NCBI GenBank assembly: GCA_016930835.1
Contig: JAFGGA010000133.1
Span: forward strand, 10,343-74,342
Direction of reading: 5' to 3'
Length of the DNA stretch: 64,000 nt
Source: Deltaproteobacteria bacterium
GTDB lineage: Bacteria; Desulfobacterota; DSM-4660; Desulfatiglandales; HGW-15
Below the pieces are notes generated by a model. It was not told the origin of the DNA, searched no databases, and worked only from the letters and a program-made list of their open reading frames with translations. A program made the translations under genes and the position numbers. Numbering within the stretch: the first letter of the stretch is position 1; the number at the start of each line of letters is the position of its first letter. Positions 1-64,000 of the stretch are shown here, piece after piece.

Positions 1-75
1 AATTACGACCGAATACAAGGGAAAAGGGGTTTTCTTCATACTTAATGATATCGTCTCACTTTTGATGGTCTTATA

Positions 76-250
76 AAAAGTCGAAAAACACCTATTTTTG
101 TCATTCCGGCCCGCCTGTTCGTGTCCGCACGCTGGCAGGTGAAGGCCGGAATCCAGTCTTCTCAAATAGTGATTTGGACTCTGTCCCCCGGCCGCAGTCT
201 ATCCCGTACTTGATACGGGACCGGGGTGGGGACTTTTCACGAGATCGTCA
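76..250. repeat. Family A hairpin-rich intergenic repeat, copy 1 (~175 nt; core gtcattccggc...gccggaatccag)
   Basis: Aligns by eye along its whole length with the reverse complement of 34705-34879. Its 5' half also aligns with 60819-60905. Confidence 0.8.
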
Positions 251-442
251 CTTTTGAATCGTTCTCAATTCATCGACTCATATCCACAAAGTTTCTGCAA
301 TCAGAGACCTTTGGTTACACTCGGGTATTTCTACATGTTTTGAATAATAATGTCAATCAATCGAAGTCGATTTAGATTGTTTCTCATACCATCTCTTCAC
401 TACCCATAATGGTTTTAGAATTTTTATTCACCGATTTTTTGA

Positions 443-874
443 TCAAGAGGTCTTATCTTTTTTATCATCGGGTTTTGGGATAGGGACTTTAAAATATTGG
501 ACACCTTCATCCTGCAATATCTTCTCTTCATCAAGTGTGGCTGATCCTTTTATGTTTCTCCTTTCCGCTACACCATAATGTATCTTTAATGCCTCTCTGG
601 TAAAATCAGTCCCAAGGTCTTCAAAACCCTCATTAACGTAGTCCATGAACTCTTTAGCCAATCTTCGATAGTCAATCGCGCTCAGATCTTTTGCTTCCAT
701 GGGCGTAGATCTTGTCTTCGTTGTTATAGGCGAAAGGACCTTTCGAACGTTTGTTTCATCACAGTATGGACAATTAATCATCTTTTTTTTGTTCTGTTCC
801 TCAAAAGACTCCATACTTTCGAACCAACCCTCAAACCGGTGCCCTTGAGAGCACTCCAAATCAAACACAATCAT
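443..874 (-). CDS. DUF1178-family zinc-ribbon protein
   Basis: The N-terminus MIVFDLECSQGHRFEGWF...CPYCDETNVRKVLSP fits the C-x2-GH-x-FE-x-WF...CP-x-C pattern I associate with DUF1178. Confidence 0.6.
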   Translation of the reverse strand: MIVFDLECSQGHRFEGWFESMESFEEQNKKKMINCPYCDETNVRKVLSPITTKTRSTPMEAKDLSAIDYRRLAKEFMDYVNEGFEDLGTDFTREALKIHYGVAERRNIKGSATLDEEKILQDEGVQYFKVPIPKPDDKKDKTS

Positions 875-882
875 CTATTCCT

Positions 883-1089
883 TCAACCCTCCAATACAAA
901 AATAACTTCCAATCTTACCCTGTATTCCTCGATTTTCCCCTCTTTGACGGATACGCGCTGTTCAAGTATGCGAAGGCCCGTGATGTTTCTCAGCGTTCGA
1001 TTAGCCCTCTCAAAGCCCGCCCGAATGGCATCATCAAAACTTATAGGGGAGCCGGCTATTACCTCTGAAACTCTTGCTACACGATCCAT
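883..1089 (-). CDS. Dodecin family protein (68 aa)
   Basis: MDRVARVSEVIAGSPISFDDAIRAGFERANRTLRNI...YRVRLEVIFVLEG is dodecin-like. I trimmed the ORF to the ATG at 1089, which is preceded by GGAGG. Confidence 0.7.
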   Translation of the reverse strand: MDRVARVSEVIAGSPISFDDAIRAGFERANRTLRNITGLRILEQRVSVKEGKIEEYRVRLEVIFVLEG

Positions 1090-1280
1090 ATAGACCTCCC
1101 ATGTAATAGTGGTTATTCGAAATTGATTTACTGGATTCCCACTGTCGTGTTTTTTACCCCGTATCCTCAAAAAAATCGCTTTTGGACAGGTATGGATATG
1201 GATATTCAATCACCACCGAATATATTCCCATGAGACAATACATGTTGGATGTTTTTCTTTTGGTGACCTATTCCCCTTGC

Positions 1281-1309
1281 TTGACACACTGCCGTTACAC
1301 AGTTATCAT
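1281..1309 (+). promoter_or_regulatory. Sigma-70-type promoter candidate (TTGACA-17 nt-TATCAT)
   Basis: TTGACA lies at 1281-1286 and TATCAT at 1304-1309, upstream of the LOG/rsmG genes. Confidence 0.45.
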
Positions 1310-1406
1310 GCAGGGCATATTTTATACAAAATAAACAAAAACGGCTTAAAAATCAAATATTTTTTCATGATCTTATTATGGACTCCTAACAGAAAGGCAG
1401 CAATTT

Positions 1407-2060
1407 ATGGTTGAAAGGCAATACATTGTTGATGACTTAACCGTAAAAGATACGTGGAGGATGTTCCTTATCCTATCTGAATTTGTCGAAGGGTTTGAGA
1501 CCCTCCCTGATGTCCATCCAGCAGTGTCTATTTTCGGCTCGGCCCGATCCCGTCCGAATAGCCAATCCTATCGGACTACTGAGAAGATATCCCGTCTACT
1601 GGTGGAGAATGGATTTAATATTATTTCCGGAGGCGGACCCGGAATCATGGAAGCGGCCAACAAGGGGGCAGCAGAGGCGGGAGGTAAATCGGTCGGTTTG
1701 CATATTCATCTCCCCAATGAACAACAACCCAATAAATACGCCAATTTACAGCTCAGTTATAAGTATTTTTTTATCAGAAAAGTCATGTTCGTAAAATATG
1801 CGGTAGCCTATGTTATTATGCCCGGAGGGTTCGGCACACTCGACGAGTTGTTCGAAGCCCTCACATTGATACAAACCAAAAGGATAAGATCCTTTCCGGT
1901 CATTTTGGTGGATTCCGAATACTGGAAAGGGCTCATCGATTGGATAAAAAAAACCCAGTTAAAAGAGAACAAGATATCAAAGGAGGATCTTGATATCCTT
2001 CGAGTAGTTGATGATCCTGAAGAGGCTGTGGGGATCATCAAGAGGCGAGTGGTGGTCTGA
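1407..2060 (+). CDS. LOG family protein (TIGR00730-type Rossmann fold, cytokinin riboside 5'-monophosphate phosphoribohydrolase-like)
   Basis: The GGGPGIMEA and PGGFGTLDELFE motifs are present. Confidence 0.85.
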   Translation: MVERQYIVDDLTVKDTWRMFLILSEFVEGFETLPDVHPAVSIFGSARSRPNSQSYRTTEKISRLLVENGFNIISGGGPGIMEAANKGAAEAGGKSVGLHIHLPNEQQPNKYANLQLSYKYFFIRKVMFVKYAVAYVIMPGGFGTLDELFEALTLIQTKRIRSFPVILVDSEYWKGLIDWIKKTQLKENKISKEDLDILRVVDDPEEAVGIIKRRVVV

Positions 2061-2062
2061 TC

Positions 2063-2719
2063 GTGATCACGGATCTAGATCAAAGGGCTGCTGAATTCGG
2101 TTTGGAATTGACGGCCCATCATTTAAACCTCCTCAGTATCTATTTGGATGAATTAGAGTCCTGGAACAAAAAGATGAATCTCATCGGGACGACCTCCCGA
2201 AGGCGAATCATCAATGAACTTGTTCTTGACTCACTCATTCCCGCTCCTTTTCTGCATCATGAGAAAAGAATGCTGGATGTGGGCTCCGGTGGCGGATTTC
2301 CAGGTATCCCCATAAAAATCTATATGCCTCATTTACAAATGACCCTCTTGGAGGCCAATCTAAAAAAAATTCATTTCCTCAAACATGTCATACGGACCTT
2401 GGGACTCAAAAATATCAAGGTGATCCAAGGGCGAATTGAAGTCAGCGGCGAATTGCTTCATCAAGTTGGTTATCATATTGTATCGGCGCGTGCCTTGACG
2501 AATCTGGGTCAAGTTATTATGTGGTGCGCATCCCATCTTGTTTCCAATGGTTTATTGATTACTTATCTGGGGAGGAAAGCTGAGGAAGAACTCCGCCGAT
2601 ATGCAGATATCATTGAAACGAACGCTCTTATAGTATTCCAAAAAATACCTTATGTCCTACCCGGGGAAATAAAAAGAAGTATTGTGATTTTTAAAAAAAT
2701 TGCGTCAAACAGTCATTGA
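2063..2719 (+). CDS. rsmG: 16S rRNA (guanine527-N7)-methyltransferase RsmG
   Basis: Contains the LDVGSGGGFPGIPIKI SAM-binding motif and has GidB-like length. The start codon is GTG. Confidence 0.85.
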   Translation: MITDLDQRAAEFGLELTAHHLNLLSIYLDELESWNKKMNLIGTTSRRRIINELVLDSLIPAPFLHHEKRMLDVGSGGGFPGIPIKIYMPHLQMTLLEANLKKIHFLKHVIRTLGLKNIKVIQGRIEVSGELLHQVGYHIVSARALTNLGQVIMWCASHLVSNGLLITYLGRKAEEELRRYADIIETNALIVFQKIPYVLPGEIKRSIVIFKKIASNSH

Positions 2720-2770
2720 TGGGGTGGGATAAGAGGACCTAAAAATATTTTAGGTCCCCTTTGATGATTT

Positions 2771-2980
2771 TTATTTCTGATATTTAAAAGAGACATTCAC
2801 CCTTGCCCTATAACTTGCCACTTTTCCGGTTTCAATCGTCATGTCCAGTTTAATAATCTCGGCTACTCTTAAGTCCTTTAGGCTTTCCCCGGCCGTTTCA
2901 ACAGCTGTTTTCGCAGCCTCCTCCCATGATGTATCACTCGTTCCCACCAACTCAATGATTTTATAAGTACTGCCTGCCAT
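2771..2980 (-). CDS. Dodecin family protein (69 aa), second paralogue
   Basis: MAGSTYKIIELVGTSDTSWEEAAKTAVETAGESLKDLRVAEI...YRARVNVSFKYQK is dodecin-like. I trimmed the ORF to the ATG at 2980, which is preceded by GGAGGTG. Confidence 0.7.
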   Translation of the reverse strand: MAGSTYKIIELVGTSDTSWEEAAKTAVETAGESLKDLRVAEIIKLDMTIETGKVASYRARVNVSFKYQK

Positions 2981-3476
2981 AATACACCTCCTTAGATTTG
3001 ATATGGTTGATATGAACAAACCCTTTCATCCATTGATGGCCCCACATTTCCATCAGATTATTATTCTAGCAGATTTATGAACATTAATCAAAAATATAAT
3101 TTTCAAGACAAATGATCATGATTTAAAAGATTCGATCCTTTTCCCGCCCAAATAAGCATTATGGAGCATTGATTTATCAAGGTAAGGATTTATACGCCAA
3201 ACCATGCGCGGGTGGTTTTTTCATGGGAGGATATTGCTATTTCTTTAAATAGTGAACAGGGGCTTAAACCAAAGAGATAACACATGGCGCTTCTCTCTTA
3301 GTCAAGCTTTGGCCTATTTTATACGCTATTGTTTAAGAGCGTCAACACTACGATATTCAGCATAGTTTATATTGAATTAGTCATTGACTGCACATATTAC
3401 CTTGACTTTTTATTATTTTTAATATATTATCAATTTCAAAATGTAATTTAAATCAACTCAACAGAAAGGAGAAAGT

Positions 3477-3701
3477 ATGGCTACTGCTAAACAGATTCAA
3501 TACAGGCTGGGTCAGGCAAAGAAAAAATTAACAAAGCAAAACAAAGACGTCACAACAACGAAAAACCTAATTAAGAAATTAGAAGCAGAGCTTAAAAAAG
3601 CTAAAACCGCAGTGAAGAAAGTAAAACCACAGAAAAAGGCCCCTGCGAAGAAGAAAGCCGCCACAGCGAAGAAAAGAAAAGTAACAAAGAAAAAGAAATA
3701 A
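3477..3701 (+). CDS. Lysine/alanine-rich histone H1-like basic protein (74 aa)
   Basis: The C-terminal half is KKAK/KKPA/AKKK low-complexity sequence. The start has a strong RBS (AAAGGAGAAAG) and sits in an AT-rich 450-nt intergenic region. Confidence 0.6.
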   Translation: MATAKQIQYRLGQAKKKLTKQNKDVTTTKNLIKKLEAELKKAKTAVKKVKPQKKAPAKKKAATAKKRKVTKKKK

Positions 3702-3815
3702 ATCTTTTTCTGTTAAGGGCAAAAAACAGAAACACCTAGGGGGCAAGGCCTTATCTGGTCATGCCCTATTTTTTTGCGTGCCAAATGATCTCCATGCACG
3801 ATTTGCAGGATCCTT

Positions 3816-4289
3816 TTATCCATAACCCCATTCATTAAGCTGCTTGATCATGTGTTCTCTATGACTACCTTTCCAAAAATATCGATTACACGAAGGACAG
3901 AAGTTGATCACCACATCGTGCTGATATTGCACATATTCGGGAAGTTTCCTTGATGATTTCTGGATATCGATTTTTTCCAATTCAACATTGCAATTCAAGC
4001 ACCGAGAAAACCATTTTGACCGATCATGCGTTAAATAACCCGCATCCTTTATTTCTTGAAGTTGCTTTTCCAAATGGTCCGATCGGATATATAAGGACTT
4101 CGGGAATCGATTCGTTAGCATCCTTCTGCGGGACAGGAGCATTCGGCCTTCATCAACCAATCGAGTGATCAAACCTTCTCCATAAAAAGATTGATAATGG
4201 GTATCATATCCCATTATTCTCAGCCATTTCGCCAATCTCCCCAACATCGTATCAGCCAAAAAGATATTTTCCACGGGATTCTCTTTCAA
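3816..4289 (-). CDS. Mut7-C RNase domain (DUF82) protein with C-terminal zinc ribbon
   Basis: The N-terminus FLADTMLGRLAKWLRIMGYDT is typical of Mut7-C. The C-terminus carries CLNCN...CPSCN cysteine pairs. Confidence 0.7.
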   Translation of the reverse strand: MKENPVENIFLADTMLGRLAKWLRIMGYDTHYQSFYGEGLITRLVDEGRMLLSRRRMLTNRFPKSLYIRSDHLEKQLQEIKDAGYLTHDRSKWFSRCLNCNVELEKIDIQKSSRKLPEYVQYQHDVVINFCPSCNRYFWKGSHREHMIKQLNEWGYG

Positions 4290-4436
4290 GCGGATTTAGA
4301 TCTTACTTTGTGGACCATTCGGTCAATAATCATTTGACGATCTTATTGTATTATTATAGATATGTTTTTATTCGATAGCTTGTAAGCAAGATGACTATTA
4401 AAAGATTATCCACCAATCTTCATTCATGGCATCCAC

Positions 4437-5693
4437 ATGGATAAAATAATCATTAAAGGCGGCAAATCCTTACATGGAACGGTGCGTTTGAGCGGGGCGA
4501 AGAATGCCGCCTTGCCGGCCATCGCCGCGAGCATTTTAACAGGAGGGGCGCATCAACTGCAAGGAATTCCCAAGCTTAAGGACATCCAAACCATTAAGCT
4601 CATCATGTCAAAGCTAGGGGTATCTTTTCAAGAACAAGGAACGGACCTCGCCATTAATACGGACGATATCAATGAGTATGAAGCGTCTTATGATCTTGTA
4701 AGAACCATGCGTGCATCTATTTTACTGCTGGGTCCACTTTTGGCCCGATTGGGCAGGGCCAAGATATCCATGCCGGGAGGATGCGCGATTGGGGCAAGAC
4801 CCGTTAATCTCCACCTTAAGGCACTCGCTATGATGGGTGTGGATATGCACCTGGATCATGGTTACATCAATGCTCAGACCAAACGCCTCAAAGGTGCGGA
4901 TATTTTTTTTGACATTCCCACCGTCACGGGAACCGAAAATATCATGATGGCCGCTGTTAAGGCGGATGGCCGAACGGTCTTAAAAAACGCAGCAAGGGAA
5001 CCCGAGATCGGAAACTTAGCGGATATGTTACGCAATATGGGTGCGCAGATCCAAGGAGATGGTTCCGACACCATCATTATTGAAGGCGTAAATGATCTTT
5101 ACCCCGCAAGGCAATCTATTATTCCGGACAGGATTGAAGCGGGAACCTTTATGATCGCCTCAGCCATGACAAGAGGCGATATTATGATAGAAGGATGTCG
5201 GCCCGATCACCTTTCCGCGGTCATTGAAAAACTCAAAGCCGTGGGCGCTAAGATTAATATCTTCGATCATGGCCTAGTCATTAAAGGTCCTGACCGGCTA
5301 CACAGTGTGGATATCAAGACCATGCCCTTTCCAGGTTTTCCCACCGACCTTCAGGCACAATTCATGGCCTTAATGTGCATAGCCGATGGTTCGAGCATTA
5401 TCAAAGAAACGATCTTCGAAAATCGATTCATTCATGTGAGCGAGTTAAAGAGGATGGGGGCGGACATCGCCATTAATGGAAACCAAGCCCTCGTGCGCGG
5501 TCAGGATCGATTGCTGGCCGCCCCTGTTATGGCCACTGATCTTCGGGCCAGTGCTTCTCTTATCCTGGCGGGTCTGGTTGCCGTAGACGGCCGGACAGAG
5601 GTCAGCCGTATCTACCACCTGGATAGGGGCTATGAGGCCTTGGAAGAAAAATTTCGAGCTTTAGGGGCCGATATTCGGCGAGAAAAAGTCTGA
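4437..5693 (+). CDS. murA: UDP-N-acetylglucosamine 1-carboxyvinyltransferase
   Basis: Full-length MurA-like sequence ([25 protein letters not shown]). Confidence 0.95.
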
Positions 5694-5694
5694 G

Positions 5695-8166
5695 ATGCTT
5701 CATCGGCCGCTCATTTCCGTTCTTGTTTCGTTCATAGGAGGAATACTCTTCGGTCACATCATACGGGACGCCCGCGCCTTTATTTTTCCGTTTTTGGTTA
5801 TCTTCACATCCCTTCTCCTCGCCTCTATTTTTATTCCAAGACCTTTTAGATCTTTTATCATGGGGGGGCTTTTTTTCTTCACTGGTGTCCTATTTATTCT
5901 AAACACCCATCATGAATCAGATCTGCTTCAATGGGTCCATGAAAAGGAAAACATCATTATAGAGGGTACGGTTATCCAACCGATGCGAATTGATGGGGAT
6001 ATCGCAAGGGTTGATATCATGACCGAACGGGTTATCAGAGACGGAAAATCATTGCATTTAAAAGAAAAAATTTTCGCGACCATTTACAATCACCCTCAGA
6101 TCTTTTCACCGGGAGACAGGATACGCTTCCCCGCCAAACTCAGACCATTTCGCAATTTTAACAATCCAGGTCGGTATAACTATTCATTGTCCATGTCCCT
6201 TAAAGGGTATTGTTGCAGCGCCTCAGTTTCAGACGGTCGGTATATCGTGCCCATGGGGAAAGGTCGTTTGGGTTTTCCATGGGCGGTCGTTGAACAATGC
6301 CGGAGACCGATTCGACAATTCTTTACGGAGAAGCTCTCCGCACGCAATCAGGCTGTTCTAAGCGCTTTGATTTTAGGAGAAAGGCAAAATATAAGCCCCG
6401 ATCTTCGTGAACCTTTTAATGTCACGGGACTTGGGCATATCCTTGCCGTATCCGGATTACATATAGGCCTAATCGCCTGGCTCTCATTCGGCATTTTTAA
6501 ACGGCTTTTTTCCTTCTCCCATTATTGGATGCTCAAGATCGATATTCGCAAGGCAGCCGCCGTCACGACCTGTATACCCGTGGTGATATATACTTTTCTC
6601 GCGGGATTTCAGGTCTCAAGTCAACGTGCCATGATTATGGTACTGGCGTTTCTCTTTTCCATCATACTGGAACGTGAAAAGGAGATGTGGTCCACCCTGG
6701 CATTGGCCTCTCTCATCATACTCGCCTTGGACCCGACGGCACTATTCAGCATTTCATTTCAACTGTCTTTCTTGGCCGTTGTCGGCATTTTATGGCTGGC
6801 ACCGCCAGTCCAATCTCTTGTTCCCAAACTCTTTCAACAAGATGAACAAAAATTCCTTTATAGCCATCTTTATTCCTATGGCATTGGAATGATCGTCGTT
6901 ACCTTCTCTGCTGTTCTATTCCTATTGCCCGTTACCTCTTTTTACTTTCATAGAATCCCCATGATATCCATTCCAGCCAATCTCACGACGGTGCCCATCT
7001 TGGGTTTTTGGGTCTTACCCCTGGGACTCTTGTCAGGAATTTTAGCCCATATAATACCTTCCATCGCTTATGTCTTCCTCCAATTGACTTCATGGGGGCT
7101 GGATGGAATGATGGCCGTTATTCAATTCTGGGCACGACTCCAATGGGCCTCTTTCTGGGTAGTTACGCCGAATATGTTTGAAATCATCTTATTTTATGGA
7201 TTGCTTTTTACCATTTTCTTTTTTAAAGTTCGACGATGGGCGAAAATCGGATTCTGCTTCATCGTCATCGCGGTTTTGATGGATATCTCTTATTGGACGT
7301 ATAAGACCCAATTCAACCGACATCTCATCATAACCTATTTTGATGTTGGGCAAGGCAACGCGGCTTTGGTACAATTCCCGGGCAACCAGAGGATGCTCAT
7401 TGACGGCGGCGGTTTTCACGTGGGCCATTTTGATGTGGGGGGTATGGTTGTGGCCCCGGCCTTATGGTACGCAAAGATTAACAGGATTGATTATCTGGTC
7501 TTAACCCATCCTCAATCGGATCATATGAATGGTCTATGTTTTATTGCCGCCAACTTCAAGCCCAAAGAATTCTGGTACAATGGCGACCGCGTGGAAACTC
7601 AAACGTTCCAAAACCTATTAAAAATCTTGGAAACAAAAAAAATAAAGATAAGCCAGCCCTTAGATTTATCTAATGGAAAAGACATTTCAGGCGTCCACAT
7701 CGAAATATTCAACCCGCCCGTAAACAGTGAATCCATAACAGGATATTATAACAGTCGGGATCTGAACAATCGTTCATTGGTCTTAAAATTATCCTATAGA
7801 GGACGGTCCGCCCTTTTCCCCGGTGATCTTGAAGATTCGGGTGAGCAAAAGGTCGTGGAGAATTTTGGTGACGCCCTCCAAAGCGATATCTTGCTGGCTC
7901 CTCATCATGGCAGCAAAACTTCCTGTTCAAATGCCTTTCTCAAAAGCGTCAACCCGGACCTTTGTGTCATTTCCTCCGGTAGCGGAAATTTTTTTGGTTT
8001 TCCCCATGCCGCTACCATTCAAAGGCTTAATGAGTTCGGAACTCAAATAACCCGCATCGATAAAGTGGGTGCGACAAGGATATCAATTGATGAGAAAGGC
8101 TGGAAGATCAAAACCTTTTTGGGGAAAGAAGCATCACAAATGGAAAAAGTTGGAGGATCCCTGTAA
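5695..8166 (+). CDS. comEC: DNA internalization-related competence protein ComEC/Rec2
   Basis: Polytopic membrane core followed by a C-terminal metallo-beta-lactamase domain (LTHPQSDHMNG, APHHGS). Confidence 0.9.
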   Translation: MLHRPLISVLVSFIGGILFGHIIRDARAFIFPFLVIFTSLLLASIFIPRPFRSFIMGGLFFFTGVLFILNTHHESDLLQWVHEKENIIIEGTVIQPMRIDGDIARVDIMTERVIRDGKSLHLKEKIFATIYNHPQIFSPGDRIRFPAKLRPFRNFNNPGRYNYSLSMSLKGYCCSASVSDGRYIVPMGKGRLGFPWAVVEQCRRPIRQFFTEKLSARNQAVLSALILGERQNISPDLREPFNVTGLGHILAVSGLHIGLIAWLSFGIFKRLFSFSHYWMLKIDIRKAAAVTTCIPVVIYTFLAGFQVSSQRAMIMVLAFLFSIILEREKEMWSTLALASLIILALDPTALFSISFQLSFLAVVGILWLAPPVQSLVPKLFQQDEQKFLYSHLYSYGIGMIVVTFSAVLFLLPVTSFYFHRIPMISIPANLTTVPILGFWVLPLGLLSGILAHIIPSIAYVFLQLTSWGLDGMMAVIQFWARLQWASFWVVTPNMFEIILFYGLLFTIFFFKVRRWAKIGFCFIVIAVLMDISYWTYKTQFNRHLIITYFDVGQGNAALVQFPGNQRMLIDGGGFHVGHFDVGGMVVAPALWYAKINRIDYLVLTHPQSDHMNGLCFIAANFKPKEFWYNGDRVETQTFQNLLKILETKKIKISQPLDLSNGKDISGVHIEIFNPPVNSESITGYYNSRDLNNRSLVLKLSYRGRSALFPGDLEDSGEQKVVENFGDALQSDILLAPHHGSKTSCSNAFLKSVNPDLCVISSGSGNFFGFPHAATIQRLNEFGTQITRIDKVGATRISIDEKGWKIKTFLGKEASQMEKVGGSL

Positions 8167-8238
8167 TAACAACCATGTCAAATTTTTTGGCAAGCATTTC
8201 ATGGATGACCTTTCAAATCAAAATGAAATAGGTGTGAC

Positions 8239-9618
8239 ATGATGAATGATGATAAGCTTAAAAAGTCGGCTTTGATTATTGCGACCCTGAACTCCTTCAT
8301 CACCCCCTTTATGGGCTCCTCCATCAACATAGCCCTACCATCCATTTCAAAAGATCTGCATGTGGATGCGGTTCTTTTAGGCTGGATCGCAACCTCTTAT
8401 CTGTTGGCCATTGCCGTATCCATGGTACCCTTTGGACGGCTGGCCGATATATACGGCAGGAAAAAGATCTTTACCAGCGGCATTATCCTGTTCACCATAT
8501 CATCCATCATCTGCGCGGTTTCCCCCTCCACTCTCATGCTGATTATTTTCCGGATTTTCCAGGGTGTAGGAAATGCAATGGTTTTCGCAACAGGTATGGC
8601 TATTATTGTCTCAGTCTACCCTCCACAGGAGAGGGGCAAGGTTTTGGGAATCAATGTGGCCGCGGTTTACATCGGTCTCTCGGTCGGTCCATTCCTGGGT
8701 GGGGTTCTCACCCAGTACCTTTCATGGCGGAGTGTTTTTTGGGCACCCGTCCCCCTTTCTCTCATCATTCTTATTCTGGTCTTTTGCCGACTAAAAGGTG
8801 AGTGGGCCGATGCCCGCGGTGAAACGTTTGATCTAATCGGTTCTTTTATCTATGCCGTTGCTATTGTCGGGGTTATTTATGGCATGACGTTGCTCCCGGC
8901 GATCAAGAGCTTGTGGATCATTTTAGTAGGTTTTATTGGGTTTTTGATTTTCGTGAGGTGGGAATTAAAAAGATCTTTTCCCGTCTTCCAAGTCAAACTC
9001 TTTACGACCAATCGCGTATTTGCCTTCTCCAGTCTGGCGGCCCTCATTAATTACAGTGCCACGTTCGCCGTGACTTTTCTGTTGAGCCTTTACCTGCAAC
9101 ATATCAAGGCATTTAGCCCGCAAACGGCCGGACTCGTCCTTGTGGCCCAACCCATTGTCCAGGCCATATTATCGCCATTCGCAGGAAGACTTTCCGATAA
9201 AATTGAACCTCGGATCGTCGCCACATCCGGGATGAGTGTGACCACCATCGGCTTATTTTTTTTGATTTTCCTGAAACAGGGAACATCCATAGAATACATT
9301 ATCGGTTGCCTGATATTTCTAGGTATCGGTTTCGCTCTTTTCTCTTCTCCAAATGCCAACGCCATCATGAGTTCAGTAGAAAAGCGTTTTTTTGGAATCG
9401 CATCAGGGGCTGTTGGCACCATGCGCAACCTTGGGATGATGGTCAGTATGGGCGTAGCCACGGTCTTGTTTAATATTTTTATTGGAAGGGTTGAGATCAC
9501 ACCGGAACAATTTCCTCTTTTGATCAAGAGTATTAAGGTCGCTTTTCTGATCTTCGCTCTATTTTGTCTGGGTGGAATTTTTGCATCCCTAGTCCGGGGC
9601 AATGTGAGGGCCAATTAA
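8239..9618 (+). CDS. MFS transporter (14-TMS drug:H+ antiporter-like)
   Basis: Hydrophobic repeat pattern with the MFS motif GRLADIYGRKK. Confidence 0.85.
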   Translation: MMNDDKLKKSALIIATLNSFITPFMGSSINIALPSISKDLHVDAVLLGWIATSYLLAIAVSMVPFGRLADIYGRKKIFTSGIILFTISSIICAVSPSTLMLIIFRIFQGVGNAMVFATGMAIIVSVYPPQERGKVLGINVAAVYIGLSVGPFLGGVLTQYLSWRSVFWAPVPLSLIILILVFCRLKGEWADARGETFDLIGSFIYAVAIVGVIYGMTLLPAIKSLWIILVGFIGFLIFVRWELKRSFPVFQVKLFTTNRVFAFSSLAALINYSATFAVTFLLSLYLQHIKAFSPQTAGLVLVAQPIVQAILSPFAGRLSDKIEPRIVATSGMSVTTIGLFFLIFLKQGTSIEYIIGCLIFLGIGFALFSSPNANAIMSSVEKRFFGIASGAVGTMRNLGMMVSMGVATVLFNIFIGRVEITPEQFPLLIKSIKVAFLIFALFCLGGIFASLVRGNVRAN

Positions 9619-9637
9619 ACAAATGAATGAACCGGAT

Positions 9638-10861
9638 TCACCGCTCCACTCTTCTTAAGATCGTAAATGGCTCCAGACCATAATCAAGTAAGACGAATTG
9701 GGAGTGGTTGACCACATCCACTTTGAGACCTTCAGTAGTATATAATTCATCAGGCAATCTGATGAGGGAAAGGGAGCCATCCAGGTTAAGAACCTCCAGT
9801 TCCTCGCCCGCACGGATTTTGTTCCTTACTTCAAGCACATATTTCCCGTGTTGCTTTTTGTCGGTCACGTAGCCCACAAATACAGATCCAAACTGAGACG
9901 TACTTTGCTCACGTTGATAATCATCACTATCAATATACCCTTTCATAAATCCTGCCGAGTAACCGCGATTCGGTACCCGGCTCAGGTATTTCATGCCTTG
10001 TTCCCGGGTAAAACGTTTGCCATCCAATACCTGTCTATAAAAAGAGACCACGGTGGCTATATAATGGACGGACTTCATTCGACCCTCAATCTTTATTGAG
10101 TCAATCCCCAGTTCCTTGAGGTCTGGAATATATTCAAACAGGGCCAGTTCCTTGCTGTTAAATAGGTAGAGTCCCCGGTCATCTTCAAAAACAGGCATGT
10201 ACTGTCCGGGCCGAGTCTCTTCCATGAGTGTGTATTTCCATCTACAAGGGTGTTTGCATTCCCCACGATTTGCCCTTGAATCAGCCAAATAATCACTGAT
10301 GGCGCAGCGACCCGAATAGGAGAAGCAGACGGCCCCATGGATGAAGACCTCCGTTTCAATGCGGCCTTTGGTATGCTTTAGGATATCTTTAATTTGATCA
10401 AAGGAGAGTTCCCGGGCCAGATTCACCCGCTTGGCCCCCAGTTGTTGATAGGCCAGTGCCGCCTGATAGTTTATGGTATTGGCCTGTGTACTAATATGTA
10501 GGGCTGCACGGAGGTTACATTTTTTAATCTCCGTAAAAACACCCAGGTCTGAGACGATAAAGGCATCGACGCCCATCTCATCGAGTGTCTGTGCGGTGTG
10601 AATGAGCTTTGAATATTCATGGGAAAACGGGTAGATGTTTAGGGTAACATACCCCTTTTTATCCCGTTGGTGAAGATATTGAAGTCCCTCCGCAGCGTCA
10701 TCAAAACTGAAATTTCCGGCAAAGTTCCTCAAGGAGCCAAATTCAGTGCCGAAATACACGGCATCGGCACCATACATAACGGCCCATTTTAATTTCTCCA
10801 AGTTTCCCGCAGGCGCAAGAAGTTCCAATCTATATCCGCTCCCAAAAAGGTTGAATGACAT
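9638..10861 (-). CDS. Peptidase U32 family protein
   Basis: LELLAPAGNLEKLKWAVMYGADAVYFG and IKIEGRMKS are U32 signatures. Confidence 0.9.
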   Translation of the reverse strand: MSFNLFGSGYRLELLAPAGNLEKLKWAVMYGADAVYFGTEFGSLRNFAGNFSFDDAAEGLQYLHQRDKKGYVTLNIYPFSHEYSKLIHTAQTLDEMGVDAFIVSDLGVFTEIKKCNLRAALHISTQANTINYQAALAYQQLGAKRVNLARELSFDQIKDILKHTKGRIETEVFIHGAVCFSYSGRCAISDYLADSRANRGECKHPCRWKYTLMEETRPGQYMPVFEDDRGLYLFNSKELALFEYIPDLKELGIDSIKIEGRMKSVHYIATVVSFYRQVLDGKRFTREQGMKYLSRVPNRGYSAGFMKGYIDSDDYQREQSTSQFGSVFVGYVTDKKQHGKYVLEVRNKIRAGEELEVLNLDGSLSLIRLPDELYTTEGLKVDVVNHSQFVLLDYGLEPFTILRRVER

Positions 10862-10970
10862 TGGTGTCCAAAATCAATTCAATTTGAGCTTTTTGCATAT
10901 TTAGGTTTTTGTTTTTCAATAACGCCCATAACAGGTTTCATTTCAGATTTCCCTTTTTATCGATTTGGGA
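10862..10970. repeat. Family B 5' module, copy 1 (abuts the U32 start codon)
   Basis: By manual alignment 99 of 109 positions are identical to 12592-12700, in the same orientation. Both copies are preceded by cat (ATG on the minus strand). Confidence 0.85.
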
Positions 10971-11175
10971 AAAGAGATCCCCGTACCCCTGAAAACCGGT
11001 TTTGTACACGCCTGGTTGAATGCAATGGATAATATCGCTCTCTGGTCTAGAGGTTAGGCATGGAAGAAGGTTTACGGTTTATGTTTTCCGGGAAAAGGAT
11101 CTAAAAGAATATGAGATTCAAGGCAGTGCCTTATACCTTACGCTATACGCCTTGTACCCTGGGCCTTCAGCCTTT

Positions 11176-12045
11176 TTAAGGGAGCCCCGCCCTCGGCACA
11201 TCAACCTCAAGCATCTCAATCTGACCCACACGATCCTCTCCACCAATGAGGGATGTCATGATAAATAAGGTCTTTCCATCAGTACCGCCCAGCATACAGG
11301 CATAAGGCCTTTTTTGGGGTTTAATACGATGGGTGATCTCTCCACCCTCACGCACCCGCAATACCTCCGAGGCGGCGTTTGGTGACGCAACCCATATACA
11401 CCCCTCGGCATCCAGACAAATACCATCCGGGATGACGCGCTTCATTCGTGTAGGACGGTCCGTTACGATTCCAAGGTCATCGAATTGTGCCCAGACACGA
11501 CGATTCGTAAGAGAGCCATCCTGTTCAATATTGAAGGCCGTCAGTCGCGCCGCGAAGGTTTCAGCCATGATCAAGGTTTTTCCGTCAGGCGTGACCACGC
11601 TCCCGTTGGGAAACGCCATCTCTTCGGCAACGATCCTCGCCTCGCCGGTCGGTGCCGCTAAAACGATATTTCCCATTTGAAAAGGTTCTTCAAATATGAC
11701 AAACCCCATATTCCCCACGAAGGCCCGGCCGTGTTGATCCACCACCATATCATTACAATAAGATGTTGCCAGCCGGCTCAAGTCGGCAAACTCGGTTAAT
11801 CCGTTATCATTGAACCTGAGCAGGCGGCGATCGATCATGGAGACGATCAACAAGCTTTGATCCGGTAGCCAGCCCAATCCCGAGGGTTGATTTTCTACTT
11901 CAACAACCGTTTCGAGATTGCCGTCAAGGTCGATGGTCATGACCTTTTTTGCCTCAAAATCCGAAAACCACAATCTGTTACCATGCCAACGAGGGCCTTC
12001 AGGGAATCCCAATCCTTCGATGAGTATTGCTGTTTCATTCGTCAT
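11176..12045 (-). CDS. SMP-30/gluconolactonase/LRE family protein
   Basis: GLGFPEGPRW at the N-terminus and a beta-propeller-like repeat pattern. Confidence 0.8.
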   Translation of the reverse strand: MTNETAILIEGLGFPEGPRWHGNRLWFSDFEAKKVMTIDLDGNLETVVEVENQPSGLGWLPDQSLLIVSMIDRRLLRFNDNGLTEFADLSRLATSYCNDMVVDQHGRAFVGNMGFVIFEEPFQMGNIVLAAPTGEARIVAEEMAFPNGSVVTPDGKTLIMAETFAARLTAFNIEQDGSLTNRRVWAQFDDLGIVTDRPTRMKRVIPDGICLDAEGCIWVASPNAASEVLRVREGGEITHRIKPQKRPYACMLGGTDGKTLFIMTSLIGGEDRVGQIEMLEVDVPRAGLP

Positions 12046-12069
12046 TTGGATAGACCCCTCCTTTTTATT

Positions 12070-12558
12070 TCAAAGTGTATAAGACATGAAGGTTACGAGA
12101 AAAGGTAAATGGGCAAACTCTTGGGTCGCCTTCTCAATAAATCCCATTTTTTGATACCAATTTTTTAATTCTCTCTGTTTTTCAATAATACCGATGCTGA
12201 TTTTCTTTACACCTATATTTCTTGCTTGGTTGAATACATGTTCAACAATGGTTCGGCCAAACCCCCTTTTTCTCAAACCCGGCAAAACCGCAAGCCGCTC
12301 AAGATAATATTGATCAGGATCAGCTTTTTCAAGGCCCACGCATGCAACAGGGATACCTTGATGTTCAAGGATATAATAGATTACACCACTGTCAAAATCA
12401 TTTTTGATCCAGTCATCCACACAATTGGAAGGATGTTTGGGACAATTTTCAGCGGACAGATTGAATCGTTCCGCTACATCGCGGAAAGATTCGCGAATCA
12501 GGCGGGTCAATAAAGATGTATCTTGTGGATCGGCCGTTTTAATATGGGTATTATTCAT
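12070..12558 (-). CDS. GNAT family N-acetyltransferase
   Basis: Contains the acetyl-CoA binding segment LAVLPGLRKRGFGRTIVEH. Confidence 0.8.
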   Translation of the reverse strand: MNNTHIKTADPQDTSLLTRLIRESFRDVAERFNLSAENCPKHPSNCVDDWIKNDFDSGVIYYILEHQGIPVACVGLEKADPDQYYLERLAVLPGLRKRGFGRTIVEHVFNQARNIGVKKISIGIIEKQRELKNWYQKMGFIEKATQEFAHLPFLVTFMSYTL

Positions 12559-12591
12559 ATTCGGTGATCATTGCTTAATACGTTATCTCAT

Positions 12592-12700
12592 TGGTGTCCA
12601 AAATCAATTTCATTCGAGCTTTTTGCTTATTTCGGTTATTGTTTTTCGATAACGTCCATAACAGGTTTCATTTCAGGTTTCCCTTTTTATCGATTTAGGA
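12592..12700. repeat. Family B 5' module, copy 2 (upstream of GNAT gene)
   Basis: Direct repeat of 10862-10970. Confidence 0.85.
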
Positions 12701-12701
12701 A

Positions 12702-12963
12702 GGGGGTACGGGGATCTCTTTTCAAGTCCGCCACCCAAAAGCCAACGTTGCCTTTTACCCGCCCCCATCGCTGCGACGAATGGAATTGATGGCAGGCACA
12801 AAGAGCAAACGGCGCTTAGGCAACCATGCTTTTTGGGGCTGCTGTGATGTATGCAATATTTCGGTGCCCTTCGACTTGGCTCAGGGCCATGAGCTTGTCG
12901 AATGGCCGTCCCATGACCTCCTGACAAATGGTGGCGGACTTGAAAAGAGATCCCCGTACCCCC
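12702..12963. mobile_element. Foldback/MITE-like insertion with perfect 34-bp terminal inverted repeats around a 194-nt core
   Basis: 12702-12735 (gggggtacggggatctcttttcaagtccgccacc) is the exact reverse complement of 12930-12963. Copy 1 of module B carries only a single arm at 10972-11000. Confidence 0.7.
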
Positions 12964-13141
12964 GAAAACCGGTCTTGGACAAGCATGACGTTATCTTTCA
13001 AAACATTCTAACAAAATCGAACATAGATGTCGAAACATAGTGTCTTTTATTTCATTTAATCTATAAGAGGTAGGGAAAGGGGAGAAGAAAAGGGCGGTTA
13101 AGGATTGTTTCCTCAAACGCCCCTTTTTATCAGGGAATATT

Positions 13142-15559
13142 TCAGCTATTGGCGGCTATATCCATGTCAACATGCTCGACGCAGTGGAGTAAGCCCACTT
13201 CCAATGCCTCGTCAATCCGTTCCACCAGGATGAATTCCAGATCATTCCTGACCTCTTCAGGTATATCTTCCAGATCGCGCTCATTGCGCTTGGGAAGAAT
13301 AACCTTTTTTAATCCCGCCCGATGGGCCGCCAAGACCTTGGTCTTGATACCTCCTACCGGAAGGACCCTGCCTCTTAGAGTAACCTCACCGGTCATGCCC
13401 ACATCACTGTGGACCGGGCGACCGCTGAAAAGACTGGCAATGGCCATGATCATGGCTACACCAGCGGAAGGTCCATCTTTGGGAATGGCGCCGGCAGGCA
13501 CATGGATGTGGATGTCCGTTGTTTCAAAAAGCGCGGCGTCAATACATAATTGTGAGGCCTTGCTGCGTACAAAGCTATGCGCAATCTGGGCGCTTTCACG
13601 CATCACATCACCCAGTTGTCCTGTCAGGGTGAGTTGGCCTTTACCTTTCATACCGGTGGCCTCAATAAAAAGGATATCTCCACCAAAGGCTGTCACGGCC
13701 AAGCCGGTCGAAATCCCGGGGATCTCAAAGGCCTCCGAGATGTCGGATTCGAATCGCTCTTTTTTCAAAAAATCCCTCACTCGCTGGGGTGTGATCTCGA
13801 TGGCCGTGGGTTCACTGCCCACGATCTTCACCGCGCTCTTCCGGCATACTGCCCCAATCTGACGTTCCAGATCCCGCACTCCCGCTTCTTTGGTATAATC
13901 CTGAATGAGTTTTTTAAGCGCTTCTTCGGTGAACGCGATCTCACTTTCAAGAAGGCCATTGGCCTTGATCTGCCGGGGGACCAGGTATTGCTGGGCAATA
14001 CGGACCTTTTCAAACTCCGTATAACCATCCAGTTGGATAATCTCCATTCGATCCCGTAGAGGTGCCGGTATTGTCTCCAGGTTGTTGGCCGTGGTAATAA
14101 AAATAACCTCACTCAGGTCAAAATCCAAATCCAGGTAGTGGTCCCGAAAGGCGTGGTTTTGAGCCGGATCCAATACCTCCAATAGGGCGCTGCTCGGGTC
14201 ACCTCGCCAGTCGCTCCCCACCTTGTCCACCTCATCCAGCATAAAAACGGGATTTCGGGTGCCCGCGCGTTTAATGGCCTGGATGATACGACCAGGCATG
14301 GCGCCTATGTAAGTGCGTCGATGACCACGAATCTCGGCCTCATCGCGCATCCCTCCAAGGCTCATGCGAGTAAATTTTCGACCCAAAGCCCGAGCAATAC
14401 TATGCCCCAGGCTGGTCTTACCCACTCCCGGAGGACCGGCAAAACAGAGAATCACACCCGCGCCGTTTATGGCCTTTTCTTCCTCCGTTGCGGGTTCAAC
14501 CCCTCGTTCCTTGATGAGTTTGCGAACGGAAAGGTATTCAATGATTCGTTCCTTGACTTCTTGAAGATCGTAATGATCCTCATCCAAGACCTGTCGGGCA
14601 TATTGAATATCATTTTGGTCTTCACTGGATTCATCCCAGGGAAGTTCCAACAACCAATCCAAATAGGTCCGGATCACGGAATACTCAGGGGAATGGGGAG
14701 ACATCTCTCCCAGGCGTTTGAGTTCCCGTTTCGCCTCTTTTTCAGCCTCTTCAGGAAGTTTAGCCTTTTCGAGTTTTTCGGTGTATTCATCAGATACCGA
14801 TTCTCCCTCTTCCTTTTCTCCCAATTCTTTTTGAATAGCCCGAAGTTGCTGACGTAGGTAATAATCTCGCTGGGCTTTATCCATTTCTTCACGTGCCTCT
14901 GTCTGGATTTTTTTGCCCAGGTCAAGGACCTCTTTTTCATGGGTCAAGTGTGAAACCAAGGCCCGTAATTTGTCCTTTAGATCGTTCATTTCCAGGATCT
15001 CCTGGGCTTTGGATACTTCCAGGTTTGAATAGGTGGCCACTAGATAGACCAATTGACGCGGATCCTGTATCTGGCTCAAGAATCCACCGATTTCTTTTGG
15101 CAACTGGGGTGATAATTCCACTACCTCTTGGGTTAATTCCAGTAGGCTTCGATGTAACGCGTCCAGTTCCAGGTCTTTTTCCATCAAATCTGGCAGATAT
15201 TCAATCTTCGCTCTTAAATAGGGCTCGTTTTGTACCCAGTGGTCTATCCTGAATCGTTCCAATCCTTGAACCATAATATGAAGATTATTATCAGTATCTC
15301 GCCTAACCCGATCTACCTTTACCAGGGTCCCCACTTCATAGATTTGATTTGGTTGCGGTTCTTCCACACTGCCGTCCTTCACGGTGACAAGCCCGATGAT
15401 ATGATCCCCTTCCAAGGCATCCGTGACCAGCTTGACGGATCGTTTAATACCCACCAAGAGGGGAACGATAGATAAGGGATACACCACCGTGTTCCGTAAA
15501 GGAAGTATGGATATCTCATTTGGGAAATCTTTTATGTTGAAATCATTATCCTTGGACAT
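13142..15559 (-). CDS. lon: Endopeptidase La (ATP-dependent Lon protease)
   Basis: Walker A GPPGVGKTS, the protease serine motif DGPSAG, and an AAGGAG RBS. Confidence 0.95.
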   Translation of the reverse strand: MSKDNDFNIKDFPNEISILPLRNTVVYPLSIVPLLVGIKRSVKLVTDALEGDHIIGLVTVKDGSVEEPQPNQIYEVGTLVKVDRVRRDTDNNLHIMVQGLERFRIDHWVQNEPYLRAKIEYLPDLMEKDLELDALHRSLLELTQEVVELSPQLPKEIGGFLSQIQDPRQLVYLVATYSNLEVSKAQEILEMNDLKDKLRALVSHLTHEKEVLDLGKKIQTEAREEMDKAQRDYYLRQQLRAIQKELGEKEEGESVSDEYTEKLEKAKLPEEAEKEAKRELKRLGEMSPHSPEYSVIRTYLDWLLELPWDESSEDQNDIQYARQVLDEDHYDLQEVKERIIEYLSVRKLIKERGVEPATEEEKAINGAGVILCFAGPPGVGKTSLGHSIARALGRKFTRMSLGGMRDEAEIRGHRRTYIGAMPGRIIQAIKRAGTRNPVFMLDEVDKVGSDWRGDPSSALLEVLDPAQNHAFRDHYLDLDFDLSEVIFITTANNLETIPAPLRDRMEIIQLDGYTEFEKVRIAQQYLVPRQIKANGLLESEIAFTEEALKKLIQDYTKEAGVRDLERQIGAVCRKSAVKIVGSEPTAIEITPQRVRDFLKKERFESDISEAFEIPGISTGLAVTAFGGDILFIEATGMKGKGQLTLTGQLGDVMRESAQIAHSFVRSKASQLCIDAALFETTDIHIHVPAGAIPKDGPSAGVAMIMAIASLFSGRPVHSDVGMTGEVTLRGRVLPVGGIKTKVLAAHRAGLKKVILPKRNERDLEDIPEEVRNDLEFILVERIDEALEVGLLHCVEHVDMDIAANS

Positions 15560-15826
15560 GATCTTTTTTCTCCTTAATTTTTAAAGGGTTATAAAAAACA
15601 CTCATCCTATACCCTTAAAATCTAGTGCATATTTCTAAATTTGGATGCTGCGTGTTAAAGAAAAGATAACAACGAAAGGAGGGATGTAAAGACCTGAGAG
15701 GGATGGTCTTTCATGGATATTTCGGTCAGTCTCAAAAATAAGGTTCACGGCTCATGGCGCATGGTGAGAAAATAAAAGCCTTCTTGCATAGACCTTGAGA
15801 GCCTTACGCCATAAGCCATGCACCTT

Positions 15827-17041
15827 TTATTCATCTACCCGGATAATCGCACAATCTCCCTGTGCCAGGCCACCACAGATGGCGCACACGGCATAACCGC
15901 CGCCGCGCCTTCGGAGTTCATACATGGCGGTCATGAGGATACGGGCACCACTAGCTCCCACGGGATGGCCAATCGCAATGGCCCCACCGTTTGGATTGGT
16001 TTTTTCTAAAATTTGTCGCCATTTGGTTTCATCATGATTGGCTAAAATTTTTGTGGATACCAGGGTGACGGCGGCAAATGCCTCATTAATCTCAATCACT
16101 TTCATGTCATCGATGGTCAGATTAGCCTTTTTGAGGGCCTTCTGGATGGTATACCCCGGTAATTCCGCCATGGTGCGGGGGGCGCTCGCGGCACTGGCCA
16201 CACTCACGATGGTGGCCAGAGGTTTAATGCCCATTTCTTCGGCCTTGGACCGCCTCATGAGGATAACGGCGGCAGCACCGGCATCCAACCCGGGGGCATT
16301 CCCGGCGGTGACGGTGGGGCTACCATAGATGTTTTGCAATTTTGCAAGACCCTCTAGGGTGGTATGGGGTTTGGGGAATTCGTCTTTGCTAAAAATAATG
16401 GGACTGCCCTTTCTTTGAGGGACTTGCACAGGGACCAGCTCATCCTCAAAACGGCCGGCTTGATCGGCCGCCAGCCATTTTTTTTGGGAACCTAAGGCCC
16501 ATTGGTCCTGTTCTTCGCGGGATATGCCGTGTTCAACGGCTATTTCACCGGCATCTTTGCCAAGGGGGGCATATTCCCGGTAGGTAATCGGGTTTAGATA
16601 GTCTTGAACCAACAGCGGGGCCATCCCGGCACCCCAACGGTGTTTGTTAATAAGCAGAGGGGTGTTGCTCATATTCTCGGCGCCAACGGCCATACATATA
16701 TCCGCCTCATCCAATAATATAGCCCTTCGGCCGAGCTGAACGGCCGTCAGGGAAGAGCAGCATGCCCTGTCTATGGTTAAGGAAACCACTGAATCCGGGA
16801 TTCCGGCCCTTAAAAGGGCCTGTCGTCCATTTACATTGTCAAATAAGGCCGCCTCTGCTTGGACGCACATCCCGTAATAGAGTTCATCGATATCCTCACC
16901 TTTTAGGCCTGCTCGCTTGAGGCTTTCTTGAATAACCACCACACCCAGATCTGTGCTGTGAATCTCGCGCAATGTCCCGCCGAATTTGCTGAACGGCGTT
17001 CTGACGCCACTGACAACGACAATATTATTCCCATTACCCAT
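15827..17041 (-). CDS. Acetyl-CoA C-acyltransferase (thiolase)
   Basis: NIVVVSGVRTPF, the active-site context RACCSSL and the C-terminal GGLAQG motif are present. I trimmed the start to ATG 17041 because the N-terminal extension in the track runs across a terminator. Confidence 0.9.
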   Translation of the reverse strand: MGNGNNIVVVSGVRTPFSKFGGTLREIHSTDLGVVVIQESLKRAGLKGEDIDELYYGMCVQAEAALFDNVNGRQALLRAGIPDSVVSLTIDRACCSSLTAVQLGRRAILLDEADICMAVGAENMSNTPLLINKHRWGAGMAPLLVQDYLNPITYREYAPLGKDAGEIAVEHGISREEQDQWALGSQKKWLAADQAGRFEDELVPVQVPQRKGSPIIFSKDEFPKPHTTLEGLAKLQNIYGSPTVTAGNAPGLDAGAAAVILMRRSKAEEMGIKPLATIVSVASAASAPRTMAELPGYTIQKALKKANLTIDDMKVIEINEAFAAVTLVSTKILANHDETKWRQILEKTNPNGGAIAIGHPVGASGARILMTAMYELRRRGGGYAVCAICGGLAQGDCAIIRVDE

Positions 17042-17136
17042 TGATTTAGTCCTTTTTGAAATTGGCTTTGTTTTCAGACATCCGTAGCTTTTTGGAAAAA
17101 GGAGATTAACAAATAAGTATAGCTGTGACAAGCATG

Positions 17137-17175
17137 AAAAAACCGTGGAACCAGATGATATGAGCGGTTCCACGG
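17137..17175 (-). terminator. Rho-independent terminator/attenuator between the HADH/ECH gene and the thiolase gene
   Basis: On the minus strand the stem ccgtggaacc...ggttccacgg (10 bp) is followed by U6. Confidence 0.6.
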
Positions 17176-17214
17176 TTTTAAAATAAAACCCCATTCTAAT
17201 TATTTTAGCAAAAA

Positions 17215-19251
17215 TTATTTCCCTTCATATTTTGGGGCCGCTTTCCCTACGCTGGTCAAACCGGTCAGGGCGTCCTTTGTGGAAAATATCTCATTCAAAT
17301 GGGCCAGTTCCTCTTTGAGGCCTTCTTTAAGCGGCTTTTCGAAGCCCTTATCGATGATGTCATTGGCGAATTTCAGGGCCAATGGCGCCTTGCTGGCAAT
17401 GATCTTCGCAGTCTTTGCCGCCAGAGGATCGCTATTATCAAGATACTTACCGCTCAGCCAAGAAGCTATGTTTTTATCAGCAAAGAATTCTTTGAGCTTT
17501 CGCCAGTCTTCGGGCAGTGCTGCGGCGTCTTTGCCCTTGTTAGGTTTTAGTTTTCCTTCGGCAACAAGCGATTTGATCTTTGATTCGATCTCATCCGGCG
17601 CAAAGACATGGTCCACAAGCCCGATAGAGTTGGCGTCGTTCGCTGAAATAACTCGACCTGTAAAAATAAGGTATTTGGCCAATTCTTTTCCAATAAAACG
17701 GCTGGTCCTTTGTGTACCGCCCAGACCCGGATATATGCCGATACCGGTTTCGGGAAATCCCATAACAGCCTTGGGCGTGGCGACAATCACATCCGTGGAT
17801 AAGGCTAGCTCAAATCCGCCACCCAAGGCCAGACCATCCATCTTGGCTATGACCAGTTTCCCGCTGTCATCAATGCGGTTGAGGACATCCTGCCCATAAG
17901 AAGTGAAGTGATAGTTCCGATCCAGCCGGTTTTCTTTGATGCAGTCAACAAAAAATTTGATATCGGCACCGGCTACAAAGGCCTTTCCGGCCGCTTCAAT
18001 GATGATAGCCTTGGTGTCGGGGTCGGCCTCAGCCTTGGTAAATGCCTCATCAATCTGTTTGACGATGGTCTCATTGAGGGCGTTCATGGCATCGGGACGG
18101 GAGATCATCACCCGGCCGATGTCGCCGTCTTTGGTGTATTTCACGTATCGAAGGTCAAAGGGTTTGCCGGCCTTGTATTGGGCTTCCAGGACCCCTGGTA
18201 TCTTATAATCCGGCCATGCCTTTAATAGGTTCTTGACCTGGTTGTATGCCTTTTCCACGCCAATTTTGTTTAGCAATTCAAACGGGCCGATTGTCCAGCG
18301 AAGACCCACCTTGGCCCCCAGGTCCGTATCCGTCATATCCGCCACGCCTTCTTCATAAAGGGCCGTGGCCACGTAAAAAATGACGCCTAATAATCTGTCC
18401 GCGACCTGCTCGAATTTGCTTTCATCCACTTCTCCATCCAAAGGCCAGAGTTCTTTTTTTTGGTTTTGCGCCTTAAGGATTTCCGAGGTGGCATAAAAGG
18501 GGCCGAATGCCTGGGCCAGTCCGCTGGTGGCATGACAGGCGATGGGGATGCCGGTAACATTCATGAGCTCAAATGGCCCCATGCCGATACCGAATGCATT
18601 TTTGGCGGCTTTTTCAATGGTTGCAATATTGGCGACCCCTTCTTCCAGTAACCGTGTGGCTTCATTGAGCCATGGCACAAAAAAACGATTTACGGCAAAT
18701 CCACCGGCATCCTTTACGATGATATCGGTTTTTCCGGTTAATTGAGAGTACTCCTTAGACGCGGCCACGGTATCCGCAGATGTTTCAGGACCTGGAATGA
18801 TCTCCAGGAGCCTATTTTTGGCTGGATGATAAAAGAAATGGAGACCGATAACCCGATCTCGACGCTTTGTGCTCTGTGAGATTTCGTCCACAGACAAGGA
18901 AGATGTATTGGTGGCAAAAATCGTCTTTGGGTCGCAGATTTTATCCAGCTCGGCGAACAGGTCCTGTTTGACCTTCAAGTCTTCAAAAATGGCCTCGATC
19001 ACCAGATCGCAGTCCTTGACTTCATTCTTGTCGGTTGTCCCGTGGATACGACCAACAATCTCATCGGCCTGTTCCTTTTTGATGATCTTTCGTTCAACGG
19101 CCTCTTTTAATGTCGATTTAATGGTGTTCATTCCTTTTTCCACAAACTCGGGCTTGATGTCCACCATCACGACGGAAAGGCCCTCCTGGGCGGTTTTTTG
19201 TGCTATGCCGGCCCCCATGTTTCCGGCCCCGATAATTCCAATTTTTTTCAT
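17215..19251 (-). CDS. Fused 3-hydroxyacyl-CoA dehydrogenase / enoyl-CoA hydratase
   Basis: N-terminal NAD fold IGIIGAGNMGAGIA and C-terminal crotonase fold (FVAGADI, GGGFELAL). The ATG at 19251 lies 8 nt after AAGGAGG. Confidence 0.9.
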   Translation of the reverse strand: MKKIGIIGAGNMGAGIAQKTAQEGLSVVMVDIKPEFVEKGMNTIKSTLKEAVERKIIKKEQADEIVGRIHGTTDKNEVKDCDLVIEAIFEDLKVKQDLFAELDKICDPKTIFATNTSSLSVDEISQSTKRRDRVIGLHFFYHPAKNRLLEIIPGPETSADTVAASKEYSQLTGKTDIIVKDAGGFAVNRFFVPWLNEATRLLEEGVANIATIEKAAKNAFGIGMGPFELMNVTGIPIACHATSGLAQAFGPFYATSEILKAQNQKKELWPLDGEVDESKFEQVADRLLGVIFYVATALYEEGVADMTDTDLGAKVGLRWTIGPFELLNKIGVEKAYNQVKNLLKAWPDYKIPGVLEAQYKAGKPFDLRYVKYTKDGDIGRVMISRPDAMNALNETIVKQIDEAFTKAEADPDTKAIIIEAAGKAFVAGADIKFFVDCIKENRLDRNYHFTSYGQDVLNRIDDSGKLVIAKMDGLALGGGFELALSTDVIVATPKAVMGFPETGIGIYPGLGGTQRTSRFIGKELAKYLIFTGRVISANDANSIGLVDHVFAPDEIESKIKSLVAEGKLKPNKGKDAAALPEDWRKLKEFFADKNIASWLSGKYLDNSDPLAAKTAKIIASKAPLALKFANDIIDKGFEKPLKEGLKEELAHLNEIFSTKDALTGLTSVGKAAPKYEGK

Positions 19252-19507
19252 TTCCACAACCTCCTTGCTTATCTTTTTTGCCTTGATTGGATTATTTTTG
19301 ACATGACATTGAACAATCGTTTTGGATCACTTATCGTACGTCAAAATCATTTGTTCATTTTAGCACTACCTATTAAGGTCTCTTTGTTGGATTCAATCCC
19401 CGACCGCTATGGGCAGCGGTGGATCAAAACGAACATTAATCACATTCTAGCTATAAAATGACTGTAGAATAAAGATGCTTCCGTAGTCAAGGGAAAAAGG
19501 CCGACGA

Positions 19508-20698
19508 TTAGGTGCGGTAGTCGGCATTAATGGATACGTACTCATGTGTGAGGTCACAGGTGATCATGGTATATTCATGGTTACCTTGATTCAGGTCGAT
19601 CGTGAGATGGAATTCCTTGTTGTGCATATTTTCAGCCGCCTTTTTTTCCTGTTTAGGCCCAAGCCCCATACCTTTTTCCACTATTTGGATATCATCGATC
19701 CAGATGGATATGCCTTCTTCTTTCATGCTGATGTTGGATCTTCCCAAGGCAGCCAGGATTCTTCCCCAATTAGGGTCTTGACCGTAAAATGCCGTCTTGA
19801 CAAGACTGGAGTTGGCCACGGTCCTTGTCGCAATATTGGCCTCTTCCTCTGACGCCGCACCTTTCAACCGGATATGTACCACTTTGGTGGCTCCTTCACC
19901 ATCCCTCACAATCATGGCGGCAAGTTCAATCCCGACCTGATTCAGGCCTTTTTGAAACATCTCCAGATCTTGGGCATTCATTGTTCGATTTGCAGCCATA
20001 CCGTTTGCCAGGATTAGGACCGTATCATTGGTGCTGGTGTCCCCATCTACCGTGATGCGATTAAAGCTGGCTTCAACCGCGGTTGAAAGGGCTTTTTTTA
20101 AATCATGGACGTTTATACGGATATCCGTCAGGATAAAACAGAGCATGGTGGCCATTTGGGGCATGATCATGCCCGCGCCCTTTGCGATACCTAAAATATG
20201 ATAGGGTTTGCCGTCGATCATTCCATCAAACCGGCTCATTTTTGGAAAGGAGTCGGTTGTCATTATGGCCTTCACGGCCTCGGTGAATCCTTCTGGAGAT
20301 AGATTTCGGACCAGATCGGGAATTGCCTTTTGGATCAGCTCTATTTTGAGCTGTGCCCCGATAACGCCTGTTGAAGCCACCAGTATTTCATTGGATTGAA
20401 TACCCAGTTCTTTGGCCACCAGGTCAGCGGTTTGCCTGGCATTTTCCATGCCCATCTTTCCCGTGCATGCATTGGCATTTCCGGCGTTGGCGACGATGGC
20501 TCGCGCTTTGCCAATATGAATATGATCCATACATAAAAGAACAGGGGCTGCCTTGACCTTATTGGTTGTGAAGACACCGGCCGCCACGGCCTCCTTATCG
20601 GAAAAGATCAGGGCCAGATCAACGGTATTATTTTTCTTCAACCCGGCCGCCACGGCCGACGCCTTAAAGCCTGGAATGGTGAATGTATCTGTTTTCAT
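19508..20698 (-). CDS. argJ: Bifunctional glutamate N-acetyltransferase/amino-acid acetyltransferase
   Basis: The autoproteolysis site context ATMLCFILTD and full-length ArgJ similarity. Confidence 0.95.
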   Translation of the reverse strand: MKTDTFTIPGFKASAVAAGLKKNNTVDLALIFSDKEAVAAGVFTTNKVKAAPVLLCMDHIHIGKARAIVANAGNANACTGKMGMENARQTADLVAKELGIQSNEILVASTGVIGAQLKIELIQKAIPDLVRNLSPEGFTEAVKAIMTTDSFPKMSRFDGMIDGKPYHILGIAKGAGMIMPQMATMLCFILTDIRINVHDLKKALSTAVEASFNRITVDGDTSTNDTVLILANGMAANRTMNAQDLEMFQKGLNQVGIELAAMIVRDGEGATKVVHIRLKGAASEEEANIATRTVANSSLVKTAFYGQDPNWGRILAALGRSNISMKEEGISIWIDDIQIVEKGMGLGPKQEKKAAENMHNKEFHLTIDLNQGNHEYTMITCDLTHEYVSINADYRT

Positions 20699-20743
20699 TG
20701 TGTTTTAACTCAATCTTTGTTTTTATTCTTTTCGTAAACCTTT

Positions 20744-23605
20744 TTATTGATTCCTTCCGCAACATTTTTTGTATTTTTTGCCACTGCCGCAAGGGCAAGG
20801 GTCATTTCTGCCGACTTTCCTCGTATCACGCCGAACCGTCGCCGGTTTGTCTCCCATATCGCCATGACTAAGATGCATGGGTCTTTTTTTTTCTTTTGGG
20901 ATTTCTTCCGGTTTCTGTTTTAGGAGCGATATGCGGGAAAGGGTCATCAGGGTTTCTTCTCGGATACGGTCCATAAGTCCTTCAAAAAGTGCGAATCCTT
21001 CTTTTTGGTATTCCCTTAAAGGGTCTAGCTGACCATATCCCCTAAGCCCGATTCCCTCCTTCATATGATCCATGTTTTGAAGGTGGGCAACCCATTGATG
21101 ATCGATGATCTGAAGTATAATGATCCGTTCAATGGATTCCAGATCCTTTTTCCCGAAATCAGACTCCCTTTTTTTGAAGACCTCTTGGACCTGCTTCATC
21201 AGTATATCAGTCAAGGCCTCCGGGGTTAAGCGATCAAAGGTCTCTTCTCCCAGATCTTCCGGACTGATCTTGGGCAGGAAACCGAATAAACGGCTGAGGT
21301 GGTCTCTCAGGCCGGTGATATCCCATTCTTCAGGAGGCGCCTTTGAATCGGTGTAGGTTACAATGGCGGCATCGAGTTTATCCTCCACCATGCCGTTGAT
21401 AATATTTTTGGTTCCATCGCCCGTGAGAATATCCTTTCTGAGCGAGTAGATGATTTCTCTATGTTTATTCATTACATCATCATATTCAAGAAGATGTTTT
21501 CGAATATCGAAATTATGACCTTCAACCTTTTTCTGGGCATTTTCAATGGCTTTCGAAATCAAATTGTGTTCGATAGGCTCTCCTTCTTGCATGCCTAGAC
21601 GATCCATGATGGATGAGATTCTTTCAGACCCGAATATCCTGAGAAGATCATCCTCCAGGGAAAGGTAGAAGCGTGAAGAACCCGGATCGCCTTGACGACC
21701 GGAACGGCCCCGCAATTGATTGTCAATGCGTCTGCTTTCATGCCTTTCCGTTCCCAGGATATGAAGACCTCCCAGATCCACCACCCCTTCACCCAAGACA
21801 ATATCGGTCCCTCGACCGGCCATATTGGTTGAGATGGTGACGGTCCTCTTCTGGCCGGCCTGAGCGATAATCTCAGCCTCTTTTTGATGATGTTTGGCGT
21901 TTAACACGGAATGGGGGATTCCCGTCTTTTTCAGCATTTTGCTTAGGCTTTCCGATTTCTCAATAGAAATAGTGCCCACCAAAACAGGTTGCCCGTTTTC
22001 ATATAATCCTTTAATCTCTTCAACGACGGCATTAAATTTTTCCCTTTCACTTTTATAGATCACATCTGGGAAGTCTTTCCGGATCATGGGCCTATTGGTA
22101 GGGACAACAATAACTTCCAACTTATAGATATTATGAAATTCAGCGGCCTCGGTATCGGCGGTACCGGTCATTCCAGCTAGTTTCTCATACATCCGGAAGA
22201 AGTTTTGGAATGTGATGGTCGCCAGCGTTTGGTTTTCCTCCGCCACACTGACCCCTTCCTTTGCTTCGACCGCCTGATGCAGACCGTCACTCCAACGACG
22301 GCCGGGCATCATGCGGCCCGTAAATTCGTCAACAATGACGACCTGGCCATCCTTCACCACATATTGAACATCTTTTTCAAAGAGCCAGTAGGCCTTGATG
22401 AGTTGATGGGTCACATGAAGCAGTTCAGAAGAATGCATATAATGCTCTTCTAATTCTTTGATACGCGTCGCTTTTTCTGGATCACCCAGGCTCTCATCTT
22501 CGTTGATCAGTCGGCTCTTCTCGTCCAGATCCGGAAGGATATAATCTCCCAAACCTCCTCCTGAAAGGAGTCCGATGCCTTTTTCCGTCAGCTCGACTGA
22601 ATGACTGCGTTCATCGATGGTGCAATATAGATCTTGATCCAGTTCCGGCAGTAGTTTTTGACTTCGTAAAAGGCTTTCGGTTCGGTCTATCTCCTTTTTT
22701 AGATGTTGGTTATGGGCCAAGATATCCAAAAAAATGGGATTCTTCGGGTCTCCCCTCTTGACTTGAAGGAGCAGTTCAACGGTCCGGTCCCCATCGTCTT
22801 CAGTATCGAGTCGTCGCTTAATATCATCCAGAAGAGAACGCACGATGGTGTTTTGTTTTTTTTTGAGGTTGATGACAAGGGGCTTGGCGTCCAAATAAAT
22901 CTTGTTTTCACTATGTTCCACCGGCCCGCTGATAATCAAAGGGGTTCTGGATTCGTCGATAAGGATGCTATCGACTTCATCTACGATGGCAAAGTAGAAA
23001 TCCCGTTGGACAAAATCATCCAGCGAGAATTTCATATTGTCTCGAAGATAGTCAAATCCGAATTCATTATTGGTCCCATAGGTGATATCACAGGCATAGG
23101 CTTTTTTCCGCTCAGCATCATTCATGCCATGCACAATCACACCCACCGAAAGTCCTAAAAAGTTATAGATCGTACCCATCCAGTCCGCATCCCTTTTTGC
23201 CAGATAATCATTGACCGTGACGAGGTGGACGCCTCTCTCGGTCAGGGCATTTAGATAGAGCGGTAAGGTGGCGGCAAGGGTCTTGCCTTCACCGGTTTTC
23301 ATCTCAGCAATCTTACCTTCATGAAGCACGATCCCACCGACCAATTGAACATCAAAATGGCGCATCCCCAGGGTTCGAACCGATGCCTCACGGACGGCTG
23401 CAAAGGCCTCCGGAAGGATGTCATCAAGCACCTCTCCCTTTGATAGACGAGCCTTGAATTCCATGGTTTTTGCTTTTAATTGATCATTTGAAAGGGCCTT
23501 AAAGTCAGGTTCCAAGTGGTTTATTATCTCCACCAAAGGAGCCATGCTTTTCAATTCCCTCTCGTTTTTACTGCCAAAAATGCCTTTGATAAAATTACCT
23601 AACAT
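20744..23605 (-). CDS. secA: Preprotein translocase ATPase SecA
   Basis: DEAD-like motor motifs and the C-terminal zinc-binding tail [14 protein letters not shown]. Confidence 0.97.
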
Positions 23606-23748
23606 GAAAGTATTCTCACTATTTTTGCATTAACAATAAGCGCATGTGAAGACATGCCGCAAGGCCTCATCAAAAGATTATGATATACTTTGACGGATTA
23701 TATACAAAAAATCAAAAGAAGTGAATCGGCTTATTTCCTGATAGGGGA

Positions 23749-24657
23749 TTAATCGAGGATAAATCGGCGAGGATCTGCCGGGACCCCTTTCAACTGGACT
23801 TCGTAATGTAAATGTGGCCCGGTGGTACGGCCGGTATTTCCGACTTGGGCGATGACATCGCCACGTTTGACGGCCTGATCCTTTTTGACCAAGGATTTAT
23901 CCAGATGAAGGTAACTGGTTTTGATGCCGTAACCATGGTTGATGGTAATAAACCGGCCGGAGTTACGGTTTTCTCCCACGTAGGAAATCACACCATCGGC
24001 CGGGGCGATGATGGGCGATCCTTTTCTTGCGGAGATATCAAGGCCGCTGTGGAATTCTTTTTTATTGGTAAAGGGGGAAATACGATATCCAAAATTGGAA
24101 GTTACCCAACCTTTGAGGGGCCAGATGGATGGCGTGCAGGCAAACATGGATTTCTGGCTTTCAAGGAACTTGTAGAGGTCCTTTTTTTCCTCCATTTGCA
24201 AGGCTATTTCAGTATTGAGGTTATCCAAGGATTGGTGCATGAGGCGGACGAGTTTTTGGTGGGCCTTTTCGATAGTGTATTCAGGGTCCAGGAGTGTGGG
24301 GTCTGAACCGCCGACACCAATGAACTGGGTGTCGCTCTCCCCGGTTTCAAGATCGACCATGACCTTTAGTTTGTGATCGAACTCTTTCAGTTCAATCATC
24401 TCCCCATTGATCTCATCGATCTTTTGGGACAAGGCGGCGAGTTGAAGTTTTTGTTGTTGGTTTTCCTTGAGTAGATAATGACGATCCGGAAGTTCCGTCC
24501 TTAACCGATGGTAGTCCATAAAGGCCCAAGTGAGGAGTCCAATGACGGTTAATGATGCGAGGGTGAAAAGATGGATAAGGAATTTGGGGATCTTGATTTG
24601 TTTAACATTCCTAACGCCATCAGGGAGATACATTATGGTGATCTTTTTAAACTTCAA
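23749..24657 (-). CDS. M23 family metallopeptidase
   Basis: HSGLDI and GPHLHYEV motifs with an N-terminal membrane anchor. The start is probably TTG. Confidence 0.85.
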   Translation of the reverse strand: MKFKKITIMYLPDGVRNVKQIKIPKFLIHLFTLASLTVIGLLTWAFMDYHRLRTELPDRHYLLKENQQQKLQLAALSQKIDEINGEMIELKEFDHKLKVMVDLETGESDTQFIGVGGSDPTLLDPEYTIEKAHQKLVRLMHQSLDNLNTEIALQMEEKKDLYKFLESQKSMFACTPSIWPLKGWVTSNFGYRISPFTNKKEFHSGLDISARKGSPIIAPADGVISYVGENRNSGRFITINHGYGIKTSYLHLDKSLVKKDQAVKRGDVIAQVGNTGRTTGPHLHYEVQLKGVPADPRRFILD

Positions 24658-24806
24658 AATGAACTCTCACTATTGATTAAAGTATGAAGAAATATTACCG
24701 CGCCCCGTTCAGAATTCATTCGGCATATAAAAATGTTACTTCAACAGATATGATTTAACATAAAATAAATCAAGATGTCAACCTTTATATTGAGATTTTG
24801 CCATTT

Positions 24807-26636
24807 TTATCGCTCTTCTTTAAATTCTGAAATGCGCTGGGCAAGGGATGGATGGATGCCCGGTATGGATGTCAGTTCCTCAATTGACGCGTTCAGTACA
24901 CCTTCCATGCTTCCAAATCTTTTCAATAAGATCTTTTTTCTTTTTCCGCCAATACCGGGGATATGATCCAATCGCGAAATCCCTATTTTTTTGGCCCTGA
25001 GTCTGCGATGGTGGCCGATAGCACGACGATGGGCCTCATCTCGTATGCGCATTAATAAAAGCAAGACAGGATGGTCTTGTTTCAGTGGTAATGGATTCTT
25101 TCGGCCAGGGAGAAATATCTTGTCCATTGTTTCGGATTTTTCCTTACGGGCCTTGGCGATGGCCACCAAGTCAGGCTTATCAGGACCCTTGAAGTCTTTC
25201 ATAGCCCGCTGGGCGGCCAGAAGGTGTCCTTTCCCCCCATCCACCAAAATAAGATCAGGTGGCTGGCCCCGTGAAAGGCGCCTGGCGACCAACTCCGACA
25301 TCATGCCATAATCATCAATATAGTCAATCTTTTTTATTTTATAACCGCGATACCCCGATTTATACGGCAGGCCTTCCACAAAGGAAACCACCGCTCCCAC
25401 CGGCAGATCACCTTGTAGATTGGATATATCGAGCCCCTCGATGATTCTGGGTATCTTCTTTAGATTCAACGTTGACTTGGTCTGTTCCATGAGATCATGT
25501 TTCTGTGCCTGGATATTCCTGGCAAGGCAATCTTGGGCATTGGAGATGGCCAGTTGAAGGATGCGAAGCTTTTCCCCCCGTTGTGGGAGATAAATGGCAA
25601 CGCGCTTTCCGGCCAGATCGGAAAGCCAATCTTTAATGGAATCCGTATCTCGAATGGGTTCAGAGATAAGGATCTCTTTGGGAATAAATGATTCATGGGA
25701 ATAATATTGTTTTAAAAAGGCCTCCATGACGTCAAAGGGTTCGTTATCCTTTTCCCGGAATAAATAATCTCGTTTACCCTGTAAATAGCCGCCGCGGATA
25801 AATAAGATCATTAGTTGAAAGATTCCGTCCTGATGCACAAGACCAATAACATCTTGGTCTTCCAGCCTGGAGGATACGACGCGCTGGCGTTCAATGGTAT
25901 TTTCGATGGCCTTGATCATGTCACGGATTCGGGCTGCTTCTTCAAACTGGAGTCGGATGGAAGCCGTTTCCATATCTTTCTTTAATTGTCCGATTAACGT
26001 CGGGTTCCTACCTTCCAAAAAGAGCTTCACGTGTTGAACGATCAACCCGTATTCGTTCATTGGGATATCATGGGTGCATGGTCCCAAACATCTTCCGAGT
26101 TGCCCGTTCAGGCAGGGGCGTGTTCTTTTTGGCACCCCAGCACTTTTGCATTTTCTAAGTTGAAATATTTTATCAATAAATTTAAGTGTGCTACGCACGG
26201 AAAGGGCGGAAGAAAAGGGGCCAAAATAGAGGGCCCCGTCCTTTTTCATTCTTCGTACAATGCTCAGGCGAGGATAGGGTTCTTTAATGCTAAATCTCAA
26301 ACAGGGGTATTGTTTATCATCCCGCAAGATAATATTGTATCGGGGCATGTGCTTCTTGATAAGGGTGCTCTCCAGAATGAACGCCTCGTTCTCGGTTTTA
26401 GTGATTATGTAGCCAAGATCCTTGGCCTTTTTCATCATATGAGCGGTTTTAGGGGACAGTTCTGAGAAGGGTTTAAAATAGCTTAAAACCCTTTTTTTGA
26501 TATTTTTGGCCTTTCCCACATAGATAACCCGACCGTTATTGTCCTTAAATAGATACACCCCTGGATCTTCAGGCATCTCTTTACGAATAGATTCTAAATC
26601 CATGCTGGTCTGGGTATCTTTTATGATTGGGTTCAT
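24807..26636 (-). CDS. uvrC: Excinuclease ABC subunit C
   Basis: GIY-YIG N-terminus (PGVYLFKD...VIYVGKA) and a C-terminal HhH domain. I trimmed the start to ATG 26636 to remove an overlap with the divergent gene. Confidence 0.93.
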   Translation of the reverse strand: MNPIIKDTQTSMDLESIRKEMPEDPGVYLFKDNNGRVIYVGKAKNIKKRVLSYFKPFSELSPKTAHMMKKAKDLGYIITKTENEAFILESTLIKKHMPRYNIILRDDKQYPCLRFSIKEPYPRLSIVRRMKKDGALYFGPFSSALSVRSTLKFIDKIFQLRKCKSAGVPKRTRPCLNGQLGRCLGPCTHDIPMNEYGLIVQHVKLFLEGRNPTLIGQLKKDMETASIRLQFEEAARIRDMIKAIENTIERQRVVSSRLEDQDVIGLVHQDGIFQLMILFIRGGYLQGKRDYLFREKDNEPFDVMEAFLKQYYSHESFIPKEILISEPIRDTDSIKDWLSDLAGKRVAIYLPQRGEKLRILQLAISNAQDCLARNIQAQKHDLMEQTKSTLNLKKIPRIIEGLDISNLQGDLPVGAVVSFVEGLPYKSGYRGYKIKKIDYIDDYGMMSELVARRLSRGQPPDLILVDGGKGHLLAAQRAMKDFKGPDKPDLVAIAKARKEKSETMDKIFLPGRKNPLPLKQDHPVLLLLMRIRDEAHRRAIGHHRRLRAKKIGISRLDHIPGIGGKRKKILLKRFGSMEGVLNASIEELTSIPGIHPSLAQRISEFKEER

Positions 26637-26757
26637 GGTTGGTTCTTCATTTCTCAGTTGCTTACAATTAGGGTAAGTGATAAAAATGATCATCGTCAAG
26701 AAAATTGTCCGGAAAAAAACAAAAACCAAGAATGATCGTCACGCCCTATCTAACCAT

Positions 26758-27765
26758 ATGAGACCTTCCTTTCACCCCAGGTTGATCAATGATCCCTTAT
26801 CAGATCCAGGATTATTTATCCCGTTTCTTTTTGAAAAACGAGCCCTCATGTTTGATCTCGGTGAGATAAGGCCTCTCTCTTCAAAGGATTTGCTGAAATT
26901 AACCCATGTCTTCGTCACCCACACCCATATGGATCATTTTATCGGCTTTGATAGCCTTTTAAGGATATTCCTGGGCCGTGATAAAAATCTCCATTTGTTC
27001 GGGCCCCCTTGCTTTTTTGATCGAGTAGAGGGAAAATTGGCCGGCTACACATGGAATTTGGTCGATGAATATCAGGATGACTTTCGGCTAAAGGTGACCG
27101 AGGTGCATCCCGACCGGATAATTACGAGGGAATATTGCTGCCAAAAACAGTTCATGCCATCGGACAAGGACAGAATAGAGCCCTTTTTCAGGGTTCTGTT
27201 TCATGAACCGGCTTTCCACGTGGAAGCCATGTTGCTTGATCATCGTGTTCCATGTCTGGCGTTTTCATTAGTCGAAAACTATTATGTTCATATTATTAAA
27301 GAAGGTCTTCGGGAACTTGGGCTTGATGTGGGACCTTGGCTTAATCGGTTCAAGAAGGCGATTTATGAAAAAAGGCCTTTACAAGGGGATTTTATAGTAA
27401 CCTGGGAGGAGCGTGGAATGACCATTAGAGAAAAAAAGTTCATCCTGGGCGAATTAACAGATAAGATTGCGCGTATCGCACCGGGCCAGAAAATCACCTA
27501 TATCACGGATGTATCGGGTAGCCCGGAAAACAAAAAGAAGATTACTCAACTTGCCCAAGATGCGGACCATCTTTTTATAGAGGCCGCATTTTTGGATCGA
27601 GATAAAGCGATCGCCCAAAAAAAATTTCACTTAACCGCAAAAGAGGCGGGTGAATTGGCAAGAGAGGCCGCCGTTAAGGAGTTGACCCTATTTCATTTCT
27701 CCCCAAGATATTCACGAATGGTCGAGGCTATAGAAAAAGAGGCCATGGCGGCATTTCATGCATAG
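26758..27765 (+). CDS. MBL-fold metallo-hydrolase (ribonuclease Z-like)
   Basis: Contains the VTHTHMDH motif. I trimmed the start to ATG 26758. Confidence 0.75.
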   Translation: MRPSFHPRLINDPLSDPGLFIPFLFEKRALMFDLGEIRPLSSKDLLKLTHVFVTHTHMDHFIGFDSLLRIFLGRDKNLHLFGPPCFFDRVEGKLAGYTWNLVDEYQDDFRLKVTEVHPDRIITREYCCQKQFMPSDKDRIEPFFRVLFHEPAFHVEAMLLDHRVPCLAFSLVENYYVHIIKEGLRELGLDVGPWLNRFKKAIYEKRPLQGDFIVTWEERGMTIREKKFILGELTDKIARIAPGQKITYITDVSGSPENKKKITQLAQDADHLFIEAAFLDRDKAIAQKKFHLTAKEAGELAREAAVKELTLFHFSPRYSRMVEAIEKEAMAAFHA

Positions 27766-27785
27766 CTCCCCACCAGTGGCCTTTC

Positions 27786-28562
27786 CTATATCGAATTCAA
27801 TATCTTTGCTAAATCTATATGAATAAAAGGATTAGCCGCTAATATGTTGCCCTGATAAGGATGGTAAGGAGCCCTTTGAAAGTCCGTTACCACGCCACCC
27901 GCTTCCGAGACAATCAAGCTACCTGCGGCTGTATCCCATGGGTTAAGTCCTTCCTCCCAAAAACCGTCCAGTCGTCCCGCGGCCACATAGCACAAATCGA
28001 TTGCCGCAGAACCCGGTCTGCGCACGCCCTGTACGCAAACGATAATTTTTGCAAAAAGATCCAGAATATGATGGGGATCCTCACGCAGGTGATAAGGGAA
28101 GCCGGTCGCTAAAAGGGAATCTTCCAAATGTCGGGTAGAGGATACATTTATAGTGCCCCGGTTCAAGAATGCCCCCTTGCCCTTAACGGCCTCGAACCGC
28201 TCATTGGTGTAAGGATTATAAACCAGGCCCAGGATGATCTCATTTTCAACTTCGAGGGCTATGGAGACAGCGAAAAAAGGAAATGCATGGGCAAAATTGG
28301 TCGTGCCATCCAAAGGGTCTATTATCCAAACTCGTTTGGAAGGACGTTGGTGAATACCGGATTCTTCAGTCAATATAGTATCCTGAGGGAATCTATCCTG
28401 AATGATACGGACAATGGTCGATTCCGATTGAAGATCAGCCTCCGTGACCAGGTCGACGACCCCTTTTTTCTTGATCTGAAGGTTTTTCCCAAATAACCTG
28501 TTTAAAATATCACCTGAATTTTCAGCGGCTTCTCTGGCGGTGGATAATTCTTTTTCCCACAT
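27786..28562 (-). CDS. Inositol monophosphatase family protein
   Basis: WIIDPLDGTTNF and a DTAAG-like motif are present. I trimmed the start to ATG 28562. Confidence 0.85.
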   Translation of the reverse strand: MWEKELSTAREAAENSGDILNRLFGKNLQIKKKGVVDLVTEADLQSESTIVRIIQDRFPQDTILTEESGIHQRPSKRVWIIDPLDGTTNFAHAFPFFAVSIALEVENEIILGLVYNPYTNERFEAVKGKGAFLNRGTINVSSTRHLEDSLLATGFPYHLREDPHHILDLFAKIIVCVQGVRRPGSAAIDLCYVAAGRLDGFWEEGLNPWDTAAGSLIVSEAGGVVTDFQRAPYHPYQGNILAANPFIHIDLAKILNSI

Positions 28563-28750
28563 AATATATGCCTGTTGATATGATTGGTTCGTTTGGTAAA
28601 TGATGATCTTCAATGGGTCATTCGGCCCAGTATGACGGCATTCCAGACGATATGCCCATGTGCCCTGGATTTGAAAATTATTTCAAGGCGTTAGGATATC
28701 GCTTGGCACTTTAAATGCTTGAGATTTACCATTATCATATCTGAAAATTC

Positions 28751-28779
28751 TTGACAACCGAATGTGACGGTGGTAGCTA
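28751..28779 (+). promoter_or_regulatory. Sigma-70-type promoter candidate for rpsF (TTGACA-17 nt-TAGCTA with TG extension)
   Basis: TTGACA lies at 28751-28756 and tgGTAGCTA ends at 28779. This implies a ~175-nt leader. Confidence 0.5.
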
Positions 28780-28960
28780 ATTCGTTTTTATTATGTTACT
28801 CCTTGTTCCGTATAAGCTTTTCGGTTGGGATTCAGACCAAATCAGGTCCATCAATATCCGATGATGGGGATTCGGAGCTGAATAAGGCCGCAACCCAGAT
28901 CCACCAGCCATGTGCGGGACCAAATGGATTTAACGATTAAGCCCGAAAGGAGAAAGTAGT

Positions 28961-29392
28961 ATGAGACATTATGAATTGATCTATATTATCAATCCCAATT
29001 TAGCGGATGAGGACTACAAAGCAGTCATCCAAAAGGTTAAGGACCTTATTCAAGAGCAAAAAGGAGTTGTGATCAAGACCCAGGAGTGGGGAAAGCAAAC
29101 ACTGGCATATTGGATCAAAAAATTCGATAAGGGTTTTTACGTATTTATTGAATTCTGTGCAGAGCAAACATTAATCGCCCTACTGGAACGGATCTTCAAC
29201 CTGGATGACCGAATACTAAAGTTTCAGACCGTTAAGTTGGCCGATAAGGCTGACCCGGAAAAACTCTTAAAAGAACAAGAAGGCAAGTTAAAGAAAAGCG
29301 ATACACAGGGGGGTTCGTCCGGTCAAGAGCAATCATCAAATCCTGATAATGAAACAGGATCAGATAGCGAGGTGAGAAATGGCGATGAATGA
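28961..29392 (+). CDS. rpsF: 30S ribosomal protein S6 (long acidic C-terminal tail)
   Basis: [14 protein letters not shown]... is an S6 N-terminus, and the start follows an AAAGGAG RBS. Confidence 0.95.
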
Positions 29393-29639
29393 TAAAATGA
29401 ATGGCAAACGCAAGATGACTTATCATCGGAGAAAATTATGCCGGTTCTGCGCAGATAGCAGCATTATAATTGATTATAAAGACGTCAGGATGCTTAGGTT
29501 ATATACCACTGAAAGGGGAAAAATCGTTCCGAGGCGCATTTCCGGAAACTGCGCCAAGCATCAGAGGATATTAACGGTGGCCATCAATAGGGCGAGAAAC
29601 ATCGCATTGTTACCTTTTACCACGTCCACAATTCGATAA
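29379..29639 (+). CDS. rpsR: 30S ribosomal protein S18
   Basis: CRFC...IDYKDV..L..Y..ERGKI.PRR.SG.CAKHQR signature. Confidence 0.95.
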
Positions 29640-29660
29640 AGTCCTTCTCAAAATAGATCA

Positions 29661-29712
29661 AGATGTCCATCTCATCTCAATCAATAATGAATGAGGTGGA
29701 CATCTCATTTTT
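29661..29712 (+). terminator. Rho-independent terminator after rpsR
   Basis: A 15-bp stem (agatgtccatctcat / atgaggtggacatct, one G-U pair) is followed by cattttt. Confidence 0.7.
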
Positions 29713-29836
29713 CGAGTCAAAAACATTTCGGGTCTTGACAAAAAACGATTACCGTCAACCTCAATGAATCATGCGCTTTCTAAGGTGTATGCACTTTTAG
29801 AACCGGCCATTTAATAAAATATTGCATACCGATATA

Positions 29837-30784
29837 ATGATGAAGATTAACGATCTAATGATATGTAGCGGATTTGTCATGTTTTTTTCCATGGCCTCGA
29901 TCCTGATCCCGGTGGTCGGATCTTTTATCAGCCTACTCATCCCCTTGCCCTTTCTGTTTTACTCCAGTAAGTTGGGCCTTCAACAAGGGATGATCATCGG
30001 CTTGATCAGTCTGTTTATTGTCAGTATGACGTCCACCTTAATAGGATATCCTCACATCATTATCCAATGCATCGAGTTTGGTCTTTTGGGTTTGATTATT
30101 TCAGAGGCGTTTCGAAGAAAATACTCATTCGGCATAACGATTTTGGGTGGGATTCTCACGACCATTTGCACGGCTTCCGTCATCCTTATCGCAATGGCCG
30201 CTTACACGGGGAACGGCCCAATAGACCTGATCCTTGATTATTTCCAAAACGATCTGAATCAGGCCATCCATCTTTATGAAAATTCGGGTATGGAACAGGA
30301 ACAGATCACGGAATTGCAGCAGTTTAGTCAAATGTTCGTTGATTTATTCAAAAAGATATTTCCATCATTTATTATTGTCTGGACCGGAATCGTGGTATGG
30401 ATTAATGTCATCATCAGCAGGCCGCTTTTTGCCAGAAAAGGCATTCGATATCCGAATTTTGGATCTTTGGATAGGTGGCAGGCCCCGGAATTCTTGGTCT
30501 GGGGGCTCATCGTCTCAGGATTCGCTTTATTTTTACCCGTAAGCGGTATAAAATGGGCCGCGGCCAATGCCCTTATTGTGATGGGTGTTATATATTTTTT
30601 TGGCGGCCTTTCTATTGTTTTATTCCTGTTCAATAAATATCATATTCCTTCTTGGGCTCGAGTTGGAATATATATCTTATTGAGCATACAGGTGGTTTTT
30701 TGGTTGGTCTTGGCCTTGGCGGGGCTTTTTGACCAATGGATTGATCTTAGGAAGATTCATTATCAAGAAAATGAGACGAATTAG
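29837..30784 (+). CDS. DUF2232/YybS-like polytopic membrane protein
   Basis: Multi-TMS protein located immediately upstream of rplI-dnaB, the same synteny as yybS in Bacillus. Confidence 0.65.
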   Translation: MMKINDLMICSGFVMFFSMASILIPVVGSFISLLIPLPFLFYSSKLGLQQGMIIGLISLFIVSMTSTLIGYPHIIIQCIEFGLLGLIISEAFRRKYSFGITILGGILTTICTASVILIAMAAYTGNGPIDLILDYFQNDLNQAIHLYENSGMEQEQITELQQFSQMFVDLFKKIFPSFIIVWTGIVVWINVIISRPLFARKGIRYPNFGSLDRWQAPEFLVWGLIVSGFALFLPVSGIKWAAANALIVMGVIYFFGGLSIVLFLFNKYHIPSWARVGIYILLSIQVVFWLVLALAGLFDQWIDLRKIHYQENETN

Positions 30785-30802
30785 TCAAATGGAGGCATAT
30801 TT

Positions 30803-31249
30803 ATGAAAGTCATTTTAAAGCAGAGTATAGACGCATTGGGTCTTGAGGGCGATACTGTAAATGTTGCCATCGGTTACGCCCGAAATTATCTCATCCCTAA
30901 GGGATTTGCACTGCTCGCCAACCGTCAAAATATTAAGTTCATGGAATCGCAGAAAAAAAAGATCGAATTGCGCCGGCTCAAGGCCCTTGAAGATGCTGAA
31001 AAGGTGAAGACCCGAATGGCGGATCTGGTTATCACCATCCCTCAAAAGGTCGGAGAAGAAGACCGTCTTTACGGTTCAGTAACCGCTATGGATATTGCCG
31101 CGCGGATGGAAGAAGCGGGCGTTGTCATTGATCGCAGGAAGATCCTGTTGGATAAACCGATTAAAACCCTGGGCGAGTTCAATGTGCCCATAAAGATCTA
31201 TCCAAAAGTAAACGGTTCTGTCAAAGTCTTGGTGGTTCCGGCTGAATAG
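30803..31249 (+). CDS. rplI: 50S ribosomal protein L9
   Basis: MKVILKQSIDALGLEGDTVNVAIGYARNYLIP is an L9 N-terminus. Confidence 0.95.
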   Translation: MKVILKQSIDALGLEGDTVNVAIGYARNYLIPKGFALLANRQNIKFMESQKKKIELRRLKALEDAEKVKTRMADLVITIPQKVGEEDRLYGSVTAMDIAARMEEAGVVIDRRKILLDKPIKTLGEFNVPIKIYPKVNGSVKVLVVPAE

Positions 31250-31315
31250 GTATGCTCCTTTCGGTTTAGGCGTTTCATCCTTTTAACTTCGGGATAAAGC
31301 GGAGTTAGGTTTCAT

Positions 31316-32695
31316 ATGGGTCAAGTAAAAGAAAAGATCGTTCCGCCATCCCTTAAGGTTCCGCCTCATCATATGGATGCAGAACAAGCCATTTTGGGCG
31401 GTATCTTAATTAACAATGATGCCATGAACCAGATCATGGATCTATTATCCCCAGGGTGTTTCTACCGTGAAGCGCATATGCACTTATACGAGGGGATGAT
31501 CAGTTTATACAATAACAACGAACCCATCGATCAAATTACCCTATCGCAGTACCTCACCCAAAAGGGCTTATTAGAGAAGGCAGGGGGAATCGAGTACCTT
31601 ATCAGCCTCGTGGATGCCGTGTCCACTTCCGCCGGTATCGTTTACCATGCCGAGATTGTTCGTGACCTTTTTGTCAGAAGGCAATTGCTTTCACAATGTT
31701 CGGTTATCAGTGAGTCGTGTCTCCAGAACTGGCAGAGCACGGATGAACTCCTGGACCAGGCCGAGCAGGCTATCTTTAGCATTGCCGAAGAAAAGAGTGG
31801 TGACGGTTTTGCCTCCATGGAGAATATCATCAAGGGAAGTTTCAAAAAACTTGAAAGTGTTGCGGAACATGAAGGCTTTGTGACCGGTGTTCCCACTGAT
31901 TTTACGAGGTTTGACCATTACACGGCGGGGCTTCAACCCTCTGATTTGATCATCATTGCCGGGCGACCCAGCATGGGGAAAACGGCATTGGCTTTAAACA
32001 TCGGGTATAATGCGGCGGTAAGAACCAAAAGGGGGGTCGCTGTTTTTTCTCTAGAGATGTCGAAGATGCAGTTGGGAATGCGATTGCTGGGCTTTGAGGC
32101 CCAGATTGATGCATCCAAACTTCGTACCGGCACCTTAAGGGACAAGGATTGGATGCGCCTCACAGAAGCCGCGAATCATCTTTCCGAACTTCCCATTTAT
32201 ATTGATGATAACTCAGGATTGACCGTACTGGATATGAAGGCTCGATGCCGTCGGTTGGTCAAAAAGATAGACCTGGCGCTTGTCATTGTTGATTATATGC
32301 AGTTAATACAGGGCAGACGTTCAGCAGAATCCCGTCAGATTGAAATTTCAGAGATCTCCAGGTCTTTAAAGTCCCTCGCAAAGGATCTGAATATCCCGGT
32401 TATTGCCCTATCCCAGTTAAACAGGAAGGTGGAAGATCGCCCCAATAAAAGACCGCAACTTGCCGACCTGAGAGAGAGCGGGGCCATTGAGCAGGATGCA
32501 GATGTCATCGCGTTTATCTACCGGGATGAAGTGTATAATAAGAATGAAGACAATCGCAATGTGGCCGAGATCATCCTGGCAAAACAGCGTAACGGACCCA
32601 CGGGCTATTTTAAACTTACTTTTCAGCCGGAATTCACCCGTTTCAGGGATTATGTTGGGGAAGAAGAAGAATATATCCCGGGCCGGTTTGATTAA
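31316..32695 (+). CDS. dnaB: Replicative DNA helicase
   Basis: PHHMDAEQAILGGIL, Walker A GRPSMGKTA, and RecA-like C-terminal motifs. Confidence 0.95.
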   Translation: MGQVKEKIVPPSLKVPPHHMDAEQAILGGILINNDAMNQIMDLLSPGCFYREAHMHLYEGMISLYNNNEPIDQITLSQYLTQKGLLEKAGGIEYLISLVDAVSTSAGIVYHAEIVRDLFVRRQLLSQCSVISESCLQNWQSTDELLDQAEQAIFSIAEEKSGDGFASMENIIKGSFKKLESVAEHEGFVTGVPTDFTRFDHYTAGLQPSDLIIIAGRPSMGKTALALNIGYNAAVRTKRGVAVFSLEMSKMQLGMRLLGFEAQIDASKLRTGTLRDKDWMRLTEAANHLSELPIYIDDNSGLTVLDMKARCRRLVKKIDLALVIVDYMQLIQGRRSAESRQIEISEISRSLKSLAKDLNIPVIALSQLNRKVEDRPNKRPQLADLRESGAIEQDADVIAFIYRDEVYNKNEDNRNVAEIILAKQRNGPTGYFKLTFQPEFTRFRDYVGEEEEYIPGRFD

Positions 32696-32750
32696 CAATA
32701 TAAGGACAATATATATCATCTGGGCATGACATATCAAAAGAGGTTGTAAG

Positions 32751-34430
32751 ATAGATAGAATCCACGGTAAAACAACCGGTCTTAAGGCCGGCCAAATAAA
32801 ACTTCTCCAGAATCTTTATCGTCGAAGAATAACCGGACACGAAATCATCACACATGAACTAACCCGTCAACTTTCCGCTATTTCCTTTGAGATACAAAGA
32901 CAAGCCGCCATCTTGATCACTCGTAGAGGTGATATCACCCATGTGGTTGTGGGGGACAATAAACGGATATGGCTTCCAGATATCGGTCGGTTCCGGGCTG
33001 GACCGGGCCGGTTGATGGGGCTCCGTTGCATCCATACTCACTTGCATGATGAGCCGCTATCTGACGAGGATATCGCCGACTTGGTGCTCTTGGGGCTTGA
33101 TCTCATGGTATGTATTCAAGTAGATGAAAACGGTATCCCCGGACCCATCTCCTATGCGCACATATTGCCTCCGAACAGTAAGAAGCAAGGGTGGCAGGTA
33201 TCTCATGTTCCGGATATCGGCCAAGTAAATGCGGATTTTAAGGGGTTGATCCACTCCATTGAAGATGAAATCGCCAGAACTAACAGGCAAAAGTCTTTGA
33301 TCAATAAAGAACGGGCCATATTGGTCGGCGTCACCGACGGGGCTGCCAGGGATGCTTGGGAATCGTTGGATGAGTTGAAGGCACTGGCTGTATCCAACAA
33401 TCTGGAGGTGGTGGACATGGTTGTCCAACGGATCAAACAAGCTAATCCCAAGTTCCTTATCGGCAAAGGCAGATTAACCGAATTGGTCCTTCGATGCCTC
33501 CAAACCGGTTCCAACCTATTAATCTTTGATAACGAACTCACTCCCACTCAAGTAAGGAGTCTGACTGATTATACTGAATTGAAGATTATTGACCGGAGTC
33601 AGCTGATCCTTGATATCTTCGCCAATAGGGCGGTGACCCGCGAGGGTAAAATACAGGTGGAGCTTGCCCAATTAAAATACTTGTTGCCTCGGTTGGCCAC
33701 TAAAAACACGGCCATGTCCAGGCTGACGGGAGGAATCGGGGGCAGGGGACCCGGTGAGACGAAACTTGAAATCAATCGGCGACGGGCCCGGGAACGGATA
33801 GCCAGGCTTAACCGGGATCTGGTTAAGATTCAAAAGCAGCGCCAGGAAAGGAGACGTCTGAGAAATCTTAAAGGGCTTCCCATTGTCTCTATCGTGGGTT
33901 ATACCAATGCCGGAAAATCAACCTTACTCAATGCGCTGACCCATAGCCATGTGGGAGCAGGGAGCCGGTTATTTGAAACATTGGACCCGAGCAGCAGGCG
34001 ACTTCGGTTCCCGAGAGAGCGTGAGGCCATTATTACTGATACGGTGGGCTTTATCCGAAACCTTCCCGAGAGTTTGATGGAGGCCTTTGCCTCTACGTTG
34101 GAAGAGTTGCGTGACGCCGATCTCTTGCTCCACGTGGTGGATGTGTCCAGTCTTAGGATGGAAGAGGAGATGGCAGCGGTTGAAAAGGTCCTGGGTCATT
34201 TGGAATTAAAGAAAATCCCGGTCCTTTCGGTCTTCAACAAGATGGACCTTGTTGCGGATTCAGATGGGGCTGCATTATCAAAGGCAAGTCAAGGTGTTCT
34301 CATTTCAGCGATTGATAAAACGACATTTCAACCGCTCCTTCTCCGAATTGAAGAATTTTTATGGTCACAGAGGGACATGACCATGAATGAATCCATACCC
34401 ATCCACGGCCTTCCATGTCCAGACCGCTAG
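32751..34430 (+). CDS. hflX: GTPase HflX (start codon uncertain; conserved N-terminus begins at a non-canonical ATA)
   Basis: G-domain GYTNAGKSTLLN, DTVGF, NKMD. The frame stays open back to a TGA stop at 32727-32729 and encodes DRIHGKTTGLKAGQ...LYRRR. An AGAGG lies 7 nt before the ATA at 32751. Confidence 0.8.
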   Translation: MDRIHGKTTGLKAGQIKLLQNLYRRRITGHEIITHELTRQLSAISFEIQRQAAILITRRGDITHVVVGDNKRIWLPDIGRFRAGPGRLMGLRCIHTHLHDEPLSDEDIADLVLLGLDLMVCIQVDENGIPGPISYAHILPPNSKKQGWQVSHVPDIGQVNADFKGLIHSIEDEIARTNRQKSLINKERAILVGVTDGAARDAWESLDELKALAVSNNLEVVDMVVQRIKQANPKFLIGKGRLTELVLRCLQTGSNLLIFDNELTPTQVRSLTDYTELKIIDRSQLILDIFANRAVTREGKIQVELAQLKYLLPRLATKNTAMSRLTGGIGGRGPGETKLEINRRRARERIARLNRDLVKIQKQRQERRRLRNLKGLPIVSIVGYTNAGKSTLLNALTHSHVGAGSRLFETLDPSSRRLRFPREREAIITDTVGFIRNLPESLMEAFASTLEELRDADLLLHVVDVSSLRMEEEMAAVEKVLGHLELKKIPVLSVFNKMDLVADSDGAALSKASQGVLISAIDKTTFQPLLLRIEEFLWSQRDMTMNESIPIHGLPCPDR

Positions 34431-34471
34431 CATTTCCAGGTTGAAGGTTCATTTTCCCCGGGCCGGTTTTT

Positions 34472-34585
34472 TCAAGAGAATTCCCAGTTCTTAAAATAAA
34501 AGAAAATCGGAATTGGATGTTCTCTATCCGGATTTTCCAATTGTCTCAAGGTCTTGAAGCAGCCTTTACATAACCAGCGTTTCAT
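34472..34585 (-). CDS. Possible small CxxC protein (37 aa, MKRWLCKGCFKTLRQLENPDREHPIPIFFYFKNWEFS)
   Basis: A GGAAGGAGA RBS lies 7 nt upstream of the ATG. No homology was recognised. Confidence 0.25.
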   Translation of the reverse strand: MKRWLCKGCFKTLRQLENPDREHPIPIFFYFKNWEFS

Positions 34586-34704
34586 CTTAAATCTCCTTCC
34601 CGAAAATAGAAGAACTGACAATTCCTTTATTTTTTTCTTCATATAAAATTATCCTTTATTTCCAATGAATTATCGATTTGGCATCAATATTGGATTAGCT
34701 TATT

Positions 34705-34879
34705 TGACAATCTCGTAAAAGTGCGTCACCCCGGTCCCACATCTGGTACGGGATAGATTTGTGTCGGGGTCCAGAGCCAATATAAGGATTTGAAAAGACA
34801 AGATTTCATTTTTCACCTTTCCGCGTGCGGACACGAACAGGCAGGCCGGAGTGGCAAAACTAGGTGTTTTTCGACTTTT
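34705..34879. repeat. Family A repeat, copy 2 (inverted relative to copy 1)
   Basis: Its reverse complement aligns with 76-250 end to end. Confidence 0.8.
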
Positions 34880-35013
34880 GCGAGGGCATCATTCTGAACT
34901 ATCATATTTATTAAGAGAGATATACATGGTGACGATGTCACATAAAAGGGGATTTTGAATTCATTGATTTATTTTTGAGTTTTTCATATTTCTGGAAAGG
35001 GGATGATAATATT

Positions 35014-35328
35014 ATGTTTGGAAAGAAAAAATCCAAGACCGGCCCGATGGCGCTCAGCGGGTTCTTATCAAGGCAAGTGGCAAAAGAATGGGAAAAGGTC
35101 CCAAGCGATAGTGATCATTGGATGAAATTTATGGCTGTGCAGCGACCGCATGACGGGGATGCTGATTCGGTGGATATCCGGATCTTTGATCAATGGGTCG
35201 CAGAAACCGGAAAGATTAAGGTTACGGATTATGCATCGCTTGATGCGCATCCTGAACTTATCTTGTTTGAAGGTCTGTATAATGAGAAGGCCAAGAAGGT
35301 GGATCTGAAGTATAAAAAAGCCGCCTGA
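35014..35328 (+). CDS. Hypothetical protein (104 aa)
   Basis: ATG with an upstream AAAGGGGA and its own terminator downstream. No family was recognised. Confidence 0.5.
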   Translation: MFGKKKSKTGPMALSGFLSRQVAKEWEKVPSDSDHWMKFMAVQRPHDGDADSVDIRIFDQWVAETGKIKVTDYASLDAHPELILFEGLYNEKAKKVDLKYKKAA

Positions 35329-35361
35329 TTTAAACCATGCCTTATGTATGAATCATGAAAA

Positions 35362-35391
35362 AGCCCGGCATCTAATGTCGGGCTGATTTTT
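35362..35391 (+). terminator. Rho-independent terminator
   Basis: The stem agcccg...cgggct is followed by gattttt. Confidence 0.6.
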
Positions 35392-35649
35392 GAGATTATC
35401 GAAAAAGGGCTAAAGGCACAAGGCGTATGGCTGGTGTTATCAATAAAGACCGTGGACCTTGCACCATGCGCCTTCATTTCAGGTTCAATCCTCGTTACTC
35501 CAAGATATTTCCCCTCTTTTAAGGGTAGATTCGTGATTGTCCCTCAGTGTCCACCGAAGATCCCCTGCGCGCGGGGTTCTTCATTTCACTTGAAAAATTG
35601 AAAAAACCCTTGATACGGGTCAGCCGTTTTGTTAGGTTGCAGATGAATC

Positions 35650-35690
35650 GCGCTTTTCCTTGTTCAAGGAAAAGCGCTTTTCTATTTCGC
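35650..35690 (+). promoter_or_regulatory. Terminator-shaped hairpin in the tex leader
   Basis: A perfect 12-bp stem (gcgcttttcctt / aaggaaaagcgc, 4-nt loop) is followed by ttttctatttc. It ends ~15 nt before the tex RBS. Confidence 0.4.
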
Positions 35691-35704
35691 CCAAAGGAGT
35701 TGAT

Positions 35705-37963
35705 ATGAGTTTGGATCATATATTCAAGATTGCCGAGGAACTTGGTGTAAAATCCTTTCAAGTCGAAGCCGCATCCCGCCTGCTTGACGACGGGGCCACC
35801 ATCCCTTTTATCGCCCGTTACCGAAAAGAGGCTACCGGTTTGCTGGATGAAGTGCAGATCACAAAAATTCGTGATCGATTGAACCAATTGCGGGAATTGA
35901 ATAAAAGACGGGAAAGCATCCTTAAATCACTTGAAGAGCGAGAATTGTTGACTGATGAACTCAGGGAGAGGATTTCAGCGGCCGAGACCATGTCTACCCT
36001 TGAGGATATATATCTGCCCTATAAGCCCAAACGGCGGACAAGGGCGACCATCGCCATGGAAAAAGGACTTGAACCGCTGGCCGCACTAATCTTCAAGCAA
36101 GATAATGCAATCGATCCCTTGGAAGCTTCGGCAGATTATGTAAATATTGAAAAGGGTGTCGAGACGACGGACGATGCCCTAAACGGGGCCAGGGACATCA
36201 TTGCCGAATGGATCAATGAAAATCAAGAAGCACGGGATAAGATGCGAAGGCTGTTTGCGACAAAAGGCGTCTTCCATGTGAATGTGATCCCCGGTAAAGA
36301 ACGGGAAGGCGCCAAATACAGGGATTATTTTGATTGGCAGGAGCCTGTGGCCACTGCGCCTTCTCACCGTATCTTGGCCATGAGGCGCGGTGAGAGTGAA
36401 GAATATCTTGATCTGAAAATACGTCCTCCCGAGGATGAGGCGCTTACCTTGCTGGAGTCTTTATTTGTTAAAGGAGATGGCCTTGCATCCATCGAGGTCC
36501 GGGCGGCCGTGCATGATTGTTATAAAAGGTTGCTCTCTTTTTCCATGGAGACGGAGATGCGTTTGGAGACCAAAAAGCGAGCGGATGAAACCGCCATCAA
36601 GATCTTTTCCGATAATCTCAGAGAGCTTCTCCTGGCATCGCCCTTGGGCCAGAAACGCGTGCTGGGCATAGACCCTGGTATACGTACAGGCTGCAAGGTG
36701 GTTTGCTTGGATCAACAAGGAAAGTTGATCCATCATGTGACCATTTTTCCACTTCGGTCGGAAAATGAAAAACAAGCGGCCGCGGAGACCATTATCCAGC
36801 TATGCAATGACCATGGGATTGAAGCCATAGCCATCGGGAATGGAACAGGGGGAAGAGAAACGGAAGGTTTTGTCAAAAACCTTCCATTACACGAGTCTAT
36901 TATCGTGGCCATGGTCAATGAGAGCGGTGCATCGGTGTATTCGGCCTCAGAGACGGCAAGAAATGAATTCCCCGACCTGGATGTCTCATATCGTGGGGCT
37001 GTTTCCATAGGTCGTCGTCTCATGGATCCTCTTGCTGAACTGGTTAAAATAGATCCAAAGGCCATCGGGGTAGGTCAGTACCAACATGATGTCAACCAAA
37101 ACGCCCTAAAGACCGGCCTGGACGATGTGGTGATCAGTTGCGTCAATGCAGTGGGTGTGGAAGTGAATACGGCCAGCGAACAACTCCTCACCTATGTATC
37201 CGGACTAGGTCCTCAATTGGCGAAAAATATCATTGCTTATCGAAATGAGTTCGGGCCGCTTGTATCCCGGGAAAGGTTAAAGGATGTCCCGCGACTAGGG
37301 CCCAAGGCATTTGAGCAGGCAGCCGGGTTTCTTCGTATCCATAACGGCATCAATCCATTGGACGCAAGCGCGGTTCATCCTGAGTCTTACGGGATTGTGG
37401 AAAATATGGCGGCGGATCTTGGGTGTTCGATCCCGGGTCTGTTGACCAATGCCACGATCAGAGAACGGATCGATCTATCGCGATATGTAACGGAAAAGAT
37501 CGGCATGCCCACTTTGACTGATATTATGAAGGAGTTGGCCAAACCGGGACGTGATCCCAGGAAGGAGTTCGAGTATCTTGAATTCAAAGAAGGTGTAGAA
37601 TCGATCAATGATTTAAAGACAGGTATGAAATTGAACGGGGTCGTGACCAACGTGACTGCTTTCGGGGCCTTTGTGGATGTCGGGGTCCACCAGGATGGGT
37701 TGGTGCATATCAGTCAACTGGCCGATCATTACGTGAAAGATCCGAATCAGGTTGTGAGGGTGAATCAGCGTGTAACCGTAACTGTTTTGGACGTGGATCT
37801 GGAGAGAAAGCGGATTTCACTTTCCCTGAAAGAAGCGGCTCAGGTAGGAGGAGAAAGGGTTGAGAGGCCTTCTATTGGAGATAAGAAAATGGGGGGAAAT
37901 AAAGGCGCTGGGAGGTCGAAAAGAGAACCTTTTAATAATCCATTTGTTAAAATATTTAGATAG
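35705..37963 (+). CDS. tex: Tex family transcription accessory protein (S1 RNA-binding domain)
   Basis: ATIPFIARYRKE N-terminus, a YqgF-like middle region and a C-terminal S1 domain. The ATG at 35705 follows AAAGGAG. Confidence 0.9.
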   Translation: MSLDHIFKIAEELGVKSFQVEAASRLLDDGATIPFIARYRKEATGLLDEVQITKIRDRLNQLRELNKRRESILKSLEERELLTDELRERISAAETMSTLEDIYLPYKPKRRTRATIAMEKGLEPLAALIFKQDNAIDPLEASADYVNIEKGVETTDDALNGARDIIAEWINENQEARDKMRRLFATKGVFHVNVIPGKEREGAKYRDYFDWQEPVATAPSHRILAMRRGESEEYLDLKIRPPEDEALTLLESLFVKGDGLASIEVRAAVHDCYKRLLSFSMETEMRLETKKRADETAIKIFSDNLRELLLASPLGQKRVLGIDPGIRTGCKVVCLDQQGKLIHHVTIFPLRSENEKQAAAETIIQLCNDHGIEAIAIGNGTGGRETEGFVKNLPLHESIIVAMVNESGASVYSASETARNEFPDLDVSYRGAVSIGRRLMDPLAELVKIDPKAIGVGQYQHDVNQNALKTGLDDVVISCVNAVGVEVNTASEQLLTYVSGLGPQLAKNIIAYRNEFGPLVSRERLKDVPRLGPKAFEQAAGFLRIHNGINPLDASAVHPESYGIVENMAADLGCSIPGLLTNATIRERIDLSRYVTEKIGMPTLTDIMKELAKPGRDPRKEFEYLEFKEGVESINDLKTGMKLNGVVTNVTAFGAFVDVGVHQDGLVHISQLADHYVKDPNQVVRVNQRVTVTVLDVDLERKRISLSLKEAAQVGGERVERPSIGDKKMGGNKGAGRSKREPFNNPFVKIFR

Positions 37964-37977
37964 GAAGTCATGCCAAT

Positions 37978-38400
37978 ATGATTCAGATAACCTCCGGAAT
38001 CGTCATTGATGATAAAGAGATCCAGATGGATTTTATTCGGGCATCCGGGCCAGGTGGTCAAAACGTGAACAAGGTCTCATCAGCCGTGCAACTCCGGTTT
38101 GATGTTAGAAGCTCACCGTCATTACCGGCAGATGTTCGCGCCAGGCTGATTCGTCTGGCGGGAAGGCGGGTCAATGAGAACGGTGTGTTAATTATTCACG
38201 CGAAACGATTTCGCACGCAACTTCACAATCGTCAAGACGCAATGGATCGGTTGATTGCGTTGATCAAGCGGGCTGCCGTACAGCCCAAAACGCGCCGGAG
38301 GACGAAACCCCCAGAGGCATCCAAAAAGCGCACCCTGGATGAGAAACATATCCGTGGGCAGATCAAGAGACTCAGGAAACCGGTCGACCCAGGTGAATGA
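37978..38400 (+). CDS. arfB: Alternative ribosome-rescue factor ArfB (peptidyl-tRNA hydrolase)
   Basis: The GGQ motif GPGGQNVNKV and a basic C-terminal tail. Confidence 0.9.
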   Translation: MIQITSGIVIDDKEIQMDFIRASGPGGQNVNKVSSAVQLRFDVRSSPSLPADVRARLIRLAGRRVNENGVLIIHAKRFRTQLHNRQDAMDRLIALIKRAAVQPKTRRRTKPPEASKKRTLDEKHIRGQIKRLRKPVDPGE

Positions 38401-38557
38401 TCATTGGACCTTTATGTAACTCATTACCGAAAACAAAAAATGATTTCACAATTATTTTGGTATTTTTTTTCATACCTTCAATTTACTACTTCCATCATCC
38501 ATTTATAATCAATTGAAATAATTGAACAAATCAGGCTAAGATCTCATTTTTTGGTTT

Positions 38558-38573
38558 TGGCATGTCCCTTGCT
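38558..38573 (+). promoter_or_regulatory. Sigma-54 (-24/-12) promoter candidate TGGCATgtcccTTGCT
   Basis: Matches TGGCAC-N5-TTGCW at all but one position, ~100 nt upstream of the ATG at 38677. Confidence 0.6.
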
Positions 38574-38676
38574 CTATACCGATGCAACAATACGATATCA
38601 AACGCATACAGATATCTAAAAATCCAACACATGTGGACATTAAAATTCATCTAGAGAAACAGAGGAAGTGTAAATT

Positions 38677-38829
38677 ATGAGAGTACTACTTGTTTTCTTA
38701 TACGTTATTTCAATGGGATTTGGTGTGATGGGGTTTTCTCGAATGCCCGAACCCGCTACAATGCTTTTGTTCGGGTCTAATCTGATCGGTCTGGCCGGTA
38801 TTGGCAGGAGGATGTTTGGAAAAAGATAA
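38677..38829 (+). CDS. Minimal PEP-CTERM sorting-domain protein (50 aa)
   Basis: MRVLLVFLYVISMGFGVMGFSRM-PEPATMLLFGSNLIGLAGIGRRMFGKR contains a PEP motif, a TM helix and a basic cluster at the C-terminus. An AGAGGAAG RBS precedes it. It is below the ORF-track size cutoff. Confidence 0.65.
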   Translation: MRVLLVFLYVISMGFGVMGFSRMPEPATMLLFGSNLIGLAGIGRRMFGKR

Positions 38830-38889
38830 AAAGGTCATAAATGGTGAGCATAGAAGAATAATGTTTGCTATATTGAAGGTGTTTTGAAT

Positions 38890-39114
38890 ATGAAAGATAG
38901 ACGAAATTCTTCTTTTGATAGACGAAACGGCAATGATAGACGTCGCATTTATAACCTCGATTATCTTTTAAATGGCGGGATAGAAAGGAGGAAAAGAAAA
39001 GACCGCCGGTCACCCTTTGATCGCCGCGCAGGGTGGATGAGGGTTAGTCAATGGTACAGTGTGCATCCGTCCATAATGTTATTAACAAGGAGGGTCGGTC
39101 TCAATAAGGGTTAA
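38890..39114 (+). CDS. Arg-rich 'DRR'-repeat small protein (74 aa)
   Basis: Six (D/E)RR triplets occur in the first 50 residues (KDRRNSSFDRRNGNDRRR...IERRKRKDRRSPFDRR). No family was recognised. Confidence 0.45.
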   Translation: MKDRRNSSFDRRNGNDRRRIYNLDYLLNGGIERRKRKDRRSPFDRRAGWMRVSQWYSVHPSIMLLTRRVGLNKG

Positions 39115-39217
39115 TGAACCATTTTTTTATATCTATCAGATCCTATTAAGTTTCGTGATGATTCGACCGATATTGTAGTAGATTGAGCTGTGAATAAGCT
39201 CTTTCCCCCTAAAGAAA

Positions 39218-39257
39218 AGGTCCCTGTGGCTCATGAACCATGGGGACCTTTCTTTTT
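39218..39257. terminator. Bidirectional terminator between convergent genes
   Basis: A 12-bp stem (aggtccctgtgg / ccatggggacct) is flanked by an A-run and a T-run. Confidence 0.6.
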
Positions 39258-39271
39258 GAATAATTGGTCAA

Positions 39272-40264
39272 TCAAAGCACTTGCACAATATCGTTCGCAT
39301 CGGGAATCTCTTCGTCCCAAATATGCATTAACCGGCCATCTCTAAGAAAAAGGACACGCGGTACATCACCATCCCCGAGTAAACGCAAGAAGGCATGTAG
39401 TTCGATTTGACCGATCGGGTAAGACGGCTGGTATGTTTCGATAAATGATTTCCGCTCTATTTCATCATTCGGGCTTAAGGCAAACAATCTGGGAAATCCG
39501 GGTTGGTCCGCTAAATCGCATAAGAACGGCACGGCATCTCGGCAATGAACGCAGTCCGTGAGCATAAGGACAATAAGATAATCCCCATGGGCTAAGGTCA
39601 GATCATTAATGCCCGATATTTGAAGGTGCTCGATCTCCGTCTCAATGACATTCAATCGGGGTTTGTCAATCCACGTGTCCGGAAGACCTGAGACAACAAC
39701 CGGAAGAATCAAACCCACCATCATGGCAACCGCCACAAACGCTTTTTTTATCCCGATTTTTTTTGTTTGTAGGGGATTACAACTGAACCAGGCAGGAACC
39801 AGTGCGGCCAGGAGAACCAAGTCTTCAATGAATGCCTCCGCGGGTGTCCGCACGAGCCAGGTTCCAAAACACCCGCAGTCCTCCGTCACTTGCGTGATCC
39901 AAGCCCAGACGTTTACGCCGATGAAGATCAAGAAAAGCGATGCGACAATGGTGATGGTTATTTTCGGACGATATGAAACCAAAAGCGCTGTACCTAGGAT
40001 AAACTCGGTAAAGATCAATATCCACGCTCCCAAGATGAGTAAAATAGGCTTCGATATGATATGATAGGCCTTCATTTGCTCGACAAAGAGGCGCATGTCC
40101 ATGGTTTTTATGAGAGCGGCCGTGATAAGGATAATGCCTACCGCTCCGGCTAATATACTGGCTGGTCTTAAACGCCTGCCCCCGTTGCAAATCGGGCTTT
40201 GTTGGGATGGGGTTGTTTTCCGGTTTATTAATCTCATGGGATAAAGGATCAATGTCTTTAACAC
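39272..40264 (-). CDS. MauE/DoxX-like membrane domain fused to a thioredoxin-like CxxC domain
   Basis: N-terminal multi-TMS region and a C-terminal LTDCVHCRDAVPFL motif. The start is uncertain (GTG 40264 or ATG 40237). Confidence 0.55.
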   Translation of the reverse strand: MLKTLILYPMRLINRKTTPSQQSPICNGGRRLRPASILAGAVGIILITAALIKTMDMRLFVEQMKAYHIISKPILLILGAWILIFTEFILGTALLVSYRPKITITIVASLFLIFIGVNVWAWITQVTEDCGCFGTWLVRTPAEAFIEDLVLLAALVPAWFSCNPLQTKKIGIKKAFVAVAMMVGLILPVVVSGLPDTWIDKPRLNVIETEIEHLQISGINDLTLAHGDYLIVLMLTDCVHCRDAVPFLCDLADQPGFPRLFALSPNDEIERKSFIETYQPSYPIGQIELHAFLRLLGDGDVPRVLFLRDGRLMHIWDEEIPDANDIVQVL

Positions 40265-40285
40265 AGGCTAGTCATGCTAAATAGA

Positions 40286-41338
40286 TTATTTTTTTGTCAG
40301 TGTGAGCATGCGATCAAGGGCTAATCGTGAATCTTCTTTGATTGCCTCCGGTAGGTGGATCATATTGAATTGTCCAATATTTTCGAGTGTTCGTAACAAG
40401 CTTTCAGGGTCTGTTTTAAACATGTTCGGACATAGAGAGTAATGAAGTTCGAAGATTTTTTTATCCGGGTATTCCAAGGCCAATCGATGTACCAGGTTGA
40501 CCTCCGTACCGATAACAATCGTGCTGTTGGCCGGGGCATTTTCAACATATTTTACAATAAAACTGGTTGACCCAGCTGCGTCGGCCAAAGCCACCACCTC
40601 CTCAGTGCATTCCGGGTGCACCACGATTGTTGCGTCAGGATATTTCCTCCTCACTTGTCGAATATGATCCACCTGAAACCGGGTATGAACCAGACAATAT
40701 CCGTCCCATAAAATCAACCGGGCCTTTTGAATGTCTTCAGGGGAATGGCCGCCCAGGCGTTCATTCGGGCTCCAGACGATCATCTCATCTGAAGGAATGC
40801 CCATTTGATTCCCCGTGTTGCGGCCCAGGTGTTGATCCGGGAAAAACAAGATCTTATTTTTTTGGGAATACCCCCATTCCAAGGCCGCCGTAGCATTGGA
40901 CGAGGTGCAGACGACGCCCCCATTCCTACCGCAAAAGGCCTTCAGGTTCGCATCCGAGTTCATGTAAACGATAGGCACCACGCCATCAGGCCCAATCACG
41001 GATGCTATCTCCTCCCATGCCTTTTCAACCATGAAGATGTCTGCCATGTCGGCCATCCAGCATCCCGCATCCATTACGGGAATCTGAACGGTCTGGTAAG
41101 GTTGAGAAAGAATCTCCGCACTCTCGGCCATAAAGTGAACCCCACAGAAGACGATATATTGGGCAGCCTTATCCGCCGCCGCTTTTTGGGATAAATCAAA
41201 AGAGTCCCCTTTATAATCTCCCAGGTCGACAATCTCTTTTCTCTGATAATGATGCGTCAGAATAATCAGCTTGTCTCCCAATGACTTCTTTATCTTGTTT
41301 ATCCGTGGTATAATTTCTTTTTCATTCATGTTATCCAT
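40286..41338 (-). CDS. nadA: Quinolinate synthase
   Basis: LIILTHHYQRKEIVDLGDYKGDS, FCGVHFMAE and VVHPEC motifs. Confidence 0.9.
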   Translation of the reverse strand: MDNMNEKEIIPRINKIKKSLGDKLIILTHHYQRKEIVDLGDYKGDSFDLSQKAAADKAAQYIVFCGVHFMAESAEILSQPYQTVQIPVMDAGCWMADMADIFMVEKAWEEIASVIGPDGVVPIVYMNSDANLKAFCGRNGGVVCTSSNATAALEWGYSQKNKILFFPDQHLGRNTGNQMGIPSDEMIVWSPNERLGGHSPEDIQKARLILWDGYCLVHTRFQVDHIRQVRRKYPDATIVVHPECTEEVVALADAAGSTSFIVKYVENAPANSTIVIGTEVNLVHRLALEYPDKKIFELHYSLCPNMFKTDPESLLRTLENIGQFNMIHLPEAIKEDSRLALDRMLTLTKK

Positions 41339-41339
41339 A

Positions 41340-42200
41340 TCATTTCCTTAAAATACGATTTTCACCACAAAAAATAATCAGCTCGGATTTCCTGGCCCGA
41401 CATGCCAGGGTCAAATTAAGGCTTTTTCCCAAACGGACGGCCAGGGTCGTGGGGCGTGAGATACTCAACAAGATGGAAAGACGAGCGCGAGCAGCCTTCT
41501 GCACCATCTCATAGCTGATCCGGGATGAAAGGACGCCGATATGGGCATCCGTCAATATATTTTGCATGAAGAGTTTTCCGATGGCCTTATCCAAGGCGTT
41601 ATGACGCCCTACATCTTCAGCAAAGGATATGGGTTGGAGCCACGCATCCAGCAACATCACACCATGGGATCCCCTGGTTTTCTTTCGCAGGATTTGTAAC
41701 TCAGATAACTTCTCGATGATTCCCAAGGCATCTTTCAGCTTGATGTGGATATCATCCGTAATAGGTGAAATGTCCTGACATATCTCTTCGACAAGGTCTT
41801 TGCCGCAATTGCCGCAACTGGTTTGACTGATTGAGACCTTTCTTGTCAAAAGAGCAGCTACTTGTTTACATCTCGTTGGGGTCAATCGGACATCCACGAC
41901 ATTGGGGTTCGTATCTTCACAATAACCAACAGAGGCTAAGTCATCCGACCTTTCTATGATTCCTTCAGAAAGACAAAATCCTGCAGCATGGCAGATCTCA
42001 TCACCGGGTGTGCGCATAAACATGGAATAGGGATTATTTTCAACTCGAATCAGGAGCGGTTCTTCCTCAATGAGTTCATGCTCAGAGAAAAAGCAATCGC
42101 CTTTATAACAGCGCAAGACCGGAAAAGGCCCATGATGAAATGAACCGGTGATGCCCCTTTTTTTTTGACGATCTGTTGACCCAGTGACATTCATATTCAT
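41340..42200 (-). CDS. fdhD: Formate dehydrogenase accessory sulfurtransferase FdhD
   Basis: SCGNCG cysteine pair, GSHGVMLLD, and SSRISYEMVQKA. Confidence 0.85.
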   Translation of the reverse strand: MNMNVTGSTDRQKKRGITGSFHHGPFPVLRCYKGDCFFSEHELIEEEPLLIRVENNPYSMFMRTPGDEICHAAGFCLSEGIIERSDDLASVGYCEDTNPNVVDVRLTPTRCKQVAALLTRKVSISQTSCGNCGKDLVEEICQDISPITDDIHIKLKDALGIIEKLSELQILRKKTRGSHGVMLLDAWLQPISFAEDVGRHNALDKAIGKLFMQNILTDAHIGVLSSRISYEMVQKAARARLSILLSISRPTTLAVRLGKSLNLTLACRARKSELIIFCGENRILRK

Positions 42201-42241
42201 GATTGAAGTAAGCGTCTGTCTCGGTTTGAACGCGGAACTCC

Positions 42242-42685
42242 TTATGCATCCTCCATTATCTTCACGGGATCACCGCATCGAATGGCACCGCCCTTGATTA
42301 CACGGGCAAAAATCCCTTCACGCGGCATAATACAATCACCTGCCGAATAGTAGATGGCGCATTTATTATGGCATTCTTTTCCGATCTGCGTAATTTCAAC
42401 CAAAACCGTATCTCCCAATTTTACCTTGGTCCCGATGGGTACGTGTTGCCAATTGATTCCGGTTGTGGCGATATTCTCCGCAAAGTCTCCAAATGTAACA
42501 TCAAGGCCTTTCTCTTTGGCTCTTTCAATGCTTTCCGCCGCAAGAAAACTGATCTGTCTATGCCATGATCCGGCGTGAGCATCGCCTTCCAAGCCGTGGT
42601 CCGGCCGAATTATGGCCTCTGTCACCCGGGTTTTTCGAGTCCCTTTTTTCTTGCTGATGGCTATAGATACGATCGCTTTATTCAT
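42242..42685 (-). CDS. MOSC domain-containing protein
   Basis: GDFAENIAT...VEITQIGKECHNKCAIY...CIMPREGIFARV pattern. Confidence 0.8.
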   Translation of the reverse strand: MNKAIVSIAISKKKGTRKTRVTEAIIRPDHGLEGDAHAGSWHRQISFLAAESIERAKEKGLDVTFGDFAENIATTGINWQHVPIGTKVKLGDTVLVEITQIGKECHNKCAIYYSAGDCIMPREGIFARVIKGGAIRCGDPVKIMEDA

Positions 42686-42742
42686 CTGGCTGTTGTTGTG
42701 GAAAGATCACTCTCCTTCGAATGGAGGATGTTATTACGCAAA

Positions 42743-43141
42743 TTATTTCATGATTTCAGATAGTTTGACAGCATGCAACGTATCTTGTATAGCCTTTGTT
42801 GCCTTTATCCAAACTTCACGTGTCTTGCATGTATCATGTCTCTCGCAGGTTTCAGGGTCATCAAGACAATGGGTTAGGGTGACTTCACTTTCCAATACTG
42901 AGACGATCTCACCAATGGTGATATCATGAGGAGACACGGCCAGGATATGCCCTCCTTTAGGCCCGCGCGCACTCTTGATCCAATTGGCCTTTTTAAGGGG
43001 AATAATGAGTTGCTCAAGGTATTTCACGGAGATGCCTTGACGTTGGGCGATATCCCCCAATTGAATAGGACCGCTATCCAGATGTTCCGCCAAATCCGCC
43101 ATTAACCGCGTTCCATAACGACTCCGTGTTGATAATTTCAT
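42743..43141 (-). CDS. Rrf2 family transcriptional regulator
   Basis: MKLSTRSRYGTRLMADLA N-terminus and a C-terminal cluster of three Cys (C-x6-C-x5-C). I trimmed the start to ATG 43141. Confidence 0.85.
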   Translation of the reverse strand: MKLSTRSRYGTRLMADLAEHLDSGPIQLGDIAQRQGISVKYLEQLIIPLKKANWIKSARGPKGGHILAVSPHDITIGEIVSVLESEVTLTHCLDDPETCERHDTCKTREVWIKATKAIQDTLHAVKLSEIMK

Positions 43142-43273
43142 AATGGGGAGACCCCTTTTCTTGGAGGGTTGAGAATCGTGTAACGAAGTATCCAAAAACC
43201 GATTGGCGATCAGTGACCCTTATCTTCTATCTGTAAGTCTGTAATAAAATTTTCATATCAAAAAACTATGATT

Positions 43274-43302
43274 ACTATAACCAGGGTGCCAGGTGATGTC
43301 AA
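43274..43302 (-). promoter_or_regulatory. Sigma-70-type promoter candidate for the Rrf2 operon (TTGACA-17 nt-TATAGT)
   Basis: The reverse complement of 43297-43302 is TTGACA and of 43274-43279 is TATAGT. Confidence 0.5.
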
Positions 43303-43352
43303 GAATCACAACCACTCCTGAAGGTTATGGCAATTCGAATGGATATTTTTGC

Positions 43353-44210
43353 TCAAGCCATTGAAATCCTTTTTGGATCGAATCCCTGGTTTCTTAACCA
43401 TTCCCGGACCGTTTTAATAAGAAGACGATAATATTTTAAGCTACCTCCCAGCCCGCGCCTTCCAAAATAATAGTTGATTTCAAGAAAAAGGGGTTTTGGG
43501 TGAAGATCTTCGAAAGAAAAGATAAAGTCGATCGCGGCCAAGTTAATCCCGGTGTCTATCGAAAATCGATGCGCCTGCTCTCGCCCCTTCTCCTGAAGCC
43601 CCTTTTCCCAATTCGGATCTATCTCAGCACCCAGGCCCACCGTGCTGATGACCGTGTTGTTGTTTTTGTTTCTTTTCCAATAGGTTATAATATTTTTGTC
43701 CATGACAACCGCCCGAAGCACATTCCCCTTGGATGGAATCCATTCCTGGGTAATGAAGCCTTCGGATCGGCATTGTTCAAGGATTCGCATTTTTTCTAAT
43801 GCTTCCTCTAATGACTCCTCGTTTTTTATAAAATAAACACCTCGTCCTTCATGATCGTTATTGGTCTTGATGATAAATGGCATCTCATGAGGAAAGGACC
43901 TTTTATGATTATAGACATTCTCGAAAGAGACCAAGGAATTCCATTGAAAGGTTTTTGGGTGCGGGAATCCCTTATTGAGAAATAAGCGGGCCTGCCCTGA
44001 TTTTCCAGGATATTCAAATCTTATATCATAATCTGGAAATACCAAGGCGGGAGAACTCCTGCAGATTTTATATAGATTATATGAACAGCTCTGAGGAAGA
44101 ATGATCACCTCAGCACGGTGAATCAATGTGTGTTCGGCCGCATTCAACTCGCGGGCTCCCAGGATAATCTGCCTATCGGCTACAATGCAAGGATGGAAGG
44201 AGAGAATCAT
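43353..44210 (-). CDS. ATP-grasp domain protein (RimK/LysX-like size and layout)
   Basis: Central PFIIKTNNDHEGRGVYFI and C-terminal AAIDFIF...FLEINYYFG fit an ATP-grasp fold. Confidence 0.65.
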   Translation of the reverse strand: MILSFHPCIVADRQIILGARELNAAEHTLIHRAEVIILPQSCSYNLYKICRSSPALVFPDYDIRFEYPGKSGQARLFLNKGFPHPKTFQWNSLVSFENVYNHKRSFPHEMPFIIKTNNDHEGRGVYFIKNEESLEEALEKMRILEQCRSEGFITQEWIPSKGNVLRAVVMDKNIITYWKRNKNNNTVISTVGLGAEIDPNWEKGLQEKGREQAHRFSIDTGINLAAIDFIFSFEDLHPKPLFLEINYYFGRRGLGGSLKYYRLLIKTVREWLRNQGFDPKRISMA

Positions 44211-44243
44211 GATTGCTCAGACTTTTTTAATCCACTGTTTTCG

Positions 44244-44272
44244 TTGACTTAATAACCATGCATCGCTATATT
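44244..44272 (+). promoter_or_regulatory. Sigma-70-type promoter candidate (TTGACT-17 nt-TATATT)
   Basis: Lies upstream of the 44325-47104 operon. Confidence 0.5.
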
Positions 44273-44324
44273 TGAATTCTATAGAAATTGCAACAAGTAG
44301 AAAAGGGGAATTTGGGGGTTTCAG

Positions 44325-44570
44325 ATGCCGATTTTTGAATTTAGATGTATGAAGTGCGGCCATGTTTTTGAAAGGCTTTTTTTATCTTCAGATGAAAAAA
44401 TAGACATGGCCTGCCCGAAATGTCAGTCCGATACCTTTGAACGGGTTGTGAGCAGAAGCAGCCACACCTTAGGGTATGGACCGGGGGAGAATAAACCTAA
44501 GATCACCACAAAGTCCTGTGGCCCTTCGAACCAATGTATGACTATTGATATCCCCGGGCCAGCGAAATGA
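44325..44570 (+). CDS. FmdB-family zinc-ribbon protein
   Basis: MPIFEFRCMKCGHVFE...CPKC. Confidence 0.75.
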   Translation: MPIFEFRCMKCGHVFERLFLSSDEKIDMACPKCQSDTFERVVSRSSHTLGYGPGENKPKITTKSCGPSNQCMTIDIPGPAK

Positions 44571-44632
44571 TATGACATCTTGGATTGAATGCATTAGCCA
44601 CCAACACCTTGCCCGTTATTTTTTCTGAATCA

Positions 44633-44890
44633 ATGAAAAATGACCTTAAAGAGCATATTTCCCTGATTGAATTGGATGATGAGGATAAGATCCATATCAT
44701 AGGTCTTTTTCATCAAGAAGTGGTACCCAAACTTAGGCTATTAAACGCCAGAATAGGGACTTTAAATTGTGAATTCGCGGGAGAAAAATATCAACACTGG
44801 AATATCAAATTTCGATCCCTGGGGTCGGGTTTTGATATTGATGAATTTGAGTATGATGAAGATGGGACAGGAATGGATCTCGATCTCTAA
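44633..44890 (+). CDS. Hypothetical small protein with an acidic C-terminal tail (start may be TTG 44585)
   Basis: The C-terminus is DIDEFEYDEDGTGMDLDL. The gene is tightly packed between its neighbours. Confidence 0.45.
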   Translation: MKNDLKEHISLIELDDEDKIHIIGLFHQEVVPKLRLLNARIGTLNCEFAGEKYQHWNIKFRSLGSGFDIDEFEYDEDGTGMDLDL

Positions 44891-44903
44891 GGATTGACAT
44901 ATT

Positions 44904-45995
44904 ATGGATGGACGATTCAAAGGAAGAGATGTTATCGACCGGCCGACGTGCCCTTTTTGCGGCAGAACCATTGAAAAACCAATGGAACTTTCCATACGTA
45001 TGCCTACTGAAATGCCGGTGGGTCAGTGTCCATGCGGGGCGGTATATGCCTGCGATGTAACCGGTCATAATCTCGGAACGGCTATGGTGGAAGCCCTGGT
45101 GGTTGCATGTAATGGGGATTGGGATCTTGCTTTCGATCTACTGCCGGATGATGATTACCTGACAAAACAACTCGATTACTATGACCTTGAAACCCATCTG
45201 ATCGTTCACGGAGGGGCTTACGAAGGTCGGCAGATCAATGGGGTTCTTTTTTTTATCAGGCCCCGAGAAGATATCCTTGAAGTAACCGAAGAGGGCACCC
45301 GCCGGCTTATGGAAAAGGCCAAACCAATAGCCACTCAAAAACCTTCCGCCCAAAAACAAAGGACCTTTTCAAAAAAAGAAATCGAGTCCCTAATTGCCGA
45401 TTATCAAATGGATGCTCTTTTAGATCTGGCCTCACAGGACAAGAGAATCATTCGAGATGTTCAGCGGCTTCTTTATTCCGTTGATCCCCTCATCAGCCAT
45501 CGGGCAGGGGAAATGATGGGACGGGTGTGCGCCGTCATCGCTCAAGACGATCCGGGTCTTGTGTCCAGGCGCCTTCAAGGACTACTTACCGCGATTACCG
45601 ATACCGCAGCATCCAGTTGGGGGTATATCAATGCTGTCGGAGAGATCATCGCCCATAATCCTGCTCAATTTGCCGGTTACATCCCTGAGCTGTTCAGGCT
45701 CATGGGCGATCGCGAACTATTGCCTGAGATCCTGGAGGCCCTCTGTAGAATAGCCGAAAAAGAACCCAAAACCATCCTTAAAAAAGGCTACCAGTTCGTT
45801 CCTTTTCTGCAGAGTGCGGATCCGGAAATACGGGGGTTCACGGTTATCCTGTTGGGTCATCTAAAGACCCCGGATGCAAAAGAATCCCTGGCCAGGCTTG
45901 GAGAAGATAATTCGGTCACTCGTATTTATCGGAATGGTGAGATCAAAGATCACACCATTGCACAGTTGGCGACTCAAGCCCTTGAAAAACAATGA
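44904..45995 (+). CDS. Zinc-ribbon plus HEAT-repeat protein
   Basis: N-terminal CPFCG...CPCG cysteine pairs. The C-terminus carries HEAT/PBS-lyase-like repeats (SADPEIRGFTVILLGHLKTPDAKESLARLGED). Confidence 0.65.
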   Translation: MDGRFKGRDVIDRPTCPFCGRTIEKPMELSIRMPTEMPVGQCPCGAVYACDVTGHNLGTAMVEALVVACNGDWDLAFDLLPDDDYLTKQLDYYDLETHLIVHGGAYEGRQINGVLFFIRPREDILEVTEEGTRRLMEKAKPIATQKPSAQKQRTFSKKEIESLIADYQMDALLDLASQDKRIIRDVQRLLYSVDPLISHRAGEMMGRVCAVIAQDDPGLVSRRLQGLLTAITDTAASSWGYINAVGEIIAHNPAQFAGYIPELFRLMGDRELLPEILEALCRIAEKEPKTILKKGYQFVPFLQSADPEIRGFTVILLGHLKTPDAKESLARLGEDNSVTRIYRNGEIKDHTIAQLATQALEKQ

Positions 45996-47104
45996 TTACT
46001 CGGTATGTCTTTTCCCATCCTGAAGGGGACATCCCCGTTACACCTGTGGAAGCGCAGCGACCCTTAAAAATGGACACTGAAAAGGATCACCCATTCTTGA
46101 CTTTGGGTGACTATTTTCAAGCTATCGAGACGGTTTTTCTCAGACATCAATATTTTTTCCAACAACAGGGTCGGACTCCCATTGAAAGCCTCATTATCCG
46201 GAGTGAAAAACACGGGGGGCTGTACCATGTCGTCTGTCTGGAAGTCAGCTTTCACCTTAACCGCTTGAAGTATGGCTTGTTGACCGCTGTCTCCAGGATG
46301 GCAAAGAGGTGGCTTGTTCAAGAGTATGAAACCATCACCCTTTTAAATAAATCCCTAAATCCTTCCTTTTTGCCTCAGACCTTTTTTATCGATCGTGTGG
46401 ATCATCGGAGAGGAAATCAAGCAGAAACCCTTAAAATGGCCCTTGTTGAATGGTTTGAAGATTATCATGAATGGCATGTATCCATGGATCCAGGATCTGG
46501 ACAAGGCTATGGACTCCGCTTGTGGGATCAAAAAAAAGGGAAACGTTTATTGGCAGACCACGAGACCTTTGAAATCTTCCGGCAGGCTTCAAGAATCCTT
46601 ATACTTTATTACAATGCCGAGAGCGGGAATGCCATATCCCACTGGCATCACGCCGCGGGTGATTTTATTATTCAGATTAAAGATGATCAGATCGATGTCA
46701 AACTGACGGCGGCCCGTCGGTATGAACCTTTTATAACCCCGGGAGAAGGAATCCATCCGTCCGTGGGTTTGCTCTATATCTTTTTGGATTTAACGATTCG
46801 TATGAGATTGGATAGATGGGATGGCGTCGGGGAAACGGTCTGGATGGATGATGTGGTCTTGAAAGGAACCATTCGGGGGTTTTTTGATGCCTTGATGGAA
46901 AAAGAAGCGGCGGGGACATTGCGTGTCATGAGTATAAGGGATTTTATCGAGTTGTTAAAGGTTTTTTCCAAGGATGAATTCCGCAAGATGTTCAATCCGT
47001 TAATGAATTTTTATCATACTGAAAATCTAAAAGAATATGTTGTGATTAAAGAAAATCTCGATAAACACATAGAAGTCTTGTATCAACAAATACAAATCAT
47101 TTAG
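45992..47104 (+). CDS. Hypothetical protein (370 aa), translationally coupled to the upstream gene (ATGA overlap)
   Basis: Long uninterrupted ORF with a 4-nt overlap. No family was recognised. The HWHHAAGDFII segment is vaguely kinase-like. Confidence 0.6.
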   Translation: MITRYVFSHPEGDIPVTPVEAQRPLKMDTEKDHPFLTLGDYFQAIETVFLRHQYFFQQQGRTPIESLIIRSEKHGGLYHVVCLEVSFHLNRLKYGLLTAVSRMAKRWLVQEYETITLLNKSLNPSFLPQTFFIDRVDHRRGNQAETLKMALVEWFEDYHEWHVSMDPGSGQGYGLRLWDQKKGKRLLADHETFEIFRQASRILILYYNAESGNAISHWHHAAGDFIIQIKDDQIDVKLTAARRYEPFITPGEGIHPSVGLLYIFLDLTIRMRLDRWDGVGETVWMDDVVLKGTIRGFFDALMEKEAAGTLRVMSIRDFIELLKVFSKDEFRKMFNPLMNFYHTENLKEYVVIKENLDKHIEVLYQQIQII

Positions 47105-47116
47105 TTTTGGGTTTGT

Positions 47117-48253
47117 TCAATCATCCCTTGAGGCCTTATCGATATCAATGATTTTGGCGTTTACATAATCTATGGTCTCATATTTATTGATATTCATGAT
47201 CTTTCTGGTTATCTGCCCAAGGTGACGCACGGCCTCATGGATTATTTTCAATTTTTCATAGATCGACGTCTTTTCATCCATGCCATCCATAAGCAGTTCG
47301 GAATACCCCGTAATGGTCGTCAGGGGTTGATTCAATTCATGGCATGCCGCGCCGGCCATCTCAAGGACACCTTCCAATTTCTGCCGCAAGGCCCTTTCCT
47401 CTTCTGCCTGTTTTAAATCGGTAATATCCATAAAAGACGCCACCCCATCTTTGGTCTCGGGTATGATGGAAACGGTTGCCAGGATGTTTCTGACATTTCC
47501 TTTTCTGTCGATAAAACGAAACTCATGTTTCCCTGGTACGAGATTGGGATCGATATGCCGTGATCGATGATATTCTTTAAGGGATTCCATGTCTTCCTTG
47601 GCAACGAATTCGGTCCAGCGTTTTTTCCCTTCTACTTCTCCTCTTAAAAATCCGGATAGGGACTCAAACTCCGAATTGGCCATTAAGATGGTCATGTCTT
47701 CATCACTAATAATCGTAGCTGTGCCGGTACTCTCAAATATGATACGGTATCGCTTTTCGCTCCGAACAAGGGCTTCCTCAGCGTGTTTGCGTTTGGTGAT
47801 ATCCCTGACAAGTCCGTCGTAGGATACAAGGTTACCTTGTGGGTCCCGATGTAAGAGTGTCGTGTTGGAGACCCAACGAACAACGCCGTCTTTACGGATG
47901 ATCCTGTGCTCAATGGGTGGCAGGTCTTGGCCCGAAAGGATTTGCCGCGTATACTCCTGGATCTTTAAACGATCCTCTTCGTGTACCATCATCAACCATA
48001 GATAGGGGTCTGAAACAAAGTCCTCAGGGGAATATCCCGTGACGGAAATGCAGGACGGGGCGTGAATGGTTTCTACTGGTTGTCCGTATTTGAGTCGAAC
48101 AGTGAATACATAGTCCGTGACCGCTTCGATCAATCGGCGATAGCGTTCCTCCATGGCATGCAACGCCTTCTCCGCGGATCCGGCGCCCAAAGGCTTTTTT
48201 CGCAACTCAGTGATCTTTTCCCCCAGGTCCTCATAGTCGGGTTTCTGAGCCAT
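47117..48253 (-). CDS. Tandem-PAS sensor with a HisKA/DHp H-box but no ATPase domain
   Basis: Two PAS-like blocks are followed by CHELNQPLTTITGYSELL. The protein ends ~75 aa after the His. Confidence 0.75.
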   Translation of the reverse strand: MAQKPDYEDLGEKITELRKKPLGAGSAEKALHAMEERYRRLIEAVTDYVFTVRLKYGQPVETIHAPSCISVTGYSPEDFVSDPYLWLMMVHEEDRLKIQEYTRQILSGQDLPPIEHRIIRKDGVVRWVSNTTLLHRDPQGNLVSYDGLVRDITKRKHAEEALVRSEKRYRIIFESTGTATIISDEDMTILMANSEFESLSGFLRGEVEGKKRWTEFVAKEDMESLKEYHRSRHIDPNLVPGKHEFRFIDRKGNVRNILATVSIIPETKDGVASFMDITDLKQAEEERALRQKLEGVLEMAGAACHELNQPLTTITGYSELLMDGMDEKTSIYEKLKIIHEAVRHLGQITRKIMNINKYETIDYVNAKIIDIDKASRDD

Positions 48254-48534
48254 CGGTTTTCCCTATTGCCTTGGTTGTGGACTATTCATTCAAATGTTCG
48301 AGGTCTAAAAGGGTTTTTTAAAGAGGATGCATTATGGGTGTCATGGCCAATCAATTCAAAAAGGGATATGATCCGGAATGGGCATTCGTGGATGTTTAGA
48401 ATGGGATCTCAAAAGCATCTCTTTGGCTGGGGTTGAGTCTCGTGTTGGTTTTTTGACCGGTGATTGAAAAACAACCGGTAATTCAACCCGTTCATGTATT
48501 ATATTATACCATAGTGCATCATTGCTTGCTATCA

Positions 48535-49170
48535 TTATTTCTTCAGGTCTTCATGAAGGAGTTTATCAAGCGGTGTTTGAATGGTTTTGGAAACGGAAAT
48601 CAGCAGGGATGCCCTATCTGGGTCATCACTTCCGGCCTCAGTAAGAAGTTCTCGGGAAAGCAGGTACAGGTCACGGTAGATATTGTCCAGATCGAAGACA
48701 GGGTAGGTTCCCTTGTCTTCAAAGCCCGTTTTCCCGCAGACCCGCGCCTTTCCTTGGATCTTTGTGGGGATACCGTAAACACGACATGTGATAGGACGAC
48801 GATGATAAAGAACACATTCATTTTGTTCATCCAGAAGGGGACATGGGATTCTTTCCCTGGCCAGTGTGTAGGCCTGCATATGCGGGTCGTGCTCAAAGGT
48901 CTTAAGCTTGGCCTGTAATTTCTCAAATGCCTCATCCGCTCTGTCGCATCTTAGAAGGGCCTGGCGTTTTTGCGCCTCATCAATGGTCTCAAAATGCTCC
49001 CTAATGTAGGCCGCCTCAACCAAAAACAAACCAAATACGGCATGACAACAATCCGAGCAATGGAGTTCGCATCGAACATATTCGCCGTACCCCGCTCTAA
49101 CCTTATGGAACGCCGATTCGGCCTTATCGACCAGGATTTCATAATTTTTAAAAATAGGGGAGAGTTTCAT
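48535..49170 (-). CDS. YkgJ-family cysteine-cluster protein
   Basis: CELHCSDCCH and CPLLDEQNECVLYHRRPITCRVYG. Confidence 0.75.
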   Translation of the reverse strand: MKLSPIFKNYEILVDKAESAFHKVRAGYGEYVRCELHCSDCCHAVFGLFLVEAAYIREHFETIDEAQKRQALLRCDRADEAFEKLQAKLKTFEHDPHMQAYTLARERIPCPLLDEQNECVLYHRRPITCRVYGIPTKIQGKARVCGKTGFEDKGTYPVFDLDNIYRDLYLLSRELLTEAGSDDPDRASLLISVSKTIQTPLDKLLHEDLKK

Positions 49171-49793
49171 TTTTTTCGATAAGGTTTCAAAATTTTTACA
49201 AAATCGGGGTGGACCTGGAATCCCAACTCTTCCGCTTTGTCCATGTGTTGGATCGCTTTGTCGTACTCACCATTATGATAGTAGGCCACCGCCAGGTTAT
49301 TATGGCCCAAGGAGAAATCCGGGGCCTTATCCATTAATCTTTCCCCCGTCTCAATGGCCTTGATCAGTTTGTTCTCTTGAATGTATGCGTTGATGAGATT
49401 GGCCCAGGCCTGTACGATGTCCGGATTCAGTTCGATGGCTTTATTAAGGGCCTCAATGGCCTTGTCACTTCGGACCATCTGCAGATAGGCAAATCCCAGA
49501 TTGGCATACCCCCGGGCATAACGTGGCTCGATTTCAACGGCCTTTTGATTGGCTTCGACAACCTTTTCCAGTTCACCTTTTTTAAAATAGATGTAGCCCA
49601 GATTCACACATGCTTCAAACATCCGTCCGCTGTTGGCGATGGCTTCTTCAAAGAACGGAATGGCCTCATCCAGTCTGTCCTGTTCCAGCATGGCTACCCC
49701 CATGTTGTACTGGGAATTGGCACAATCCGGGTTTTCCGCCAAGATCTGTTTTTGTTGGGTTATGAATTCTTCTGAACATTGAGGGTCTTTCAT
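49167..49793 (-). CDS. Tetratricopeptide repeat protein
   Basis: Repeated A..N.G..Y...g....A...f..A.e..P units. Its stop overlaps the ykgJ-like start (ATGA). I trimmed the start to ATG 49793. Confidence 0.8.
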   Translation of the reverse strand: MKDPQCSEEFITQQKQILAENPDCANSQYNMGVAMLEQDRLDEAIPFFEEAIANSGRMFEACVNLGYIYFKKGELEKVVEANQKAVEIEPRYARGYANLGFAYLQMVRSDKAIEALNKAIELNPDIVQAWANLINAYIQENKLIKAIETGERLMDKAPDFSLGHNNLAVAYYHNGEYDKAIQHMDKAEELGFQVHPDFVKILKPYRKK

Positions 49794-49806
49794 CTTTATC
49801 CTCAAG

Positions 49807-49841
49807 AAAAAAGGTCACCATCCGGCCAGGATGGCGACCTT
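49807..49841 (-). terminator. Rho-independent terminator after dsrD
   Basis: On the minus strand a 13-bp stem (one mismatch) is followed by UUUUUU. Confidence 0.65.
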
Positions 49842-49878
49842 TTCTAAGAAATATGGTTTATGGTTAACGCCGAATGGT

Positions 49879-50109
49879 CTAGTGATCTTCGGTCTGCCCC
49901 CGCCCTTTCAAGCCATACATGGTGCTGCTGCCCGTGGAGAAGTAAATGAGTTTTTCCTCATTGACAAGGGCAGTGGCGGCCTTCTTGACGTCTCTGGCCT
50001 TGGCATCAGGAAATTCCACTTTAACGGCCTTTTCCATGTCGCTAAAATAAAATTTACTCTTTTTGTTGTTCTCGGCGAAATCGAGAATGGCTTTTTTTAG
50101 ATCGTCCAT
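49879..50109 (-). CDS. dsrD: Dissimilatory sulfite reductase-associated protein DsrD
   Basis: KSKFYFSD...VKKAATALVNEEKLIYFSTGSSTMYGLKG. The ATG at 50109 follows AGGAG. The longer track ORF overlaps dsrB. Confidence 0.9.
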   Translation of the reverse strand: MDDLKKAILDFAENNKKSKFYFSDMEKAVKVEFPDAKARDVKKAATALVNEEKLIYFSTGSSTMYGLKGRGQTEDH

Positions 50110-50140
50110 ATCTTGTCTCCTTTTTATGGGACGGATTGGA

Positions 50141-51328
50141 TTATTCAATACCTCCGACGGCTTTTGAAACCGCCCAGGCTGCCTCGGTGAACTTAAATTG
50201 GGTAGAGGTCCTATAGGTGTCATATTGCAGCCGATAGTCGTCAATGAGGTGTTCCGTAAAAGGTATATCGCATTTCTCAAAGAACCTTTCCCATCCGATC
50301 CTTTCGGCCCAGTCACCGATGCGTTCATATTTGTTTGCATCTTTGGCATAAGCCTCAATGATCTTTTTAACGGCCTCGCACGTTTCCTGAAAACGCGGGA
50401 AATTATTCGGCAGGGCCGGGATCACGACCTTCGAGAATCTGGGAGGGCTGATCCGGTTGGACAGCTTTCCGCCCGCGAGAACCGTCACGCAGTCACCTTT
50501 CTGGTCGGATAAGGGCAAGGCCATACACATGGTATAGCAGTTGCCGCAAAACATACATCGTTCTTCTTTGATCTTAACCGCCTTTTTCCCTTCATCGGTC
50601 TTGGTCGGGGAGATAGCCGCCGTGGGGCAAGCCGCAATGACCAATGGGATCTCACACACACTTTCCAATACATCGGAATCGACGATGGGGGGTTTCCTGT
50701 GATAACCCAGTAGAGCGATATCCGAGCAGTGGACGGCACCGCACATGTTTAGGCAGCAGGCCATGGATACCCTCACCTGAGCGGGGAGGGTCATGCTCTG
50801 GAAGTAATCGAAAAGTTCATCCATAATGGATTTCACCATAGATGATGCGTCCGTTGCAGGCGTATGACAATGGATATACCCCTGTGTGTGAACGATGTTG
50901 GTTACACCGGCGCCGGTACCGCCAATGGGGAATTTATAACTCCCGGAGACGTGTTTCCGGCTCATGAGGTCCTTTTTTAAGGCCTCCATTTTTCCCTGGC
51001 TGTCCACCATGAATTCTATGTTATTTCGGGTCGTAAACCGGACATATCCGTCACAATATTTGTCGGCGATATCGCAAATTTCGCGGATGTTTTCGACGGT
51101 CATAAAACGGCATCCGCCGCAACGGACCGTAAATACCTTGTCTCCGTTTTCGGCCACATGCACGAGCACCCCTGGTTCCAGGATTTCATGATAGGCCCAT
51201 TTGCCGTAATTTTGTTGAATAATAGGTGGAAAATACTGCCAAAAATGCCTCGGCCCCAAGTCCGTGAGCCTGTTTTCCATGGGTTTTGCAGGATTAAATA
51301 GTCCTAATCTTTCAGTCGATAATGCCAT
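50141..51328 (-). CDS. dsrB: Dissimilatory sulfite reductase beta subunit
   Basis: [39 protein letters not shown] and [11 protein letters not shown]. Confidence 0.95.
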
Positions 51329-51342
51329 TGTTATAACCTCCT

Positions 51343-52764
51343 CTATCTCTTATGTCTGGAGCGATAATCTTTAATGTCTCTCTTCCAGCCGCCCGGCACA
51401 TCCTCTTCCTTCCAGAAGATGTATGGGTTGGAGCGGGGTTCTTTTACCATCTGCGGCATAGCCGGTATTCCCAGAACCTCTATCAGTTTAGGAATACCTT
51501 GGCGTTGAATGAGCTCTCCAAGTCGCTCGCGGTTTTTACCTTCCTCCATCCACCAATCCCAGATTGGTTCCACGACTTTTTCTTTGATATTGTCGTAGGG
51601 GGGGTCTGTTTTCATAAAGGGGATGGTTAGGAGGGCCATCTGAGCTCCTTCCAAAATCGGGGCCTTGGCACCTAAAAGGATGCTGACGCCGGTGTCTTTT
51701 CCCGGTCTGAGCGCCCTGGGCATGACGTTAATACAATGCATACATCGGGTGCATTCCTTATTGTCGATCATTAATTTATCGCCTTCCATCCACATACACT
51801 GCGTCGGACAAAGGTTGATCACTTCTTTATGTATATCAAATTGCCCCCAGTCTCTTCCGGAGTGGGCGCCGCCGTTGGGCATGATCTCACCACCCATGTA
51901 AGCCTTTACCGCCTCTTGATCGATCCGAATCTCATCTCGCCATGTCCCGATAAAAGACATGTCCGAACGGGCTATGGAGGCCACGCAACCATTTGGACAC
52001 CCGTCAAACTTGAATTTGAATTTATACGGAAAAGCGGGTCTGTGCAATTCATCCTGGTAATAGTGTGTCAATTCATAGCACATGTCCTGGGTGTCAATGC
52101 ATGACCATTCGCATCGGGCCTTTCCGATGCAGCATGAAGGCGTCCTTAGATTAGAGCCGGATCCTCCTAGATCTTGTTGAAGGACATGTCCCAGTTCAAA
52201 GAAGATCGGTTCCAGCTGCTCGGTAAAGGTGCCGAGGAAAATGATGTCTCCTGTGGAACCGTGCATGTTCATCATTCCGCTACCGCGGTATTCCCAGAGA
52301 TCACAAATTGTCCTTAAATAGTCAGATGTGTAGAATTTACTGGCTGGCTGATTGACACGCATGGTGTGGAAATGGGCGATTGAGGGGAATTGTTCCTGGA
52401 GATCAGAGTATCGACCGATTACACCACCTCCATAACCAAATACGCCCACGATGCCGCCGTGTTTCCAGTGCGTTTCGCCATGTTTGAAAGAAACCTCCAA
52501 TTGACCCAATAAATCCTCGACCACATCCCTTTCAATCATCATGCGATCCTGAGCCAATTTTTTCCTGTGGAGGGCTTCCCGTTTGGCATCCGCTACAAAG
52601 CTCGGCCACCGGCCTTTTTCCAGCTCTTCACAAAAAGGGATGTCGTGCTTGATCTTGAAATTTTTGAGCTCTTCTTCCGTGTAATTATGCAGTTCTTCAT
52701 CGGAAAAGATTCTAAGCTCTTGGTACTTTAATTGTTTTTGCTCTTCTCTTGGTTCAAAAGCCAT
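51343..52764 (-). CDS. dsrA: Dissimilatory sulfite reductase alpha subunit
   Basis: [29 protein letters not shown] and [13 protein letters not shown]. The ATG at 52764 lies 8 nt after AAGGAGG. Confidence 0.95.
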
Positions 52765-52926
52765 TACAAATGCCTCCTTTTGCATTAATAGACGTTGATA
52801 AAAACTCTAAGGGGCGACCCCGGAAGACTTTCGTTGATTTGTCCGATTTTCACCTCCTCCCTAAATGATGAAACAACAAAATATAACAAAAATATATTAT
52901 TTGTGAAATTTTCGACAATCTCAATC

Positions 52927-52955
52927 CTATTACTTAGAAACCATGTGAGTGTCAA
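52927..52955 (-). promoter_or_regulatory. Sigma-70-type promoter candidate for dsrABD (TTGACA-17 nt-TAATAG)
   Basis: The reverse complement of 52950-52955 is TTGACA and of 52927-52932 is TAATAG. This implies a ~155-nt leader. Confidence 0.5.
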
Positions 52956-53003
52956 TAAAAAATTCAATTTTTTAATAAACCTTTCATATTTCGAACCCGG
53001 CCA

Positions 53004-53032
53004 TTGACAATGGTCGGTTTAGCGTTTATAGC
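53004..53032 (+). promoter_or_regulatory. Sigma-70-type promoter candidate for dsrN (TTGACA-17 nt-TATAGC)
   Basis: Read directly from the sequence. Confidence 0.45.
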
Positions 53033-53067
53033 CGTTATAAATTTCTAAATTGAGCGATTTTTTTGAC

Positions 53068-54477
53068 ATGCTTCATCCCATACCCCGCATCATCATAGCA
53101 GCGCTAAAAGGCGGATCCGGCAAGACAATGGTTTCATTGGGCCTCGTATCCGTATGGCGGCATATGGGTCATCAGGTTGCGACGTTTAAAAAAGGGCCCG
53201 ATTTTATCGATGCCGGGTGGCTGTCTTTCGCGGCCGGCCGCCCTTGTCACAATCTGGACCCATTTTTGATGTCTGAAGGACAAATCCTCAGGTCATTCCA
53301 ACAACATGCCGCTGATACGCATATTGCACTGATCGAAGGGAATCGCGGTCTTTTTGATGGCCTGGACATTGAGGGGTGTTGCAGCACGGCTGAACTGGGC
53401 CGGCTGACCCAGTCACCGGTGGTGGTCATCGTGGATGTTACCATGACAACCCGGACCGTCGCAGCCCTTATTATGGGTTGTCAACGTTTTGATCCCGCGC
53501 TTCAGCTGGCGGGCGTCATTTTGAACAGGGTTGCAGGCCATCGGCAAGAGACCCTGATCCGAAATGCGATTGAACAATACTGCGGTATAGCTGTTGTGGG
53601 CGCCATACCCAAACTGAAAGAAGATGTCTTTCCTGAACGACACATGGGCTTGGTCCCGCACCAGGAAAGAGATCATGCCCATAAGGCCATCCAATGGGCC
53701 GGTTCGGTGGTTGAAAGATATGTGGATCTGGACACCCTATGGAGAGCGGCCCATGAGTCCAGACCCATAGAGAAAGATCCGGTGGTTTATGAGAAGCAGA
53801 AAAGCAACCCGCCCATATCGGATTCCGTTCGTGTCGGTTATATCATGGATAACGCCTTTTGGTTCTACTACCCCGAGAACCTTAGCCAACTTAAAGAGCT
53901 GGGAGCGGAATTGATTGAAATCAATGCCATGAAGGATGCATGGATCCCTGATCTGGATGCGCTATATATTGGAGGCGGTTTCCCCGAAACCCAGGCCCGG
54001 GTATTGGCAGACAATGGTAGCTTCAGAACATCTTTACTGGAGCGGATTAAGGATGGCCTTCCTGTTTATGCCGAGTGTGGTGGATTGATTTATTTAGGCG
54101 AAGCGCTTCACCAGGGACACAACAGGTTTCCAATGGTGAATGCATTGCCCATTACCTTTGAGATGGGTCAAAAGCCACAGGGACATGGATACACGATTTT
54201 GGAAGTGAATGGGGAAAACCCTTATTTTCCTGTGGGTGAAACAATCAAAGGCCATGAATTTCATTATTCCAGACCCCATATCACCGGTTCGAAAGATCTT
54301 TCATTCGCCTTTGAGGTCAAGAGGGGACACGGAATTGATGGTCAAAAAGACGGTATTTGTATGCAAAATCTCCTGGCGACCTATACCCATATTCATGCGG
54401 GTGGGAATAGAATGTGGGGTGAGGGGTTCATTCAAAGAGCGAGGTGGTTTAAGGATATTGAAAAGAAAAATGCTTGA
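53068..54477 (+). CDS. dsrN: Cobyrinic acid a,c-diamide synthase family protein (DsrN-type siroheme amidase by context)
   Basis: N-terminal P-loop AALKGGSGKT and a C-terminal glutamine amidotransferase domain (YAECGG). It lies between dsrA and dsrC. Confidence 0.8.
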   Translation: MLHPIPRIIIAALKGGSGKTMVSLGLVSVWRHMGHQVATFKKGPDFIDAGWLSFAAGRPCHNLDPFLMSEGQILRSFQQHAADTHIALIEGNRGLFDGLDIEGCCSTAELGRLTQSPVVVIVDVTMTTRTVAALIMGCQRFDPALQLAGVILNRVAGHRQETLIRNAIEQYCGIAVVGAIPKLKEDVFPERHMGLVPHQERDHAHKAIQWAGSVVERYVDLDTLWRAAHESRPIEKDPVVYEKQKSNPPISDSVRVGYIMDNAFWFYYPENLSQLKELGAELIEINAMKDAWIPDLDALYIGGGFPETQARVLADNGSFRTSLLERIKDGLPVYAECGGLIYLGEALHQGHNRFPMVNALPITFEMGQKPQGHGYTILEVNGENPYFPVGETIKGHEFHYSRPHITGSKDLSFAFEVKRGHGIDGQKDGICMQNLLATYTHIHAGGNRMWGEGFIQRARWFKDIEKKNA

Positions 54478-54493
54478 ATCGATTATAAAGAGA

Positions 54494-54522
54494 TTGACAT
54501 TGACCTAAAGATACGATAAGTT
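54494..54522 (+). promoter_or_regulatory. Sigma-70-type promoter candidate for dsrC (TTGACA-17 nt-TAAGTT)
   Basis: Read directly from the sequence. Confidence 0.45.
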
Positions 54523-54585
54523 ATAAAACTTAAGCTCTAACCTGTTAATATAATTAAGGTAATTAATAGAAGGAGGTCATGCGGT

Positions 54586-54903
54586 ATGCCAACGGTAGAA
54601 TTTGAAGGAAACACATTTAACGTAGACGAAGACGGCTTCATTGATGATTTCAATAATTGGAATAAATCATGGGTCCAATACGTTAAAGGAACGGAAGGGA
54701 TCGAAGAATTGACCGATGAGCATTGGAAGGTGATCAACGTACTTCAGGATTATTACCAGAAAAACGGTATCGCTCCTATGGTCCGGATCCTCTCCAAAGT
54801 CACTGGCTATAAATTGAAATACATTTATGAGTTATTTCCCTCCGGCCCCGGTAAAGGCGCCTGTAAGATGGCAGGGCTGCCGAAACCCACGGGCTGCGTG
54901 TAA
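54586..54903 (+). CDS. dsrC: Sulfite reductase substrate/trisulfide carrier DsrC
   Basis: C-terminal arm FPSGPGKGACKMAGLPKPTGCV with both conserved Cys, preceded by an AGGAGG RBS. Confidence 0.95.
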   Translation: MPTVEFEGNTFNVDEDGFIDDFNNWNKSWVQYVKGTEGIEELTDEHWKVINVLQDYYQKNGIAPMVRILSKVTGYKLKYIYELFPSGPGKGACKMAGLPKPTGCV

Positions 54904-54931
54904 TGTAGCCATTATTCTTGGGACGGAAATT

Positions 54932-54971
54932 AAAAGGCACAAGGTTGGGAATCTTTCCTATTGTGCCTTTT
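54932..54971. terminator. Bidirectional terminator between dsrC and the convergent C-N hydrolase gene
   Basis: The stem aaaaggcacaa...ttgtgcctttt is followed by atttt. Confidence 0.6.
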
Positions 54972-55779
54972 ATTTTGAATAAAGTTCCGGCCTTCTGTGG
55001 GGTAAGAAGTGTTTCATCCGATGGTTTCGGATTTCTCTCCAATCATTCTCTTTAAGATCCGTAATAATCATTTTTTCCTGAGTACCACTATAGCTTTCGA
55101 TGATGTTCCCGACTGGATTCAGCACCATAGCAGTGCCCGGGAAAGAAAGATCGTTTTTATACCTGCCCACCTGGTTGCATGCCACTAAAAATACGGAGTT
55201 ATCGAATGCTCGGGCAGGCAAATGTCGGAGCCAGCTCTGGATTTTTTCATCAGGGGTTCCTCGGGGTGAGGCGTGGGGAATGAAGATGATCTCCACGCCT
55301 TCAAGGGCCATCTTGGTGCTGATCTCCGGAAAGTGGGCGTCATAACAAAGCTGGACACCAAATATGACCCCTCCATAAGAATAGGATGACAGATAATTTC
55401 CGGCGTGGAAAAATTTTTTTTCGGGGGGTGACAGGTGGGTCTTTCTGTATATGCCCAAGATTCCTTGGGGGGTTGCCACAACCTGACTGATATATGGCTT
55501 TGCTCGTTGGGTCTTTTCAATCATGCCTGCCAGGATCACCAGGTTTATAGCCCTCGCCATTTGACTTACGCGTTCAATGATTTCTTGGGAGATGGATTCG
55601 GAATAGACATCGCTCGGGTTGTCCAAGATGTAACCCGTGATGGAGAGTTCCGGAAAACAGATGATCTCCACCCCCTTGTCCGCTGCTTTTCGTGAAAAAT
55701 CAGCTATATGGTTTAAATTTCGATCTATCGCATACGGATGGGCTTCCATGCAGACAGCGGCTATTTTCATATTTTTCAT
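54970..55779 (-). CDS. Carbon-nitrogen hydrolase family protein
   Basis: Nitrilase-superfamily layout (CFPELSITGY, LCYDAHFPE). Confidence 0.8.
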   Translation of the reverse strand: MKNMKIAAVCMEAHPYAIDRNLNHIADFSRKAADKGVEIICFPELSITGYILDNPSDVYSESISQEIIERVSQMARAINLVILAGMIEKTQRAKPYISQVVATPQGILGIYRKTHLSPPEKKFFHAGNYLSSYSYGGVIFGVQLCYDAHFPEISTKMALEGVEIIFIPHASPRGTPDEKIQSWLRHLPARAFDNSVFLVACNQVGRYKNDLSFPGTAMVLNPVGNIIESYSGTQEKMIITDLKENDWREIRNHRMKHFLPHRRPELYSK

Positions 55780-55783
55780 AACC

Positions 55784-57364
55784 TTAGCTGTTTCCCCGCT
55801 TCAAGTCCTTGAGGAGTTTGTACTGAACGCTGTCCACCAAGGCCTGCCAACTGGCCTCGATGATATTTTCCGAGACGCCCACCGTTGTCCAGATCTCTTG
55901 GGAGTCCCTTGATTCGATCTTGACCCTGACCTTTGCAGCTGTACCGTCAGTTCCTTCAATAACCCGGACCTTAAAGTCCACCAATTTCATCTCTTGAATC
56001 TGTGGGAAGAAATGGTTCAAGGCCTTTCGTAAGGCGTTGTCGAGGGCGTTTACAGGGCCATCCCCTTCCGCGGCGGTGATCTCCTGCTCATCGCCCACGG
56101 ATACCTTAATGGTGACCTGGGAGGTACTGGGGCCGGACCGGTCTTTCTCAATGATCACACGGAAAGACTCCAGGGTGAAGGGCTCTTTAAATTGCCCGGT
56201 GGCCTTACGAACCAGAAGTTCCAAGGAGCCTTCGGCGGCATCAAATTGATAGCCCTGATCCTCCATGATCTTTATCTCATTTACAATCTTTTTGCTGTCA
56301 TAGCCGTTGCCTCCTAGCTCGATACCCATTTCTTTGGTCTTATATTCAATATTGCTTTTTCCTGATAGATCCGAGACCAATACTCGCCTGCGATTGCCCA
56401 CCCGCTCAGGGTCGATATGTTCATACGCGGAAGGATTCTTTAGGATCGCGCTGACATGGACCCCTGCTTTGTGGGCAAATGCACTCCTGCCTGCAAAAGG
56501 TCTCTGGTTGAGGGGTGGCACATTGGCGATATCGCTCACATAGCGGGACAGCTCGGTCAGGTGCTTGATACTTTCTTCCCGGACACATGAATATCCCATC
56601 TTTAACTGGAGATTTCCCATCACCGCAATCAGATCCACGTTACCGCACCGCTCGCCGTATCCATTGATGGTCCCCTGCACCATCAGAGCGCCACATTGGA
56701 CCGCCATCAAGGAATTGGCCAGGGCCAGGCCGCAATCATTGTGGGTGTGTATTCCGACCGGTAATGGGATATGGGGCATGACATCCGTCATGATGGCCTG
56801 TATCTCGTGTGGAAGGGTCCCTCCGTTCGTATCGCACAAAACGATCACATCGGCGCCACCGTTGATGGCAGCCTTCACGGTCCTTAAGGCGTATTTGGCG
56901 TTATTTTTATAACCATCAAAAAAATGTTCCGCATCATAGATGACCTCTTTATTTTGAGTCTTCAGATAGCGAAGCGTCTCCTCAATCATGGCCAGGTTTT
57001 CATCATTAGAGACACTGAGAATCTCAGTGGCATGCAGGTCCCAGCTTTTCCCAAAAATCGTCACCGTTTGAGTCCCGGCCTTGAGTAAGGCCTTGATGTT
57101 GGGGTCGTTTTCAGGGGTTTTTTGGGCGTGCCGCGTGCTTCCAAAGGCCGTCATGCGAGTATTGGCAAAACCGCTCTTTTGGGTCATTTTAAAAAAACGA
57201 ACATCTTTGGGGTTGGACCCCGGCCAGCCCCCTTCAATATAATGTATGCCGAATTTATCGAGTCGTTTGGCTATCCTAAGTTTATCTTCCGCGGAAAGGT
57301 TTACCTGTTCGCCTTGGGTGCCGTCTCGAAGTGTTGTGTCATATAACATGATTTCTTTAGTCAT
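55784..57364 (-). CDS. cimA: (R)-citramalate synthase
   Basis: LYDTTLRDGTQGEQV...IEGGWPGSNPKD is typical of CimA-type LeuA homologues. I trimmed the start to ATG 57364 because the TTG start in the track lies in the terminator U-tract. Confidence 0.85.
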   Translation of the reverse strand: MTKEIMLYDTTLRDGTQGEQVNLSAEDKLRIAKRLDKFGIHYIEGGWPGSNPKDVRFFKMTQKSGFANTRMTAFGSTRHAQKTPENDPNIKALLKAGTQTVTIFGKSWDLHATEILSVSNDENLAMIEETLRYLKTQNKEVIYDAEHFFDGYKNNAKYALRTVKAAINGGADVIVLCDTNGGTLPHEIQAIMTDVMPHIPLPVGIHTHNDCGLALANSLMAVQCGALMVQGTINGYGERCGNVDLIAVMGNLQLKMGYSCVREESIKHLTELSRYVSDIANVPPLNQRPFAGRSAFAHKAGVHVSAILKNPSAYEHIDPERVGNRRRVLVSDLSGKSNIEYKTKEMGIELGGNGYDSKKIVNEIKIMEDQGYQFDAAEGSLELLVRKATGQFKEPFTLESFRVIIEKDRSGPSTSQVTIKVSVGDEQEITAAEGDGPVNALDNALRKALNHFFPQIQEMKLVDFKVRVIEGTDGTAAKVRVKIESRDSQEIWTTVGVSENIIEASWQALVDSVQYKLLKDLKRGNS

Positions 57365-57382
57365 AAATGATATCCTTTCTGT

Positions 57383-57421
57383 CAAAAAAAAACCGTTATC
57401 AGGTCATCTGATAACGGTTTT
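57383..57421 (-). terminator. Strong intrinsic terminator in the cimA leader (attenuator candidate)
   Basis: On the minus strand aaccguuaucag-augac-cugauaacgguu (10-12 bp) is followed by 7-9 U. It ends ~20 nt before the cimA ATG. Confidence 0.7.
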
Positions 57422-57443
57422 TGGTGAATATTTCTATATATGT

Positions 57444-57569
57444 TTATGCCCTTATCAGGCCTGGTAATCTTCGTCTCTCCATTATGTAACCGAGCAACAG
57501 GGAGGAGCCGATAATCCCTGCTGCCGTAATAATTATGATGATGTTGATGGTTGTGAGGTTTATGAGCAT
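57444..57569 (-). CDS. Ile-rich leader peptide candidate (41 aa, MLINLTTINIIIIITAAGIIGSSLLLGYIMERRRLPGLIRA)
   Basis: An AGGAAG RBS precedes the ATG. The peptide has 11 Ile, including the run INIIIII, and the ORF lies between a promoter and the terminator upstream of cimA. Confidence 0.55.
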   Translation of the reverse strand: MLINLTTINIIIIITAAGIIGSSLLLGYIMERRRLPGLIRA

Positions 57570-57608
57570 TATTTATCTTCCTATGAGTTGTAGTCTTAAG
57601 AATTCGAA

Positions 57609-57637
57609 AATATATATAAGCCGGTAGAGATTGTCAA
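57609..57637 (-). promoter_or_regulatory. Sigma-70-type promoter candidate for the cimA leader (TTGACA-17 nt-TATATT)
   Basis: The reverse complement of 57632-57637 is TTGACA and of 57609-57614 is TATATT. Confidence 0.55.
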
Positions 57638-57709
57638 CAATATTTGCATTCCTTGAATTCCGTATCTTCCCTTCCCCCCCGGTTTTCATGATTTCATGCT
57701 ATGCAATTA

Positions 57710-57736
57710 TTGACATGAATTCCATTCCTTTATAAT
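57710..57736 (+). promoter_or_regulatory. Sigma-70-type promoter candidate (TTGACA-15 nt-TATAAT)
   Basis: Both hexamers are perfect but the spacer is short. It lies upstream of the acyltransferase gene. Confidence 0.4.
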
Positions 57737-57882
57737 AATTGGTTAAGATCCGGATCACCGCAAATGTATTGTTTTTGATGAGGACTATGGGCCTTAAGGA
57801 TGGGAGGATTCGAGCAAGATCCTTGGGTACTTTCTCCCGACCATGAGGGAGAGGAATCTAACAATAGGGCAGGGTTGTGAAT

Positions 57883-58767
57883 ATGAACCATGATGACATC
57901 GCTTCTTTGGCCATGAAATATTATGAAAAGATGAGGGCCAATTATCATAATGATGACAACCATAAGATCACGCCGGAAAATGTATTTCAAAAGGGCATTC
58001 GCCATAATTATGATCTTTTTATGGAATTGGTGGACAGGCTCATGTTGCCTGGGAGTGGCGTCAAAGGTGCGGAGAACCTTCAGGAAACATTTTCCATATT
58101 AAAAGGCGGGGAATCGGTCCTCTTCCTGATGAAACATTCGGGCAATTTTGACGTGCCCTGCATTTATTCCTTATTATCCCGAGAAGGAAATCAATACCAG
58201 GATATCCTGGATCGGTTGGTGTTTATTGCCGGACGGAAACTCAACGAGGATTCACCCATCGTAAAGATCTTTACGGAGGTCTTCAGCCGACTGATCGTCG
58301 TTCCCCATCGCGAGATCCCGAGGGATACCGATCATGAAACCCGCGAGCAGAAGGCCCATCGTCAAGCCTTGGTGAGAGAGGCCACCCGTATCAATAGGGC
58401 ATCCCTGCGTGAGATGATGAGGCTTAAAAAACAGGGCTACATCATCGTGCTTTTTCCCATGGGCGGGCGTCCCAAGCCATGGCTCAATGAACACAATAAT
58501 GGAGTTAAAGAAACTACCTCCTATATGCGGCTCTTCGATTGGGTCCATTTCATCGGAATGACTGGAAACCTCATGCCGGTGGGGGATACGATGCAAGACG
58601 AGAAGCCTCGACGGGACACCATTGTTTTTACCGTATCCGAACCCATCCGAGCCAAGGCCTATCTGGAGGAATCAAGGAGGTTGTTTAAAGGACAAAATGA
58701 GATAGATGATTTCGATCAATTCAATGTGAATAGGGTTATGAAAGCAATTGGGCAGACCCGAGATTAA
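57883..58767 (+). CDS. PlsC-like (lysophospholipid/glycerol-3-phosphate) acyltransferase family protein
   Basis: H-x4-D motif (HSGNFD) and an FPMGGR block resembling FPEGTR. Confidence 0.65.
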   Translation: MNHDDIASLAMKYYEKMRANYHNDDNHKITPENVFQKGIRHNYDLFMELVDRLMLPGSGVKGAENLQETFSILKGGESVLFLMKHSGNFDVPCIYSLLSREGNQYQDILDRLVFIAGRKLNEDSPIVKIFTEVFSRLIVVPHREIPRDTDHETREQKAHRQALVREATRINRASLREMMRLKKQGYIIVLFPMGGRPKPWLNEHNNGVKETTSYMRLFDWVHFIGMTGNLMPVGDTMQDEKPRRDTIVFTVSEPIRAKAYLEESRRLFKGQNEIDDFDQFNVNRVMKAIGQTRD

Positions 58768-58921
58768 TCTCCTTTTTCCAACTTATGTTTACGATCTCAT
58801 CAGGATTTCCTTGGGCTGACCGTTTTCATCCTAAACTCCTTTATTCAATCCTTAGCTGATGGCTGACCGCTGAGTGCTGAAAGCGCTATCCGGAAATTGT
58901 ATTTTCCTGGAGGGTCTTTCA

Positions 58922-60769
58922 TCAAAACGCATTTTCAGCGATTTCCAAGGCGGCCCTTTCCGAACCTTTGATCACTCGGGCCTTGGCCGTTGCCAGGCCC
59001 ACCACTTGGCTGATAAAAAAACGGGCCGAGGCCAGCTTGCCGCTGTAAAATGCGGCGTTGGCATTTCCAGCCACCAATGTATCCAAACCTTTCGTTCCGC
59101 TGATCTTGTTTTCATCCACGAGATCATTTAATCTCTCCTGTGCAATCAAGGCCTGCCACAACAACAGCCAGCCCACGGTGACATCCCCGAAGAGTTCCAG
59201 ATAGGGGTAAGCGGAAAGGGCCAGGAGGTGAAAATCCTTTTTGCGGTGCTTAACCAGAAATTCCGACACATCGGCCAATGCCTTCCACGCCTCCTCCAGG
59301 ATTTTCACATAGGGTGAAAGGGTTTCATGCTTTTTATTCGCTTGCCAAAATGTTTTGATATCTTCCATATGGCCGTTCATGAGGGACTCGAAATCCATTC
59401 CCAGTTTCCGGCCTGCCAGGTCCAGGGCCTGAATCCCGTTGGTCCCCTCAAAGATGGAATGGACCTTCTCATCCCTTAAAAACTGCTCGATGGGATAATC
59501 CTTCATATATCCGTACCCGCCATAGACCTGCATGGCCGTTTCCGTGACCCTGAAACTCAGGTCCGAGCCGTAGGCCTTGGTTACCGGGGTCAAAAATCCG
59601 ATCCGTTTCTCCCATTCATTTTTTTGGTCATCACTCAAGACGATACGCTGTTGGTCAATGCAATAAGAGGTATAGAGGATAAGGGCACGCACCCCTTCCG
59701 TATAGGCCTTCATCTGCAAAAGCATGCGCCGGACATCCGGGTGCCTGATGATGGGGCATTGGGGTGATCCCGGCGGGCTGCCGATAACCGTTCCCTGGAG
59801 GCGCTCCCTGGCATAGACCAGGGCATGAAGATAGGCCGCACTGGCAACTGCCGCCCCATGACGGGCCGCGATTAATCGTGACTCATTCATCATGGTGAAA
59901 AAGATCGGCATTCCGCGGTTTTCCTCACCAACCAGTTCGCCGATGCAGTTGCCATCTTCCCCAAGGCTTAATTGACAAGTGGGTGATCCTTTAATGCCCA
60001 GCTTTTTTTCCACGGCAATGGTCTTGACGTCATTTGATTCCCCAGGGGATCCGTCCGGATTGATTTTGTAGGCCGGGATAAGAAAAAGAGACAGCCCTTT
60101 GGTCCCTGGAGACGCCCCTTTGACCCGGGCCAGGGCCAAGTGGATGATGTTCTTGGTGAGGTCGGTATTGCCGCCCGTGATAAAGACCTTGCTTCCAGTA
60201 ATGGAATAGGTCCCATCCGGATTCCTCTCTGCCACGGTCTTGGTGGCGCCTACATCGCTTCCCGCACCCGCTTCCGTTAGATCCATGGTCCCGGTCCACT
60301 GGCCGGAAAGGATCTTTTCCACATATTTTTTTTTCTGTTCCTCGGAACCGTGCGTGGCGATGAGCAGGGCCGCGCCCCGGGTCATGGCAGCCAGGGTCTG
60401 GAAGGCCAGGTTACCCGCCTCGGCGTATTCATTGGCCGCCATGCCCACCACCATGGGCATGCCTTGGCCGCCGTATTCCCGAGGAATGTCCAGTCTTCGC
60501 CATTCACCCTCATTCCACAAACGCCAGAGTTCATGAAATGATGCGGGGACGTGGACCTTGCCGTCCTTAAAAACAGCGCCTTCTTCATCCCCCTGTTTAT
60601 TGGTGGGCATAATGGCATTTTCCGACAACTTCTTGGCCTCGTTCAGGACCATGTTGTAGATGTCTACATCAAATTCGGAATATAATTCCGATTCCGACAG
60701 CTTGCCGATATCAAGCTGTTCAAAAAGGACAAACTTTTGATCACGTTCATGAACCAATAAATCAACCAT
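58922..60769 (-). CDS. Long-form acyl-CoA dehydrogenase
   Basis: ACAD N-terminal, middle and C-terminal domains plus an extra C-terminal domain (615 aa). The ATG at 60769 follows GAGGAG. The extension in the track runs into a repeat. Confidence 0.9.
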   Translation of the reverse strand: MVDLLVHERDQKFVLFEQLDIGKLSESELYSEFDVDIYNMVLNEAKKLSENAIMPTNKQGDEEGAVFKDGKVHVPASFHELWRLWNEGEWRRLDIPREYGGQGMPMVVGMAANEYAEAGNLAFQTLAAMTRGAALLIATHGSEEQKKKYVEKILSGQWTGTMDLTEAGAGSDVGATKTVAERNPDGTYSITGSKVFITGGNTDLTKNIIHLALARVKGASPGTKGLSLFLIPAYKINPDGSPGESNDVKTIAVEKKLGIKGSPTCQLSLGEDGNCIGELVGEENRGMPIFFTMMNESRLIAARHGAAVASAAYLHALVYARERLQGTVIGSPPGSPQCPIIRHPDVRRMLLQMKAYTEGVRALILYTSYCIDQQRIVLSDDQKNEWEKRIGFLTPVTKAYGSDLSFRVTETAMQVYGGYGYMKDYPIEQFLRDEKVHSIFEGTNGIQALDLAGRKLGMDFESLMNGHMEDIKTFWQANKKHETLSPYVKILEEAWKALADVSEFLVKHRKKDFHLLALSAYPYLELFGDVTVGWLLLWQALIAQERLNDLVDENKISGTKGLDTLVAGNANAAFYSGKLASARFFISQVVGLATAKARVIKGSERAALEIAENAF

Positions 60770-60818
60770 TATCGCACTCCTCTTTTGATCTGTTATTATG
60801 GATGGTCTTATCAAAGAT

Positions 60819-60905
60819 CGGAAAACATCGCCTTTTGCCATTCCAGCCTGCCTGTGCGTGTCCGCACGCAGACAGGTGAAGGCCGGAATCCAGTCTTCAT
60901 CTCAG
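60819..60905. repeat. Family A repeat, partial copy 3 (5' half only)
   Basis: tcggaaaacatcgccttttgccattccagcctgcctgtgcgtgtccgcacgcagacaggtgaaggccggaatccagtctt aligns with 80-165. Confidence 0.75.
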
Positions 60906-61356
60906 GAGTCAGCATTCTACTGAGTGATGATTTTTTATGCGTCCATCATTCATCATGAAAATTTCCAATCAGAAAGTAAATCTTTTTATAAGACAGGCCG
61001 CAAATCTCCCCATTCCCTTCTTATATTCCCGGCCCAATAAGCACAAAATGGGCTTTCACACATCAGATACTAAAATTCCTATCCCATCTTTGTCAAATTG
61101 AAACGGCCGACCCGACCCATAATATTACTGGTGGGTCATTTCCTATTTCATCGGTTGATGATTCGGATTCGAGGGGTCCAAGAGTCAGGGGTTCAAGTGT
61201 TTGTCATTTACTCGAATCTTTGAATCCTTGAAGTCTTGACCTCTTTTCCCCAACCAAAGGGGAGAAGAACCTTATTTGTCAAATAGAAATAATCAACTTA
61301 TGCCCATCCAAAAATACCCCAAGTTCCCTCCCCTTTGAGAGATTGTGTCATAATTC

Positions 61357-61403
61357 GTCATTCCGGCCAAGCCCCATGAAATGGGGCGGGAGCCGGAATC
61401 CAG
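61357..61403. repeat. 'tcattccggc...gccggaatccag' hairpin unit
   Basis: It has the same stem ends as the family A core but a different loop. Confidence 0.6.
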
Positions 61404-61431
61404 AAGTCTTTGATCTTGCTTAGTGGTCATC

Positions 61432-61604
61432 CATGAATTCCCCCTGCCCTTGCTGGAGGGGCACCATGAATTCCCCCTACCCTTCGCGGGAGGAGCGCAA
61501 GGAAGAATCTTCAAACAGGGTCTTAATGTGAATTCCCTCTCCCCTTGCGGGATGGGCACCATGAATTCCCTCTCCCCTTTCGGGAGGGGGTTAGGGGGAG
61601 GGGT
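61432..61604. repeat. Four tandem-ish hairpin units (catgaattcccc[ct]...gg[ag]gg), ending in ggttagggggagggg
   Basis: The units start at ~61432, 61465, 61530 and 61560. A related solo unit lies at 63288-63324. Confidence 0.7.
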
Positions 61605-61809
61605 CAAAAGACGGAGTCCTTTGATATGCCTGGCTTTTCCACCCTTACTCCCGTATCAAAGCCTGTCCCGGACCTCGATCTGGTATACGGGACAGGCTCA
61701 AACCGTTCGGTTGAGATCACGCCGAATAAATTAAATTGACGGAATAGTTCAGGGGCCTTATATTGCCCCCTTGTTTCCATTTTTAACGAGAATCCTATCG
61801 GACCTATAT

Positions 61810-62973
61810 ATGACGGACACGACCAAAGCCAACATCAAAATCCTCTTTGCGCTGACCCTGGTGCACTTTACGGGTGATTTTTACAGTGCCTTCATCAGTC
61901 CGTTGTTCCCGCTTTTCGTCCAAAAACTGGGATTATCCCTGGCGCAGGTGGGCATCATCGCGGGAGTCAACCGTTTACTTGCTTTTATCGTTCAGCCTTC
62001 GGTGGGATATCTGGCCGACCGTTACAGCACCCGGCATTTCATCTTGATCGGGGTAATCATGCCCATCGTATTCATCCCCCTTTCGGGCATCGCCCCCGCG
62101 TTCTGGGTCCTGCTGGTGATAGTGGCACTGGGGTCCATGGGTTCATCCATGTTTCACCCTTCGGTCACGGGCCTGGTCCCTGTATATGCCGGAAGGCAGG
62201 CCGGTTTTGCCATGTCTGTTTTTAATACGGGCGGTACCTTTGCCTTCGGGGTAGGGCCGCTGTTCGTCACCTGGTATGCCGGCCGGTTCGGCCTGAATGC
62301 CCTGCCTTTCACCATGGTATTCGGTCTTTTGGTGGCCTGTTATCTGTATTGGGTTGTACCGGTCCCCAAGAGTGAGGGATTGCGTCGGCTGGGTTTTTGG
62401 GGCGCTATCAAAGAAAGCTTGGGGAGTGTTTGGAAAACCGTCATTTCCATATGGGTGGTTATGGTTCTCCGGTCCATCACGGGACAATCCTTTTTGACCT
62501 TTATGCCGGTTCTTTATGTTGAGAAAGGCTTCTCGGTATTTTCCGCTGGTGCTATATTTTCCCTCTTTACAGTTGCCGGAACCGTCAGCGGCCTGCTCGC
62601 TGGTCATATCTCAGACCGGATCGGATTTAAGCCCGTTTTCATCTTCACGTTTATGCTCATGTCACCTATGCTCATCCTCTTCCTAAATCTCCCGGGTCAT
62701 TGGGTTTATCTGGGTGCCGTTATAGCCGGCGGCATCGTGTTGGCCACCATGCCACTGGGTGTGGCCATGGCCCAGATCCTGGCGCCCAAGGGCCGGTCCA
62801 TGGTGGCCAGCCTGATGATGGGCTTCGCCTTTGGATTGGGAGGGCTGGTATCACCCTTGATCGGGAAATTGGCTGATATGTATTCTATTTATAGCGTTCT
62901 GATGGGGGTGTCATTGCTGCCGCTACTTACCCTCCCGCTGGTTTTTCGATTCCCCCGTGTTAAGTCCGCTTAA
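61810..62973 (+). CDS. MFS transporter (12 TMS)
   Basis: Hydrophobic profile and a GYLADRYSTR motif. I trimmed the start to ATG 61810. Confidence 0.85.
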   Translation: MTDTTKANIKILFALTLVHFTGDFYSAFISPLFPLFVQKLGLSLAQVGIIAGVNRLLAFIVQPSVGYLADRYSTRHFILIGVIMPIVFIPLSGIAPAFWVLLVIVALGSMGSSMFHPSVTGLVPVYAGRQAGFAMSVFNTGGTFAFGVGPLFVTWYAGRFGLNALPFTMVFGLLVACYLYWVVPVPKSEGLRRLGFWGAIKESLGSVWKTVISIWVVMVLRSITGQSFLTFMPVLYVEKGFSVFSAGAIFSLFTVAGTVSGLLAGHISDRIGFKPVFIFTFMLMSPMLILFLNLPGHWVYLGAVIAGGIVLATMPLGVAMAQILAPKGRSMVASLMMGFAFGLGGLVSPLIGKLADMYSIYSVLMGVSLLPLLTLPLVFRFPRVKSA

Positions 62974-63020
62974 TTAGATTTTCGTAACACTTTAGCTATT
63001 TTCAAAAAACCTAAATAATT

Positions 63021-63202
63021 GGATCCCGCGATCAAGTCGCGGAATGACCTGTCTACCGCGTCGGGCGCGGCGCAAGCAGGCAGAAAAGGGGAAATCATAA
63101 GGAAAAACAAAATGCGTGCTTCATAAAGGTATAGCGATAGTAAAATCAAAGGTCATTCCGCGACCCCTCATCAAGTGCGGGGCAGGCTTGATCGCGGAAT
63201 CC
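63021..63202. repeat. Long inverted repeat element (ggatcccgcgatcaag.cgcggaatgacc / ggtcattccgcg...cttgatcgcggaatcc)
   Basis: Arms at 63021-63049 and 63151-63202 are mutually reverse-complementary apart from a ~21-nt insertion in the right arm. Confidence 0.7.
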
Positions 63203-63287
63203 AAGCCTTGCATCTCATCATCTTCAAAAAGCTAAACGATTACAAATTTTCGAATTCACCAATACTTGGGATGGCTTTGGGGTTGTT

Positions 63288-63324
63288 TCCCTCTCCATGA
63301 GGGAGAGGGGTAGGGTGAGGGGGA
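63288..63324. repeat. Solo hairpin unit ttccctctccatgagggagaggggtagggtgaggggga
   Basis: Related to the units at 61530-61604. Confidence 0.6.
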
Positions 63325-63471
63325 CAAAATGGTATTGTTCCTTTTCATGCCTCGCTCGCTTGGAGTGTAGTGATTGATCCAGTTTAATCAATGGGTCCTG
63401 AAAAGAACATCATTTGCCTTAGCACACTTCTGGTGCCATTGAAAAACCGACTATGTAACAGGAATCAGATC

Positions 63472-63576
63472 ATGGCCGACATAACGATGAAAATTGATGA
63501 CGATCTTATGAAAAAGGCCCGGTATCTTGCGGTAGAGAAAAAGACCTCAATCAACGCGATTATCAAAAAAAATTGA
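63472..63576 (+). pseudogene. Ribbon-helix-helix-type antitoxin (VapB-like), apparently interrupted at an A8 run
   Basis: MADITMKIDDDLMKKARYLAVEKKTSINAIIKKN stops right after A8 (63565-63572). The +1 frame continues ...LKELASFFDR...KTWTRDQIHER up to the vapC start. Confidence 0.5.
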
Positions 63577-63689
63577 AGATTTCGTTTCGCAGGACCTGAA
63601 AAAAGGAGTGACCTTGAAAGAGTTAGCGTCATTTTTTGATCGATGTCAATCCAGGCTAGGTACCAAAACCTGGACAAGAGACCAGATTC

Positions 63690-64000
63690 ATGAACGACAA
63701 GGCATTCCTGGATACCAATCTACTTATCTATGCCATTGACACATCACCGCAGGAGAAAAGAAAAAGAGAGGTTGCAAGGGAGTCGGTCAAGGAGCATATT
63801 ATCAATGAGAATGGCGTGATCAGCATTCAGGTTCTAAAAGAATTTTACCAATTATCCACAAAAAAAACACAAAGGCCTTTATCGACGGAAGAGGCCCTTG
63901 AATTCCTTCACTACATATCCATTCTGGAGACCGTACTCCCTGATTACCACATGGTTGTCTCCGCCGTTCACCTCCATAAGGATAAAAAAGTATCTTTTTG
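63690..64000 (+). CDS. vapC: PIN-domain toxin VapC (3' end beyond window)
   Basis: MNDKAFLDTNLLIYAID is a PIN-domain N-terminus. Confidence 0.75.
   Translation, partial: MNDKAFLDTNLLIYAIDTSPQEKRKREVARESVKEHIINENGVISIQVLKEFYQLSTKKTQRPLSTEEALEFLHYISILETVLPDYHMVVSAVHLHKDKKVSF

Follow-up and report, generated by a model that had tools for sequence, protein, structure and literature searches.

The genome of an uncultured sulfate reducer ('Deltaproteobacteria bacterium' MAG) carries a sigma-54-type promoter followed by the genes for a 50-aa peptide of PEP-CTERM architecture and for a 74-aa, arginine-rich protein of the DRR family, and comparison of the sequences supports the view that both genes form one transcription unit, a small two-gene operon. 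Within the window (the whole 64-kb stretch of DNA that was analysed, from whose first letter all positions are counted), the order is sigma-54 promoter, 50-aa ORF, 60-nt gap, 74-aa ORF and a hairpin with a T-run (Table 1). On balance, the unit is probably a small inducible module that combines a sigma-54-driven minimal exosortase substrate or ligand with a DRR adaptor and is tied to exopolysaccharide/biofilm control.

Layout and conservation of the two-gene unit

The 50-aa ORF with its ribosome binding site, the DRR ORF with its six (D/E)RR triplets and the terminator-free 60-nt gap between them all lie where an earlier reading made from the sequence alone (the sequence-only reading) had placed them. 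The peptide gene is preceded by 276 nt of non-coding DNA, with the arfB stop at 38400, and the DRR ORF starts with the ATG at 38890, a TTG at 38884 being likewise open, and ends at 39114. A terminator scan found no terminator-like site in the gap; the sole good hairpin with a T-run is that at 39216-39258, which is retained, with base changes, in the L002 lineage (alignment A1) and which may act bidirectionally, as it lies between the DRR ORF (ORF B) and a convergent MauE-like gene. The 50-aa ORF had been described as missed by the ORF track, but GenBank holds it as MBN1849167.1, 'PEP-CTERM sorting domain-containing protein'. GenBank accessions 166-170 are ArfB, the peptide, MauE-like, NadA and FdhD in that order and run straight from the peptide to the MauE-like protein, hence it is the DRR ORF that is missing from the record.

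In four lineages with nearly saturated synonymous sites (dS ~1-3 for both ORFs), the promoter and the two ORFs are found again with the same spacing. The chromosomal position (tex-arfB / mauE-nadA) is fixed in these diverged lineages, the order of peptide and then DRR is kept in all four, and the gap between them is 60-64 nt throughout. The dN/dS is 0.04-0.10 for the peptide ORF and 0.04-0.22 for the DRR ORF, and purifying selection of this strength argues that both are real genes. Conservation of the pair, which had been proposed as a check, was thus found in four lineages at the same position, but the pair is apparently specific to one small clade. A search for further peptide lineages in the JGI metagenome collection, with two degenerate patterns, one for protein and one for 44 nt of DNA, returned zero matches.

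Table 1. Features of the two-gene unit and of the DNA upstream of it, in window positions.
Feature	Position	Strand	Basis
Element E1, TATGTAACTCATTACC, GTAA-N4-TTAC inverted repeat	38413-38428	+	~130 nt upstream of -24 element; alignment A4
Element E2, AAAAAATGATTTCACA	38435-38450	+	Largely kept in 3/4 lineages, diverged in L007 (alignment A4)
Element E3, GGTATTTTTTTTCATACC, GGTAT-N8-ATACC inverted repeat	38459-38476	+	~81 nt upstream of -24 element; alignment A4
Sigma-54 (-24/-12) promoter TGGCAT-GTCCC-TTGCT, TGGCATgtcccTTGCT = TGGCATGTCCCTTGCT	38558-38573	+	Consensus match, conservation
Promoter-proximal region and 5' leader, including ATACCGATGCAAC (38576-38588) and Shine-Dalgarno	38574-38676	+	Structure z-score, Rfam, string search
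50-aa mini PEP-CTERM-type membrane peptide gene	38677-38829	+	ORF call, orthologues, dN/dS, GenBank MBN1849167.1
74-aa DRR-domain protein gene	38890-39114	+	ORF call, dN/dS, family search
Intrinsic terminator closing the unit: 14-bp stem (7 G-C pairs), then CTTTTTG	39216-39258	+	Terminator scan

The 50-aa peptide

The peptide, MRVLLVFLYVISMGFGVMGFSRMPEPATMLLFGSNLIGLAGIGRRMFGKR, consists of a hydrophobic helix (residues 2-19), a loop FSRMPE with PEP at 24-26, a second helix (residues 26-48, with the hydropathy peak at 27-43) and the basic tail RRMFGKR. At the extreme C-terminus, PEPATMLLFGSNLIGLAGIGRRMFGKR followed by the stop satisfies the PEP-CTERM layout of PEP, hydrophobic helix and basic cluster, and the AlphaFold model (pLDDT 72.7) is a helical hairpin that turns at PEP. 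Candidate signal-peptide cleavage sites lie between SMG and F (after residue 14, conserved) and between GFS and R (after residue 21, not conserved, the residues at -3 to -1 being GFS, GIT or GIN depending on the lineage), and under these sites the passenger would amount to 2-9 residues and be effectively absent. Orthologues are all 50 aa long with 78-90% identity, and all four share P24, E25, the following AT(M), the helix and the basic tail without change. These features support a PEP-CTERM architecture with almost no passenger.

The sequence-only reading had called a textbook PEP-CTERM domain and had named an HMM score below threshold beforehand as refuting it, and the scores of the peptide do fall below the curated cut-offs (TIGR02595 12.5 bits vs 16; PF07589 18.5 vs 20.7), as they do for all four orthologues. 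What stands of the call is the layout, the name given by NCBI and the observation that only tails of the PEP-CTERM family match the peptide, all of them sub-threshold. On TIGR02595, the orthologues gave 12.5 bits, no match (P0005, which has PEA, not PEP) and 14.1 bits, whereas the genuine tails P0007, P0008 and P0010 reach 25-28 bits. The best NCBIfam model for the tail is NF033554 (pepA), with 24.8 bits over the last 32 model positions, and the C-terminal ~30 residues (56-60% of the query) are 70-79% identical to tails that pass PF07589.

Scores about half those of genuine tails (12.5-14.1 vs 25-28 bits) also suit another explanation, namely that the peptide is a plain small two-helix inner-membrane protein, descended from or converged on a PEP-CTERM tail and no longer a substrate. 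It would then modulate, e.g., a sensor kinase or a transporter, and the DRR protein would be its cytoplasmic partner or a co-regulated factor. Consistent with this, the third PEP residue is not fixed, the 18 residues of the N-terminal hydrophobic stretch make it rather long as a Sec signal peptide but are a typical length of a TM helix, positions -1 and -3 of the distal cleavage site vary while the proximal SMG site (residues 12-14) is conserved, and no exosortase locus is nearby: none was found in the 64-kb window by a TM-count screen and by Pfam on 20 of ~50 long ORFs, a set that took in every non-overlapping ORF of at least 200 aa with at least 4 predicted TM segments, nor did a six-frame motif scan of the window find a second PEP-CTERM-like tail. 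However, PEP-CTERM genes are usually scattered and lie away from the xrt locus (PMC1569441), the invariant residues are the part that an exosortase would read, and the promoter signature is common to a true PEP-CTERM gene, DVU_RS16040, hence loss of the substrate role is regarded as possible but doubtful.

The DRR protein and its family

In addition to its triplets, the DRR protein carries a GWMRVSQWYSV motif, and it has a pI of 11.75, a net charge of +13.6 and 23% arginine. The earlier statement that it could not be assigned to a family holds, as sequence searches gave no match in Pfam, NCBIfam, PADLOC or PDB; the literature, searched for strings of the DRR motif and for PilZ together with arginine-rich, held nothing relevant. 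AlphaFold with 120 homologues gave no confident fold (pLDDT 59.5), so that matches from a fold search would mean nothing. The protein belongs to a large uncharacterised family of small proteins that is without a name in curated databases and comprises at least 532 clusters at 50% identity (E<=1e-3) and more than 770 at 90%; its members come from public genomes and metagenomes and are mostly 60-120 aa long. The window protein fits the family core of ~60 aa, DRR-x3-DRR ... Y-x-LDYF-x2-GG-x-ERR-x3-(D/E)RR-x3-(D/E)RR-xGW-x-RV-x2-W-S-S-V, and scores 93 bits (E = 3e-27) against an HMM from alignment A5, whose 50 sequences include the window protein itself; the invariant columns are D10, R11, R12, R18, R34, R40, R46, W55 and S57. 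Gene callers often miss DRR genes, and the GenBank record of this genome is one such case. Ten DRR loci were found in GTDB genomes, all in MAGs (nine Desulfobacterota-type, one Pseudomonadota), and a search of genome contigs with the DRR alignment yielded distant relatives (41-56% identity) alone and not the genome of the window itself.

In some relatives, a separate PilZ domain forms the C-terminal part, either with Pfam PilZ matches (P0060, P0095 and P0238) or with the same ~190-aa DRR-PilZ architecture as judged by eye (P0160, P0166 and P0172), and P0107 is a DRR-GGDEF fusion, whereas the window protein is without PilZ domain PF07238 (no Pfam match), whose hallmarks are RxxxR and D/NxSxxG motifs. 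It is these domain fusions that suggest a possible c-di-GMP link of the family. At all other DRR loci examined (L008, L011-L027), there is neither the peptide nor a sigma-54 consensus near the DRR gene, the lone loose GG-N10-GC match lying ~580 nt upstream in L018, which indicates that the link of DRR to PEP-CTERM is local and not a property of the family. DRR genes occur after fxsA, beside NifU, CGGC and DUF924 genes, between DeaD helicase and U32 peptidase genes, and near lipoproteins.

The many unrelated contexts, the arginine content and pI and the disorder-like prediction would also be expected of a general basic nucleic-acid- or ribosome-binding protein that is unrelated to PEP-CTERM sorting and that, in this clade only, came to lie downstream of the peptide gene and to be co-transcribed with it. 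This is considered unlikely, since four lineages whose synonymous sites are saturated have retained the 60-64 nt junction and the gene order, and recurrent PilZ/GGDEF fusions point to second-messenger signalling and not to housekeeping nucleic-acid binding.

Promoter, leader and upstream elements

The sigma-54 promoter that had been proposed from the sequence is present, and it is the sole full consensus match in the window, with one occurrence of TGGCAY-N5-TTGCW in 64 kb (both strands) against 0.16 expected from shuffles. Across the four lineages, the -24 and -12 elements are kept and the spacer is variable (GTCCC, AGCCC, GCCCC; L009 reads TGGCAC-GGTCT-TTGCG), the GG and GC and their spacing being invariant (alignment A4). 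Together, these observations support a real and conserved sigma-54-type promoter, as far as can be judged from comparison of the DNA. It lies 103 nt from the ATG of the peptide gene; transcription is predicted to start at ~38583-38585, which would give a leader of ~93 nt, and the Shine-Dalgarno sequence AGAGGAAG (38661-38668) ends 8 nt 5' of the ATG and is conserved among lineages. The 12-13-nt string ATAC[CT]-N0-1-ATGCAAC begins 2 nt after the TTGCT of the promoter, and in 455 kb of DNA searched its other occurrences are confined to the L002 lineage and to DVU_RS16040, a PEP-CTERM gene of D. vulgaris pDV1. A blastn search of promoter and leader against plasmids gave nothing useful. A riboswitch or sRNA reading of the leader was dropped, as 38574-38676 is not significantly structured relative to shuffles (z = 0.28) and Rfam on 38350-39300 returned only a chance miRNA-like match, on the terminator hairpin and not in the leader.

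Upstream of the promoter, E1 is identical in the L002 lineage, reads TATGTAACTCTTTACC in L009 and is diverged in L007 (alignment A4), and is a candidate enhancer (EBP) site. The E3 core TTTCAyACC is invariant in all four lineages, the L007 version (GTGAAA-ATCA-TTTCAC) being a perfect palindrome, and E3 weakly resembles PrsR-box half-sites. The PrsR-box (motif 1) is a 17-nt activator site that ends in TTTACA and lies 32-92 nt upstream of motif 2, the sigma-54 element (PMC1569441). No convincing PrsR-box was found upstream of the window promoter, where the best matches to an assumed palindrome TGTAAA-N5-TTTACA have at least 4 mismatches; the palindrome is unreliable as a guess because the D. vulgaris sites fit it poorly too. 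A TTTACT at 38482-38487, 69 nt upstream of the promoter, is not conserved in the other lineages, and by eye the AT-rich spacer holds no fit to the IHF site WATCAANNNNTTR.

The same TTTACT opens a sigma-70-like site (TTTACT-16-TATAAT, 10-of-12, 38482-38509), the terminator scan found none between the arfB stop and the promoter, and regexes on six-frame translations of the 64-kb window found no activator gene (GAFTGA-containing EBP) and no RpoN box. The unit might accordingly owe its transcription to a sigma-70 promoter or to read-through from arfB, with the -24/-12 match idle. This is very improbable, as the sigma-70 hexamers are unconserved in the other three lineages, whereas GG, GC and their spacing never change, and the five such sites in the region are close to the shuffle expectation of 3.6. 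That the peptide ORF is what decay has left of a larger PEP-CTERM gene, with the passenger lost, as the tag-only architecture and sub-threshold HMM scores might suggest, is scarcely credible given exactly 50 codons in four lineages, a dN/dS of 0.04-0.10 at a dS of ~1 or higher and a conserved Shine-Dalgarno sequence and promoter, and the pseudogene reading was rejected on dN/dS.

A possible sorting-linked module

In the preferred reading of the unit as an inducible module, transcription would need the sigma-54 holoenzyme and an EBP acting on the conserved elements 80-145 nt upstream, for which the way PrsK/PrsR drive PEP-CTERM genes in other bacteria may serve as the model. The peptide would insert into the inner membrane as a helical hairpin with its N-terminal M-R/K and its C-terminal RRMFGKR both in the cytoplasm and with PEP in a short periplasmic turn, which would be the geometry read by exosortase. 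A passenger of at most ~9 residues means that it cannot be a matrix or surface protein; most likely, it would have a regulatory function as a minimal substrate or ligand of exosortase, and it might act by occupying the sorting enzyme, by reporting on it or by being processed to a very short peptide. Decoy, signal or anchor roles for the peptide are speculation. The DRR protein would be cytoplasmic, extremely basic and unstructured alone; since it is basic and has relatives fused to PilZ or GGDEF, it is most likely an adaptor for a polyanionic ligand (c-di-GMP or nucleic acid), and such an adaptor would belong to a biofilm/envelope signalling network.

A bolder version, which is considered quite improbable, holds that the passenger-less peptide is a purpose-built exosortase substrate whose processing or occupancy is the signal, and not cargo, that the DRR protein is the founder of a new class of arginine-ladder adaptors for c-di-GMP or nucleic acid, and that envelope protein sorting is coupled to second-messenger signalling in Desulfobacterota. 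The peptide might then serve as a substrate for feedback or priming, for instance, or give rise to a peptide of ~9-11 residues that is released or linked to lipid/EPS. As the DRR family is large and sometimes fused to c-di-GMP domains, the unit is best seen as an unusual form of a known system and not as a new type of system.

Exosortase biology is still largely inferred from genomics, and the cleavage position and acceptor of PEP-CTERM proteins are poorly defined. A conserved, tightly regulated minimal substrate, if confirmed, would be a convenient handle for the biochemistry of exosortase recognition and would point to a second use of sorting tags, as regulators. With the DRR protein, a large unnamed family of small proteins comes to light, whose PilZ and GGDEF fusions amount to a testable prediction on c-di-GMP signalling in sulfate reducers. 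Neither the minimal substrate nor the DRR family overturns current understanding.

Comparison with known systems

Sigma-54 motifs were found upstream of 99 of 167 proteobacterial PEP-CTERM genes, with leaders that average 71 nt (range 23-221), and Desulfovibrio and Geobacter carry EpsH/PrsK/PrsR (Haft 2006; PMC1569441). The pepA gene was reported in 2023 to be RpoN-dependent, with a mapped start site and the promoter TGGCAC / CTGCTT (PMC9850573). The sigma-54 link that the sequence-only reading had drawn fits the window, but it is the published norm and not new (PMC1569441; PMC9850573). As in the XrtA-EpsH/PEP-CTERM system, the window peptide has a C-terminal PEP, a hydrophobic helix, a terminal Arg/Lys cluster and a hydrophobic N-terminus; as in the PrsK/PrsR regulon, its promoter stands within the published 23-221 nt of the start codon and the non-coding upstream region is long, and its host belongs with Desulfovibrio and Geobacter to a group known to have the system. 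In contrast to PEP-CTERM proteins, whose passengers normally run to hundreds of residues, it has ~9 at most and its HMM scores stay under the cut-offs. Most PEP-CTERM genes form an operon by themselves (PMC1569441), but here a second gene is co-transcribed; neither exosortase nor PrsK/PrsR lies within 64 kb, and no PrsR-box was recognised.

With pepA (NF033554; Aquincola / Zoogloea), the window gene shares the tag and a sigma-54 promoter before a PEP-CTERM gene, but the tag is all that the proteins have in common, as the PepA model spans 261 positions, which implies a real secreted domain, and has a whole-protein cut-off of 80 bits. The THxN-family gene DVU_RS16040 of D. vulgaris Hildenborough (pDV1) has TGGAAC-N5-TTGCT followed by TA-ATACC-ATGCAAC, which resembles TGGCAT-N5-TTGCT followed by CT-ATACC-G-ATGCAAC in the window. 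In contrast to the window peptide, its product is 286 aa long and adjoins the pDV1 XrtA/PrsK exosortase cluster, and nothing in the window clearly corresponds to the enhancer-like sequence TGTCGGATAGGTTGACA upstream of it. The DRR module stands N-terminally in the DRR-PilZ fusions, as do the accessory domains of PilZ c-di-GMP receptors, although it is absent from Pfam and NCBIfam and the window protein is without PilZ. Small inner-membrane regulators can be induced by the pathway that they modulate, e.g. MgrB-PhoQ. The window peptide has no sequence relationship to MgrB, yet by analogy only it is of the same type in its size (~50 aa), its predicted topology (membrane hairpin or single span) and an expression that would be tight and inducible.

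Organization and Conservation of the Two-Gene Unit

Re-reading of the window returned the same coordinates and sequences for the sigma-54 promoter, the 50-codon peptide ORF and the ORF of the Arg-rich DRR protein (ORF B) as a reading made from the sequence alone, and a pattern scan bore out that no terminator lies in the 60-nt gap between the two ORFs; the observation is confirmed and its interpretation is partly supported. An in-frame TTG (38884) lies upstream of the DRR start at 38890. Between ORF B and a convergent MauE-like gene, the scan found a hairpin with a 14-bp stem (7 G-C pairs) followed by CTTTTTG; the hairpin, at 39216-39251, is shared with the MauE-domain gene as a possible bidirectional terminator. 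MauE is the sole Pfam match of this 330-aa membrane protein (hypothetical in GenBank), and a CxxC motif (CVHC) seen by eye in its C-terminal half hints at a thioredoxin-like part.

Features of the unit and of compared loci (window unless a contig is named)
Feature	Contig	Positions	Strand	Basis or remark
E1		38413-38428		conserved between lineages, inverted-repeat character
E2		38435-38450		conserved between lineages
E3		38459-38476		conserved between lineages, inverted-repeat character
Sigma-70-like site		38482-38509
Sigma-54 promoter TGGCATGTCCCTTGCT		38558-38573	+	sequence inspection
ATACC(G)ATGCAAC		38576-38588
Shine-Dalgarno AGAGGAAG		38661-38668	+	precedes 50-codon ORF
Peptide ORF, 50 codons		38677-38829	+	ORF reading
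DRR ORF (ORF B), 74 codons, six (D/E)RR triplets		38890-39114	+
Terminator hairpin		39216-39258	+	pattern scan
MauE-domain gene		39272-40264	-
NIR_SIR gene and 395-aa ORF		50141-52785
DsrD	L002	12470-12700
DRR loci by fxsA	L008	2252-2894
	L011	294-937
	L013	5580-6223
Tandem DRR-family ORFs	L016	3542-3817; 3762-4157
ATACC-ATGCAAC (pDV1)	L028	~1612-1624	-
DVU_RS16025/DVU_RS16030 region	L029	32118-32477; 33321-34022		near XrtA cluster

The peptide/DRR pair is conserved in relatives: searches for exact sequence matches and for homologues turned up this arrangement in four diverged lineages, namely that of the window, which Logan contig L001 also represents, and those of the homologous proteins P0004 (contigs L002-L006), P0005 (L007) and P0006/P0001 (L009/L010). 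The peptide is exactly 50 aa long in all four, and the intergenic gap is 60-64 nt. The genes tex and arfB lie upstream in the lineages whose contigs reach far enough, and convergent mauE-like and nadA genes lie downstream in the window and the L002-L006 lineage, where that side is covered. Two metagenome scans (JGI collection; degenerate protein and DNA patterns) returned no further lineages. Since dN/dS (Nei-Gojobori) is 0.04-0.10 in the peptide ORF and 0.04-0.22 in the DRR gene at a dS of ~1-3 between lineages, which is near saturation, both ORFs are genuine protein-coding genes under purifying selection; these ratios argue against ORFs that arose by chance and against a remnant in decay. 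The peptide ORF, described in the sequence-only reading as missed, is thus a real gene, but it is already public as GenBank MBN1849167.1 (NCBI pipeline), named 'PEP-CTERM sorting domain-containing protein'. The DRR gene is called neither in the Logan gene call of L001 nor in the GenBank record, as accessions MBN1849166-170 are contiguous around its locus.

Elsewhere in the window, a NIR_SIR-domain protein (480 aa) adjoins a 395-aa ORF, and DsrD occupies the syntenic place in L002, which indicates a dissimilatory sulfite reductase locus and hence a sulfate- or sulfite-reducing host.

A Sub-Threshold PEP-CTERM Tag

The peptide had been taken for a textbook PEP-CTERM protein, yet it falls outside the family by HMM, because it scores 12.5 bits against TIGR02595 (cut-off 16) and 18.5 bits against PF07589 (cut-off 20.7), and all 11 of its NCBIfam matches are under cut-off. 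Three orthologues gave 12.5 bits, no hit and 14.1 bits, and genuine PEP-CTERM tails 70-79% identical to the peptide reach 25-28 bits. The layout is nonetheless that of a PEP-CTERM tag. Nine of the NCBIfam matches are to C-terminal ends of PEP-CTERM families (floc_PepA, THxN, EDSAP-1, XDP1 and others), one more is to the related VPLPA-CTERM tag, and the last is a marginal match to AdrA. Hydropathy and AlphaFold (pLDDT 72.7) place helices at residues 2-19 and 26-48 with the loop FSRMPE between them, indicating a predicted hairpin whose two ends are positively charged and whose turn holds the PEP motif. If signal peptidase cut between G and F of the conserved SMGF, a passenger of ~9 residues would be left ahead of PEP; without that cut there would be none. 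Within the 64 kb window, Pfam searches of 20 ORFs, motif scans of six-frame translations and a TM-count screen detected neither an exosortase nor a sigma-54 activator nor rpoN.

The DRR Protein Family

The DRR protein, which the sequence-only reading could not assign to a family, also went unmatched in Pfam, NCBIfam, PADLOC and PDB. When 1.84 billion cluster representatives were searched with a profile, 532 family proteins (clusters at 50% identity) came up at E<=1e-3 and 179 of them at E<=1e-10, with a median length of 83 aa among the 150 matches listed; a second search gave >770 clusters at 90% identity, and no name but 'hypothetical protein' occurs among the 120 matches listed. The core reads DRRSGxDRRkxYdLDYFlnGGvERRxxkERRSxxERRxGWvRVSxWSSV, and the family (ORF B and members P0011-P0271) would merit its own domain definition.

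All ten GTDB loci are from MAGs, nine labelled Desulfobacterales, Desulfobacterium, Desulfocapsaceae, Desulfopila, Desulfobulbaceae or 'Deltaproteobacteria' and one Pseudomonadota. Their DRR neighbours differ (fxsA, NifU, CGGC, DUF924, DeaD/U32, lipoproteins, an HD-GYP protein), and at the loci examined both the mini-peptide and a sigma-54 consensus near the DRR gene are absent, the sole loose GG-N10-GC lying ~580 nt upstream (L018). In one lineage the inner-membrane protein gene fxsA is directly 5' of the DRR gene (2-nt gap in L011); in L008 the DRR frame is interrupted, and the C-terminal 48 aa alone are called. A Desulfobulbaceae MAG (L016) has tandem DRR-family ORFs overlapping in different frames. 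At other DRR loci, proteins with a signal peptide or TM segments (Gly-zipper, lipocalin, DUF) are frequent neighbours, a loose cell-envelope theme.

Pfam places a C-terminal PilZ domain in the DRR fusions P0060, P0095 and P0238, and P0160, P0166 and P0172 resemble this ~190-aa DRR-PilZ architecture by eye; P0107 carries an N-terminal GGDEF domain, and P0146 a zinc ribbon. The DRR protein carries a net charge of +13.6 (pI 11.75), and AlphaFold gives no confident fold despite 120 homologues (pLDDT 59.5). The simplest reading is that of a putative cytoplasmic module, disordered until bound to a polyanionic ligand or partner, and tied to c-di-GMP signalling through guilt by fusion (PilZ, GGDEF).

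The Promoter and Its Known Counterparts

TGGCAY-N5-TTGCW has a single match on both strands of the 64 kb window, with 0.16 expected from shuffles. Across lineages the -24 and -12 elements are invariant and the spacer varies (GTCCC, AGCCC, GCCCC; TGGCAC-GGTCT-TTGCG in L009). Further upstream lie the short AT-rich elements E1-E3, which start 13 nt past the arfB stop codon; in L007, E3 forms a perfect 6-4-6 palindrome (GTGAAA-ATCA-TTTCAC). E1 and E3 precede the -24 element by 80-145 nt, the usual position of enhancer-binding proteins, and E1-E3 are candidate activator sites. A sigma-70-like TTTACT-16-TATAAT (10/12) within the enhancer-promoter spacer lacks conservation across the other three lineages. 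Neither Rfam nor folding supports an RNA element in the leader.

The majority of PEP-CTERM genes are preceded by long upstream regions, and in 99 of 167 proteobacterial ones a 17-nt activator motif with TTTACA at its end is followed by a 32-92 nt spacer and a sigma-54 -24/-12 motif at a mean of 71 nt (range 23-221) from the start codon; Geobacter and Desulfovibrio possess the cognate PrsK/PrsR/PrsT (Haft et al., 2006, PMC1569441). Compared with TGTAAA-N5-TTTACA as an assumed form of this PrsR-box, the best sites in the window differ at 4 or more positions, but the D. vulgaris sites fit the assumed form poorly as well. RpoN dependence was shown by experiment for Aquincola pepA (PMC9850573). The tie between sigma-54 regulation and PEP-CTERM systems invoked in the sequence-only reading is therefore well founded, and the pairing is established knowledge rather than a new finding, as is the peptide annotation. 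What is unusual is the conserved passenger-less architecture with a sub-threshold tag, and the apparent clade-specific co-transcription of the peptide with a protein from a large undescribed family linked to PilZ/GGDEF.

Among the genes of the D. vulgaris plasmid pDV1 are xrt, epsI, prsK and one for a sigma-54 regulator. There, a 119-aa PilZ-domain gene (DVU_RS16025) lies divergently upstream of the PEP-CTERM gene DVU_RS16030, a further anecdotal link between c-di-GMP receptors and PEP-CTERM genes. The promoter of the pDV1 THxN PEP-CTERM gene DVU_RS16040 reads TGGAAC-AGTCA-TTGCT-TA-ATACC-ATGCAAC, and the window counterpart TTGCT-CT-ATACC-G-ATGCAAC; the ATACC-ATGCAAC string is common to both, whereas the window has an extra G. 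A scan of both strands of 455 kb of DNA located ATAC[CT]-N0-1-ATGCAAC at no sites other than these promoters, always beginning 2 nt past TTGCT, and in the window it spans the predicted start site. This supports placing the window promoter, with one comparator only, in the class of the DVU_RS16040 promoter, and PEP-CTERM genes of the phylum may have ATACC(G)ATGCAAC as an extended promoter or initiation signature.

Follow-up and report, generated by a model that had tools for sequence, protein, structure and literature searches.

A candidate isoleucine leader-peptide attenuator upstream of the citramalate synthase gene cimA and its relatives in Desulfobacterota

Is the short, isoleucine-rich open reading frame (uORF) in front of the citramalate synthase gene cimA in this deltaproteobacterial DNA part of a switch that reads the supply of isoleucine? 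Citramalate synthase (CimA) opens a threonine-independent route to 2-oxobutyrate and isoleucine, so sensing of isoleucine at this position would be physiologically sensible. The citramalate route is the main isoleucine route in many anaerobes. Based on the elements present in the window (the whole stretch of 64,000 nucleotides analyzed here), on the folding of the leader and on the comparison with homologous leaders from other genomes and metagenomes, we propose with considerable confidence that this region is a classical ribosome-mediated (leader-peptide) transcription attenuator, which would sense charged tRNA-Ile and control cimA and, probably, the CN-hydrolase gene that follows it.

Organization of the leader in the window

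The elements of the proposed switch and the genes behind it are, in the direction of transcription:

57609..57637, minus strand: sigma-70-type promoter, TTGACA (57637-57632), 17 nt, TATATT (57614-57609)
57577..57582, minus strand: Shine-Dalgarno sequence AGGAAG of the leader ORF, 7 nt 5' of the ATG at 57569, read from the sequence
57444..57569, minus strand: leader uORF MLINLTTINIIIIITAAGIIGSSLLLGYIMERRRLPGLIRA, 41 codons plus stop (ATG 57569, UAA 57446-57444)
57528..57548, minus strand: putative regulatory Ile codons I8 and I10-I14 (AUC AAC AUC AUC AUA AUU AUU), taken from the codon list; proposed stall site
57524..57532, minus strand: segment 1 in a weak form, UUAUUA(C)GG with CCUGAUAA of segment 2, the window pairing being read from the sequence
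57494..57524, minus strand: inner hairpin GCAGCAGGGA / UCCCUGUUGC (codons A-A-G ... S-L-L-L), from the minimum free energy (MFE) fold and the RNAalifold consensus
57449..57459, minus strand: segment 2, putative antiterminator 5' strand CCUGAUAAGGG, the final sense codons of the uORF, ending 2 nt before the stop codon
57408..57422, minus strand: segment 3, terminator 5' arm AAAAACCGUUAUCAG, from folding and pattern search
57403..57407, minus strand: terminator loop AUGAC, between segments 3 and 4
57384..57402, minus strand: segment 4, terminator 3' arm CUGAUAACGG (57402-57393) plus nine U (57392-57384), from folding and pattern search
55784..57364, minus strand: cimA, (R)-citramalate synthase, the candidate regulated gene (Shine-Dalgarno sequence GAAAGGA 57379-57373; ATG 57364; 526 aa)
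54970..55779, minus strand: CN-hydrolase (nitrilase-superfamily) gene, beginning 4 nt past the cimA stop; family matches sub-threshold only

The original prediction, made from the letters of the sequence, had described a near-consensus promoter (TTGACA-17-TATATT, minus strand) followed by a 41-codon uORF with a ribosome binding site, and both are present where it had placed them. The promoter matches the consensus at 11 of 12 positions and is the top promoter-like site within 54000-61000; from its position, transcription would start near 57602. Of 53 homologous loci, 35 have a TTGACA-type promoter at a comparable distance 5' of the uORF. The leader peptide itself contains 11 Ile among its 41 residues, including the run I-N-I-I-I-I-I, which is kept across the leader family. 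Ile accounts for 27% of the peptide vs. 8.1% in the long ORFs of the window, and among the 427 window ORFs of 25-80 aa the leader is the sole one with at least five Ile per seven residues (six found).

Between the uORF stop and the 5' arm of the hairpin lies a 21-nt spacer. Where a hairpin of 10-12 bp with 7-9 U had been described about 20 nt past the stop, the MFE fold gives a 10-bp, G/C-containing core that is stretched to 15 bp by A:U pairs and followed by nine U, the U run ending 19 nt 5' of the cimA ATG. Like the Ile run, the hairpin exceeds what chance would produce: its core pattern occurs just once in the window, with 0.00 occurrences expected in window shuffles, and the 241-nt leader has a folding z-score of -2.95. 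A simple terminator scanner did not list the leader hairpin, presumably because the A:U extension of the stem consumes part of the U tail; folding and the pattern search both detect the hairpin. The last uORF codons (57449-57459) had also been claimed to copy the terminator 3' arm, and indeed CCUGAUAAGGG and the 3' arm CCUGAUAACGG are identical at 10 of 11 positions.

The product of the downstream gene scores 755.5 bits against the citramalate synthase model TIGR00977 (cutoff 450). The CN-hydrolase gene is probably co-transcribed with cimA and would hence be under the same control. A search of the whole window revealed no second copy of the module and no ilvB, ilvD or leuA.

These elements suggest the following mechanism. 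Transcription would start from the TTGACA/TATATT promoter and a ribosome would translate the 41-codon leader. With ample Ile-tRNA, the ribosome would reach the stop codon and cover segment 2 while segments 3 and 4 are being synthesized; the 15-bp hairpin with its U9 tail would then form and stop transcription 19 nt short of cimA. Under a shortage of Ile-tRNA, the ribosome would stall at the Ile run about 70 nt upstream and leave segment 2 free to pair with the emerging terminator 5' arm, by which the terminator would be blocked and cimA transcribed. In most members of the family described below, segment 1, made of the Ile codons, would also sequester segment 2 as long as no ribosome is stalled. 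The data show how the elements are arranged, that they are conserved and covary, and that they fit the pathway; that the ribosome stalls, that the competition is kinetic and that the leader depends on Ile is inferred.

The switch was modeled by folding transcripts truncated after segment 3; equilibrium folds at full length are uninformative on kinetics. When the nascent window transcript ends directly behind segment 3, helix 2:3 forms without a ribosome or with the Ile codons masked, and it is absent when the ribosome mask is placed on the stop codon. The proposal that segment 2 is masked by a ribosome at the stop codon, and not by one stalled at the Ile codons, is thus borne out in these modeled folds. 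Equilibrium folds of the full-length window leader with ribosome masks always retain the terminator; the switch must therefore be kinetic, as in textbook systems. The attenuator model would depend on co-transcriptional kinetics and on transcription-translation coupling, both of which are assumed for this lineage.

Conservation of the leader and its target genes

A CimA protein search, limited to one genome per species, provided 80 loci. The search 5' of cimA orthologs that had been suggested along with the original prediction yielded Ile-rich uORFs with compensatory changes in the stems: all seven of the closest genomic loci (CimA identity 66-78%; MAGs of Desulfobacteraceae, Desulfatiglandales, Desulfobacteria and Syntrophales) have, directly 5' of cimA, a homolog of the Ile-rich uORF together with a hairpin sharing the same core and a U run. 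The metagenomic close relative L202 has the homologous leader, then cimA and then the CN-hydrolase gene. The leader-cimA arrangement is seen in both L201 and L202, and the exact window peptide is recorded as P0010. Among the more distant Desulfobacterales loci examined (L008 onwards, CimA identity of at most 64%), no leader was found 5' of cimA, and in most of the loci read among these, cimA comes after a conserved gene that we read by eye as ilvC. A T-box-like conserved RNA 5' of cimA had been suspected in L008-L026 because spurious ORFs recurred there; this candidate was rejected, as the region resembles the 3' end of the upstream gene (ilvC by eye).

A profile built from eight leader peptides retrieved 117 small proteins of 30-70 aa with the consensus M..NNIIVIISATGILVSLLLLLLVVRLKRPGLIMT, the few named members of which are annotated as hypothetical proteins. 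Together they contain 16.9% Ile, 22.6% Leu and 10.3% Val, and 114 of the 117 have at least three Ile per six residues. A uORF kept in relatives without enrichment in Ile had been named beforehand as an observation that would speak against an attenuator; the enrichment is instead co-conserved with the uORF, both in the seven loci next to cimA and in nearly all members of the peptide family.

The same holds for a second such observation, a hairpin that persists without its uORF. When metagenomes were scanned for the hairpin core plus U tail (CCGTTRYCAG-N3-9-CTGRYAACGG-N-TTTTT), at least 120 loci were obtained, and at no fewer than 105 of the 120 loci listed a uORF with at least four Ile ends 10-60 nt 5' of the hairpin, which accordingly almost never stands alone. 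The first gene downstream, among these 120 loci listed, is cimA in 47 cases, ilvD in 14, ilvB (acetolactate synthase large subunit) in 12 and leuA in six; one representative each of ilvD, ilvB and leuA scores 783-848 bits against NCBIfam. A few of the listed loci carry an acyl-CoA dehydrogenase, a citrate synthase or small unknown genes downstream instead. Judged by gene order, the module is tied to branched-chain amino acid biosynthesis. As the same module precedes ilvB, ilvD and leuA, cimA appears as one target of a branched-chain attenuation set and not as a special case. We lean, with moderate confidence, to the reading that the module is a single modular Ile-sensing cassette, the four segments of which are templated by an Ile-codon repeat AUUAUCAG and its complement, so fixing the terminator CCGUUAUCAG...CUGAUAACGG across Desulfobacterota, and that this cassette has been recruited before cimA, ilvB, ilvD and leuA and occasionally before non-biosynthetic genes (acyl-CoA dehydrogenase, citrate synthase).

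The peptide composition and the range of targets raise the question whether isoleucine is the only amino acid that is read. Stalling at the downstream Leu (and Val) codons could also relieve termination, and the switch would then report the general branched-chain supply; we consider such a multivalent switch possible but rather unlikely as an alternative. The family peptides are rich in Leu and Val, with Leu runs of four or more in 91 of 117, yet the inner hairpin, through its 3' arm (CCUGUUGCU), accounts for part of the Leu run, which is short in the window (LLL). The presence of the same leader type before leuA, at six of the 120 loci listed, and the mixture of I, L and V codons in the leaders of ilvB and ilvD point in the same direction, as does the expectation that a ribosome halted between the first two segments would impede formation of helix 1:2; segment 1, however, coincides with Ile codons only. 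Given the Leu runs and the leuA targets, a multivalent response is a reasonable refinement of the Ile attenuator, in which the switch may also respond to Leu and Val through the conserved Leu/Val codons further downstream.

Pairing segments and the constraint on RNA and peptide

The MFE folds of individual leaders, in combination with an alignment of 55 homologous leaders (A2), lead to a classical four-segment design. In most relatives segment 1 consists of the Ile codons GUCAUUAUCAG (typically GUC AUU AUC AG) and pairs over 11 bp with segment 2. The family form of segment 2, CCUGAUAAUGAC, is the end of the uORF (C CUG AUA AUG AC, then the stop codon), and segments 3 and 4 are the two arms of the terminator. 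An inner hairpin GCAACAGGGAUA...UAUCCCUGUUGC is nested within the 1:2 helix; located between segments 1 and 2, it may serve as a pause or scaffold hairpin. Segment 1, in the form of Ile codons that pair with segment 2, did not figure in the original prediction; it occurs in most members and is weak in the window copy.

Pairing in A2 amounts to 93.4%, vs. 31-54% in slid controls, and none of 500 shuffles of A2 reached the observed covariation score or percentage paired, a control that ignores phylogenetic relatedness. At the level of the single helices, helix 1:2 is 89.9% paired, with UA, GC and CG at column pair 45:134, while the inner hairpin is 93% paired and shows compensatory changes in seven of its ten pairs. 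The terminator is 98.6% paired; its pair 173:202, the sole stem pair free of the search pattern, varies between UA, AU and CG and shows 21 double changes.

The antiterminator, predicted to form between the last uORF codons and the terminator 5' arm, has 98.9% of its alignment cells paired across the 55 leaders, vs. 18-43% when slid, with segment 2 free and segment 3 fixed by the search pattern in most of the aligned sequences. Because segment 3 is mostly fixed in this way, the covariation evidence for 2:3 comes from the loop, from a few variants and from the CimA-anchored loci. In the loop, the 2:3 helix runs on from codons 5' of segment 2 into a stretch that is unconstrained by the terminator, and matched changes are found there (CGAGCC/GGCUCG, CUGGCC/GGCCAG, GGACC/GGUCC). 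The mean contiguous extension of 2:3 is 3.36 bp vs. 2.94 +/- 0.09 bp, a value reached by none of 5000 permutations in which relatedness was retained. Among the variants, a C for U in segment 3 goes together with the matching G in segment 2 in four of five cases, in three of which segment 4 keeps a mismatching A, and L006 and L007 show concerted changes across segments 1, 2 and 3. Both the extent of pairing and the compensatory changes thus point to the predicted antiterminator.

The window copy is a leaner form of the family design. The duplex energies in the window are -13.1 kcal/mol for 2:3, -21.1 kcal/mol for 3:4 and -8.9 kcal/mol for 1:2, and the antiterminator comprises only 7+2 bp against the terminator of -21.1 kcal/mol. 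A 1:2 helix made of the Ile codons is absent from the MFE fold. Both in the window and in L202, its closest relative, helix 1:2 is weak and the antiterminator lacks the loop extension that most relatives have.

Could the uORF encode a real small hydrophobic membrane peptide, with the hairpin as its own terminator and cimA expressed independently or by constitutive readthrough? The leader peptide does resemble a single transmembrane helix with a basic C-terminal flank, and its 117 homologs have been called as hypothetical proteins, but we judge this explanation very improbable, since conservation tracks the RNA pairing segments. At third codon positions, the entropy of segments 1 and 2 and the inner hairpin is 0.69-0.90 bits vs. 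1.65-1.72 bits in the N-terminus and the linker, where the first and second codon positions vary too. The compensatory changes in the inner hairpin alter residues (A-T-G, A-I-G, G-V-G), and the ilvB/ilvD leaders keep segment 2 UUGAUAAUGGC across reading frames, either as G-L-I-M-A or containing the stop codon (GGU UGA UAAUGG). The entropy pattern and the retention of segment 2 in different frames indicate that selection acts mainly on the RNA; selection on residues independent of the RNA, as expected of a functional small membrane protein, was not seen in these leaders. Furthermore, the 19 nt between the U run and the cimA start leave no room for a promoter, and the association of the module with branched-chain amino acid genes argues against a stand-alone peptide. 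The hydrophobic, transmembrane-helix-like leader may have a secondary role as a peptide.

That a trans-acting factor, either an RNA-binding protein or, T-box-like, tRNA-Ile, reads the CUGAUAA / UUAUCAG core with the uORF being incidental is hardly credible: for a terminator stem, the core CCGUUAUCAG...CUGAUAACGG varies unusually little between distant loci and between operons, and CUGAUAA is what we take to be the anticodon-loop sequence of tRNA-Ile(GAU), yet the near-invariance of the stem is accounted for by its three-way pairing with segments obliged to stay Ile codons, a T-box-like specifier or antiterminator architecture is absent, and a translated Ile-rich uORF with a Shine-Dalgarno sequence stands beside the core at no fewer than 105 of the 120 loci listed. 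Neither a T-box nor any other relevant Rfam match was obtained for 54000-61000 of the window at E up to 10, nor was any match obtained for the leaders L001-L020 at the gathering score. A translated ORF takes up over half of the leader, which measures only about 220 nt. A trans-acting factor is not needed to explain the data, nor do any of the observations hint at one.

The Ile attenuator, in turn, brings together an upstream promoter and a short ORF led by a Shine-Dalgarno sequence, clustered codons for an amino acid of the pathway and an intrinsic terminator 5' of the gene. Its putative antiterminator shares a strand with the terminator and is conserved and covarying, the covariation being limited as segment 3 is mostly fixed by the search. 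The geometry fits as well, with the Ile codons at segment 1 in most relatives (the 1:2 helix of the window being weak) and the stop codon beside segment 2.

Relation to known attenuators and significance

The anatomy and the 1-2-3-4 logic of the ilvL and ivbL attenuators are textbook knowledge. Similar to these leaders of ilvGMEDA (ilvL) and ilvBN (ivbL) in E. coli, the cimA leader has a promoter-proximal ORF rich in Ile/Val/Leu, a mutually exclusive antiterminator and Rho-independent terminator, branched-chain targets and the same segment logic. There is no sequence or covariance-model similarity between them. The target here is cimA and thus the citramalate route, which to our knowledge does not exist in E. 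coli. In addition, all four segments are built of the Ile-codon repeat AUUAUCAG or its complement, one terminator core is common to the leaders of different operons, and an extra conserved hairpin is located inside the 1:2 helix. A further likeness exists with E. coli thrL, a leader with Ile codons at the entry of the pathway from which isoleucine synthesis draws its 2-oxobutyrate, as CimA has the same entry role in the threonine-independent route. Whereas Thr and Ile codons control thrABC, Ile (with Leu/Val) codons would control citramalate synthase here, and the two leaders show no homology.

Outside E. coli, uORFs with branched-chain codons and alternative hairpins have been described 5' of ilv genes, such as the Corynebacterium ilvBNC uORF and ilvB-II motif (PMC10272879, PMC11857589), and the Staphylococcus aureus ilv-leu attenuator peptide (PMC5794164) and Listeria Rli60 (PMC5864092) are leaders of the same type. 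These Gram-positive leaders differ from the cimA leader in phylum, sequence, structure and target, and none of them, going by title and abstract, concerns cimA. Nearer in lineage, Geobacter leuA is described as preceded by a T-box leader (PMC2700814). Both are cis-acting terminator/antiterminator switches that report, or would report, tRNA charging before a gene of the LeuA/CimA family in a deltaproteobacterial lineage. The T-box of Geobacter, however, binds uncharged tRNA directly and without translation, whereas the sensor in the cimA leader would be a translated Ile-rich uORF, and the leader has no T-box match. A 2004 regulon reconstruction in deltaproteobacteria makes no mention of branched-chain attenuators (PMC545781). 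Our full-text literature search turned up neither a leader peptide for cimA nor any branched-chain attenuator in Desulfobacterota, leaving aside a comparative attenuation study of 2010 (Lopatovskaya et al., cited in PMC4833913). The mechanism is thus classical, and the family of cimA leaders is conserved, widespread and apparently undescribed.

In summary, we have modeled the leader of cimA as a ribosome-mediated attenuator. Feedback inhibition of citramalate synthase has been described in other bacteria, and the leader provides a concrete candidate for transcriptional control of the citramalate route beyond this inhibition of the enzyme. Its distribution suggests that Desulfobacterota use leader-peptide attenuation in the style of E. 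coli for branched-chain genes. For annotation, the combination of an Ile-rich uORF with the CCGUUAUCAG hairpin is a useful motif, by which more than 100 "hypothetical proteins" of 30-70 aa can be relabeled as leader peptides, and the module offers an example of codon identity dictating the sequence of a terminator. If the attenuation is functional, it would argue for transcription-translation coupling in a poorly studied phylum. If the reading as a single cassette is true, it would represent a lineage-wide branched-chain starvation regulon with no entry in Rfam and no mention in the literature searched.

Genes and promoters around the cimA leader

The cimA gene, which reads along the minus strand of the window, has the following features around it.

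57877-58767, plus strand: ORF of 296 aa
57710-57739, plus strand: second near-consensus promoter (TTGACA, 18 nt, AATAAT; 11/12)
54970-55779, minus strand: CN-hydrolase (nitrilase-superfamily) gene, starting 4 nt past the cimA stop
54586-54903, plus strand: ORF of 105 aa, beyond the cimA operon on its low-coordinate side
53050-54477, plus strand: cobB (cobyrinic acid a,c-diamide synthase; 434 bits)

Some 70 nt separate the second promoter from the leader promoter, on the upstream side of the latter. Since it has the opposite orientation and faces the 296-aa ORF, for which a search of NCBIfam gave no match, the two constitute a divergent promoter region. On the other side, the CN-hydrolase gene is probably co-transcribed with cimA and would therefore also be placed under the predicted Ile attenuator. 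The same gene order recurs in L202, a metagenomic close relative with a leader-cimA arrangement (CN-hydrolase gene at 2435-3238), and every NCBIfam match of the window's gene falls far under its cutoff. Further downstream, the positions of the 105-aa ORF and cobB are occupied in the contig of a close relative (P0019) by a DsrC-family gene, also of 105 aa, and by a GATase_3 gene, and the neighbourhood is thus syntenic.

The hairpin core and its occurrence before other genes

The sequence CUGAUAA is conserved in both segment 2 (the last uORF codons, 57449-57459) and segment 4 (the terminator 3' arm, 57393-57402). A tRNA-Ile(GAU) would be expected to carry this same sequence in its anticodon loop, a match that most likely follows trivially from the fact that the segments are complementary to AUC codons in their context.

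Among the metagenome loci obtained by scanning with the hairpin core, the same hairpin and cimA-type leader are also present upstream of genes outside branched-chain biosynthesis. These encode an acyl-CoA dehydrogenase (L128 and L164, with the module at 257-441 and 12429-12610, respectively), a citrate synthase (L179) or an unknown protein of 100-128 aa (L108, L127, L143, L150). Members of the L108 group retain the RNA core but have a degenerate leader peptide (e.g., MNIIFQYAINIVKDTGIMVNSLWKTHKVERMKLPGLIMP). These findings may reflect recruitment or decay of the module.

cimA loci of more distant Desulfobacterales

According to an Rfam search, the cimA homologue of one Desulfobacterales MAG (L010) is flanked by two inverted copies of the Acido-Lenti-1 RNA motif, at 1529-1574 (plus strand) and 3318-3363 (minus strand), which score 44.1 and 40.8 bits, respectively, relative to a gathering score of 37.

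In seven other loci (L008, L009, L011, L014, L016, L022 and L024) cimA lacks a separate leader. The region about 480 nt upstream of it holds a conserved gene that cimA directly follows, whose product ends in SEMWQAGAAVRSLRPENRKK (stop) and which, read by eye, is a putative ilvC (ketol-acid reductoisomerase). The location of cimA directly behind this putative ilvC suggests that in these more distant Desulfobacterales cimA is part of an ilv operon.
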